From contig RHPI01000797.1 of assembly GCA_009103225.1 (NCBI GenBank), positions 8,384-72,383 of the forward strand: a stretch of DNA of 64,000 bases. The letters are read 5' to 3'. The notes beneath the pieces were generated by a model. That model was given only the letters and a program-made list of their open reading frames with translations. It did no database searches and was not told where the DNA came from. The stretch is from Chlorokybus atmophyticus (Eukaryota > Plantae > Mesostigma and Chlorokybus algae). Shown here piece after piece: positions 1 through 64,000 of the stretch (position 1 is its first letter; every line of letters begins with the position of its first letter). A program made the position numbers and the translations under genes.

Positions 1-99
1 ACTCATCAAAGACATAAGGGGCTTTTGCGGTGTTGCAGGGTGAATGGGAGTAGCTGGACTGGAGAACACTATAGCTACTGGGTATGGGTCCAGAGGGTT

Positions 100-970
100 T
101 GCGTCTTGGCAGGGTCTGGGTTGGGGCTTGAAGGGTTTAAGGTGGAGACTTTCCAGGGTCTGTTTGGGGTTAGGAGGCTTTAAGGCAGGGCCTTTGCAGG
201 GTCTACTGGAAGGGTTTTCCGCACGGTCAGGGTTGAGACTTGCAGGGTCTAGCGGGCTGGCGGGCTAGCGGGCTAATACCTGGGCTAGCGGGCTGGGCCA
301 AGCGGGCCTGCTGGCTGCGGGGACTGGACAGCTGAAGACCAGAAGACTTTCTTCATGGGCTTTTTGTAGCTACTTCGTAGGGCTTTTGATAGGAAAGCTA
401 TAGCTGTGCTGTATGGCACTGGTTTGATTAGACCAGTGCATGACTTTTGTTGAATACATTGTGCCAGTATCACATTTTCTCTGCTGATAGGCCTCCGTGA
501 ATGGCACAACGCTTTTTTTGTCATTACTGGTTCTAAAACTATTTGTGCCAGTAATGGCAGGAAATTCAAGGATCTAGCCTTGGCACAATGGGTTCTTTGC
601 CAGTGCTGGCATGAAAGCATCAGAAACGGCACTGGCAGCAAGTTGTCTATTGCAGTAATGGACATAATCTTCAAATTCCAGCACCGGCTACAAGGCTGTT
701 GTGCCAGTTCTGGTCTTAAACTGTTCTTGCCAGAGCAGGCATGGAAAGCCTTGATGCCAGTGTCGGCAGTAAGGGCTTTGTGCTAGTATTGTTAACTATT
801 AAGTCATTTCAGTGCTGGTTATGGACGGCTTGTGCCACTTACCAGTAGGTGAGTTAGCATCCATTGCTGGCACAAGCCATTTTGTGCCAGTTTCGGGGCT
901 TTTCGGGTCTAGCCCCGAAAAGCAGGTGCCAGTACTGGCACAAACCGTTTGTGCCAGTACTGGCACGGGC
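100..970. repeat. Array of short motif repeats in both orientations (TTGTGCCAGT / ACTGGCACAA, GCAGGGTCT, GGGCTAGC), resembling a DNA-transposon subterminal region
   Basis: TTGTGCCAG(T) occurs at 459, 543, 699 and 882, a variant TTGTGCCACT at 830, and the reverse CTGGCACAA at 867. There is a 41-bp palindrome at 926-966 and an inverted pair TTTCGGGGCT/AGCCCCGAAA at 891-920. No credible protein ORF. Confidence 0.6.
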
Positions 971-1199
971 TGCAGTTCCCATGTGAAGCTCAGTAGCCTG
1001 CATGCAACACCTATCATAGCCTGCCCCTCAGCTTGCATTTGCTGGCCACAGCCACTTCACAATAGCTGCGGCCAGCAAGCTGATGGGACTCAGGAAATGC
1101 TGTCTGCGCCTGTCAGCCTTTCTCGAGTCCCTAAATTAGGGCAAACTCACTTTTGGGGTCAGACCCCCTTGCATATCCTACTTTGGCGCGTTGTATCTG

Positions 1200-3930
1200 A
1201 CACAATACCGCGCCAAAAAATAAACAACGAATACCTCCGTATAGCTTATAACCTCAGCTGCACATCATGCATACACATCACCGCCAACAAACCAACCAAT
1301 CAAAAGATACAACCTTAAAACCTCAAGTCATCCTCAAAATAGGAGACTTTACCCTAGTACTCACGGCAGACGTCCTTAATGACTTAAATACATCATCACA
1401 TTGAGCGCAATCCTAACGCAGAAAACATCAACATTCAAATTAACCGTGCTTTATCTACTGCGTGCCCATTGCAACGGGTAGCATGCCGTTTTGGATAAAC
1501 GCTCCGCGATTTAAAGCAAAACTTTATGCTGAAAACGCTAAGCGCCGTGCACAAAACGAAAAGAAAATGTCCGTAACCGACGCAGGGGACATGCGAGACA
1601 ACAATATGACAATAGAGATGGCGCTATATCAGTTCTTGTATCCATATTGTTTGCATGATTTCAATGGCCATTGCGACTTTACGACATATTTATGCTTTCG
1701 CATTTCTTGCTTGTTTTCGATATACACCTTGTACAAACCGTATTTGCTAATGTATCAAGTACGTCAAGCCATGCGTGTAATCAGCATGCGGTTTACAGTA
1801 TGCTTACAAAAAGAGTTCCATAAATACAGAACAAAAGATCCAACATGCACAGAATAAGAAACGTATCAAGCATTAATGAAATAAAATATTCTGCGCACAG
1901 TGCCCCAATAGCCAATTTAGCACAAATCAACTATTAGATGTTTTAACTCTTGTAAACGCGTGGGGCTTACCGTCATATTTCTTAACATTAACTTTGGATG
2001 AGGTTTCTTCAACTCGATGGCCCAAATATGATGATGTGGAAAACATATTGCACAAAATTAGTGCTAACTTGACATGGCGCGATTGCCCAGTCGAGGGCGC
2101 ATTACTATTTCATCACGAACGCAGCAATTTTATGAATACGCACATTATCGGAGATGGAATGTTAAGTCGCGTTCAACATCATGTCCTGCGTTACGAAATG
2201 CAAAACAGAGGTTCCGTACATGCACATACTATGTTGTGGATGGATGAGGCCAATGTTGAGCGAGTTGTAATTGAAATAGTAGCGGTCGTACCAGCAGAAT
2301 TGAATAATGCTGTGAAAACCTTTGTTACACCCACCAATCCATTGTTATGCCAGTTATACGAACATGTGACTGCTAAACGAATGCATACATGCCAAGATAC
2401 AGGTTGCCGCAAAAATGGCACATGCAAATATAGCTTTCCACGCGCGCCGCATACTGGCAACTGCGATTACGAGGCACACATCAGACGATACTTGTATTTT
2501 AGACGACGACATAGTGATCGGAACGTTGTACCATATCATCCTCTAATTGCCTTGTTGTGGGGAGCGCATGTTAATTTGCAACGTATATGCAATGAAGCGT
2601 GGTCGCATTACGTGTCAAAGTATGCGGTGAAGTTGGAACCATATGGCGCGTTAAATTTAAAGGTAGATGCTGCGGGGGCTTGCAATTGGGTTAAAAAGAA
2701 CTAACTGGAACGGAATTAAAAGTGGTATCTGCGTCATACATGTCCAAACCAATTAGCCCCGCAAAAGCTGCTATGTCATTACTTAATATTCAAACAGTGG
2801 AAATGTCGAGTAATATGTAATATATGTTGATTTGCGACCGCGTCAATATCATACAATCAACATTGCTGCGGGTGCTAAATTGCATAAAGTTAACAATATT
2901 GCGCGCGTCCAGAAGCATTAGGGCAAGTTACATTTGCTAATTATTTTCGGTTATACAACATAATCAACCGGAAACAGCACAATACTATTCAATCATAATG
3001 GCCATCAACGGCATACACACTTTTTGTCGGCACTACTATTCTTCTCTTGACAAAGTACGTATATCAATTAAGACAATTAAAATTGGTCCGGTTTAGACAT
3101 TTCCATCCAATACAACACACGCAGGCTTTTTTTTAACAATGTATTATTAAAGAATGTCCCTTTTTCGTTTAAAAAATCAGATACAAGCTGCTGAAAGTGT
3201 TGACTGCTTGCACGAATGTTTAAAGCGCGGTCTTGTGAGCGAAAAAAACATTAACGAGCATATGCATGAATACGCACGCCGTCACTTGCCAACAAACGAA
3301 AAAAATGACTTGCTTTCCAATTTACTGCAAAGACATTTGCATTTCCATGCATAGCAACGCAATACCATCATCAATTGATCTTGATACCGATGCAAACGAC
3401 GTAAAACTGTTTGCGGAAGACTTCGTAGATTTTACCATCAATCATTTAACATCCGAACAACAAAATGTGTTTAATACGGTTGTAGATAACAACGAAGGTC
3501 TTTTCATGATCACCGGCACCCCTAGACGTGGTAAAATGCATTTAATCAAGACATTAGCAGCACACTTTTAGCGCGTTTAATTCACCAGTCCGTGAAAACG
3601 GATTGATGAGCACTTTATACCCCACATATGCATCACATTTAGCCATCTCCGTAATGGACGTTTTCATTATCGACGACTTCTTGATGTTGACCAGCGGTGT
3701 CTTCAACTTGATAATGTATCGCATACAAAGTGTACATCCATTGATGACAATTTTAGATGCAGTTACTATTATTCTCGTCGGCGACATGCACCAACTCCCA
3801 GCTGTACGTTGGCACAAAGCAAGTAATTGCAAACGCTGCAAAATCACCACAAGTCATTGGTGGAAAGAAGCTCGCGTAATACAACTGCAATCATCAGTTC
3901 GATAGCAAACAGATCCAGAGCTGTGGGCTA
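1200..3930 (+). mobile_element. Decayed Helitron-superfamily Rep (HUH) / PIF1-helicase element, fragmented by stops and frameshifts
   Basis: ORF 1994-2704 carries HUH motif 2 (YEMQNRGSVHAHTMLW) and motif 3 (PYHPLIALLWGAHVNLQ...YVSKYAVK). ORF 3266-3571 has a degenerate Walker A (FMITGTPRRGKMHL). ORF 3603-3905 has IIDD and VGDMHQLPAV. Homology ends near VIQLQSSVR, so the helicase C-terminus is missing. Confidence 0.85.
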
Positions 3931-4282
3931 TGGGCGTTGTGGGCTGTGGGCGGAATTAGCAACGGTGATTAACGAAATTAACAAAATATAATTAGCGGGT
4001 GATTAAGAGGATATGTACGATGCCACGTTCCGCGCGCAGGAGGTGAGCATCACTACTGGTCTGTATAACGCAATATGAAGCCATGCATATGCACACTTCT
4101 ATAATATGCAAATATGACACAATGCTTCCATTGGAAAGCAAGTGCAATTCGATATATCGGATCAATGCACGCAAAACAACAATTCTCAGAATACATCACG
4201 TTAATGCATCAAATTGCCCGTCAATGTTCTGACCTAGCTTGCTGATATTAAGTCTCTCAATGATCATATTTGCTCATGCGCC

Positions 4283-4283
<1 letters not shown>

Positions 4284-4377
<94 letters not shown>

Positions 4378-4378
4378 N
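4284..4378. repeat. Poly-C tract ending in N (assembly gap edge)
   Basis: About 94 consecutive C followed by n at 4378. Confidence 0.9.
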
Positions 4379-4601
4379 CATTGAATTTGCTTCAACGCAT
4401 AGTTGGGGAGGGGCTTTGTGGCTCTATAGCAGTAAACTGGTATCCAATGGACTACCATTCCATTCGCCCAATCATGACTGCAACGGCAAATGCACACAGT
4501 CTCAAAGCGTTAAACCCGTTCTCCCGACCCGTATTCGGGAATCTTGCCGCCACACCAACCAAACGAACCAACGAACAAAACCAAACAAAGTGCGCGACAC
4601 G

Positions 4602-4609
4602 AAACCCTA
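4602..4609 (+). promoter_or_regulatory. Telo-box (AAACCCTA) upstream of the DDR4-like gene
   Basis: Exact AAACCCTA about 275 bp upstream of the ATG at 4883, at the edge of a GC-rich 5' region. Confidence 0.55.
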
Positions 4610-4882
4610 GAGCCGCCCTGCCACGTGGCAGCCGCAAGACGCAGCGGCGCCGGAGGCGGCGGGGGACAAGGAAGAGGAGGTGGACGCGGAGCCTGCCTGC
4701 CTCGGACTTTTAGCACGAATTCCACTGAATTGCAGCCACGGAGCAGCCGGTGGCGCTGATTGGCGCTGAGGGGGCGGGTTGGCCTGGCCTGACCAGAACG
4801 GGCCAGGTCGGACCAGGACGGACAAGGCTGGTTGCATTGCATGCGACACTGGGGCTCAGGCTAGGGCTGCTGCTGCGGTTCC

Positions 4883-7800
4883 ATGGGGAGAGATGAGGGG
4901 AATGATGACGGGAGCTTGAAGCAGGAGGAGGACGAGGAGGCGCTGGGGGAGGAGGGTGACGAGGCGGCGGCTGCAGTCGCCGAAGCGGACAACCGGCCTG
5001 CTGTGCGGCGGTCAGGACGGCCTCGCAAAAATGTACACGAGCTGCCGCCCAGGCCTCCCCCTCGAGCCGTCAAGCACCATGAGGACAACGGCGCCGCCGT
5101 CACCGCGGACAGCGACGGCGAAGACGCCCTTACCGACCCCGACAGCCAGCGCAAGCAGCTCAGAAAGATGTGGGAGTTGGCGTCAGTGCTTAACTTTCTG
5201 CACGTAAGCTTCGTGGAGAGTTGGCGTCCACAATTTCAACAGAATGCATGTTGATGCTTTGACGCCGGCAGCTGTAGTCACCTGTCAGAATGCACATGAA
5301 GTTTCGCAATTCCCTGTAACTACGTTGCTACGTACTCCAGGCAGCATACGATTTGAATGTTGGGAGCACAGCATGTGAGTTCGCGTGCACAGTCAGCACT
5401 TTTTACATGGGCATAGCCTGAGTTGTCTCAGAGTCAACATCTCCAATGCATGTGGGAACATCAATTATGCTGCGAGTTGGTGGTTATCATACCCACATGT
5501 TGACAACTAGCGACGTGCACACCGCAGTGGACTGTCATGGCATGCTGTGCGCATGCTGTCGGTCATACACATTGGGACGATTACTTTTTGGGCAGTTGCG
5601 TTCAATGTTGCTTCCTGACAGTGTTTGTACTGTATCTATCTGGTACAGACCTTTCGGGAGGTTCTCCATGTTACCGTGAGCTGCACCGTTGAGGATTTAG
5701 AAAGCGCGTTGATACATCCCAACACAACTCTGGCGGATCTGCACATAGACATTTTGCGTGTAAGCAGTTCCCAGTGTGTCCGCATGAGTACTTATATGTT
5801 GGTGGGTTCCTCACATGTTAAGTGTCAATGTAGGGGGTATCGCCAAAGCTAAAGTCCTCGGTCAACTATGACAGTTGGCATCAGTACCTGAGAACCAAAA
5901 CACGCTTCCAGTTGCAAGAGGTGAGCATAGCATGATGAAATTGTAGATACCCAAAGCCTGTCATGACGAAGAGGACGATGGTTGCTGCTTGGCACTGGTT
6001 ATTTTTCTGCGCGTGCGCGTGCGCAATATCCGCTGGCTGACGACCTTGTGATGCTGATGGTTGTTTCGTGTATTACTCAGCTGTTGGGCCAGCACGAGTT
6101 TGCCATCATTGAGCGAGGGTAAGCAATTGTTCCAGCTGGGTTGACAGTTCTTATGATCTAGGTCATGAGAACGCTGCGTCAAGTGGTCATGCGTGCTGTA
6201 TTGTGCAGAAGGGAAAGTGAGGCTTACGCAAAGCTTTCAGCACCTCAGCGAGTGCGGTTGCTGCTGGCCATCTGCGAGCTGCGGAGCGATGTATGCATAT
6301 GTTGATACTGTTCGTAGCTTGACAATCGGTCCCTGCAGTAGCTGTCGCCATTTGATAAAATGCGTTTTGCCGCAGTGTGCTGATGTGCAATCGTACATAT
6401 GTGAGGCAATGAAGAAGGGAGGCTCGGGCGCTGATTATTTCAGGCCGGGCCCCCTGGGTAATGACAGCGCTGGCAACATGTACTGGTAAGCATGAACATG
6501 CGGTTGCATGTTAAGGTGACGATGCTTACCATCACGCGTGTGGCATTTGTTAGTGTCTCAAGCGGTTTGGGCCCCTGATCTTCCGTGCCTGTAGGTATGA
6601 GTTGGATGATATCTGCGGCTGGCGGATGTACAAAGAAGCGCCCTGGTGGACGGTGAGTAGCATACTAGGCAAGCTGTTAGTTGCAATACGTTGGCACCTG
6701 CATCTCTGCTTATATAAACCTGCACAGGGCAAGAACAAGCAGTCAGGAACGGGCAGGCGGGCATTGCCTCCTACTCAAGCTTCTTGGGATGTTGCTGCAT
6801 CTTCTTGTGAAGAGTTTCGGCAACTTGGGGTAAGCTTAACAGGTGTCAACTTGTATGTGTATCAAGGTTGGGGATTATTTACTGGGGTAGCATACGGTTT
6901 TGCTTGGACAACATGATCTTAGTCTTAGTGTGAGAAGTAAGAATGTTGCCGCGCAGGACAAGCTGGCCAACAGCAGGCATAAAGGAGAGGCCAAGCTTGG
7001 GCGGATGGTTCTCACCGACCTTGTCCCCGGTTTGGAAGACAAGGAAAAGGTAGGCAATACTTGTGGCAACAGCAAGGCATTACTTTGTTGGGGTAGTTGT
7101 ACACATTCAAGTGTGCGCGTTTGCTCGCGAGCACACGCGCACACTTGCAAACTGCACACTCAAGGTGATTATGCAGAAGCGTGAGAAGGAGCTCAAGAAG
7201 CAGCAGCGAGCTCACCACCAGTTGGAGAAGTTTGTGCCAATGTGGGCGCAGACTTCCCTTCGGCCACGTCGTGAGCGCAAGCCTGTGAGCTACACCTTTG
7301 AGGCGTATGAGCAGTCCATTGCTGAAGCCATCCGCAAGACTAACCGAACCCGAGATTCCTCCTCGCCAGAAAAGGGCTCACGCCAACGCATGCGAGAGTA
7401 AGGTTTCTTGTTGTTGTGGTGCTGGCCAGCATGTTTGTGATCTTCGTTGCACTTCATACTGTTGCAAGGGGATCTACTCATACAGGAATTCTCTTGGTTG
7501 TCTTGTTCACACTTGTCGTATCTCGTTATTAAGGAGGTGCACGGCCTCAGTGTTGGCTGTTGCAGAGCGCAGTTGCGTAGACCCAACCCGATGGATGAAG
7601 TGGCCCAAGGCATGCGTCGCGGGCGCTCAGCAGGACTGGATGCATCCACGTCGCATGCAAGCGACCACTTTGTCGTCAATGGCAATGGGCACGATACCCA
7701 CGACATTCTGTATCACACGGGCCCTGTTCATTACGAAGGTCGGTGTCCTGATTGTTATTGAATTGCATTCTGCTGATGTGTCTGTTGCGCTGGGTGATGT

Positions 7801-9040
7801 TTGGTACGATATTGATTGTGCATGCCTGACTAGAATCAGACTTGGAGGAACATTACAATGGGCACAGCAATGACAACAAAGAGGAGGCTAGTGACCGGGA
7901 TTGGCATGGCATTGAGGGCGACGAGGTGGAAGACGAAGAGGTGTACCATGAGCATCAGAATGGCAAAAGAAAGCGCGAAGATGAGGACTTCAGTTACGAA
8001 CGAAGGTGTGCTTGTCTGCTTGATGTGCAGTGCAGTTGTATCCAGTTGTCAACACCAGAAGGTCATGTGGCTGTGCCCTGTGGTTCGTCATCTAACACAT
8101 GCAATATGATCATGATGCAGGCCACGCAGTTTTAGGCATCATCCCTCAGTCGGCCCTGCTCCAACGCGCGTGTCTTCACGGGTCAAACGTCAAGTATGTC
8201 ATATTTTGGGATAACGTCTTTATGTCTGCATCCAGAGACATGTGGACTTATATTAGCGGTGTGTTCAGGTGGTTAGAAATGATTTCAGCTACGCTTCCAG
8301 CAATGACGGTATTGACGAGAGCGGCGACGAGCAAAGGAGACAAGCTGCAATGGACGGGCCATCTGCATCTACACGCCCAAGACGTCAGGTATGGACATTC
8401 ATACGTTTCTACCCCCAGTCATTGAGCACAAAACTGTCAGGACCAGTTACAATACCACCCATTTGTGCGTATTATGATATTTGGTTGGCTTCAGCAGGCA
8501 GCGCTGCAGGAAGCTCACAATGCCCAGTACGTATCTGGCAGTGAACTGGATGAGGAGGATGCTATTGAAGAGGCGACCCCAGCTGGGCCAAGCTTGAAGC
8601 GCATCACTCTTCGCGTGATGAACGGTGCGGCTCAGCGTCCGTATGTATCTGATGAAGATGAGGATTGTGGGCCAGTGGCAGCTCATCAGGTACGTCCGAT
8701 TAAGTAATAAGGTCGCCTGTATCCTGTTGTTTGCACATTACTTCGCACTGTTAGTCTGTTGGTGTTCCCGCAACGTCTAGTGCAACACCGGTGGATTGAC
8801 ACAAGAGGCTCTCTGCAGAGTGAGGGAGGAGGGCACTACGTTGAAGACGATGAGGATGATGTTGAAGATGCGGATGAGGATGAACAGGATTATGAGGAAG
8901 AAGAACGCGGTCATACCCCACCATCAGATGCTGGGCGAACAGACCCCAATCTTGAGTTTGACAGCTCACCGCTTTTGCCCCGTGATAGCAAGATGGACTC
9001 TCAACAACACAAAAGTGTTCCCAAGAACGGTTTTGGTTGA
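4883..9040 (+). CDS. DDR4: DDT-domain-related protein, DDR4-like (ISWI-complex accessory subunit); multi-exon
   Basis: Spliced translation gives LRKMWELASVLNFLH|TFREVLHVTVSCTVEDLESALIHPNTTLADLHIDILR|GVSPKL (exons 4883-5203, 5649-5759, 5834-5920). Later segments are YAKLSAPQRVRLLLAICELRSD, FRPGPLGNDSAGNMYW|YELDDICGWRMYKE and RERKPVSYTFEAYEQSIAEAI. These match, in order, the blocks I recall from plant DDR4 (MWELASVLNFLH; RKPVRYTFDDY). The acidic C-terminal exon stops at 9040. Confidence 0.85.
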
Positions 9041-9314
9041 TTCACCTGCTATGCAGGGTAGTGACCTGTTGCTGTTCCGTCTTAGAGACCATGGTTGCCA
9101 ATTTGGGAAAATCAACTCGCTTGTACAGTGTACAAACACTGGTGTGTCTTTCACTGTTAGTGGTAGTAGTGCTTCCTCCAAGGCTGCTGAGATGGTGGCA
9201 ACCTTGACCAATGCCTGCCAAGACTATTTCTTGCTTCAATACCATAAGCAACCGCTATTGAAGCAGCTTGTCTTCGCATGCACAGAGAGACAGAAAGACG
9301 TGCTTACCACGCTG

Positions 9315-12300
9315 TCACCATAACAATATATCTAGTGGATGGTGACCATGATTCAACGCCAATCTGTGTCTAAACATAAAGCCGACAACTTTGCCCCTTG
9401 CCCGCCCCTTCATTTGGCAGTGCACAGGTGCATGGATGGCGTGCACAGCTGCTGCGTAGGCTGCTCTTTCTACAGTGACCATATAAATGCGTAGAGGAGG
9501 AGCACCACACATTACCCATATGCACATCCGTGCGCGGCAACATGCATCACAGCTCGTAAACCCTTGGGCAGGCCAACTGCGCTATGAAACCTTGGAAGGC
9601 CTGGCATCTGTCCTGTTTTGTGAACCCTCACTGTCGGCATCACTGTCAGCAGCATCACCGTCTTTGTCGCCATTGACAGCTGAGGCGACAGTGCCAGATT
9701 CTGCCTCATTGCTTACGGACATGCTGGACGGCTCCACATCACCGCTAACAGATGCAACTTGAGTGGAGTCAGTTGATGAAGGCCGCGGCAACTCAGTGGC
9801 AGATGCAGCGACAAGCGGTGGCTTTGTAATGGCAGAGAGCATAAACTCTGGCAAGGTTGGTTCAGCCAGCGCTTGGGGGCTTTCCGCAAGCTCTGGCTCT
9901 GCCGGCGGTAAGTATCGCAGTTTCTTAGCCGTCATGTCTGCAATGAACTCCGCTGGGTCATGGAGCAAAGCTCGAAGCACTTCCTCACTTGCCGCCCGGA
10001 CGTGCAACTTGCAGGTGACCTGCGGTATTGCTGCAATTGCAGAAGCATGCCGCAGCACAATCAAGAGCTCCACTGTCTCTTGGTACCACGTCTTTGCAGC
10101 GTAGCACACCTGGTGCACAAGCAACAATCAACACTTGCGACCAACTAGCAAATTGCATTTCGTCAAGATTCCCTAGTAATATCTGCAACTCACTTGTAGC
10201 GGACCCCCAGCTTCAGGTAGCACCCTCGAATGGATCTTAGCAAAGTTTCGAGCTTCGATGCTGGCAACGTAGCTTTCAAGAATAGAGCTGCCATAAGCGC
10301 CTGCCTTTTGAGGTCTGCTCGCGCAAGTCAGAGTAGCACTCGCCGGCAGGCCCGCCCATACTGAGTAGAACATGGAGGGTCGCAAGTACAGCGGTCGAAG
10401 GAGATCAGTGAGAGGAACTGGACACCCATAGAACACCCATGAGTTACAGTAGTATTGCAGTCACACAATCCATGCCACTGACAAAGAGAGATCGCAACAG
10501 CCACAAACCTATGTATGGAAGACACGGCAGAATCACAGGGGCAAATGCAGAGTTTGTGCTTGCTTCCTGTCATAAGGTTGTCAGCGTATGTCAGTAACTT
10601 CACAACAGGCTGTTGGGTGCATGCAGATTACTTGAGCCCGCACCCCATTCTCCCTTGGGCTGCCTTCATTGAAGCCACCTTCATCGTCATCTGTGGAAGT
10701 AGCTGCATCGGGAAGGTAAGTAATCTTGGGTAAAAGCTCACTTCGATCAAATGCAGAAACTTGCAGTTGGAAGCTCATCTCCTCCGCTTCCTGCAAGAGG
10801 TATATGTGGAGCAATGCATGAGGTTCAGTGGGGTATCACCGCCACATGTCAGCTCGTACTGCATGAATGGCTAGTCCAGCAAACATGCCACTGGGTTATG
10901 CATGCTATGCGGATTGTCCATCACTGATAGGCATTTGGAAATTGTCTATACTGTCTATGGATACCTCGGGCAAGACACTGGGAAGGCTTAGAGACAAGGA
11001 GGTGTCATTTCCAATCAATGACAGACCACCTCGCAAACCAACTTGCAGGGTGACGGCTTTCACTTCAAAATCTACCACATTGACAACCTGGGGACAGCAC
11101 TTAACATTAGCTAACTGTCGGGTACTGGGCGGGAACTGTTGGCGACAGCAGTTGAACAACACTTCGCCGACAACTAACAAGGAAATGCACCCGGATGGAT
11201 AAAGTGAGCTGCTGCAGCTGAGCATTGGCTGTGTGGGTGGCTTCCATATATAAGGGATCGCTTCCACCTGTCAAAGCCTGCATAATTCCCATGCATGTGT
11301 CAATGTCATGACAAACCTATGCTGCCAGTATGATGCGATGCATGTGCAGTGCACTCACACGTACTTGAGCTCTGCGTTGCTTGCGTGCTGATGTGTCTTT
11401 GAACCGGCCCACACGTTGATGACTGATTGGACGCATAGCTCTGTGCAGGGTTTCATAGAACTCGCGATCCAGGACTGCGAATCCAAAAGGATACTCTGAA
11501 GATGCGCTGCCTATCAACCTGCTGCCACATAATAATGTCACGACAAAGGCACTGACAGACTGCAAGCTGACCAAGCCAGCTCCTACCTGCCATCATTTAC
11601 GGCTGATGACGGCTGCATATCAGGCTTTGACTCCAGAAACCGTCGCACTACTGTCGCTAGCCGGTCCTTTACCAAGCGACTCTTTCCTCTGTTGGAGTAC
11701 TCCTGCGCATGGATATTAGCAAGCTCTGGTAGCGAGAGCATTGTTGTAACTGAGTTATACCTGCTGCTGCAAGCTGTCCAGATTTGGCCGCTCCTGTAAG
11801 AGTTGAAGCCACCAGCAGCCTTGGTGATCACCTGTGACGCACAGAAATGTGAGCTCATTCCATGAAATGCCTATGAATCTCTGCAACCCAATGCGCCGAA
11901 CAATAAAATGGGTGGCCTTACCTAGGGCGGTTTCATCCACGACGAGTCGCTGCATCATACTCTCCAGCTTCTCTACGATCACATCATCTGGATCCACGGC
12001 CATATGCTGGCCGAGCAACCACAGCACTCGACTCTGGACATCTATATGGAAGCTCCCATAACCATCAAAGATATTCAACAGCAGTGAATGAAGACTACGT
12101 CCCACAATGTCAATAGCTGCACCCGAGATAACAGTCCCCTGCAACCATGTGGTCAGTTGTCAATGTTTCATGACTGGATGCACAGTGACCAACTGCATAA
12201 TGGACGCACAAAGAATGCACATGACTGTTAACTCAGTAGATGAACAAATTGCAGCATAGTCGCGAACCTGATTGCGGCAAAGCAATGCGACAAGCCTCAC

Positions 12301-14789
12301 GTACGCATCAGCTGCATACAGTCTGCTGTCGCAGTCCCAGCCCAGGCAAGGGCGCAACAACACAGCCAGCTCTACCGCAGCCAGCTGCCAACCCAAAGCA
12401 GCCTCAGCTGGGCTGGCAACTTCTTTTGGACACACCACAGCCATTGCGGCCGGTGTAAGGTCGCGTAAGCCTTGCTGAGCATCATGTATGGACAGGCATG
12501 CCTCCACCAGACTTGCCAGCAGCTCCTCCTGCGCAAATATTCCGCGGATTTGAAGTCCACAGCTGTAAGCCCCGATCATGCATGTTGTGCGCAGGCATAC
12601 CAAACAAGCAACCTTGCAAGCCCCGCAACACGTCAAGCCCATGTACGCATGACTTTGTTGATGGTATGCCCTACCCTGTACATAGAGTCTGCCATCGTGG
12701 CAGTCAGTTCTGTAGAGGACTTTCTGTCATCCCAAAGATGCTGAAAACTGGTTTGGGGCGGAGGTAGCTCGCCATGTTGTGAGCTGTCACATGGCAGTGA
12801 TGTAAGTGGCTGTAGGACAAAGCACACTCATGGGGCCAGCACTAGGAGGCGCAGCGTACCTTGCCCAGGCGGCCACACGCCGGCTAAAAGCGATTTGTCC
12901 AACCAACACCAAAATGCGCAGCCTTGCAAACATTGATGGAAGGCCTCGCGTCAGCGCCAGCACCCTGTGTGCAGCCGGCAACTGTGCATGTGCATCCGCC
13001 AAGTGTACGTTCTCCATCACTTTTGACAAGACCACCTCCCTGCCAGCTGCAAAAAAGAGTAAGCAAAACATAGAGTCTGCAGGAGCCTTTGGCTTATACC
13101 GTCACAGGGAGGCCTGCAAAGGTGATCAACTTACATGAGTACTCCGGTCGTTCACAGATAGACAGTAGTGCAACAACTGCCGTAGTAGCCCAATCGCTAC
13201 GGCCCAATGAAGGCAAAGTGCACAACTTAAACAGTGCGACTGCTGCCTCATAAGCCAACGCTGCATTGGATGAAGTCAAAGAGGTCACAAGCTGCTCCCC
13301 AAGGTCTGCGACAGTGAGTGCAAGTTCGGATTGGTTCAGCACCGCCTCAGTATGGGGAACTGAGCCCTCAGTCTTCAACCGAGACACCTCGCCAGAGGCT
13401 TGAGCCCACATGCAGAAAGCCAATGGGTAGCACGTGGCATCCTGAACACTGCTTGGCAGGCACGTATTTCTCTCCAGAATCAGCGCTCTCTTTGACCACA
13501 TAAGCTCACACACTTGCACAGCGGACTGAAAGAGGGCACACTGAGCTCCGCGATCAACCAGCACAGGTCGCTCTGCATTCTCGGAGTCCACCGCTGCAAA
13601 CAGTCGCCCAACACCTTCATAGGCCTTTGATGCTACCTGTGCATTGCTGTCGCACAAAGCATCACCAATCTTGTTCCACCATGACCTAAAGGACGACAGG
13701 TACTATGTAAGTCCTTCATTACAGCCACTGGCTCATTGCATGTTCATGGGCGACAAGGCAAGCACCACACATGCTTGCCTGACACTGTCACCAGTGGTTA
13801 AGGAGTTCCCAGCCAGCTGCAGCACATCTTCGCGTACAAGCAGCCATTTCAATGCGTCTATGGCGACCCTTCGCACTGCTGGACTCTCATGGGTGATGCA
13901 AGCACTGCCAGCAAAGAGGTAAGGTGTAATGACTGGGAAACAAAAGCATCCAACAAGCGCTATGCTGTAAGGATCATGCCTTACCTTACAGCCACAGCAT
14001 GCTCAACATTTCGTATGAACTCCAGAAGCCTTTTGCTTGGGAGCGATGATAAGAATGCAAGCGCAGAGCAACGCAACTCCACTGCTGGACTGCAAATGCA
14101 ACCTTGGTCAACACACGGAAGGTGAGAGTGCATACACTTGCATTCGTGTCTACGCTTGCGCCAGGTGCCATCTATGGCTGAATGCGCAACGGCATGCTGG
14201 TGGTGCTGTTGCAACACATGCAACAGCACTACCAATGTGTGCCGTTGCTGACGTAGCAAAGCTGTGCACCCGTACCTGCCAAGATCGCCAGCAAGTGCGC
14301 TGCATAGCGTGTCTAGGTTGCGGTGTGGTAGGCGGGCAGTGCGTAATATGTCATAAGCAAGGCGTCTTCCTATCAAACTTGGGACATCGCCGTTCACAAT
14401 GACAGCTTCCACAAGATAAGACGCCACCGAGGATGTGTCTCGACCAGCTGCAGCATCATGCAACACAGCGAGAAGCGCTTGCGTCTGCACAAGACAGTTA
14501 GTCAAGCGGCGTATTTGCAATGCACTGGCGCATGCCGAACGTCTCCACGGAATGCTTTATGATCGCCATCATGTGTTCAAACGATGGCTAACAAAGCTGC
14601 ATGCATGGTTTGGCACGCATGTTCGAAGGACAACTGCGCAATGGTTGTTGAGCGCTTTGCATGCCCTTGTAACGCTATTCAGCATCGTTGATTGGGCAGG
14701 ACAAAACGTAGGGTAGGGTTATGCACCTGTCGGTTGCCATCATTGGAGGCAATCTCCGTCCTCACATAAGTCTCCAGAGCGTCCACCAT
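9315..14789 (-). CDS. TPLATE: TPLATE (core subunit of the TPLATE/TSET adaptor complex); multi-exon, 3' end approximate
   Basis: The N-terminus MVDALETYVRTEIASNDGNRQ|TQALLAVLHDAAAGRDTS...RRLAYDILRTARL matches TPLATE (SNDALRQ...QQSAAGRDIS...KKLAFDLIR). Further matching blocks are KAYEGVGRLF, EELLASLVEAC, RPCLGWDCDSRLYAADAY, LTGGSDPLYMEATH, PLTDLLRP, CYAAKTWY and CKLHVRAASE. The final exon and stop between 9315 and 9590 are not firmly resolved. Confidence 0.9.
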
Positions 14790-14890
14790 GGTTGCCACCT
14801 CCCACCCCGCCGCCGCCGCCGCCGCCGCGGGGCACGGCGACAAGCATCCTAACAGAGGGAGGATGAGAACAGAATTCCCGCTTGTGCGCA

Positions 14891-14898
14891 AAACCCTA
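14891..14898 (+). promoter_or_regulatory. Telo-box in the divergent TPLATE / ArsB-like promoter
   Basis: Exact AAACCCTA about 100 bp upstream of the TPLATE ATG, inside the 570-bp head-to-head interval. Confidence 0.55.
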
Positions 14899-15358
14899 AT
14901 TCTTGTGCGCAACCCTGGTAATACGCATATCTGACAACCGTACTTGCAGTATTGTAAATGACTGAGGAAAATATGTCAGCAATACCAAATCACTTGTCAA
15001 TTGCCGCATCTTCTATGATGTGCAGCTGAGTTAGCGTATCAGGTCTGGAGCGGCGGCAGTGGAGTCATGGCCGTGCGGCGGCGGAGATGTATGCGACGGC
15101 GGCGGCGGCCGCTGGGCTTCTTGTGCACCGTCTCCACGGCTTCTCAGCTGTCCATCATAGCAGACAACAGCTAGGAAGGGGTACATGGCAATGACTACAT
15201 GCACGGAACATGCTCCTTCAAGACAGCCTGTCTCGAACAGGCAACCAAGCATTGCCTCAGTGGGAGCAAGATAGATGTAGCTGTATAGAGCATGGGCTTT
15301 GACTACTACTGTTAAGCAGCGTTCGTTCAAGTTAGAGCGTTCCCAGCCGGGCACACAC

Positions 15359-17834
15359 ATGGCTGATGATTTGGCTGGAAGGATTATTTCCCTGGTAGTG
15401 TTTGCTTGTGTGGTTGCTTGCGTGATTGGCGCGCCGAAGTTGCGTTTGCGCTTGCCGTTCCTCGCAAGAACAGGTAGACGTTTCAAGCTAAGATGGAGCT
15501 TCAAGATCAGCTTGCCACTGGACCTGTCTGTCGCACCGCTGCTGGGCGTGGTCGCTCTGGTTGCAACCACCACTCTCAGCCTGGCTGGTGTCTGGCATGG
15601 GATCGCGGGCGACGGCGTCGTCAGGCCATGGGTGGTGAGTCAGTAAACACCTAATGTACAGATACCATTTCTATTGATTCATGCACAGTGGTAAGTCAGT
15701 GCTTGACAGGAAGCAGAGCTTGAAAGGTTGATTGACTCCGGTTGATGCTAACAGTTTATTAAGGCTGTGCAAATTTTGTGTTCCTTGCTCAGTGCAGATG
15801 GCTTGTTGACTGTTGCATTGTGTTTAACCACAAGTGAACTGCCTTTCGCCAATGTGCTGTTGTTTGATTCTTGGGGATGCCACTGCCACACATGACGCAT
15901 GTGTGGCAGCCTGCAGGTCATCATTGTGTTCTTCAGCACAGCATACCTTTGCTTGGCACTGGACAACACCGGCATGCTCAAGTCGCTGGCGTATAGAGCA
16001 AGCAGACTAGCAGGGTCATCCGGACACAAGTTGTTTGCCAGCGTATATGCCATTGCAGCCGGCCTCACCCTCGCATCCAACGATGTGGTCATCCTCACCC
16101 TCACCCAACTTGTGGGTCACCTGGCCAAAAGCCTAGGTGTCTCTCCACTGGCCGCCATACCATTGCAGTTTGCTGAGTTCTTTAGCGCCAATGTCTGGAG
16201 TCAACTGCTGGTTACAGGGTAAGCAAGTTGATGCTGCGGCTTTGCAGGTTGAAGGATGCTGGGCAGCCTTTATAACTAATGTTTGCATACACAGGAACCC
16301 GACAAATGTCATAGTTGCGGACACGTTTCGGCTCTCATTTATTAGCTACATTGCCTGGATGGCACTTCCCACATTAGCTGCAGGCGTGCTAACATTGGTA
16401 ATGCTCTGGTTGTACTTTCGCCGTGACATCAGCAACATGCTGGAAGGGTCACGCGCTGTTGGGGCAGCAGGTGATTGGACACAATGCACAAGCAAGCTGC
16501 ACTACTGTATCTATTACATACTGGAAAGCAAGTGGTCTTTTGTCTTCGCATGTCATCGTTGCTTGCAGGAACTTGCATTTACTGGTTACTTCGCGCGCAG
16601 TGTCTACATCAGATGTGGATGCGGCCATTCCTAATAAGCCGTATGCCTGTTTTGCCATGGCGTGGTTTGTGCTGTGCCTGACCATGCTCGTGGCGACCAG
16701 CTGGGTGCCAAAGTTAGAGATTTGGCATGTGACATTGTTCTTTGCGGGAGGCATGCTGGCCGCAGACATTGTGATGGACATCCGCACATGCTCTGCTAGC
16801 GCTGGTATCGTCCCTGTGCTCGTCTTCTTTTGGAATAACTAGGCATCTGTAATTGGAACAGAGGTCATTGCATTGTTACTATATGCTGAAAAGCTTCATG
16901 AACCTCCCTGCAGGTTCAGCAGCTGCTGCGGAACGGCCTGCTGTAAAGCTTGAACCAGGTCTCGCTCCTGCAGGCGAGCAGGTTGACATTGCTGCAACTG
17001 AACAGGAAGTTGAGCTGGACGTACTGCCAGCTGCATGTGATGACAATTTTGATGAAGAACACGTGCGCAATTCTGGTGAGGCCGGCCTGGCCATGCAAAC
17101 CCACGCCACCAAGCTGCCACCTGCGCGCAGACTTCCGCGCGACTCTATGGCTCTCTCACGCTTGAGGCTGCACAGCATAGCATCCGTTCAAAGCGACATT
17201 GTGCCTGTTCAGCGTGCTGATTGCAGAACTCCTTGGCTGCAGCGCATGTTAGCAACACGCGTCGGGCGTACGGTATCAACAATGCCTTGGAATGTGCTCC
17301 CATTTGTGGTCGGTATGTTCATGATGGTCCAGGCACTTCAGGAGGCTGGGTGGATTAGTTGGGCAGCGCGACGCTGTACTGATGTGGTTGCTGGCAATCT
17401 TGCCGCAACTGTCTTTTTCTTCGGGTTCCTGTCAACAGCAGCTTGCCAAGTGTTGAACAATCAGGTGGGCTTGCATTTGCTGTCATGTGCACGTGTCCCC
17501 TTCCTGCTGGCTGGTCATTGATGAACTCAGCAGTTGGGTTTCGCTGCAGCCCATGACAATCCTTTTCGCGAGGATTATCTCAAGCTCAGAGTTTGTTGTG
17601 TCTACCCAAGAGAGAAGGGCAAGCTTGTTCGCTGTCGCTATTGGCAGCAATCTGGGTGCAAATGTCACCATCATTGGTGCCTTGGCGGGCATCATGTGGC
17701 AAACTTTACTCCGCAAAAAGCAGGATATCCACATTGGATACCTGTCATTCTTTAAGGTCGGAATTGTCGTCACACCACTGGTTCTGGCTGGCACTCTGGG
17801 TGTACTGCTGGCGGAATCTGCTGTTCATGGGTAG
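15359..17834 (+). CDS. ArsB/NhaD-type (IT superfamily) membrane permease, putative arsenite/anion efflux transporter; multi-exon
   Basis: Many hydrophobic segments, with motifs LASNDVVILTLT, SANVWSQLLVTG|NPTNVIVA, PWNVLPFVVGMFMMVQAL and AIGSNLGANVTIIGALAGIMW that are typical of ArsB-like permeases. A long polar loop lies at about 16910-17250. Stop at 17834. Confidence 0.8.
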
Positions 17835-18206
17835 GCGTAGGTCTAGGAGTGAATCGCATTTGATTGATGCGTGTAGGGTTTGTTTGTGACAAGTGTTTGG
17901 CTGCTGCACCAAGTTGGCGCAGCAGCTCTTTGTAGGTGACCCCTGTAGAGCGTTCATTCAAGTTTGGCATATGTGTAAATGGTAATGCTGCAGCTGCTCC
18001 AGCAAGGGCTGAGGTAGAATGTGCAGGACCCCTTGCTCCACTGCTGGACTGCGTGCTGGTAAAATGGTTCTTGGGCTGGTTTACCTTCGCCTGTCTGTAT
18101 ACAGACGAATTGGGAAGTTGCGGGCATACAAGGCGCAGAGGGATTGAACTGTTGGCTGTAGAACGGCAGGGGCAGGCAATGACATAATACAGCTGGCATC
18201 GCTATA

Positions 18207-18284
18207 TCAGATCAAAGCCAGCAAGCATTTTACAAACGCTGGGTGGGGCCCACTACGCGCTCGGCTAAGTGCTACATATAGCTG
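18207..18284 (-). mobile_element. Isolated PIF1/Helitron helicase motif VI fragment with a Helitron-like 3' end
   Basis: The minus strand at 18284-18252 translates QLYVALSRARS. A hairpin follows at 18224-18240 (AGCATTT-TAC-AAACGCT, one mismatch), then CTGA followed by T about 13 nt further on (18207-18210). Confidence 0.5.
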
Positions 18285-19006
18285 GGGAGCAGAGGGAGGC
18301 AAGGGGCCAGGCAACGGCAAAGGTAAAGGATCTGTCAGCATCGCGCAAAGCGGGAGCGAAGCCCTCCACGCCGAGCAGCATGCACAACTTGACTGCTACA
18401 CCCCCTTACGCATACACGCCCATCTGCTGCCCAGGTGGTGGTTACTTTCTGCCCTGTCTTGCTCTGCCCTGCCTGCCTGTCTGCAGCATGCCATGTCCGT
18501 TGGTTGCTGTCTAGCAGGATGTTTAGGTAGCGCAGCTCTGGCTGCCGGAATTTGTCCATCTGCTTGCTTGTGCAAGCCTTGTGTGTGCATGCACACTCTT
18601 GGATTCTTGAGCTGTAGACACAGAAGCCTGAGGTGCCCAAGGAGTTGGTTGCACACAAGGGCCTTGTGTCAAGCTTTGGTGAGCAAGTCTGCATTAGTAG
18701 ATTCGCAAGCACATAGGTGCTCCAACTGTCCTCATGCAATAAACATTATCAGCGGCATGTCCCAACATGCTGTATTTGTTCAAATCCAACCACTTGATAA
18801 CTGAAACATCCTCATACGCCGCAACACATCAGCAATGCTGTATTCTTCATTAACAGTTGGGTGCCCAGACAGCACCGGCCATTGAGACGACTGACCTGCT
18901 TACTGTAAACATAATCCAACAAACTTACAAAATAGCACTTGCATGAACGGCCACCTTCTGTATGTTCTAATCAGTGCTGTCTAACAATGCCAACAATTGT
19001 CCTTGA

Positions 19007-22000
19007 CTATTTTACAAGCTTCAGGGAGCGCATCATCTCATTGTCTTCGTGCTCAGCTACGTGACAGTGCCAGGCGTACCCTATCATTGGGAGCAGAATG
19101 TTATTGAAAGCAACGGCAACAACAACGATGACGACAACAACAACGATGCAACAACAACAACAGCAGCAGCATCAGCAATAGTGCATGATCACTTCACCAC
19201 GCATCAAGCTGACCTGGAAATGCAGTGACGTCAAAAGGGTAAGCCCCACCCCAGTTGGGGGCCCACCTCACAGCCAGCACAGTGAGCTGAGAGGCTTCCG
19301 CGCGCACGGTGTCCTTCCAACCCAACTCAGTTGGGTCAGGTCCAAACTTCGTCCCAACGAGGTACGGCGTGGGATCAGGCGTGACAAATGCGTTGTCCGT
19401 AAAGGGAGGCGCAGCTGCATTGCCATGGCTTGCACGCCATCTGTTCACAGAAGGGAAGTAGGCTTCCGAGTTGTACTTGTTCACATCCATGTACTGCCGA
19501 GAAATCACCTAACACGACACAAAGGTCAGGATGGCGTTTGATGTGCTAAAGAAGCTTGCTTGCAACCAAAAGCTAACCATGACTGCGTGCATGCATGTTT
19601 GCATGCATGCATGCAAACACGCGCATGTACGCATGCCTGTGTACCCGGAACTGTTGCAGTCGTGCCTGCATGCACGCGCATGCATGCACGTGATGGTTGA
19701 CATGAATTCGTGTGTGCACAAGCATAAGTGTGGGGGCGTGCGTGTGGCTGCAAGAATGCGCACATGTATACCTGGAATTGAGCAATGTGCAGATGAATTG
19801 GGTGCAGCATGGGAGTGAGGTTAAGGATCTTCCACACTTCAACGGTCCCGATCTTGGGCACCTCGGATGTAGTGACGTTCCATCTCTTGCCATCCAGCCA
19901 AAAGGCACCAAAACCGCCCGACACAAATTGTGCCGCGAGATGAAGCACCCGAGTCTTGTAAGGCTTCAGACCTGCCATTACAGTAAGTCCTCTTGTCACC
20001 CCCACAAAGAGTCTGCACTATTGTCTTTGCACGTATGTGTACTATTACCTTTGATGTTTTCAATGGGAACAAGCGAGGCCGGCACCACAGACGTGTCAGG
20101 AGAGCTACGGGTAGTGCCAACACGGAACTGCATGACGCGGCTGGTGTACTCACTGGGCGCTGTTGCAAAAGCGGTGCCTGAGTTCGACAATAGGAGTGTC
20201 TTGCCTGCGAACCAACAAACCCACATGAACCAACTAATAATCAACCTGCCAATCACTAGACTTTGCTAGAGAGGCTTGCACCAAGCAAGCACCCAAGGGT
20301 GTATATATGTCTCATAGCAAACCCACAAACCACACGTAAACCAACCCAACAATCACCTGCGAAGCTGGTGAAGTCCACAATGACTTCAATCCTCTCCGCG
20401 GGCGTGAGATTTATAGTGGTGACAGTGATGGGCTTCGCGATGTAGCCCTGGTCAGTGGCGATTTGTATCAGTGAGGGTCCACCACTGCCAAAGGATAGTA
20501 TGTAGTTGCGGCCGCCAACGGATGCGTTGAGAATGCGGAATCGGTAGCGCCTCGGTTCTACTTTGAAGTAAGGCCACAGGCGCCCGTTCACTGCGATGGT
20601 CTTGCCGATCTGCTGGTACGCCCATTTCGGGTGACTGCTTGTGGCACTCTACATGACGAACCGCATGTGAGTGACGTCTAGAACAAGCATGTTATCACTA
20701 ATGTTGAATACGATGCATATAAGCTGCATATACCAACAACTGTTCACACATGTTTTCTTGCGAACATATGTGTTAGCACGCACAGGAACACGCGTATGTA
20801 TGCGCGTGTGTGCGGGCACATGCATGCATGCTTGTGCGCGTGCGTGTGCCCGCATGTGCATATCACATAGCACCAGGCGAGCAGTGGGATCATACCGATA
20901 TGTCATAATAGAGCTGACCATCGCTCGTGAAGGTGATGTCGGTCAGTGACAATACCACGTCGAACCTGCAATTTGCTTGCGTCACTGATCATGTCCTCCT
21001 GATGTTACAAGAGGGAAGGAAACAAGCATTGCGTACTTGCCGCTGGGGACCTTAAGTGCGCGTTCTTTGGCCGGTTCACGAATAATATACGTGCCAGCAA
21101 GCCCCGCATATGAAGCCAACCGGCCCAGCCCGAGTGCATGATCATGATACCTGAGACGAAAAACACCAACATGTGGCCTGTCTGAAAGGAGCTCACAATC
21201 GCAATCACCACTACCGAGGTAGCCTACACGCACCAGAGTGTTGCAGCTTGCTGCTTATTGTTGTAGATGGACGTCTCGCGCCTCCAAGCAGGGCCCGGTT
21301 CACCTATCTTGCCATTTGCAAACTGCACAATGAAGAACAGTTCAAACTAAACCTGGTATGGTAGGTCAGGACCAAACTGACATAACGTAAAGCACATGTG
21401 CGAGTGTGCAGATGTGCAGACATCTAATGACACCACGCGATGTACTGCATGACTGCAGATGCCGTTGTAGGTTGAGTGCGTGTGTGTATATGCAGGCATG
21501 TGTATGCATACGCCCACGAGCGTGCTTATGGTCGCACGCAAGTGTGTATATGCGGACGTGTGTGTATGCATAAGCGCATGCATGCATGCATGCATGCATG
21601 AGCGCGTGTGTGGGTGCTTGCATATATGGTTGCGCGTGCGTGAAATGTGCGCACGTGCACAACGTCTCACCTTAAACATATGCACCAGTGCTTCTGTTTG
21701 TGGGCATGCGTGCTTGCATTTGTGTGTGCTCGCGTAAGTGTCTGTGCGTGCGCACGCATGAGCATGTCATATCTCCTTCACACAAACCTTTGTGAACCAA
21801 GCATCTGGGTGACCATCTGAGACAGGGTCGGTGACGCCGCCGTGAAGATGAACGACAGTTGGTATGCCTGTGTTGGTCTTCGGGTGCGCTTTGTGCAGCG
21901 TCGTGTCAACTGGCAGCCTGTCAAGACATGAGAGAAACAGCATCAATAACACAGTGCACACTGACTATGTGCAAAAGTTGCAACAACTGCTTACAAGTGT

Positions 22001-22578
22001 TTCAACGGCAGATAGTTCCGCCATCTCACAATAAGAGTTGTCCATCGCGTGGCCTCGATGATAGGCCCTGGCACAGTTGCAGAATCCCTTTCTTGTCCAT
22101 AAGCCCAAACCTGACATAACAACCCTCAACTGCATAAACACGGACTCGCCAAATCAACGACGCGCCTTTCCACACGCGCGCAATTGTGCCCGCGTAATAC
22201 TTTTGCTTGCGTGTACAGTGTGCGAGCGCGTGTGAGTGCTTGTATATGCTGTACCGTAGTCACTGGAAGCTGACTGTGAAAGCGCCAAAGAATCTGGTAC
22301 ATGCCAATGTGGAGAGCAGTGCCATTGGTGGGACCATAAGCATGGGGAGGTAGGAACAGAGGGTCCCTGTATGGCGTGAGCTTGGAGACATCAAAGAGCG
22401 TCACAGCCTGCGCAGCTGTTGTACGAAAAAGACAAGTATCTTTACACAGGCATGTGTAATGCGATGCCTGCAACTGCTTGTTAGCATGTAGAACAGCCTC
22501 ACCTGCAGCTGAAACAGCAAGCAGCAGCACCAGCAGCAAGCAAGTGGAGCTTGCTGCTGGCGCTGCAGCTGAAAACAT
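19007..22578 (-). CDS. LPR1: LPR1-like (CotA/bilirubin-oxidase-type) three-domain multicopper oxidase with signal peptide; multi-exon
   Basis: Signal peptide ([14 protein letters not shown]), followed by [17 protein letters not shown] and VWAYG...VPGPIIEA. All four copper-binding motifs are intact: VVHLHGG, W|[13 protein letters not shown] and [15 protein letters not shown]. Also [23 protein letters not shown] and GWKDTV. Stop TAG at 19007-19009. Confidence 0.9.
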
Positions 22579-23299
22579 GCTGTTCAGTGCTGCTGATGAT
22601 GAGGGTGATCCCCTACTTTATCAACCCTGCGTCACAGATGACGTCAAGACAACTACTGGACAGCACAGACTAGACCAGAGCAGCTGCAGTGCAACGGAAC
22701 TGGACAGTACGCACCAGCGTAACCTAGCTGAGCTTCTGCACAAATCTGGTCTTGTCGCCTCAACGCTTCCACTTCAGCATGCGTTAAAGCTTATGTGCAA
22801 TACGTCTCGGCCACCGTCGCCGCCACCGCCGCCGCCGCCATCCGCTGGCTGTTGGTCATGCACTGACTGCTCAGCTTCACCATCCAGGTTACGTAACCCG
22901 CGGTCGCGTTGCGTCATTGGGCGTAACCGGCCCACGTGCAAGAAACGCGGCTCTGCTTGCGCGTCATGATGTTTTGTTGCGCTCCACTGTCATGAACATA
23001 ACCTGCGATTGTCGGCAGAAGGCGCGGGTACCGGTATTACACCAGCATGATGACCATTTCAAGAAAAGCCGCGTTTCTCTAGTTATGATAGGCAGGTATG
23101 GCGGCGCGGTGCAAGGGAAACCGCGTGTGCATGTAAGCATCATGCCGTTTGTGCAACGCGCTTGCAGTCTATCCCCCATAAGAGACTTTGGTTTGTAAGA
23201 ATAATAACCGCTACATTCATGTTGTTGCACAAGACCAGTGGTTCACAGGCAAGTATCGTTGGCCAAGAGAATGGTCCTTGAGTAACAAGACCAGATTCA

Positions 23300-24400
23300 C
23301 ATTTGGGTGAGCTCAACCCTGCAATTGGTGATCTACCTCGTAAACAACATGATTGATAGTTATTTCCTATGAAAGTCCAAACCACAACCTTAAAACGTGA
23401 TTCACACAATGTTAGTATACAAAATATATTATATCTTTATTTAAAAGATGTATGACTCGTCATCATGTATTGAACAGACCCAGGTTTTCGGCAAATGCTC
23501 TTATTGTTAACATGGTTATCAATAAAAGGTTGAGGTCCTCATCATATGAAGCATAAAAAGAATACCCTTGCTGGTGGAATGCATTGCTGAAGTAGAATTG
23601 AATTCTCAACTGGGCAGGAAGTGGCACGTTTTCGGTACATGGAATTTTTCAACAAATCAGTTTAGACACGATCTTATCATGTCAAATCTTTCATCCGATA
23701 ATACGAGTATACCTCGATAATACAAGTATACCCTTACAATATACAATACGATGACTCATATACGAAATACGTTAATAGCGTAAAGCACAAAAATCGAGTG
23801 ATTGTTCATGTGATATGCCGCACATGTCAAATTAACATTATTGAGAATTTAAAACGCATGCGACATGCTTAAGCACACTTTTCAAATAGAGCATGCCGTA
23901 TGCCTTATCAAACTGTAATAAGTTTATATGCGATACAAAAAGTTAATACTTATCAATATCATAATCTTCACAATATAGTGCGCAATAAGTTATAAGCCAT
24001 CAACAATGTTATTTTTATAACAATATTTGATTACGTGTTTTGTACAACCCATCCTCATTAATAATGTTTGTTTGGATCCTTTAATTTGGAAAAAGTAAAA
24101 TGCGACGAGTGTAATCTGTTTGCTGAACCTTGATCACATTTCCCATGGTATATGCATTATTAAGTTGCAATCACGAGTCAAACATAACCGCATGTGCACA
24201 AGTTGTATCGCAACTTAAGTGCACTCCATTTGAAAACCAACTTCAATGCAAAGATCGCTATAAGGCAAACCGCACTGAAGATATTAATAAACCATACATT
24301 ATAGGGTAAGTGCACCACATTTTGAACGCCTAATTAAGGTTAGGTTTTGAAGTGGATTGTTAATTTATGTTTACAGACTGTGGTAGAGTGTTAAACGCCC
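23300..24400. other. AT-rich, ORF-poor decayed segment, probably an old insertion
   Basis: Abrupt drop in GC relative to the flanking genes, with no ORF of 60 aa or more in most of the interval. Origin not identified. Confidence 0.4.
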
Positions 24401-24538
24401 TTGAAGTCCTCTGCCTGACACACTTGAGGGCATATTTTGAGGGTTCATATAAGTCTTCCAGCAGGTGTGCATGTCAGTAGGCATAGGATCAACAGGTGAA
24501 AAGGCTGTTTTAGTAAAGTCGGACGGTGTGAAATTTGT

Positions 24539-26852
24539 GCTTTGCCTCTTATTGTGGCGGTAATCTGGCAGCTGATAGGCCTGAGTTTGCGCTGACGTGT
24601 TGTGCTGACTATTTAGCCACGTTGATGTCAAGGTTGCCGCCATCGCCGTATGAGCAGCAGCACACCTTGTGGTTGTTGTTGCGCTGGTTTGAGGCGAGGT
24701 TGCTAGCGCCCGCTGCGTTGTTGAGGTTGTGTTGGTGGGCGGTAGTGCGCCTCGGCCAGCATGACCGTCTCCGGGGTAGGCGCCCTGTGACCCCTTTGTT
24801 GCAATTGTTGTTTTGCCCTACCTATGTTTAGTACCATACATAATGTTGGGGTCTGTTGCTCGCCTATGTGTGCTTGTGAATGGGCTGCTGCAAGTGTGCA
24901 TGCATGTATGTGTGTGGCGTGTGTGTGTGTGTGTGTGCTTGTGTGTTCCTCCGCAATGCTGACTTGACTGTGCGTGTGCATGCAGATGACAGATGGACAG
25001 CGCCATGGCGATGAGCCGCCGGTTGAGGCCCCCCCCACAGCGCATGACGGAGCAACGTGCGCCTTGCCTGCCTTTGGTCACCATGGACGAAGACAATACC
25101 ATGGCGCTGTATAACGTGGGCAAGGGGTCGGAGAAGTGCATGTGGTATGGCGATGTAGCTGGTGGCGGGGATGAGGGGTACGTTCAGGTGCTGCACAAAA
25201 GATGGCAAGGCTGCACATATGGCCATGGTGATCTGAGGCCAAATGAATCTCGGTCAGAGTCAACGGGGGCGTGCAGCTTGACATGAGTGAGTGCGAGGAG
25301 AGGGGACACGCCCGTCAAGGGCGCGTGTGACGCTTGCCTACCGACCCCATCCCACCCATGACCAAGACCATGGTCAACCTGGGTATTTCTGGTTTCCTTG
25401 CCATCCGCGCAGTGTTTGAGCACAGATTGAAGACCCCCACTGGCTGCAGTTTCGCAAGTGGTAATGTTGTGGGCGCTGGCGTCGATGAGGTGGTTGACTA
25501 CTGCACTCTGTTGAGGGGCGCCTTTCACTACCCCTACCCTTACAATCAAGTCCCCCCTCCACCAGCATCCCCCACCATGTCTCCTGAATCTTCCCCTCCC
25601 CACTCTCCACCAGCATCCCCACGCGAGGCTCCACTAACACCCCCACCTCAGGCTCCACCTCAACGCAAGGGCAGACCCCTGGAGTCTGCTCCTCCTGCCA
25701 AGGCCAAAAAGCGTGCCAAGGCAGAGCCCCCTCCACAGGCAGGACCTTGAAGCTGTGCACTTGTGCACAGTTTTGTGTAGTAAGTGTTCTGTGCTGTGCG
25801 TGCATGGCCAAATGGGTGAGGCTATGCAAGTAAGGTGTATAATTGCATGGCCTGGTCTGAGGCTTTGCTGTTGGGTGCATGTGTGCATGGCTGGTCTGAG
25901 GTTTTGCATGTTGGGTGCATGTGTTGTGCGGATGTGTAGGGTGACATACTGTCAGCTGACTCTAGCCCTGTACACTTGCCCCCTTAACAAAGCCTTGTAA
26001 AGTGGATGAGGATGTTGCTATGTTGTTTACTGGTGTACTTGTACAATGGCAGCTGCTAGACACGCGCTACCCACATGCATGAAGCACAAGGACGTCCGGT
26101 GGCATTGCGTCGCAATGTGCATTGCGCTTATATACATATGCAGAACCAACTGCGCTCGAGGCTTGTCAAGGCGGTATGCATGCTATGCCTAACTTGCATT
26201 GCTACGCATGCGTGCTCTGGCTGCTGCCTTTACATTGAGCAGTGTGCGAGCTGGACCTGGTGCTGCCACAGAGGCTTCCACTGCGCGGTTGGCCAGTTGC
26301 ATCTCTGATGCAGTTGGGGACATGGACTTCACGCGGTAGGCATGTAGACTCCCGATTGGACTCTGCATTGGGGTGAGATGTTGCAGTGGGCTATCTAAGC
26401 ACATGGCATTCTAAACTTGAGTAATGAGGTCAATGATGCATGCCCTAGGACCACTTGCAGTGTTGATGTGTGTTGGTCCAGCATGTTGTGTGGCATTGGT
26501 TTGGCTTAATATTTTCGGCTGCTTGGCCAATTCTTCCTCCTGCTTGGCATGTTGTCTTTGCGATGCTGCCAGGTCTCTCGTGCCTTAGCAGCATCTCTCT
26601 GTGCCTTGGCAGCCTATCTCTGCGCAACAACAACAGCCTTCTTACTGGCCAGCTCTGCCTTCTTGGTGACTGCTTCTAGTCTGCGTGCTTCCACAGCTGC
26701 CTCCTTAGCTAAGGCCTCCTCCTTCTTCGCCTTGGGTGCCCTAATGGACTCCACTGACGTCAGACATGCAGCGCCCGAGAGCTGAGGAACCTTGGTCTTC
26801 TTCTCTCGCCATCCACCACTAGCAGGATGTTGCTGCTGCACCCCGACATTGT
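24539..26852 (+). repeat. Copy A of a 2314-bp direct duplication (partner 35329-37642)
   Basis: Constant offset of 10790, identical ORF translations in both copies, and no difference seen in spot checks, including microsatellite length. Confidence 0.95.
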
Positions 26853-29261
26853 TGTTGTTGCTGTAAAAGTTATTAGCAACTATGCATCCTCGCAAGTTTT
26901 TTTGCAAAGTGATGTTGATGCTGCTGTTGTTGTTGTTGATGGTTATGGTGTTGTGGTTGTTGGTGGAGGTGCTTGCAAGAGACTAATTCTCCTTTTCGGA
27001 TGGGCTGTCCTCGTCCTCGTCCTCAGTGGCATCAGAGTCAGCGTCCTTGTCATACGGCACAGGAACCCCTTTGCCATCAAGAGAAGGACTTCCAAACTCA
27101 TGCTGGTCTTGGGCATGAGCCAGATCAGGTGTCAACGTCGTCCACTGCGGGCCTCTCCATCTCAGGTACTCTGCTCTGTCCGCTGCATGAACATTAACTG
27201 GCCAAACGCCTGCTCGCACATGTTGGGTTAGCATTTATTGCCTGCAGTGCGTGAAACTCAAGGCATGGCAGCTGCACATATTTCGTGGTACATGTCTTCT
27301 TTTATGCGCTCACAATGTTGGCTGGTGTCATGGTATAGATGGCTTGGCAGTCAGCTTTAAAAACTTCATCCTAGTGATTGGGCAGGTGGGTTCTTAAATG
27401 CGCCAAGCTAAGAACTCTGAGCGATAGTGCTGCTTGAGACTTTTAAAGCAGCTCACGTCCAACACCTGCAGGCAAGTGCACTATGTTATACAATATAGGC
27501 TATAAGGTGGCACACAGCAACTCACAAACACGTGCAACTTGCCTGCATTAGGTGGGTTATATAAGCTGAGAAAGAGAAAGAGCATGTGTACACCCTTGTT
27601 GCGTGTCTCTTCTCCAGCAAATCGGGGTTCATGCGGGAAGAGTGACCAATAACAGCAGCACAGACTTCTCCATACTCACCCCATCAGGTACCAGGTCAAT
27701 GAAGCCACTCAGCAAAGGTCATGTAAGCGTTCTCTTGCATCCGCATCCAGCTGCCATAAGTTCCCAGTTGCACATAGTTCTCTGTGTAGCGACTGCCCTT
27801 CAGTATGTACTGTGGCGCCATCCACTGCCCTACTCCATTAACACAGGCCATGACAGTCATGTGGTCTTCGCTCTTCACTTAGTTGTAGTAGGGGTTTTTG
27901 AACCGCTTCTTACATATGACCTTCACTGTGCTTGCAGAATAGAACACCATTCTGTAACCTCCCAGCAAACGCACACAATTCATGCATAACTGCCATCACG
28001 AATTGGGATAAATTGTGACAGACCTCACTCATGGTAGTGTTTTTTACTACCATAGCCTAGTGGTCGGGCCCCAATTGTTACAATGGTAACGGAGCTTGAC
28101 GTCTCAGGTTTTATTCCCGTAGGGGACTGAGGCAGATCTAAGGCAAAAACATTTGGGGCGGCTTGCCCTAGGCTGGGCGCGGGATCACGACCTGCGCGCC
28201 GAGCCAATTCAACCTAAGGTCGCGTGAGCGGTCGCGGCTCGATGGCAGGTCGCGTGGTGAGGATGGCCGTTCGGTCGGTCAGGACCGTTCGTGGGCCGGA
28301 TCCAACAGGCCGCGGGCAGACCGATTGTGCTATGGTTGCAAACACGGCGTCGTGGGCTAGCACCTCATTGGATTATGAGGAACTTATGGATTGGATTGGG
28401 GAGGAATGTCATAAATTGGGATAAATTGCGACAGACCTCACTCATGGTAGTGTCTTTTACTACCATAGCCTAGTGGTCGGGCCCCAATTGTTACAACTGC
28501 CCACCAACATTGTAGCATTCACCTAGGTTATCTGACTCAAGCCCTGTCTCATCCGCGTTCCCCCCCGATGCGGGTGGGATTGTCAATGCCAAGTTCTTCC
28601 AATGTCTTGATATACAGGTCAATAAAAGCTTGCACTTTTTCCCTTGTACACGCCCGCCACCTCCGGCGATTAAAACCCTCTGCCACCCTAATGGCGAGCT
28701 GGTGCCTGGCCATCAGTAAACGCAACCAGCTGTAACCGGGCAGGCCTTTGGGATTAAAGCGCTTCATGCGCTCGTCTCGCAGCATATGTACAACCTGTGC
28801 ACAGGCATGTTGGTCAGTCGCCATTATACATGCAGTAAACGCAACTGCAAACCACAAAGTACATATCAAAACAGTGCCACCCTTGTTATAGCCCACTTGT
28901 TGTCGGCACACCTGTTGATCCAACCCACCAGCTCCAACTCTTCGGCCTTTGTGAGCACTAGAGGACGTACCATGCTTCTCAGAAGCTGTTATTTCTGAGG
29001 GGAGCAATAATAGTCAAAAAGCGTGGACTTGGGCACACCATGCTTCGCGGAGGCAATTAAAAAGCTCATGCCACACAGCACTTCATCAATAGCCACGCTG
29101 ATATTCATGATTAGGCCTTTGCCTTGGTAGTTGATGCACTGCATGCCCTTGCGCCTAGTAGTGCCCACAATGCTACGCAATGCTGCCTTACTCCATTCAT
29201 AATGATGAGTGGTTGGGAAAGGTGCAAAACGTGTACTGCAGACTCTGTTGCAACCTAGCAT
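26189..29261 (-). mobile_element. pogo/Fot1-type DDE transposase pseudogene (psq HTH + CENP-B HTH + DDE_1), intron-containing
   Basis: psq-like HTH AIDEVLCGMSFLIASAKHGVPKSTLFDY and second HTH PGYSWLRLLMARHQLAIR. Catalytic remnants are NADETG (28542-28559, after a frameshift), TVMACVNGVGQWMAPQYILKG, (D)GHSSR (about 27640) and Q|VLDVSCFKSLK (about 27457), followed by a charged C-terminal tail. Several stops and frameshifts; TIRs not found. Confidence 0.85.
27994..28495 (+). mobile_element. TRIM (terminal-repeat retrotransposon in miniature), 502 bp
   Basis: 89-bp direct repeats at 27994-28082 and 28407-28495 ending TGTTACA, with 6 differences, all transitions. PBS-like TGGTAACGGAGC at 28084-28095. 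PPT GGGGAGGAA at 28398-28406 abuts the 3' LTR (TGTCA...). Perfect 5-bp TSD ACTGC at 27989-27993 and 28496-28500. Confidence 0.92.
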
Positions 29262-29759
29262 TGAAGTGGTCTCCTACGCACAACACCACAGTCAACAACA
29301 TGTGCACCAGGCCAGTGCAGCGCGGGCAGCAACAATGCGCGGCATGAGACTTAGCTTCGCTGAGCCTAGCATACAGTATGAGGAACATGACACCAGCAAC
29401 ACCGCAGTAATACGACACAGCCCTGGACTTGTATGCATGCATGTATACTGCCATTGCACACTTGCATACCTCCACTTCATCAGCGTCATCTTGTGTGCAG
29501 GGTGCGGAGCGTGTGAACATCGTGTCTGGTGCCAAGTCTTGTACACTTGCATCAACACATGCACATACCTTACTACCACATCCACAAGACCCTACAACAC
29601 CCCACCAAGTCTGCTAGCACGCCCAACCGCCACCCAACGCCAACAACTTACAAATGCACAGTGCCATTCTCACTATGCCAGAAAAACTGCCACAACGCAC
29701 TTCTACATTGCCCGCCACAAGTTTCAAATTACTAACTTCTTAGCAAAATCTTTTTAAGG

Positions 29760-32700
29760 CGACGAACCACAAGAGTAGAATATTGCGCAGAGCCATTGCA
29801 CGCCACCAGCGGACTAGGGCAATAAATCCTTAAGCCTGCAAAGTCAATGCAACCGTGGTAATCATTAAAAGTGCAACACTTGATGGTTTGCCGTGGCGCC
29901 AATACTCATCCAATCAGCTCACAACTTGGTACAGAGGCAGGATTGGTCAATGCCTACACGACAAACTTGGAAGCACTCGATTTAATTGCAAAATGCCACA
30001 TCCACAGCGTCGCAAGTAAGTACTATCGTTAGTCGTCTGAGATTAGGTAATCGTTCGGCTTTACGTGGACTTACCCTAGCTACCATTGCATGTTTGATGT
30101 GTGTACAGCAACATGGTGAAACACTCACAACATAATAACTTTTAATGTCAATCATGTATGCAGAATGTTTGCATATTGTCTCATACATCGCGTACATTTA
30201 TACAACATACCGCGACATAGCAAACTCTGTGATGTTAATTGAAATTGTGTCACATTTGTGGCCTTATATTAATTGTACGCAACATTGCAATGTGAAGCTA
30301 AGCATGATACTATCAACAAGTAGCTAGTAATAATAATCAATATTACAATTGTTCATGGTGAAGCTGTAGGTGAATGAGTTACATTAATTTAAACTACAAT
30401 TGGTTATAATGAAGCTTCCGCAGATGAATTAATATTAATACCATAGCTTAGTAAAGTCATCCTTCCGGTCATGAATTGTTAATAGCAATTTACTAAATTA
30501 TTACAGATGTACTTCTTTGACGATAGCAATGTTTCAAATTTGTAATATAGCCACATCATGTATGATATAATATCATACATACGCAAAATGTCGTAAATGT
30601 AATATGTTAATGAATTCAACATCAATAATAACTTATGATAAGTGACATCATGTTATGATGTTATGATAATCAATTATAAACCTACAAGCACGCGAAGATG
30701 GCTAAAGATCGTGAAATTGTTTGATTAGTTGACGTAATTTCAATACATGCGAACGTTATGCATCATCTTTACTTGCTCCCAGAAAGACACGTCAAAGTGG
30801 TGTACGTTATCGGATTGTCTTTACTATTCAAAGTTAGGTATGCATGATAAAAAGCGAGCGCTTTTGCGAATGCATGTTTTGTGCATTGACTTAAAATTAT
30901 TGATGTTGATATATAAATCGATCATAATAGCTTGCAAAGGTTGGACGATGGTTAAGATGGCTGCAGAAGTTGTTGCAAGCGAAAGCCAATGCAGCTTCAC
31001 CCAATATATTATACACGTTGAGGTAGGCCCTAATCAACTTTATGCGCCAACAAGGCGCAACAACCATAGAAGGAGATGCCATCTCAACAGTGTAATGCCA
31101 ACAACCCTGAGATTGTCAAGCTTAACAATCAGCTAATAACTTTTACCATTTCTTTTATGGCTTTTATACCTTGTTTATGCAGATTGTATATTGCAGAAAT
31201 ATGCGAGGCACTCACAAATCGTGAGATAATAATTGGCATAAAAAGTATGCAGCGTTATGGTTTCAGTTACTTGTATGTCACTATAAGAATGCAAAACGGT
31301 TTAAGCTTGGTAAGATCATCTTACCAACTCATGTCTTCGAATATGATATTCGAAGACATGAGTTAGTTAAGACAAAAGAGTTGATCAAGCATGTGAGCAT
31401 ATTGCCAACTTGGTGCTTGCAATGCTTGCAATTGTGCTAACTAGCATTGCAATTCATGGTTGAAGCCAATGCCGTCGTCACTGGAAGGTGTTACGACAAT
31501 TGCGGCGGCCAAGCACGTTTTTAAACAACAACGCTTTGCAGCTCGTGCATCATATGCGCATTACATACAAGTCAAGGTGTGTATGTTGTAGCTTATGTGC
31601 AAATGCTTGTTGTCATTGTAACCTTGCACACGCACTTGTTCTTGAAAAGCTTTTTTCCTAAGATGATCTGTTCGTAAGGGAGCTACAGAAGAAATGTTTG
31701 ATGCTCGTTTTGTGTGGCCATTCCCTGTCGGACCATGATTAGAGTGCGTGGGTACTCAACTCATTGTTGGCGAAATCATCAAGAGATTTAGCTTCTCACT
31801 GACCATGCATGCAGTACTCATATGAGTACTACTCATAGCATGCAAGTTGTCACCGTTCCTCGTTCGAGTACTCGCGTGTTGCTCGAGCATGTTTTATAAA
31901 CATGTTATTACAACTCCGTCATCGTGCTTGTCCAATAGAAAAACATGTTGCTGCGCAAGATGGCCCCTTCATTCCTCTCCTCCCCTGCCTCTACCCCATT
32001 TTTTTTCGCGTTAAGTTGAGTCGATTGTTGGTTGCAGTAGCCATATGTCATAGCGTCACTTGTTTAAGCTCAACAAATTGTGCAAGGGTAAGCTTGTGAC
32101 ATAGCCCCACCAACTGTGTAGGGAGATCTATTGCGAAGAGAGCATGCCTAGGATCGTCCGTGTAACACACAGCGCGGCCGCTAAGGTGGCGCATACAGCA
32201 CGAGTGACATAGGACTGGTGCATCGTGGATGAGGAGTGCATGTGTGTGTGAGGTGTGTGCTATTATAATGATTGCGCCATTATTGGCAATAGTGATGGTG
32301 CATGCGTTTTTAGTCCAGTTTATGCTATAGGCGTAGCCTTCAACATGTTGGTACAAGTATTTAGGTACTGTTTATTGCGGCAGATGCTTGCCAGATGTGA
32401 TTGGAGCTATTTGTTAAATGCTGACTTGTGCAACCAAAGCAACATGCGTGCAAAGCTATATTAAATTTTTCCTCCCCCAGCACCACAGTTGCCCATAGCA
32501 TAGAACTATACGTGCAACATAAAAACTGCCGCTAATCAACCAATGATATTTAATTTTTATAATTGCGCACTTAGTATTTTTACGACACGACGTAAACACA
32601 AGTGCAGATAAGATGTCTCTGAAATTCGAGTATATCATGCTATTCTGCCACAGCTACAATCCAATACACAATTTATCATCTATCAATACATTGCATAACA

Positions 32701-34000
32701 TTATAACATTAACAATGACCAACCGCGATGTGCAACATTGCTAGCCACAGCACCTTACCGTACCCGTAACATGTGGCAAGGATGCATTATTTATTATACA
32801 ATATTAAGTAATTGTTCTCCTGGTAGCGACTTTGGCTATCATGATCTGGTAGTTAAGGCACCAGTTTTATACCATCAATCGCATGCAGAACAACGGTAAT
32901 TGTGTACACACATTCTTGTAAGTGCACACCATTGATCACATCATGTAAGTGCTTACGTATTGCGTGCCATAATATTGTTAATAGTATTTCGATAAAGAAT
33001 TTTGAGTATATCATAATACATTGTAATGAAAGCCTACAAAAGTACTTGCGTGTCTGAACGAGAATCTATGGTATGATGCAACTAGGCTTTACAAGCATCA
33101 TCTTAGGTTAAAGTTATTGTTTAATTGTATCGCTAGCACTTGTATATCTTTAACGCCTTCATCCCATAATCATATTGTTTCGTTCATGTTGCCCATATGT
33201 AGCCATATCTGCCATGCGGTTGCTTCATTTGACTGCAATACGCTTCCGTCAATTTGCAATAAGATGGCATCGCCACCAATCGCAAGGTGTTGTTGATGAT
33301 GCGGTAAGTGAGTTGGTTGTGCACAATTGTCTTGAAGCTGCTTCAAAACAGCGTTGAACATGACGTAACTTATGCTTGCTTTTTGTAACGGCTCTTTGAG
33401 CTCATACAATGTGACAGCCAATACCTCACCTTGTCATGCAATGTTTATATATACTATGCATTGGTACAGAGGGGCGTATACATCATGATGTCACTTTTAC
33501 AAGCACACTCTGTCCCTATTGATGAAGCCTACAACGAACATACAGACCGTCTGTCCTACATATGAATGTTAGCAATATTCATACGCATGACCACAAAAAA
33601 CACTACATAGTTCATTATGCATTTAATAAGTTGTGGTGACGACAGTGCATGTAGCAGTCAGACAAAACACAGACGCTCAGGCTGTCAACTATTGGTGGGA
33701 GTGGTTGACACCATTGCAAGGTCATGTAACTTAGCATGTATTGCTTGCGGCAAGTATACAGCTTATCTGTACTATCACAACAGAGCAGATTATACATCGT
33801 AGTGTGCGTTGTTGTTGCAGCATCCACCTATAAACTACGAGTCGCGCTATGTCGCGATTGTGCATTGAGCTGTGGTAGCAAAACTTGTATCCTACTAGTT
33901 TTGCTTGGTACCAATCAGACAATCACTGTGACATTGTCTATACTAAATGCATTTCCTTCAATGCAAGTTGCCAATGTTCATTGTTACTTGAACATTTAAG
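29760..34000. other. AT-rich island of decayed, unidentified coding-like sequence
   Basis: About 4 kb markedly more AT-rich than the genes, lacking the CA/TG intron microsatellites, with only short interrupted ORFs. No family confidently recognised. Confidence 0.45.
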
Positions 34001-34007
34001 ATGTATT

Positions 34008-35071
34008 TCACGTTACTACACTTTTCTTTGTTGGGACAGCTTTCTTCACAACTTGCTTGCCTTGTGTGGACTTGACTCTGTTTGCCTTGCGTGCAGGCAA
34101 GCCTTCACCTACGCGGACGACCTTCATGTGCTTCTCCGACCTTTTGCCTTTGGCACTGTCACACACAAGCACATGTCGTCACGTGACAACCACTCCAGTA
34201 CTTGAAGTTGAACACGCACGTCACATCAACTCCACGACATTATGTGCATGTCACAATAGTTCAACCTCACCTTTTACGCCGAGAGCGACTCGACTTCTTA
34301 ACCTTGCTTGTAGGTTTACCGCTCTCGGCCTCCACATGATATGCGAGTGTGAAGCCCTCTGCATCAACTTCCTTTGCAGCTTCCATGACAACTTCTGGAA
34401 GGACTGCAGCATCCTCTGTAGACTGTGCTGCAGTACTTCCTTCCACTTGCTTCAGCTCAACAATGACTGCGCTCCGGGCCGCATCTTCACTTCTCTTGAT
34501 TGGCAACGGCAGGCTTGCAGCACGCACTCGTGTAAATGTCACCAAGTTACCTGCCAGGATACACAAAACCACATGAGCATGGATTACAGGTATCGCGCAG
34601 ACAACGCGCGCGCGTGCACACATGTACACACAACATGTCACCTGGTTTGGGCAAGTGTCCAATGCACTCGCTGTGGGGTCTATCGCGTGGGGGTGTAAGT
34701 GCGCGCTCCACCACCTCCCTTGACACAAGCGTACCTGATGACATCAATGACATCAATGCCTGTCATGCTTGTTGAGGAAGCCGCACACATACTGACTGCC
34801 TCGCTCAGACACACGCATGCAAGCACTCATCATCCTCATCATCAATTTGAGGGCACATCCACACGCACTCGCGTGCGCAGATGTGCACGAGCACGCAAAA
34901 GCAGACAGGCACACACATACGCATGCGCACACGCACACACAGGTACTCACCAGCTCTGGACAGTCTCCCCACCACACGCGCGGCCTCTTCCCCCGACGCG
35001 GCCCAGCTGGTCGGGTGCCCGGGACTCGTCCGCGGCCTCTCCACTGCCTGCAATATACCATGTACAGTAGT

Positions 35072-35102
<31 letters not shown>

Positions 35103-35179
35103 CGAAGTTGTGGCATGCACCTCAAAGAACGGAATCTCAGAATCGTGCTGCCAGCACCATGTGCTTGCGCTCACAGATC
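34008..35179 (-). CDS. Uncharacterised spliced gene, 3' part
   Basis: Chain of phase-compatible GT-AG exons: GSVSASTWCWQHDSEIPFFE | WRGRG...WWGDCPEL | ALMSLMSSGTLVSREVVERAL...LPKPG | NLVTFTRV...HVEAES, then a Lys-rich terminal segment stopping at 34008. Separated by host-type CA/TG introns. Confidence 0.45.
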
Positions 35180-35328
35180 CTGCTGGCACATTAGAAGTGC
35201 ATGTGTATATAAGGGGTATGGTACGGTGGCAGCATGCATGGTGTGGACAATGCGAATGTGCGTATGCTTGTGCGCGGGTGTGTATGCATGCGCGTGTATG
35301 TGTGGTAGTGTGTGTATTTGGGGGGGGA

Positions 35329-37642
35329 GCTTTGCCTCTTATTGTGGCGGTAATCTGGCAGCTGATAGGCCTGAGTTTGCGCTGACGTGTTGTGCTGACT
35401 ATTTAGCCACGTTGATGTCAAGGTTGCCGCCATCGCCGTATGAGCAGCAGCACACCTTGTGGTTGTTGTTGCGCTGGTTTGAGGCGAGGTTGCTAGCGCC
35501 CGCTGCGTTGTTGAGGTTGTGTTGGTGGGCGGTAGTGCGCCTCGGCCAGCATGACCGTCTCCGGGGTAGGCGCCCTGTGACCCCTTTGTTGCAATTGTTG
35601 TTTTGCCCTACCTATGTTTAGTACCATACATAATGTTGGGGTCTGTTGCTCGCCTATGTGTGCTTGTGAATGGGCTGCTGCAAGTGTGCATGCATGTATG
35701 TGTGTGGCGTGTGTGTGTGTGTGTGTGCTTGTGTGTTCCTCCGCAATGCTGACTTGACTGTGCGTGTGCATGCAGATGACAGATGGACAGCGCCATGGCG
35801 ATGAGCCGCCGGTTGAGGCCCCCCCCACAGCGCATGACGGAGCAACGTGCGCCTTGCCTGCCTTTGGTCACCATGGACGAAGACAATACCATGGCGCTGT
35901 ATAACGTGGGCAAGGGGTCGGAGAAGTGCATGTGGTATGGCGATGTAGCTGGTGGCGGGGATGAGGGGTACGTTCAGGTGCTGCACAAAAGATGGCAAGG
36001 CTGCACATATGGCCATGGTGATCTGAGGCCAAATGAATCTCGGTCAGAGTCAACGGGGGCGTGCAGCTTGACATGAGTGAGTGCGAGGAGAGGGGACACG
36101 CCCGTCAAGGGCGCGTGTGACGCTTGCCTACCGACCCCATCCCACCCATGACCAAGACCATGGTCAACCTGGGTATTTCTGGTTTCCTTGCCATCCGCGC
36201 AGTGTTTGAGCACAGATTGAAGACCCCCACTGGCTGCAGTTTCGCAAGTGGTAATGTTGTGGGCGCTGGCGTCGATGAGGTGGTTGACTACTGCACTCTG
36301 TTGAGGGGCGCCTTTCACTACCCCTACCCTTACAATCAAGTCCCCCCTCCACCAGCATCCCCCACCATGTCTCCTGAATCTTCCCCTCCCCACTCTCCAC
36401 CAGCATCCCCACGCGAGGCTCCACTAACACCCCCACCTCAGGCTCCACCTCAACGCAAGGGCAGACCCCTGGAGTCTGCTCCTCCTGCCAAGGCCAAAAA
36501 GCGTGCCAAGGCAGAGCCCCCTCCACAGGCAGGACCTTGAAGCTGTGCACTTGTGCACAGTTTTGTGTAGTAAGTGTTCTGTGCTGTGCGTGCATGGCCA
36601 AATGGGTGAGGCTATGCAAGTAAGGTGTATAATTGCATGGCCTGGTCTGAGGCTTTGCTGTTGGGTGCATGTGTGCATGGCTGGTCTGAGGTTTTGCATG
36701 TTGGGTGCATGTGTTGTGCGGATGTGTAGGGTGACATACTGTCAGCTGACTCTAGCCCTGTACACTTGCCCCCTTAACAAAGCCTTGTAAAGTGGATGAG
36801 GATGTTGCTATGTTGTTTACTGGTGTACTTGTACAATGGCAGCTGCTAGACACGCGCTACCCACATGCATGAAGCACAAGGACGTCCGGTGGCATTGCGT
36901 CGCAATGTGCATTGCGCTTATATACATATGCAGAACCAACTGCGCTCGAGGCTTGTCAAGGCGGTATGCATGCTATGCCTAACTTGCATTGCTACGCATG
37001 CGTGCTCTGGCTGCTGCCTTTACATTGAGCAGTGTGCGAGCTGGACCTGGTGCTGCCACAGAGGCTTCCACTGCGCGGTTGGCCAGTTGCATCTCTGATG
37101 CAGTTGGGGACATGGACTTCACGCGGTAGGCATGTAGACTCCCGATTGGACTCTGCATTGGGGTGAGATGTTGCAGTGGGCTATCTAAGCACATGGCATT
37201 CTAAACTTGAGTAATGAGGTCAATGATGCATGCCCTAGGACCACTTGCAGTGTTGATGTGTGTTGGTCCAGCATGTTGTGTGGCATTGGTTTGGCTTAAT
37301 ATTTTCGGCTGCTTGGCCAATTCTTCCTCCTGCTTGGCATGTTGTCTTTGCGATGCTGCCAGGTCTCTCGTGCCTTAGCAGCATCTCTCTGTGCCTTGGC
37401 AGCCTATCTCTGCGCAACAACAACAGCCTTCTTACTGGCCAGCTCTGCCTTCTTGGTGACTGCTTCTAGTCTGCGTGCTTCCACAGCTGCCTCCTTAGCT
37501 AAGGCCTCCTCCTTCTTCGCCTTGGGTGCCCTAATGGACTCCACTGACGTCAGACATGCAGCGCCCGAGAGCTGAGGAACCTTGGTCTTCTTCTCTCGCC
37601 ATCCACCACTAGCAGGATGTTGCTGCTGCACCCCGACATTGT
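35329..37642 (+). repeat. Copy B of the 2314-bp duplication; ends immediately before N at 37643
   Basis: Appears identical to 24539-26852. The left edge follows a G-run and the right edge is an N. Confidence 0.95.
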
Positions 37643-37643
37643 N

Positions 37644-38056
37644 AGGATATTTGCCGACAAACTGTTGGTGTTTGAACACAAGTACACAACGTGAGAGTTA
37701 GTTGAAACTTCAGTAGCACTTGCCTGCTGATCGCAGCTGCTGCCGATAAGCGGTCTCTGTCTGAAGAAACAACAACAATAACAACATGACGAAGTTGGTG
37801 ATGGGAACATTAACCACTCAACGGGAGTAACCGCTCATACCCTCACTGAGCGCAGGTAGGCCTCAACGCATCCGCCCACATCACCAAACAAACGACCCTC
37901 AACTGCCTTCGCCGTTGCACGCCGCGTCCGAAGCAACTGCACACACACGTACAAGATGTGAGTTGGGTGCATTCAAGCTTTCACCGACACACACGCGCTC
38001 GCGTGTATACACACACACACACACACACACACACGCGCGCGCGCGCACTCACACGA

Positions 38057-38091
<35 letters not shown>

Positions 38092-39200
38092 CAGACACAC
38101 AGGCATCAGCTGTTTACTTGAAGGGCGCTCTCCTCGGCTCGGGCGTGTGCTCGGGCAATCGGATCAACGTTGTTGGGTTTGCGGTTGTCATCGCCAAGCT
38201 CGCGGTCGAACACATCTGCGTGATGTTGGTGGTGAATGAGTGAGTCAGTAAACGTGCTGTGTAGGGTGTCTTGTGGTATAATACCGTAGATGCTGCCTTC
38301 GCCTTTCAACACTTGTGCTGCAGCGTGCTGCTGGTGGCTGCCACACATTATGACCATCACGAAAGAGGAATGAAAGACAACAGATCAACAGCGCGATTGA
38401 CGCATGTGCTGGTTGGACCAACAACTGTTGATGGTGTCAGTCTGTTGTTGAGTGAGAAGTCATACAGTGAGAGAGGATGTACCTCATGTGTTGCAGCGGC
38501 AGTCCTCAGTTGCATCAGACCTCCTGCATACTACGCAATCAAGTGACACCCGGTGAGTAATATGTATGTGCCACACACACACATATGTCTACAGTGTAGA
38601 CATATTATACGGGCAGGTGTATGCCTGATGTCAGCAACTGCTTGCCTCCTGATCATGTATCGTCCCAGCAATCAGCCAACCTGATCCGAAGCATCCACCC
38701 CAAGACTCACTCCAGCGCTGACAAACCTTGTGTGCCAGTGTTGGCAGGATCAAGTGTGGGGCACAAATACTCTGTATTCACCCGCACCACCATACCAAGG
38801 CGGCAATCAAAGGAGGAGGATCACTTGACCCATCAGGCAAGAGAAGTCTTCTTTCAGAAGAAGAGTGATGACAGCTACACTCACACTGCTTGACTACTTT
38901 CTCGGTTAGTGTCGGTACCAGGTCCAGTCTGACACCATCAGGGTGGACGACGACGACAGAGAGTCACGTGACTGACACCCCACCCACGGGCACGCCTCCT
39001 CCGCCAGTCAACCGTACGCGGATCTCCGTACCGAATGTGAGACAAGTTTTACCCAGAACGCGACACACGGTCTCTGGGATACGCTGGCCCAGCGTCGCTG
39101 CCCTGGGGTACAGTGTACCCCAGGGCAGCAATCATGGCCCTGGCAGTATCCAGCGCAACGCAGCGAAGGTGGCGCGGCTTTCTCTTCGCCGGCCTTTAAC
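37644..39200 (-). CDS. Uncharacterised spliced gene, 5' part, head-to-head with the SYD-like gene; start not resolved
   Basis: Phase-compatible exons RLLLPDGSSDPPPLIAAL | VCQRW...GTIHDQE | YAGGLMQLRTAAATHE | QHAAAQVLKGEGSIY | DVFDRELGDD...EESALQ | LLRTRRAT...EAYLRSVR | TETAYRQQLRSA. Two of the joins require GC donors. Confidence 0.45.
39097..39129. repeat. Perfect 33-bp palindrome
   Basis: GCTGCCCTGGGGTACA-G-TGTACCCCAGGGCAGC: 16-bp arms with a 1-nt spacer. Confidence 0.95.
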
Positions 39201-39322
39201 CGGTGCATCCAGCCCAACCTTACCAGCTGGTTGTCAGCTATGCAGGCTGGTAGTCGGCCAGAGAGACCGGTGGGGTACCGGTACCCTTGCCCCTCACACC
39301 CGGGTTCATCGCAGGCGGGCTT

Positions 39323-39330
39323 TAGGGTTT
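39323..39330 (-). promoter_or_regulatory. Telo-box (TAGGGTTT) upstream of the SYD-like gene
   Basis: Exact reverse-complement telo-box in a GC-rich island about 600 bp upstream of the ATG at 39938. Confidence 0.5.
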
Positions 39331-39937
39331 TCGAAACGCAGACAGGCGGGGGGAGGCGGACCGGGGCGTCGAGGAGGTCGGTGGCGACACGTGGCGCGCG
39401 TGGTAAAGGGCCGCGACCGCCGACGGTCAGGCCAGCGAGAGCAAACGGGACTTTTGCCTCGATCAAGGGTGGACTAACGTGAGGCGGCTAACCAAGAGGA
39501 AAATTGATTGACTGGTACTACACTGCTTTGATGGCCTGATAATCGATCGGGCTGGCTGACTCTTCCCGCCCTTTTTGGGGGTAATGGAGACGGTCTCTGG
39601 GTTCGTTTAATGTCTCGGCTCCTGCTTCTGGTCTGATGATGATTGTTCACTTTCTGACTGTGACCTGACTGTGCGGATGATGCAACTGAGCATGCTTGTT
39701 GTGTATGCAAAGGGAGATGTTGCCATGTGTACATGCAACAGCCATTTGCGCCTGGGTGTGCGGTCGGACAGATATGCAACGGTGACTGCATACAAGTGGC
39801 ATTAGAGTCCTGGCTGAACACGCTCAATTGTTCCTATGCATACTGAATTCTGCATCATGCCTGAACCCAGGCTGCTGGACAGGTGTATCGTTGGTTGTCT
39901 GTAGTTGTTAAGGGGCGCACATGAACAGCCCGCGACC

Positions 39938-40693
39938 ATGCCGTTCGACCTTAACCGCACTGGAGACCTCGACGACAACAACCTCGACGGACATGAGGAC
40001 CACAACAACTACTTGTACAGCAACAACAATGCCAACAACCTTAACATCACCAACCCCAACATCAACCCCCGCAATTCTGACACCAACACCAACACCAACA
40101 CCAACATCAACAACAACAACAACACGTCCGCCAGATACGCTGAGCTGCTTCGGCTGGCAGCGACTGAACCCCACAGAATCCTCCAACGCTACCACGAGGT
40201 ACTCTCTCAGTTACGTTCTTGCATTGTGTGTGTTTGGCTCAAATCTCTCAACACCATATACACGAAGTGTCACGGGCGCAGGCTGTTCGGCTGCACGCTG
40301 AAGGCCGCATGACTGACTCATACTTCCAGAACCTCAAAAGGTAATGTAATTCTCTCACTGTGCGCGCATGTGCGTGCGCGCGCGCGCGTTTGGTGCGTGC
40401 GTGCATGTGTCACTATCAATGCCACTTTTTGACACGTGTACAATGTGTTTGCATATGTCTCAGTGCTGTTGAGGTGACGTTTAGTCTAGCTAGGAGCGGC
40501 GGCAGCGATATCGGCGCTGGCAGCGGGGTTGATGTCGGTGCCAATAGGGGAGACATCGCCTCTGGCATGGATGATGGATACCGCGTGTCTCTATCGCCGC
40601 TCTTCTCGTCACACAGGACGGCGTCGGTGCTACATCCGTATCAACAACGACTACTGCAACAACAACGGCGAGTTCAGTACCAACAGGATCAAG

Positions 40694-40724
<31 letters not shown>

Positions 40725-40828
40725 ACAACAGCAGCAACAGCTGCAGCAGCAGCAACAGTACTGGCAACAACCGCAACTGCTGCAACAACAACTACAAATG
40801 CAGCAACAGCAACAGCAACAGCAGCAGG

Positions 40829-40862
<34 letters not shown>

Positions 40863-40953
40863 ACAACAGCTTCTGCAACAACAACAGCTTCTACAACAAC
40901 AATGGCGACAACACCAACTTCAACTGCAAGTCCAACAACAACAGCTACTACTA

Positions 40954-40987
<34 letters not shown>

Positions 40988-43900
40988 CACCACCACCACC
41001 ACAGCCCGTTGGTTTCACTCCCAAACAGCGCACTGTCTTCATGGCCCAGAAGGCCGTTCTGCATCAGATCATTAGCGGTTTGTCCCCGCGCCGCGATTGG
41101 ATACTTGCCACGGCGCTGCAGATGTCGCAGCCACAGCCGCCAGCGCCGGCGCCGATAGCCGCACCCGCCACGATATCGGCGTCAGCCCCCCTGGCAGTGG
41201 GATTCACGCAGGCGCAGCGAGTGGTGTTGAACGCACAGTGCAGCGTGTACCAGGGGATCATGTGGGTACCGCATCTGTGCGTGTGCGCATGAGGAGTTGA
41301 TGTTGTTGAGTTGTGATCGTTGTTGACGTTGATAATGATGTTGTCACCAGGACTGGTGTGGCGCCGAGCAGCACGGTGAAGTCGCTCGCATTGTTGAAGC
41401 CTCCTCCTCCTCCTCCCCCATCTCCTCAGTACCATTCTCTGCTGCCACCTCCTTCTGGTCCTCCTCCTCTCCCTCTTCCTCCTCTTCCTCCTCTTTCTGC
41501 ACCTCCTTCTGCTCCTCCATCCGCTCCTCCTTCTCCCCCTAATGGTGGCGAGGCAGTCCGGGGAGGCCAACTCGACCTCAACCGGCAACCAGGTGGACAT
41601 CATGTTGGCTTGTTGTAACATCTGTTTGCGTGCAGTAGGTTGTCGTGGTTGTTCTCAGCTCAACATCATTGATTCATTGATTGTTGATTGGTTGCTACAG
41701 GTGTATATATGCTACAACAACAACATCAACCACAACCACAACCACAACCACAACCACAACCACAACCACAACCACAACCACAACCACAACACCACCACCA
41801 CCCACCACCACCACCACCACCACCACAACAACCACCGGCTTCCACCTCCTCTGATCCTCCTCTGCATCAAGCAAGACAACCAATATCTAGTTCCTCCCCC
41901 TTCACCTCAGTGGATATCCACCCCGTCCCCCCTCCGCTATCGCGTTCCCCCGCAGCGATACCATCGGCCAAGCGCCAAAGCGTCAAAGCCGCGAAAGCCA
42001 AGTCGCGCGCGAAGAAGACGTCGGGGACTAAGGATGATATCGGCGTCGAAGGGAGGGACATCGACGACGCGGGGGTTGTTGTTGTGACGCCGGGGCAGCG
42101 CGCCATGTTCGATGCGCAGGTGCATGTGTGCTACAAGCTCAGGTAGGCACACAGCCAAGGGGCTCTGGTGTGCGTGTGAGAATGCCCTGCGTGTGCGTGT
42201 GCGTGTGCGCGTGCGCGTGCGTTTGCGCTTGCCTGTGCGTTTGCGCATGCGTTTGGTGTTGTGCACGTACGTACGCACGCACGCGCGCGCACACACACAC
42301 ATGCGCTGTGTCTTCTCACTGACATGCGTTTTGCGTCAGGGTGGGGTTCAAGGTCCCACCGTCAACTTATAATTGTGTTGTTGTGGTTTTGCTTGCGCTT
42401 GCAGGTACGGCGTCCGGCCCTCGGCCTCCCTCCTCCTCTCCGCACTCGGCCGTCCTTACAACAGTCCCACCCAAACAGGTATGTTGACCATCACCATCAC
42501 CATCACCATCACCATCACCATCACCATCACCATCACCATCACCATCACCATCACCATCACCATCACCATCACCATCACCATCACCATCACTTTTGTTTTC
42601 AGCTCAACCGTCATCTCCATTGAGAGTCAGCCCGACAGCGGCTCAGTCAATGCCACCGCCAACAACAACAACAACAACTATCACATCCACAAAACCCACA
42701 ACAACAGCAACAGCCGTAGTAATGACAAAGACAACACCGAAGAAGAAGGTGACGAGGCGGCTGAGTGACAAGACGATGTTGGGTTTATCGCTCGCGCGCA
42801 AAGACCATCCCGAAGCCGCTGTCGACAACAGCAATGACAAGAACAACAATGAGAAGGATGAGGAGAGGTATGGTGAGTTCAGGGTCGAGAGTGTGGAGGA
42901 GAGGCGGCGGAAGGTTGCCATGCTGGACTCTGAGATTGACAAGCTAGCGCAGAGTCTGGCTGTGGCACTCAAGTCCTCCCTAGCTGATGCACTTGTCAAC
43001 AACAACAATCGCAACAACAAGGAGGAGGACAAGGAACTGGGTGATGCGCGCGTGGTTGCCACCACAGTTGACGAGTGTGTGACATCAGTCAGCACAGAAG
43101 ACAACATTCTCAACAACGGTTACAAGAACACTGACACCAACAGCACCACCAACGACAACTTGTTGGGCGAGTTGTTGCGCGTGAAGCAGCTGCGTTTGCT
43201 CGGGCTTCAGCGCAATGCACGCCGGCGCTTCCTCGCGGACGTGTTGGGTGCAGATGAGCACGACGATGATGGTAAGCACAACCACAGTAACAAGCACGGT
43301 AACAAGCGCCACGCCGGTGTGGAGGAGAGGCAGGAGGACGAGGAGCTCTACCCGCACGTGCGGGGGTGGAGACGATGGCAGAGGCGGGCGGCGGGACCAG
43401 CAGCCCAGAGACATGTTGGGGTGAGTGCGGCATGTTGTTGTTGTGGTGGTGGTGGTGTTTGATGGTGGTGTGTGCGTGTGTGTGTCTCCAGGTGAAGCGG
43501 ACTCTCAAGCAGGATCTCAAGAGGCAGGACGAGCGGTCGAGACGCCGAAGAGACCGTCAAAAGGCCTTTTTCAAGGTAAACGACAACAACAACAACATCA
43601 ACAATAACAACACGATCATCCTATTTTCTTGTCTTCAGGCTGTGGAGCAGCAGGTCGAGGTGGTGTTTGAGGGCGCGCGGCAGCGTCGGGAGCGCGCGCG
43701 TGCAGTGACCAAAGCCGTGCGCGACTATCACCGCAAGATGTGAGTGTTTATGTGTAAGACATGAAAGCAAATACGAGGGTGAGTGTTAACCACGTGTTTG
43801 TTTGTGTGGTAGTGTGAGCAACAGGGAGAGGGCTACCAAGGAGCGTGCGGAGAGGGAGCGTAAGGAGCGCATTGAGGCTCTTAAGGAGAACGATGTGGAG

Positions 43901-46900
43901 GGCTACCTACGCCTCCTCAACGTACGTGTTTTGTTTGCTACTCTTGTGTTCACCCATCCATACACTGATTATCCAGTCATGCTTCTTGTCGATGGTACGG
44001 ATGGTGATGCGTATGTGTGTGCGTGTTGACACGCACATGCACCTTGCACAGGCGCACACTCGTGTCCATGCACTTGCACATCAACACACGCGCGCACACA
44101 CAAGCACATATGCGTGCACACAAGCTCATGCTCTGTGCGTGTCTGAGCAGGAGGCGAAGGTGGGTCGCATCCAGGATCTCCTGAAGCAGACGGACGAGTA
44201 CCTGCAGCGTCTCGGGGACAAGCTGGCGCAGGTCAAGGGACTCGCGCGAGACATTGGAGACTGCGACGCCGACATCGACGCCGACGCCGACGCCGATGCC
44301 GACATGAACAACAAGGACAAGGAGAAGGACGAGGTCAAGGACGAGAACAACGACGCCCCCGGCAACAACAAGCCGGCCCTCTCGGCTGCTGAGGTCAGAC
44401 ACCGTTTGTCTCTCACTCAACAATTGCAAAAGCGAACTTGCTGACCCGCTTTTCCCACGTGTTCAACAACAGCACTATCGCCGGACGCACGAGAACTACT
44501 ACCGCCGTGCTCACAGGTGAGTCTGTTGTTGTTAATGCTACCATTGTTGTCATCGTCGTCGTTGTCGTTGATGTGTAGCCAACCATTTGTTTTATTCACA
44601 GTGTGGACGAGCTGTCCAACGTGCGTCAGCCCGCGACGATGGGTTCGACCACGTTGACGATGAGGTCGTACCAGCTGCAAGGGCTGGCGTGGCTGCTGAG
44701 TCTGCAGAGGAACCGACTCAACGGGATACTCGCGGACGAGATGGGCACGGGGAAGACGATACAGGTGGGAGGAGTTGTGGATGAGGCTTGAATACATGTG
44801 TCAAGTGTGACTGTGGATTGTGTTCGCTTGCTGCTTCTGTTTTTGCCTGTCTCATGCGTGCGCTCGTGCGGGCGAGCGCGCGCGTGTGCGTGTACATGTG
44901 TGCGTTTGGCTACGACACATGCGCAAGCACATACCCACACCCACACTTCAATCTCCCCCTCAGGTCATCGCTCTCATCTGCCACCTGGTGGAAGCATCAG
45001 ACCCCTCCTCCTCCGGCCCCTTCCTGGTCGCTGCTCCATCGTCTGTGGTGCCGTCGTGGTTGGGGGAGCTCTCCCGCTGGGCTCCTTCTCTCACAGTCGC
45101 GGCGTACCGCGGCAGCCCCGCCGAGAGGAAACGGGTGTGGGAGGAGAGGGTGAGGGAGGAGAGGGGGAGGGCGGAAGTGGTGGTCACCACGTATGAACTG
45201 CTGATGGGGAAAAAGGTGCGTGGGTGGGTGGGTGGGGGTGGGTTGGGGTTGGGGGGGAGGGGGGGTGCGTATGTGCGTGCGCTTGCCCAAGCCTATGTGT
45301 AAACACGCTCTCACGCACGTGCGGCACGTACTTGCACCTTTGCACACGAGCGTACATGGGGGCAGAGAGTCGGCCTCCCTACTCTCTCCCCTTGGGCACA
45401 TTACTCTCGTTGTCTTACTGTGCTAATCCCACACTCAGGACCGCAAGCGCCTCTCCAAGGTTCCCTGGCGCTACCTCATCATCGACGAGGGCCACCGTTT
45501 GAAGAACAGCGGTTGCCGTCTCTCCCGCGACTTGTCTAAATACTACACATCCCAACACAGACTCCTCCTCACCGGCACACCTTTACAAAACCGCATGGAG
45601 GAGTTGTGGTCTTTGCTACATTTCCTATTGCCAAGCGTGTTCGAGTCCGCGGGAGAGTTCAGTAAGTGGTTCGAGAACCCCTTTGAGGAGGGGTGCGAGA
45701 CGCTCAATGAAGAGGAGGAACTGCTGCTTATATCCAGACTGCACGCCGTGCTGAGACCGCTCATGCTGAGGAGGCTGAAAGAGCATGTGGAGACGGATCT
45801 GCCGACGAAGACGCAGCATTTGTTGAGAGCGCAGCCGTCGGCGTATCAGGTGGGGAGAGGATGTGTGTGGTCTTGCCACTGATGATCTGATGGATACGAC
45901 TCCAACGTTAAGAGTGGGTCTCAGTTGTTGTGCCTAATGTGCTCCTTCTCCTCCTTCTGCTTGTTGTTGTTGTTGTCATGGCAGAGGGAGTTGGCAAGGC
46001 GTGTGAAGCTGAGGCTGAGGGAGAAGCTGGGTGGCGACGGGGGCGCAAGCAACTCCACTTCGAAGCAGCCTCGCGCCATCCACAACACCGTCATGGAGCT
46101 ACGCAACGTCGCCAACCACCCTTTCATCTCGTGCCTCCACAACGACGAGGTGATGTTGGGTCACTGGTACCCGACACAACATTAACAACATGTTGGGTTA
46201 CTGGTACCCGACACAACAACTGACACACAACACAATTAGGTGGAGGAGTTGCTGAAAGTGATGCACCCTTCCCTCCCGCCGTTGGTGAGGGCGTGCGGTA
46301 AGTTGGAGTTGCTGGACCGCGTGTTACCAAAGTTGTTGGCAACGGGACACAAGGTCCTCCTGTTCTGCACCATGACGAGGGCGCTGGACCTACTCGAGGA
46401 GTACCTGCATTGGAAAGGGTGAGAGAGACGAGGATGTTTGGGTGTGTTGGGGGAGTTGTTGTGTCGGGTGAAGTGAGGGGTATGATGCGCTGTTTTGATG
46501 AGTCAGTGTGCGGGCAACGGTGCCAAGATGCGGCTAATAAGCACCCACGCTCGCGTTGTTGTGTTGCTGTGTGCGCGTTTGAGTGCGCATGCAGCTGTGC
46601 ATGACTGCGAAAACATGTGTATGTTTGTGGTAGTATCAAGTGTCTGAGGCTTGACGGCGCGACGGCGGGCGATGAGAGGGGTCCGATGGTGGCGCGCTTC
46701 AACGCGGTGTCCACATCAGCAGGTGATGATGTGCCGGAGTCGGTGTTTCTGCTGAGCATTCGTGCGGGTGGCGTCGGGCTCAACCTGCAGGCGGCTGATA
46801 CGGTCATCATATACGACACCGACTGGAACCCGCAGGCAAGGAGAACGCTGTGTGCGTGTGCGTGTGCGTGTGGTGGTCTTGTTGTGGCCGTGGAGTGATG

Positions 46901-47518
46901 TTGAAGTTGTGTGCGCTACTCCTGCAGATTGATCTGCAAGCCCAGGCGCGAGCCCACCGCATTGGTCAGACTCGGGATGTCCTAGTCTTGAGGTACGCTG
47001 GGCGCGTGTGTAATCGTTCATCAGCACACGCGCCCAGACATACTTGCACACACAGACAGACACGGGCACGCATGCAAACACAGTACGGATAGTCATACAG
47101 GACGCGCGCGCGCACTCGCACACGCGCAAGCGCATGCACGCACACACACACATGGTGCATGTCACGCAGGTTGGAGACAGTTGGGACTGTCGAGGAGCAG
47201 ATCCGCGCGCGTGCCGAGCGCAAGCTGGCGGTCGCCGACAAGAGCATCACCGCGGGCTTCTTTGACAACCACACCTCCGCCAAAGAACGCCAGGTTGGGA
47301 TTGTGGAATTTGACACAAACACTCCTTCATGACATACACACTCAAACTCGATCTCACACAGGAGTATCTGGAGGCTCTCCTGCGTGATGCCAACGCAGAC
47401 GGGAGCGCACTCGGGGCCGGCGATGTTGGGGCCGAGGGCGTGCGCGGGACAGCACTCAATCGCCTCATCTCTCGCGGGCGGGAGGAGTTTGAGGCCTACG
47501 AGCGTATGGATGAGGAGG

Positions 47519-47572
<54 letters not shown>

Positions 47573-48654
47573 GTGGTTGTCACTCGCGGTTGGTTACTGA
47601 TGAGGAGATGAGTCAAGTGTTAGCGGAGTTGAGAGGTTCTTTGGAAGAGGATGAGAAGGGCAAGGAGGGGGAGGACAAGGAGAACGAGGAGGACAAGAAG
47701 GATGATGAGGAGGAGTTGGGTAGGGGCAAGCGAGTGAAAGGAAAACGTTGGTATGCGGCTTACGAGGAGCATCTAGCGGATGCGAGGTTGCTACCGAGAA
47801 AGGAACGGCTTCCTGCTTGTGCTTCAGCGAAGGAGAAGCCAAAGAAAAAGGCCAACCCGCCCAAGCCTGGAGCGCCTCCGAGGAAAAGAGGCCGGCCGCC
47901 AAAGCAAAAACCTGTTGAGGTTATTGAAGTGGCTTCTGATGAGCCTCCCAGCAAGCGTGTTTGCGTGGACCAAGTTGGAGCGAGTCAAGAGCCTGAAGGA
48001 AGCCAGTTGGGAGTTGGTGCTGGGGAAGTGAGGGAGAAGGTGGAGGGAGGGGAGCTTGTTGAGGCTGTTCTGCCTGCAAGAACCGCTTCTCAAGCAGAAG
48101 AGAAGGCAATATGTATGGAGAATGGAGTGCCTGCTGGAGATGAAAAGAGTAGTGTCAGTGTTAGTCCTGAGGCTACTACGCCCTTAGTTCTAGCTTTTGA
48201 GGAAGATGAGGAAGACGCCGAGAAGATAGAAGCCAAAGCTGCAGAACACAGCGAGAAGCCCGAAGGCCAAGAAGCCAATCTGGAAGCGCTGCCTGCCAAT
48301 AGTCGGCTACCACAAGTTGAGGTAGAAGGCAAACCTGAAGCAGTGAGTGATAGATGCGAAGCGCAAGATGAGGAGGGAGCGCACGCCACGCCTCCTTGCG
48401 TGAAGCGGCCGCGGTTTTCGCTCAACTTGGCTTCCGGCGAGTCCAGTCTGGATTCCAGAGCCATGGGTGTGGTGGACCTCACAGTCAGCACCCACTTGGG
48501 GCAGTGCAATGGCACCCCCGTTTCCGCTATCACATCTCGCTCCGCTCTGGCTTCCGCTTCCCCCGCTCTCACATCATCCAAACCGGTACCCGAGTTCATC
48601 GCTCGACTTAATGCTGTGCTTAGCACTGGAGGCTCGAGCAATAAGCAGAAGTGA
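39938..48654 (+). CDS. SYD: SWI2/SNF2-subfamily chromatin-remodelling ATPase, SPLAYED-like, with three QLQ-like modules, HSA, ATPase and SnAC regions and no bromodomain seen; multi-exon
   Basis: The N-terminal block [11 protein letters not shown]|[20 protein letters not shown]|AVE resembles the SYD N-terminus. HSA/post-HSA: [17 protein letters not shown]...[17 protein letters not shown]. ATPase motifs: [12 protein letters not shown]...[78 protein letters not shown]|[14 protein letters not shown]. SnAC-like [19 protein letters not shown]. Stop at 48654. The SNF2 family call is firm; SYD versus BRM/MINU is less so. Confidence 0.85.
42488..42590 (+). repeat. (CACCAT)n intronic microsatellite, about 17 units
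   Basis: Perfect hexamer run between a GT donor at about 42479 and an acceptor at about 42602. Confidence 0.95.
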
Positions 48655-49307
48655 CGATTGTGTGTCTTGTGTCGGTTGTGTGCATTGAAGAGTTGAACTA
48701 TTTTTGCCTTAGGTAGTGGTTAGCTATTGGTGGGCAGCTGTTTGTGCAGTTGCGCGTGAGTCAGGTGGGAGTGTACATGAAACGGTTGTTTCCGCCTGCT
48801 GCACTTGCATCTTGACAACGTCATGTTGTCACCCCGCCTATTGCGTAGATGCTGGACAAGCAGATGCACGCGGCATAACCTTTCCCGGTTGACCTTGCAG
48901 AAAGCGCACAACCTGTTGCCACTTGGGCTATGGTGTCGTATGTGCAACATGGTTGACAGTCCCTTGACAGTAGGCACATGCAAGTCCAAGTCGCAGTCTA
49001 TATGCATTCAGATATAATCTTGGATTGCCAAGGGAGTATCCTACATACAGCACGCTAATGTAATGTACAGCCTCACATACTAGCACCAACTACCGCTGCT
49101 CATTTGCAGCAATGCAGCAACAGCATCGTTGCCCAACAACACAGCCAACACAGCAACACAATCTTGCCCACGACCTCGCAGCGCCCGCAGCCTTGCATGC
49201 CGGCTGTCAAGGGGTCCCAACCAACGGCGCCAACAAGCAAGAGCCCTACAATGCATGCAAAACCACTGTGCCACGCCACTCCAAGATGGAGAAGTCCTCT
49301 GTACAAA

Positions 49308-54430
<5,123 letters not shown>

Positions 54431-54477
54431 CGCCGCCGCCGCCGTCCCCAACGACCCCTGCAAAGCCCCACCTCACC

Positions 54478-54499
54478 AAACCCTAATTCAAAAACCCTA
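54478..54499 (+). promoter_or_regulatory. Two telo-boxes in the 272-bp divergent ISWI / D2HGDH promoter
   Basis: AAACCCTA at 54478-54485 and 54492-54499, about 50-70 bp upstream of the ISWI ATG. Confidence 0.6.
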
Positions 54500-54702
54500 A
54501 TATTCAAACTGCGATGCGACTTCCCGCGCAATAATCGGTTCAGTGCAGGTTCAGCGTGTGCTGAACATTCTGTTCGCGGTGACGGGGCTAAGGGCGCTGC
54601 GTTACGTGTGACGCAAGCTTCAGTGTGACTGTTCACATTGTGAGCAACAACCTACATTACATGCACACTTCCACCACCGCCCACATGCTTCAGCGCTGAG
54701 GC

Positions 54703-57490
54703 ATGTGGGCGGTGTCGCCGCTGAGGCGGCCGGCGACGTGCGCGTGGCGGACCAGGTGGTGGCCATGGACAGTGTCGTGCAGTGCGCCTGCCTCCACCAC
54801 CCCCTCGGACGCAGCGGGCAGGTCGAGGGGCAGCAGTGTCTGGGACCTTTCGGGCGTCAGCCGCGGCGGCGGCGGCGGCGCAGCTGCAGGTATACCAGGC
54901 CACACGAGCCAGGCTCTCCTGCAGCGGCGCGGCGCCATGACGGCGGCGGAGCAGGCAGGCGTTAGCCGCGATTCTCGTTTCGCCCACTTGCAGCCGGAGG
55001 ACGTGGCGTACTTCAGGCAGGTGGACCTTGCGTTGCGTTGAAGCAAACCTTAAGTATAGGCGCAGTTGTGTGATGTTCCTCTATGTATTATGATCATGCT
55101 TGGCATATTGTTATATAAATGGTGCTAGCATCCGTTTTCCTGCATTCGTTTGCTGTGGTAGCATGCAACTTGCATTGCCAGTGCGCCCCACTTTGTGTTT
55201 TAAGTTTCCACGCACAAGCAGGGCTCTTTGAGTACAGTTGTTGCTTTGTTGCAGAGGCCAATTCTTTGAATCGAAGCATCCGTCGCTATATTTTTGCAAT
55301 GCTGTGACCTTTATATTGAGGTGCGGCTACTGATGCGCAGGAAATAAGAAGCTGACAAGACGTTTGTCGTCCAGGGGCTTGTTGGGTGATTCTGGTGTCA
55401 TAACGGATGCCGACGAACTCAGCCCATTTAACAACGACTGGATGAACAAGTATCATGGCAAAAGCCAGATTGCATTGCGCCCCAAAACCACTGAGCAGGT
55501 GCGGGAGCGAAATTGTGGGGCATGGGAGTATTCTTTACTAGACCATCATGACTGGATGCTACTGCAGCGTAGCATGACTGGATGCTACTGCAGCGTAGCA
55601 TGCATGTGAGATAGACAACTAAACATTGCATGTGGCTATGCAGTCTACTAGTAGCAGGTTCGCTGACATAACACTTCTTCGTGTCTTGGCATGTTGCAGG
55701 TCTCGGAGATCATTGCCCATTGTAGCCGGAGAAGGTGATTGTCAGATTGCTCATTGTGACAATCATGCTGCTTGCAAGCCCCCTTTTATGCGAAGCATAT
55801 CGTGACTGCAGACTGGCAGTCGTGCCGCAGGGAGGCAATACTGGCCTTGTTGGCGGTAGCGTTCCGGTGTTTGATGAGGTGAACTTACTGTTGTTGGCAT
55901 GTGTATGTACGTCGCACGTGGCACATTGTCTGACTGTGCAGCAACCTTTCCACTGCAGGTTATTCTGTCAACCAGTGGCATGGATAGTATCCGGAGTCTT
56001 GATCAGGTAAAGCCGCTGGTGCAAGTATTTGCACTTGAGTTTTTGATAAAGATGTGCTAGTAGAACTACCAGCACATCGACAACAGCTGCCAGGAAAGGG
56101 CACGAGTCTCAACATATGACGTATCAGGTCTCAGGCATTCTGACTTGCCAAGCCGGTTGCATTCTCCAAACCCTTGATGATTATCTCTCGGATTACGGGC
56201 TTATGATGCCAGTGAGCTTTGGAGCAAAGGGAAGCTGCCACATCGGCGGAATGGTCTCAACCAATGCGGGAGGAGTGCACTTTCTGCGCTATGGCTCGCT
56301 GCATGGAACCGTTATAGGTAAACTAATGTTTGTGTTATGGTTGGAATGCTATGCACTGTAGTATGTACAGATCTGAAGCCATGTTGGCATGCATTGCAGT
56401 TGGTCAGCCAGCACGCACGCACATGCACGCACGCTCGCGCGCACGCAGCGGAAACTGGCTCGCACGTATGAACAGCACCACACCTGGCGACACACGCACA
56501 CACCCTCCCTCTCACACACACGCACGCACGCACGCACGAGGTCACACACACGGCGACACACATATGCCTAACGCCTTGACATATGCTGCAGGGCTGGAGG
56601 TTGTGCTGGCCGATGGCAGAGTGTTGGATCTGCTAAGCACGCTAAGAAAAGACAACACAGGGTACGACCTCAAGCAGCTGTTCGTCGGTGCCGAGGGCAC
56701 TCTCGGCATCGTGACTGCTGTGTCCATTCTGGCAGTCCCAAGACCTGTTTCGCGCGAGCTAGCCTTCCTCGCATGCCCAACATATGATGCCGTGCAAGCA
56801 ACATTTGTCGCAGCGCGGCAACATCTTGGCGAGGTGCTGTCCGCATATGAGTTTATGGACAGGGAGGCCCTTGACCTAGCTGTCACCCACCTTGATGGTG
56901 TACGTGACCCGCTGCCGGAGACTGAGTCCCCGCTTTACGTGTTGGTGGAAAGCAGTGGAGCTGATGAGGCTGGCAACATGAGAGCGAGGATGGAGCGGTT
57001 CCTTGAGGCAGCCATGAGTGAGGGACATGTTGTCGATGGCACCATCGCGCAAGATGACACGAAGGCGGGTGCGCTGTGGCGCATGCGGGAGGAGCTGTCC
57101 GTGGCATTGGTTAAGGCCGGTGCGGTGTACAAATATGATCTCTCATTGCCGATCAAAGATATATATCCATGCGTGGAGGCGATTCGCGAACGTGTTGGCT
57201 CGGAAGCAACTGTTGTTAGTTATGGGCACTTGGGCGACGGCAACTTGCATCTAAACGTGTCGCTACCCGCATATAGTGATAGCGTGTTTGCCCGAATCGA
57301 GCCGTTTGTGTTTGAGTGGGTTGCGGCCAGGCGCGGCAGCGTCAGTGCAGAGCATGGGCTCGGCCTCATGAAAGCCAAGGCGATTCACTACTCAAAACCC
57401 CCGCAGGCAGTGGCCCTGATGAAGCACATGAAGGACATGCTGGACCCTCACGGGTTGTTGAACCCTTATAAGGTGCTGCCACCCTCCTAG
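54703..57490 (+). CDS. D2HGDH: D-2-hydroxyglutarate dehydrogenase (FAD-linked oxidase, mitochondrial type); multi-exon
   Basis: RDSRFAHL...YFR|[13 protein letters not shown]...[86 protein letters not shown] and [13 protein letters not shown]. The start codon (54703 or a downstream ATG) is uncertain. Confidence 0.95.
55547..55602 (+). repeat. 26-bp tandem duplication in a D2HGDH intron
   Basis: CATGACTGGATGCTACTGCAGCGTAG twice, followed by CATG. Confidence 0.9.
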
Positions 57491-58559
57491 CGTTTAGAAT
57501 TAGGGCGTAGTTGTATGATGTACAGTTGCATAACATCACGGTGTATATGTCAAAATACAGTTGAAGCTCAACTCCTGTGGTATCCTACGCTATGCAGTAT
57601 GTTGATTGTGTATCGACAAGTGCAGCATATCAGGTGCGCCGTGTCGTGTGTTGCACTCGTGCGTTCTGCCTGGGTGTTGCAGACCAGCAATTATGTTGTG
57701 TGCACAGGAAAACAGATTGATCAAGCAAGCAATAGGTGATCATGGCAGCAATAAACAATAAACAACAATAATAGCAAAGCATAACTGGATGGTTCGAGCC
57801 GCTAGGAATCTAAAACTTAATGGCACACCTAAGCACAGGTAGAGGCGACCGCAGTTCGCAAGATTCCCAGATGGCGCACTGATGAAGCAAGCGCCACACG
57901 TCAGCAACTGCCAGTGTGGCATTGCCGGGGATGGACTCGTGAATCGCTTGCAAGTGCCAGATGCTACAATTATGCGCACTATAAACAGCAAGGCAAAGAG
58001 GTAGCAACTGCTAGCATGCAGTGACAGAGGCTCCGTCACTCAGATACTATACATAGGGTATAGGCTGATTTGAGTAGCAGATGCAAAGGTAACGAAGGAG
58101 TACAAGCAAACAGGCACACAGGCACATAGCACAGCAGAGCAAGCAGAGACAGGGCAAGGTAGGGCTTTATTCCAGCAGGTGCATACACACTAACTATATG
58201 CTTAGCTAAGTGCGTTCGTGCAAGTGGGGCGGGTGAGTAGGCAGGGCAGTTGGGCAGGCAGCAAGCACCGCAACCTATAGCAACAGGTGCTGAGGGTATA
58301 TGAATCCATGATAACACACTATGCACAAAGTTCAATTCAACAACACATTATGCATAAAGGCCAACTCAACAACACCCACATCACCACACAAACTGTTCAC
58401 GACACCACATCTAGTCTACATAGCCTTCACCACAAATGCACCATACAATGTCATACAGCAATACTGCATAAGAAAGTCACATATGTTAGCAACATAACGT
58501 GATTGCAATTGTCAAAATCATGCACGCAATACATTTACAAGTGGTAAAGTTATTGTTGC

Positions 58560-58790
58560 CAAATGCATGCTTACTAATTTACAAACATATGTTATGGTAT
58601 CATCAAGTGCTCAACGGACACAAGTTTGTATGCTTCGTTTATTGCGGCGCATACCAAAGATACCGAAGTTTGCTAGACGCGCACAAGTGAAATTGACAAA
58701 ACATGTTGAAGTTATGGATTTGAGATATTGTTTGCACACTTTTCCTTTTATTACTTATATGGCGTAAGTATAACATAAATATCACATTTT
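58560..58790 (+). pseudogene. Possible decayed PIF1/Helitron helicase C-terminal fragment
   Basis: MLTNL, then after a frameshift HQVLNGHKFV (compare ML.NL...GL.NG). Later HTFPFITYMA*V*HK keeps the exact spacing of the FPxxxxxAxTxHK motif. AT-rich context. Confidence 0.4.
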
Positions 58791-59166
58791 GTTATTACAT
58801 ATACAATAGTTTACAATTTCAGTTCGCTTTCTATCACATTCAGTTGCGATACAAAGACCAATAACCGTGATCTTAATTAACAACAATGCCCCCCTGCGTA
58901 ATGAACTTCAGACTCACTCCCCCCCCCCTTTCCGATTAAAGATTTCTCCCCACAATATCGGGGGAAGGGCACCATGTTCGACGGGCGGCACTGTTTATGG
59001 TAGCACGATAATTTGATATCATGCTATATAACAATATGTTACAATTCAATTGGTCGATGACAACCCGTTTATTTATAAATAAACCGCTTTGATATATTAC
59101 CAAGCATAATTCATGGATAAGCAATGCATGAACAGCCTTCTTGATAACGGGGGAGGGAGGCGCGGC

Positions 59167-59265
59167 GGGGGGGGGGGGNNNNNNNNNNNNNNNNNNNNNN
59201 NNNNNNNNNNNNNNNNNNNNNNNNNNNNNNNNNNNNNNNNNNNNNNGGGGGGGGGGGGGGGGGGG

Positions 59266-59303
<38 letters not shown>
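59167..59303. repeat. Poly-G tracts flanking a 68-N gap
   Basis: G-run 59167-59178, N 59179-59246, G-run 59247-59303 with one A. Confidence 0.9.
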
Positions 59304-59307
<4 letters not shown>

Positions 59308-59665
59308 TCCTGCCTTAATAGTTGTTGAAAACTTTGTAACAGACGTTGTAACAATATGACATGAAAGTTGAGAAATGACATGAAAAATGAAACTGTTACT
59401 TGAAGTTGCTGAATTGGTGTGAGAAATGCCGACTGGAGCGAACGGGTTCTCTTAAACCCTGTTTGCAACCCGATCTTCCAACCTCAGTCGGTTCAAGCCG
59501 TAGTTCTCAACATGCAACCCAACAGGCAGTTACGTTGACCGTGTTGTCTAGGGCTTGGTTAGGGTTCAGCTTGTCGGCATTGTGGCTAACGTTGTCGTCG
59601 TGGTCGTCGCCGTTGTCGCCGCAAACGGTGTGCTTGAACGACAGAAGCTTTTCGAGGCGGCCGCC

Positions 59666-60895
59666 ATGGACGTGGACGCCATCGCCAAGGCGTTCGTGGA
59701 GCACTACTACAGCACGTTTGACGGCAACAGGTGAGTGCCGCTCAGGCCAGGCTGGGACGCTAGGGCATATCACATGGGCGAAGCCAAGCAGGCAGACTCT
59801 GGTTCGGCTTGCACCAGCACACCAGTTGTGCCGCATCTAGGCTGAGCTTAATAATACACGATCTATTGGGTTATTTTGCGGGTCGTCACTGTTCGTTGGG
59901 GCTTGCTGTTGGGCCATTTCATCTGTGTTTGATGTGCAGTCAACCTGAACATACTAGTTGATGCATTCCATGACACGATGTGTGCATACATGCACATGCA
60001 CACGTGCCCAACTTGCTAGCACTCCGTTTACATTTTGTGACTTTTGTCATCTTTTGGATGCATTATACAGCGTGCACGTGTGACTTGCATGCTCAACGTT
60101 TTACACGGAGAGCATAGTTATGTGCCGTTGAAGAGGACACAAGTTCAGAGAGGCCATGCATTTCCTACAGTTCGCCTTTGCTGAACTACATTGTGTAGGT
60201 CACTCAAATTATCTGAGCGTTGCATTGTACCTTGAGTCATGGTTGTAAGCCCGTGCAAGTCATCTTGTCTGCATGAGGTGGTTGATATTTCACAAGTCAT
60301 CTGACAAGTTGTGTCGTGCAGACCAAATCTGCAGGCGCTGTATCAAGAGCACAGCATGCTCACGTTTGAGGGCGAGAAGTTTCAGGGCCCGGCGGCAATC
60401 GCAGCCAAGCTAACAGGCCTTCCGTTCAAGCAAAGTCGCCACACTATATCGACCATAGACTCGCAGCCCTCTGGCCCACAAGGAGGACTCCTCGTGTTTG
60501 TGTCCGGCAACCTGCTCGTTGATGGCGAAGAACGACCGCTCAAGTTCTCACAGGTGTGTGCGTGTGCATGTGAGCATGTGTTCTTGCATGCACGCATGTG
60601 TGCTCGTGTTCGCATGTGTGTGCCTGTTTGTGTGTGCGCGCGCGTGCATGCTGGCCAGACCTACGTATGGTTCACATTTATGTAACAGCTTACTTGATTA
60701 ACACACAATGCATAGTGTGTGTTGACTTGAGATTGCCATGCAAGCACTGTGCACTGCCATCCCTCAACGCTTACTTGCTCATGGTTGTGCGACCAATTGA
60801 CATGTCTGTTCCTCGGGCAGGTGTTTCACTTGATGCCTGCTCAAGGCGGGAGCTACTTTGTCTTCAATGACATGTTCCGCTTGAATTACGCTTGA
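59666..60895 (+). CDS. NTF2: Nuclear transport factor 2; three exons
   Basis: MDVDAIAKAFVEHYYSTFDGN|RPNLQALYQEHSMLTFEG...IDSQPSGPQGGLLVFVSGNL...LKFSQ|VFHLMP...FVFNDMFRLNYA*. Confidence 0.96.
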
Positions 60896-61672
60896 TCCCT
60901 GCTCAAATAACCCCGCTAGGCATTATCTTGTTGTATAGTCATTTGCAGTCGTTTGCAGGCACCTGCTGAGCAGCAGCATTGTACTTGCTTGAGTGTGGCC
61001 AGCTACTGTTTGCTCCATATCTGTTTGTGGTGATATGGTGAGGTTGTAACGCAATGTAGCGGTGTATCTTGTTCAGCGTGTTGAGCAACTACTATTATGC
61101 AAGTATATAAAGATTTCCTAGTTGTACACCCATGCAGCTACCTGTGCCGTGTCATTATGCATGCAATGCATTCGCTGATAATCTTATCTTGTTGCTCATC
61201 ACCTAATAGTGGTTTGATATCATGGCAGCAGCAGCTCCCACAGCCCTTGCATGAATTGTGTATGTCCTACATCTGTTCTGAGTACTTGTGACGTGTGCAC
61301 TTGCTTGCAAATGTCATTCTTCATCTGCTGTAAACCCTACGATAATACCACAAACTCAAACAATTGATGACAACAAGTCTGTTACAGCACGGGCGTTTGT
61401 CCGGCTTTGTAATGTCACACCATGCCCACCATACAACACCACACATTACTACATTGCACTCTTTACACAACTACACACGATTTTGTTCTGCATTTTCTGT
61501 ACACTACCATACACATGCTTGCATGCACAGCAGCTACACCGTCGCTGCTGAATCAACTCACAAAAGGTACAAACAATCAATAATCAACAACCAACCAACA
61601 ACCAACAACCAACACTAGGAAGGTACAACCAAATCCTTAGGTGCTGCAACACCCGCTTGGCCTGCATGTTGT

Positions 61673-61987
61673 TCAAAAGCATTGGGTGTTGGAGTGCATA
61701 ATGGGACAATGTTGCCGTCTTGTCTGACCGTTGTCGCGCATCAAAGGGACCATTTGCTGCAGCAACTGCATTTGCTGCTGCAGCTGGGCGTTGGTGTTGG
61801 CCTGCTCTTCTTGTACGCTTGCCAATTGTTGCGCCATGGCTTGCTGACCCTCAACCAATTGCTGAAGGACATGACCAACCTGTGGCTGCGCAGGCCACGC
61901 CTCAAACACTTCCGCAATATCATCAAATGCGTCTCCCGCTGTGCGTAATCTCTGAGCAATGTTGGGAGGTGGCTGCTGCCCAGCCAT
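61673..61987 (-). CDS. Short Gln-rich coiled-coil ORF of unknown function
   Basis: MAGQQPPPNIAQRLRTAGDAFDDIAEVFEAWPAQPQVGHVLQQLVEGQQAMAQQL has protein-like composition and an ATG start. The 3' end or splicing is unresolved. Confidence 0.4.
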   Translation of the reverse strand: MAGQQPPPNIAQRLRTAGDAFDDIAEVFEAWPAQPQVGHVLQQLVEGQQAMAQQLASVQEEQANTNAQLQQQMQLLQQMVPLMRDNGQTRRQHCPIMHSNTQCF

Positions 61988-63376
61988 GCCTGTCGACCTA
62001 CATCATAATCCTCAAGCTTCAAGCATATACAGCACCCGACATGTATGTCTGCATAGTACTGCAACTTTGAAACTGAAGCTCTGCCTTGCATGATAAGTTA
62101 CTGAGCAGCGCTGACCTGAGAAGCCTAAGGGTACGTACGTAGGTTATAGGGGCGGACAGCTGGCGTGCGCAGTGCGGCACATGCAGATACTTCCCAGGCA
62201 AGCAAGCAGCAGCAGCTGCGTCCAGCTCGCTCCCCGCCACCCCGCCGCCGCTGCCTCTGAACCTGCCGGTCCCTTAAAATGAGCCCGAAGCAAATCCTAA
62301 GAGCACAACGCCGATATCGGGCCCTCACGTGCCGGCATTGTTGGGTTTGGCGGTGGCACCGTGCACACGGTACAAGATGATAGCTTGTGTAACACCTGTG
62401 CACAAAAGATGCAAGAGGGAATGCATAACGTGCAAACCTACGTGCACATGCAATTCAACCAACACCACCAACACTCATCACATCGACCGGGGCAAGGCGC
62501 CTACATGCTGCCTGTGTTGCCATTGGAGGGGCATGTAAATGTCGCCTAGAGATGTGTTTGTGAGTGGTCACGGTAAGCACTACCTGTTGCCGCAATAAGT
62601 ATCCATAAAAGAAGCCCAGTGTCTACACATATCAGAGCCACACTTTGCATTGTGCAGGTGGTAGTGAACGCTGCTAATTAACGATAGGCTGTGCCACTTA
62701 TGCGCAACCATGCGGGTGCATTGCCGGTGGCTATGGCCTCCGATTTGCTGCCACTCAGCGAATCCGAGGCCATAGCCACCAGGCAATCCATATCAAAGTG
62801 CGCATTGTCAACAGAGCTTGCGCAAGTGTATTTTTTTTGTGAGATTGCCGTTTGCTGCCCAGGGCGTGGCTCTGTTGGAGAGAGCGACGACGGCCGCGTG
62901 TGCAGCTCCGGGTTGGCCGCCACCGCGACCTGCTCCTATGACGACCCTCTGTGACAGTGCTCATGGTGTGAGGCCTGCGCAACCGATGCGCGCTAGCGTT
63001 CATAGTTGTGTTGTCATGTGTCTTCGCGTTGTGATTGTTTGGAATTGCGCAGTTGTGTTAGCCGTATGGCTTTGACACTAGGACCTTGTAATCGTTTGAC
63101 ATATTATTTACATAGAGAGAGAGTTTGCTGCACAGCTCCTTTCAGGGGAGTACACATGCGAAGTAAACAATTTACATCACCGCAAGCGCGCACGTTGACT
63201 ATGTACAACAAGGGTACTGGAGACGAATATGACTGCACACGTACCGCACCATTGCCGTTCAACATTGCATGGCCCTCAACATGGCTGCATGCCAACCCTC
63301 TCCGCTTACAGAAACCCTGAATGTTCTTTCACGAAGCTGCAGGCGAAGCCAAATCTTCCCACACCCAAAACAATGG

Positions 63377-63856
63377 TCACAAGTGTGGTGGTTGAAAGCC
63401 GGTGGCAGGATGAGGTTTTGCTGGCTCGCTACTGCTGTTGTTGTTGTTGCCTCCATGTCTATGCGGATCCAGCGACGAGGCAGCCGCAGGTTGCAAGCTT
63501 TGGAAAGCAGAAGCCACTGAAGGAGTCATTGTCGTGGGCGGTGCTGTGCTGGTTGGTGCCGTGCTGGTTGTGGGTGGACTTGCGGGTATGCTGCCAGGAG
63601 CTGGCTGTTGAGACACGGACCTGGTCAGTGCTTGGGGTGGAGTTGGATCAGGTGGTGGTGTAGTGCTGGCTGGCGGGCTGGCAGTTGCTGCATCAACACC
63701 GGGCCTGGAAGGTTCGATGTCCATTGCCTGCGCCAGCTGCATTCGTCAATCAAAACAATAATAGCTCAGCAACACGCGCCAATGCTGCTAGCTCACCTCT
63801 GCATGATCAGCGTCTCGGTGTTCAGCGCCGTTGCGGTTGGATCCCGCTGCGGGCTC
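63377..63856 (-). CDS. Last two exons of a gene entering from beyond the window; low-complexity Pro/Ser/Thr tail
   Basis: Acceptor cttttcag, then EPAAGSNRNGAEHRDADHAE|gtgag...gcag|LAQAMDIEPS...PPHL*, in phase 0. Confidence 0.5.
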
Positions 63857-64000
63857 CTGAAAAGGCTATAGTTCAACATGCATGTGCATGTCAACCAACA
63901 CGCGCACGCACGTGCATACACGACACAAAGCACAGAGATTACAGCCATGATACATCAGTACAGCTATACTCTATTAACCAACACCATACTGCCCCAGACC

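Follow-up and report, generated by a model that had tools for sequence, protein, structure and literature searches.

The stretch of DNA analysed here, referred to as the window, comprises 64,000 nucleotides from Chlorokybus atmophyticus, an early-branching green alga of the deepest streptophyte lineage. The gene that occupies about 40.5-48.65 kb of its + strand is, as judged from its sequence, the SYD-type Snf2 ATPase of this alga, for which jgi/Chlat1/6402 constitutes the only public model. Its exon at 45427-45879 is 99% identical to the EukProt entry Chlorokybus_atmophyticus P006002, which corresponds to jgi/Chlat1/6402. After this self-match and one duplicated ISWI-like fragment, a Mesotaenium model is the top match, followed by about 40 land-plant proteins designated SYD or SYD-like by NCBI, the best of which span 3000-4000 residues. 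The identity of land-plant SYD to this exon is 61-64%, and it is highest in the ATPase core. In the public model, Pfam detects SNF2-rel_dom (1.3e-78) and Helicase_C (1.8e-11), while the HSA match is weak, with an E of 0.002 on the model, which lies under the gathering score, and of 0.036 at exon level. A bromodomain (PF00439) was found by Pfam neither in the model nor in the last exon. The sequence-only reading had already taken the protein for a SYD-like ATPase, and this assignment is borne out by the ranking of best matches and the domain content.

The exons of the gene align to Selaginella SYD in tblastn searches and permit the following layout of its larger, downstream part. Exon E (42603..43423) covers the pre-HSA region and is followed by two exons with the HSA and post-HSA region (43492..43921), which are marked by the sub-threshold Pfam HSA match and by tblastn. 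The Snf2 ATPase core, consisting of the SNF2-related domain and Helicase_C, is distributed over about nine exons (44597..47290) and was delimited by Pfam and by tblastn with Selaginella SYD. The C-terminal exon (47359..48654) encodes an Asn run and an AT-hook-like stretch, R-K-R-G-R-P-P-K, at 47881-47904, matches no Pfam family and ends with a TGA stop codon at 48652-48654. Owing to the position of this stop, the very long C-terminal extension of land-plant SYD, a protein of more than 2400 residues, is missing, and the length of the Chlorokybus protein is estimated at about 1,850-1,900 residues. An ISWI gene lies on the opposite strand, downstream of the end of the SYD open reading frame at 48654.

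The N-terminal part, all of it on the + strand, begins with a candidate ATG at 40567 and a Gln-rich tract (40567..41010; 85 Q among 148 residues), which is in frame with the first of three QLQ-like modules. The frame of this tract runs uninterrupted from 40345 to 41289; however, its openness is weak evidence, because the CAG/CAA repeat leaves the two remaining frames free of stops as well. A possible further 5' exon is located at 39938-40198, for which no confident in-frame link to the Gln-rich exon is apparent. The first module, M1 (41011..41118), comprises 36 residues, is intronless and has the core QxxxFxxQ, in which Phe takes the place of the name-giving Leu. The N-terminal half of the second module, M2 (41200..41261), displays the canonical QxxxLxxQ, which precedes a Cys just as it does in land-plant SYD, and ends with two bases of a split Met codon, whereas its C-terminal half (41351..41393) reads G-V-x-P and closes with A-L. 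A Pro-rich linker makes up the remainder of exon B (41394..41592), with a probable donor at 41593 and an alternative in-phase donor near 41545. Exon C begins with (Pro-Gln)n, His and Pro runs and a subsequent Lys/Arg-rich patch (41701..42080), and its frame provides 152 codons without a stop (41688-42143). It then carries the N-terminal half of the third module, M3 (42081..42142), with the core QxxxFxxQ and two bases of a split Arg codon (AG|G) at its end, as in lycophyte SYD genes. The C-terminal half of M3 (42405..42447), with G-V-x-P-S and a final A-L, lies in exon D, which extends to 42478. The flanking introns at 41593-41700 and 42479-42602 have GT..AG ends and maintain the reading frame.

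Translation and splice-site reading reproduce these three modules of about 35 residues each on the + strand, just as they had been described from the letters alone; M2 and M3 in their joined form are products of in silico splicing of the window sequence. A search of all six frames of the 64 kb for the motif [FVILM][TS]xxQxxx[FLMIV]x[AS]Q gives exactly three matches, namely in M1, M2 and M3. Pairwise identity among the modules amounts to 34-40% with 10 invariant positions, and their pairwise local scores of 46-56 were matched by only 0-1 of 5000 shuffles. In a DNA-level repeat search the three did not appear as recent repeats. With respect to the hallmarks of QLQ (Q-x3-L-x2-Q, a conserved aromatic side chain at position 2 and a Pro further downstream), M2 fits fully, while M1 and M3 depart from them by Q-x3-F-x2-Q and M3 additionally by having Val where position 2 is otherwise a conserved Phe. 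All three retain the turn's Gly and Pro.

Two of the modules are interrupted by introns, which are of phase 2 in both cases. The intron of M2 (41262..41350, + strand) measures 89 nt and has GT..AG borders (cat|GTGGGT...CACCAG|g), and the same splice is used by jgi/Chlat1/6402. The intron of M3 (42143..42404, + strand), which is rich in GCGTGT repeats, measures 262 nt and likewise shows GT..AG borders (cag|GTAGGC...TTGCAG|g). As the sequence-only reading had pointed out, both cut the same codon, the eighth after the core Ala-Gln, behind its second base (AT|G and AG|G, respectively). A 17-nt motif of the GCGTGT type that is common to both introns was considered as a sign of homology and rejected as low-complexity sequence. 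The comparison of intron positions covered the SYD genes of Selaginella (a cluster mate of XP_024543984), Diphasiastrum and Cucurbita, and in all three an intron of phase 2 interrupts precisely this codon of the QLQ. By chance alone, each module would match both intron codon and phase with a probability of about 1 in 105. Since two of the copies keep their intron at the same spot as three land-plant SYD genes, the copies are real. By its codon and phase, the phase-2 intron of M2 and M3 is the ancestral intron of the SYD QLQ, apparently carried along in an internal duplication; the earlier proposal that the modules arose by such a duplication gains support from this shared intron.

The relationship of the modules to QLQ is evident from profile comparisons. 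Using hhalign, the module profile matched a profile of 23 diverse QLQ sequences with a probability of 92% (P 5e-7) and a profile of 37 land-plant SYD QLQs with 91% (P 1e-6), and the observed scores were 28.5-29.9, whereas 200 column shuffles averaged about 8 and peaked at 14-17. Taken singly against the diverse QLQ profile, M2 attained a score of 25.5 with 89% probability, while M1 (score 17.7, P 3.6e-4) and M3 (score 18.4, P 2.2e-4) remained lower. Conversely, an HMM built solely from the three modules aligns in register with the QLQ of about 35 SYD/Snf2 proteins and matches almost nothing else in them. Moreover, the modules individually agree with the majority sequence of land-plant SYD QLQs at 10-11 of 35 residues, and at least 10 such matches occur at only 4 of 127,786 unspliced six-frame positions of the window. 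Scores of the sequences against HMMs are weak: among 1359 translated window segments, M2 ranked first with the diverse QLQ HMM (8.2 bits, E 0.15), M1 and M3 not being reported, while the land-plant SYD QLQ HMM gave nothing significant in the translated window because this profile is too narrow. A phmmer search of the M1/M2a exon against PDB sequences returned chance matches only. The profile matches, the in-register HMM matches and the intron position support M1, M2 and M3 as homologues of QLQ, in keeping with their original description as QLQ-like. The Pfam QLQ scan that had been suggested as a check failed, however: PF08880 matched neither M1 (E<=10) nor the half-modules nor jgi/Chlat1/6402, even though the latter contains the spliced M2. 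On control proteins that are genuine SYD, PF08880 also stayed below threshold (P0018, E 0.29; P0046, no match), and QLQ is not among the precomputed Pfam families of the land-plant SYD genes that were looked up. Hence, the test is uninformative, since genuine land-plant SYD QLQs are missed as well.

The silence of Pfam and the weak HMM scores could also be taken to mean that the modules are a lineage-specific repeat that is unrelated to QLQ and resembles it by chance. In the same vein, the ESM Atlas offered no usable or named look-alike for M1. Nevertheless, such a coincidence is hardly credible and close to refuted already, given the shuffle-controlled profile matches, the reciprocal in-register matches on QLQ domains and an intron identical in codon and phase to that of three land-plant SYD QLQs. 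In addition, the modules reside at the expected place in a SYD orthologue, preceded by a Gln-rich tract and followed by HSA.

A different question is how many of the copies reach the protein. The gene encodes three QLQ copies, and a three-QLQ protein is what the genomic sequence predicts, whereas jgi/Chlat1/6402 takes a Met within M1 as its start and joins 41375 directly to about 42717 in exon E, so that the last part of M2 and the whole of M3 are lost. Accordingly, M2 might be the only module translated, with M3 normally spliced out, the first half of M1 serving as 5' leader, and M1 and M3 representing decaying relics of an old duplication. The omission of 41376 to about 42716 from the model, the substitutions in M1 and M3, their scores below that of M2 and the failure of a word-index search, limited to proteins of 0.55-1.75 times the query length, to retrieve any protein from transcripts that spans exon C or exon E are in line with this view. 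Metagenome scans yielded no match to the spliced M3 junction. On the other hand, the JGI model, besides cutting off the end of M2, is demonstrably wrong elsewhere, as it lacks sequence to which Selaginella SYD aligns in the window, namely a conserved stretch ending in D-W-N-P and part of what follows motif VI. Furthermore, the 10 invariant positions are hallmark positions that all three modules preserve in spite of their divergence, all exons involved are open with canonical, frame-preserving splice sites, and the C-terminal half of M3 matches M1 and M2 only if spliced as proposed, so that a single translated QLQ appears unlikely. Still less probable is that alternative splicing sets the number of QLQs. 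Both QLQ introns are of phase 2, and the combined length of exons B and C is 684 nt (228 codons); a splice from donor 41262 to acceptor 42404 would therefore yield an in-frame hybrid of the N-terminal half of M2 and the C-terminal half of M3, and thus an isoform with two QLQs. This frame arithmetic is confirmed by in silico translation, and the absence of the M3 region from the public model suggests that skipping was picked up by the predictor or by the RNA hints it used, but the junction in the JGI model is a different one.

The reading preferred here, to which we assign a probability of about 0.7, is that the N-terminus of the Chlorokybus SYD orthologue encodes three diverged SYD-type QLQs, which originated from intragenic duplication of an intron-bearing QLQ. 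This duplication is deduced from the profile match, the in-register HMM matches and the intron codon common to land-plant SYDs. In this process, the ancestral SYD QLQ would have been duplicated within the gene together with its phase-2 intron, which M2 and M3 retain and M1 lacks; M2 is the copy nearest to the canonical SYD QLQ. On this reading, the modules are embedded in a disordered N-terminus rich in Gln, Pro and His. One QLQ per protein had been considered the rule, and this holds for the proteins covered: each land-plant SYD examined has a single match, and among 225 Snf2-family proteins 76 contain one QLQ and none contains two. The norm is drawn from these two sets; among streptophyte-alga orthologues, the Mesotaenium model is truncated at its N-terminus. 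A literature search found no paper describing multiple QLQ domains. With the whole of jgi/Chlat1/6402 as query, a word-index protein search revealed no second Chlorokybus or Mesostigma protein among the matches listed, and metagenome scans revealed no relatives of the M1-M2 exon.

Compared with land-plant SPLAYED (SYD), the Chlorokybus protein shares the ATPase core, an HSA-like region, the lack of a bromodomain and the flavour of its QLQ (A-Q-C, G-x-x-P and a terminal A-L) including the intron. In contrast, land plants possess one QLQ in proteins of 2400-4400 residues with a huge C-terminal extension, whereas Chlorokybus has three QLQs, separated by low-complexity linkers, in a considerably shorter protein. 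In common with the PF08880 QLQ of Snf2, BRM, BRG1 and plant GRF proteins, the modules exhibit a length of about 35 residues, the pattern F-[TS]-x-x-Q-x-x-x-L-x-x-Q (complete in M2 alone), a Gly/Pro turn, a second hydrophobic stretch and an N-terminal location behind a Gln-rich tract. They differ by falling under the Pfam threshold, by Phe for the central Leu in M1 and M3, by the absence of the two Glu typical of GRF QLQ, and by their number, as none of the 76 QLQ-bearing proteins examined has even two. A partial parallel exists in the GRFs of Chara, in which one QLQ is followed by three WRC domains (PMC6507847). In both of these streptophyte algae, a protein belonging to the GRF-GIF-SWI/SNF module carries tandem copies of a short domain for interaction or DNA binding; however, in Chara it is WRC instead of QLQ that is multiplied, and the protein is a transcription factor and not a remodeler.

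It is through QLQ that SWI/SNF ATPases and the GRF factors of plants hold on to SS18/GIF. In human BRM, SYT/SS18 is bound by the QLQ region, and the QLQ of GRF binds the SNH domain of GIF (PMC7380329, PMC6507847). Moreover, Arabidopsis GIF2 is a subunit of SYD and BRM complexes (bioRxiv 10.1101/2022.11.24.517835), and the Chlorokybus transcriptome is reported to contain a GIF (PMC6507847). If the modules act like the QLQs of BRM/BRG1, SYD and GRF, each would dock the SNH domain of an SS18/GIF co-activator, and the remodeler could then hold more than one GIF, or one more tightly. From this analogy we infer that Chlorokybus SYD might bind several GIF/SS18 partners. It is conceivable, albeit doubtful, that all three QLQs are expressed and act distinctly or additively, that several SS18/GIF, or a GIF and another partner, dock at once, and that exon skipping tunes the number of sites via the in-frame hybrid.

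With a natural three-copy QLQ, it could be examined in a simple setting whether co-activator recruitment depends on how many docking sites there are. The phase-2 intron of the SYD QLQ, found from Chlorokybus to angiosperms, may serve as a sequence-independent marker for SYD-type QLQs missed by Pfam, and it is perhaps a more durable result than the triple QLQ itself. QLQ duplication has been proposed as the seed of the GRF family, and in Chlorokybus the module appears duplicated in the same lineage in which GRF is thought to have borrowed its QLQ. If all copies are expressed, this intragenic QLQ duplication would constitute a living example of the kind of event proposed to have seeded that family.

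The gene encodes a SYD-type Snf2 ATPase, as the sequence-only reading had proposed, and one far shorter than land-plant SYD. Stop-to-stop pieces downstream of the N-terminal region carry HSA-like and Snf2 ATPase motifs, and a search of exon 45427-45879 against 1.84 billion representative proteins returned, at 99% identity, the 1311-residue protein P0001 (EukProt Chlorokybus_atmophyticus P006002, jgi/Chlat1/6402/Chrsp45S06022). The next matches, at 61-64% identity, are a model from Mesotaenium and some 40 proteins from land plants, 2400-4400 residues long and named SYD or SYD-like by NCBI. In P0001, Pfam recognizes an SNF2-related domain and Helicase_C, a weak, sub-threshold HSA and no bromodomain, while the last exon (47359-48654), which includes an AT-hook-like motif, has no match among Pfam families. 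The assignment thus rests on the SYD-named best relatives together with the Pfam domains and the absence of a bromodomain. An ISWI-type Snf2 ATPase gene on the minus strand (49100-54000), closest to SMARCA5/ISW1 (E 1e-54) and with a HAND domain, and the SYD-like gene are arranged tail to tail, so that two chromatin-remodeler genes are convergent neighbours. Further along, 56327-57487 on the plus strand is a FAD-linked oxidase exon (Pfam FAD-oxidase_C, 2e-55) of the D-lactate/D-2-hydroxyglutarate dehydrogenase type, and the GC content of 30000-34000 is 0.38-0.40 versus about 0.52 elsewhere in the window.

The N-terminus encoded by this gene was shown to contain a Gln-rich tract followed by three modules homologous to QLQ, a short domain (Pfam PF08880) of Snf2 ATPases and GRF factors. 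All three lie on the plus strand: M1 lies undivided by an intron within one exon (41011-41118, by three-frame translation), M2 is assembled from 41200-41261 plus 41351-41393, and M3 from 42081-42142 plus 42405-42447. Translation and splice-site reading thereby reproduced the three aligned modules claimed earlier, including the phase-2 intron in the same codon of two of them. Both introns, 41262-41350 in M2 (89 nt) and 42143-42404 in M3 (262 nt), are GT..AG with a CAG acceptor, and each falls between the second and third bases of the 8th codon past the core Ala-Gln; the split codon is Met (AT/G) in M2 and Arg (AG/G) in M3, as in lycophytes. The neighbouring plus-strand introns, 41593-41700, for which an alternative in-phase donor is possible near 41545, and 42479-42602, preserve the frame. 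Most of the latter is taken up by a perfect (CACCAT)n microsatellite, about 110 nt long (42487-42596); one of its frames would read as poly-His, and the adjoining exons encode real His and Pro-Gln runs. The linkers between modules are of low complexity (Pro/Ala, Pro, (Pro-Gln)n, His and basic). Just upstream of the gene, an Asn/Thr-repeat-rich stretch on the plus strand (39938-40198) is open for 87 codons from ATG and ends in a GT donor, for which no in-frame join to the Gln-rich exon was found.

The modules resemble each other well beyond chance. A loose motif of the N-terminal half has exactly three matches in the six-frame translation of the 64 kb, namely M1, M2 and M3. Pairwise identity is 34-40%, with ten invariant positions common to all, and in 5000 shuffles the pairwise local scores of 46-56 were reached once at most. 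Each module retains the hallmark Thr, Gln-Arg, Ala-Gln, Val, Gly, Pro and terminal Ala-Leu, while the core Leu is replaced by Phe in M1 and M3 and Phe by Val in M3. Detection of repeats at the DNA level did not pick up the diverged copies, which argues that the duplication is old.

Their QLQ homology had to be established with dedicated profiles. A PF08880 scan, proposed in the sequence-only reading as a check, gave zero matches on M1, on the half-modules and on P0001 with its spliced M2. Genuine land-plant SYD QLQs are likewise missed: an angiosperm SYD reached only E 0.29 over half the domain, Diphasiastrum SYD had no PF08880 match, and QLQ is absent from the precomputed Pfam lists of three SYD genes. 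The PF08880 test is thus uninformative, and profiles were therefore built from the proteins returned by the searches; joined modules were assembled by local scripts from the window sequence, while database searches were run exon by exon or via P0001. An HMM of six SYD QLQs yielded a 37-sequence SYD profile, which was too narrow to score the algal modules, and a diverse 23-sequence QLQ HMM ranked M2 first among 1359 translated window segments, at only E 0.15. In profile-profile comparison, the three-module alignment reached a probability of 92% against the diverse QLQ profile (32 columns, P 5e-7) and of 91% against that of SYD (36 columns, P 1e-6); the observed scores of 28.5-29.9 lie above those of 200 column shuffles, which averaged about 8 and peaked at 14-17. 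Single-module profiles scored 25.5 (M2), 18.4 (M3) and 17.7 (M1). Moreover, a three-module HMM run against 165 Snf2-family proteins aligned in register with the QLQ in some 35 proteins of the SYD and Snf2/BRM types and had almost no other matches along their great length. Compared with the majority sequence of land-plant SYD, every module has 10-11 identical residues out of 35; a count of ten is reached at only 4 of the 127,786 six-frame positions that the unspliced window offers. The claim of three QLQ copies is hence upheld.

Decisive evidence, independent of the profile comparisons, is provided by the intron. When the QLQ coding region was located in the genomic SYD loci of Selaginella, Diphasiastrum and Cucurbita pepo, the 8th residue past Ala-Gln proved in each to be encoded by an Arg codon that a GT..AG intron divides between its second and third bases (about 2263-2313, 4851-5084 and 3264-3362 of the respective loci), identical in codon and phase to those of M2 and M3. 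With about 105 sites at which an intron could fall in a module of 35 codons, it is very unlikely that two agreements arose independently by chance. The common codon and phase therefore trace M2 and M3 back to the ancestral SYD QLQ and place the origin of the intron before the split of Chlorokybus from the other streptophytes. They also indicate that the duplication took place at the level of genomic DNA and carried the intron along; M1, which has none, lost it or derives from a spliced form. M2 is most likely the positional orthologue of the land-plant domain, because the Cys after its Ala-Gln is common to every land-plant SYD. The proposed internal duplication is thereby not only borne out but strengthened.

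Multiplicity of the domain appears exceptional. The six-sequence HMM detected exactly one copy in every land-plant SYD of the match list, which agrees with the expectation of a single QLQ in orthologues for a comparison set holding no streptophyte-alga N-terminus: the sole other streptophyte alga among the matches, the Mesotaenium model, begins just before HSA. Among 225 Snf2-family proteins fetched, 76 had one QLQ at domain E < 0.01 and none a second, even at E ≤ 1. Papers on QLQ evolution describe SNF2 and GRF as carrying it singly, as an N-terminal domain (PMC6507847, PMC7380329), and full-text searching found none reporting two or more in one protein. Land-plant SYD thus combines one QLQ with 2400-4400 residues, whereas the Chlorokybus gene combines three with a much shorter protein.

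P0001, the sole public model of the gene, begins with a Met inside M1 and shares the M2 splice proposed here, while its next junction (41375 to about 42717) skips the last part of M2, the exons rich in Pro and His, and M3 in its entirety. Also missing from it are a conserved stretch whose last residues are Asp-Trp-Asn-Pro, some of the segment that follows motif VI, and an in-frame Asn run (47503-47829). Because the dropped conserved segments are present in the window (46600-47300) and aligned by Selaginella SYD, this model is unreliable and the annotation needs correcting. Word-index searches with exon C (41701-42142) and the pre-HSA exon E (42603-43423), covering proteins of 0.55-1.75 times query length, gave no match, a search with whole P0001 returned no second Chlorokybus protein among the matches listed, and two metagenome scans were without matches. 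Expression of M1 and M3 is predicted by an indirect argument, as their exons are open, their splice sites canonical and in frame, and their hallmarks kept despite long divergence.

The binding partner of the QLQ region is SYT/SS18 in human BRM and the GIF SNH domain in GRF factors (PMC7380329, PMC6507847); GIF2 is part of Arabidopsis BRM and SYD complexes but not of MINU complexes (bioRxiv 10.1101/2022.11.24.517835), and the Chlorokybus transcriptome has yielded a GIF (PMC6507847). Each module is consequently a candidate SNH docking site, and the algal SYD could recruit up to three GIF molecules or hold one with higher avidity, while the more derived M1 and M3 could serve other partners. Moreover, since both QLQ introns are in phase 2 and the two intervening exons sum to 684 nt, skipping these exons would create a hybrid QLQ in frame and hence an isoform with two modules. 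Beyond this alga, the phase-2 intron in the QLQ Arg codon, conserved in all three land-plant SYD genes, is a candidate gene-structure marker for SYD-type QLQs that PF08880 misses.
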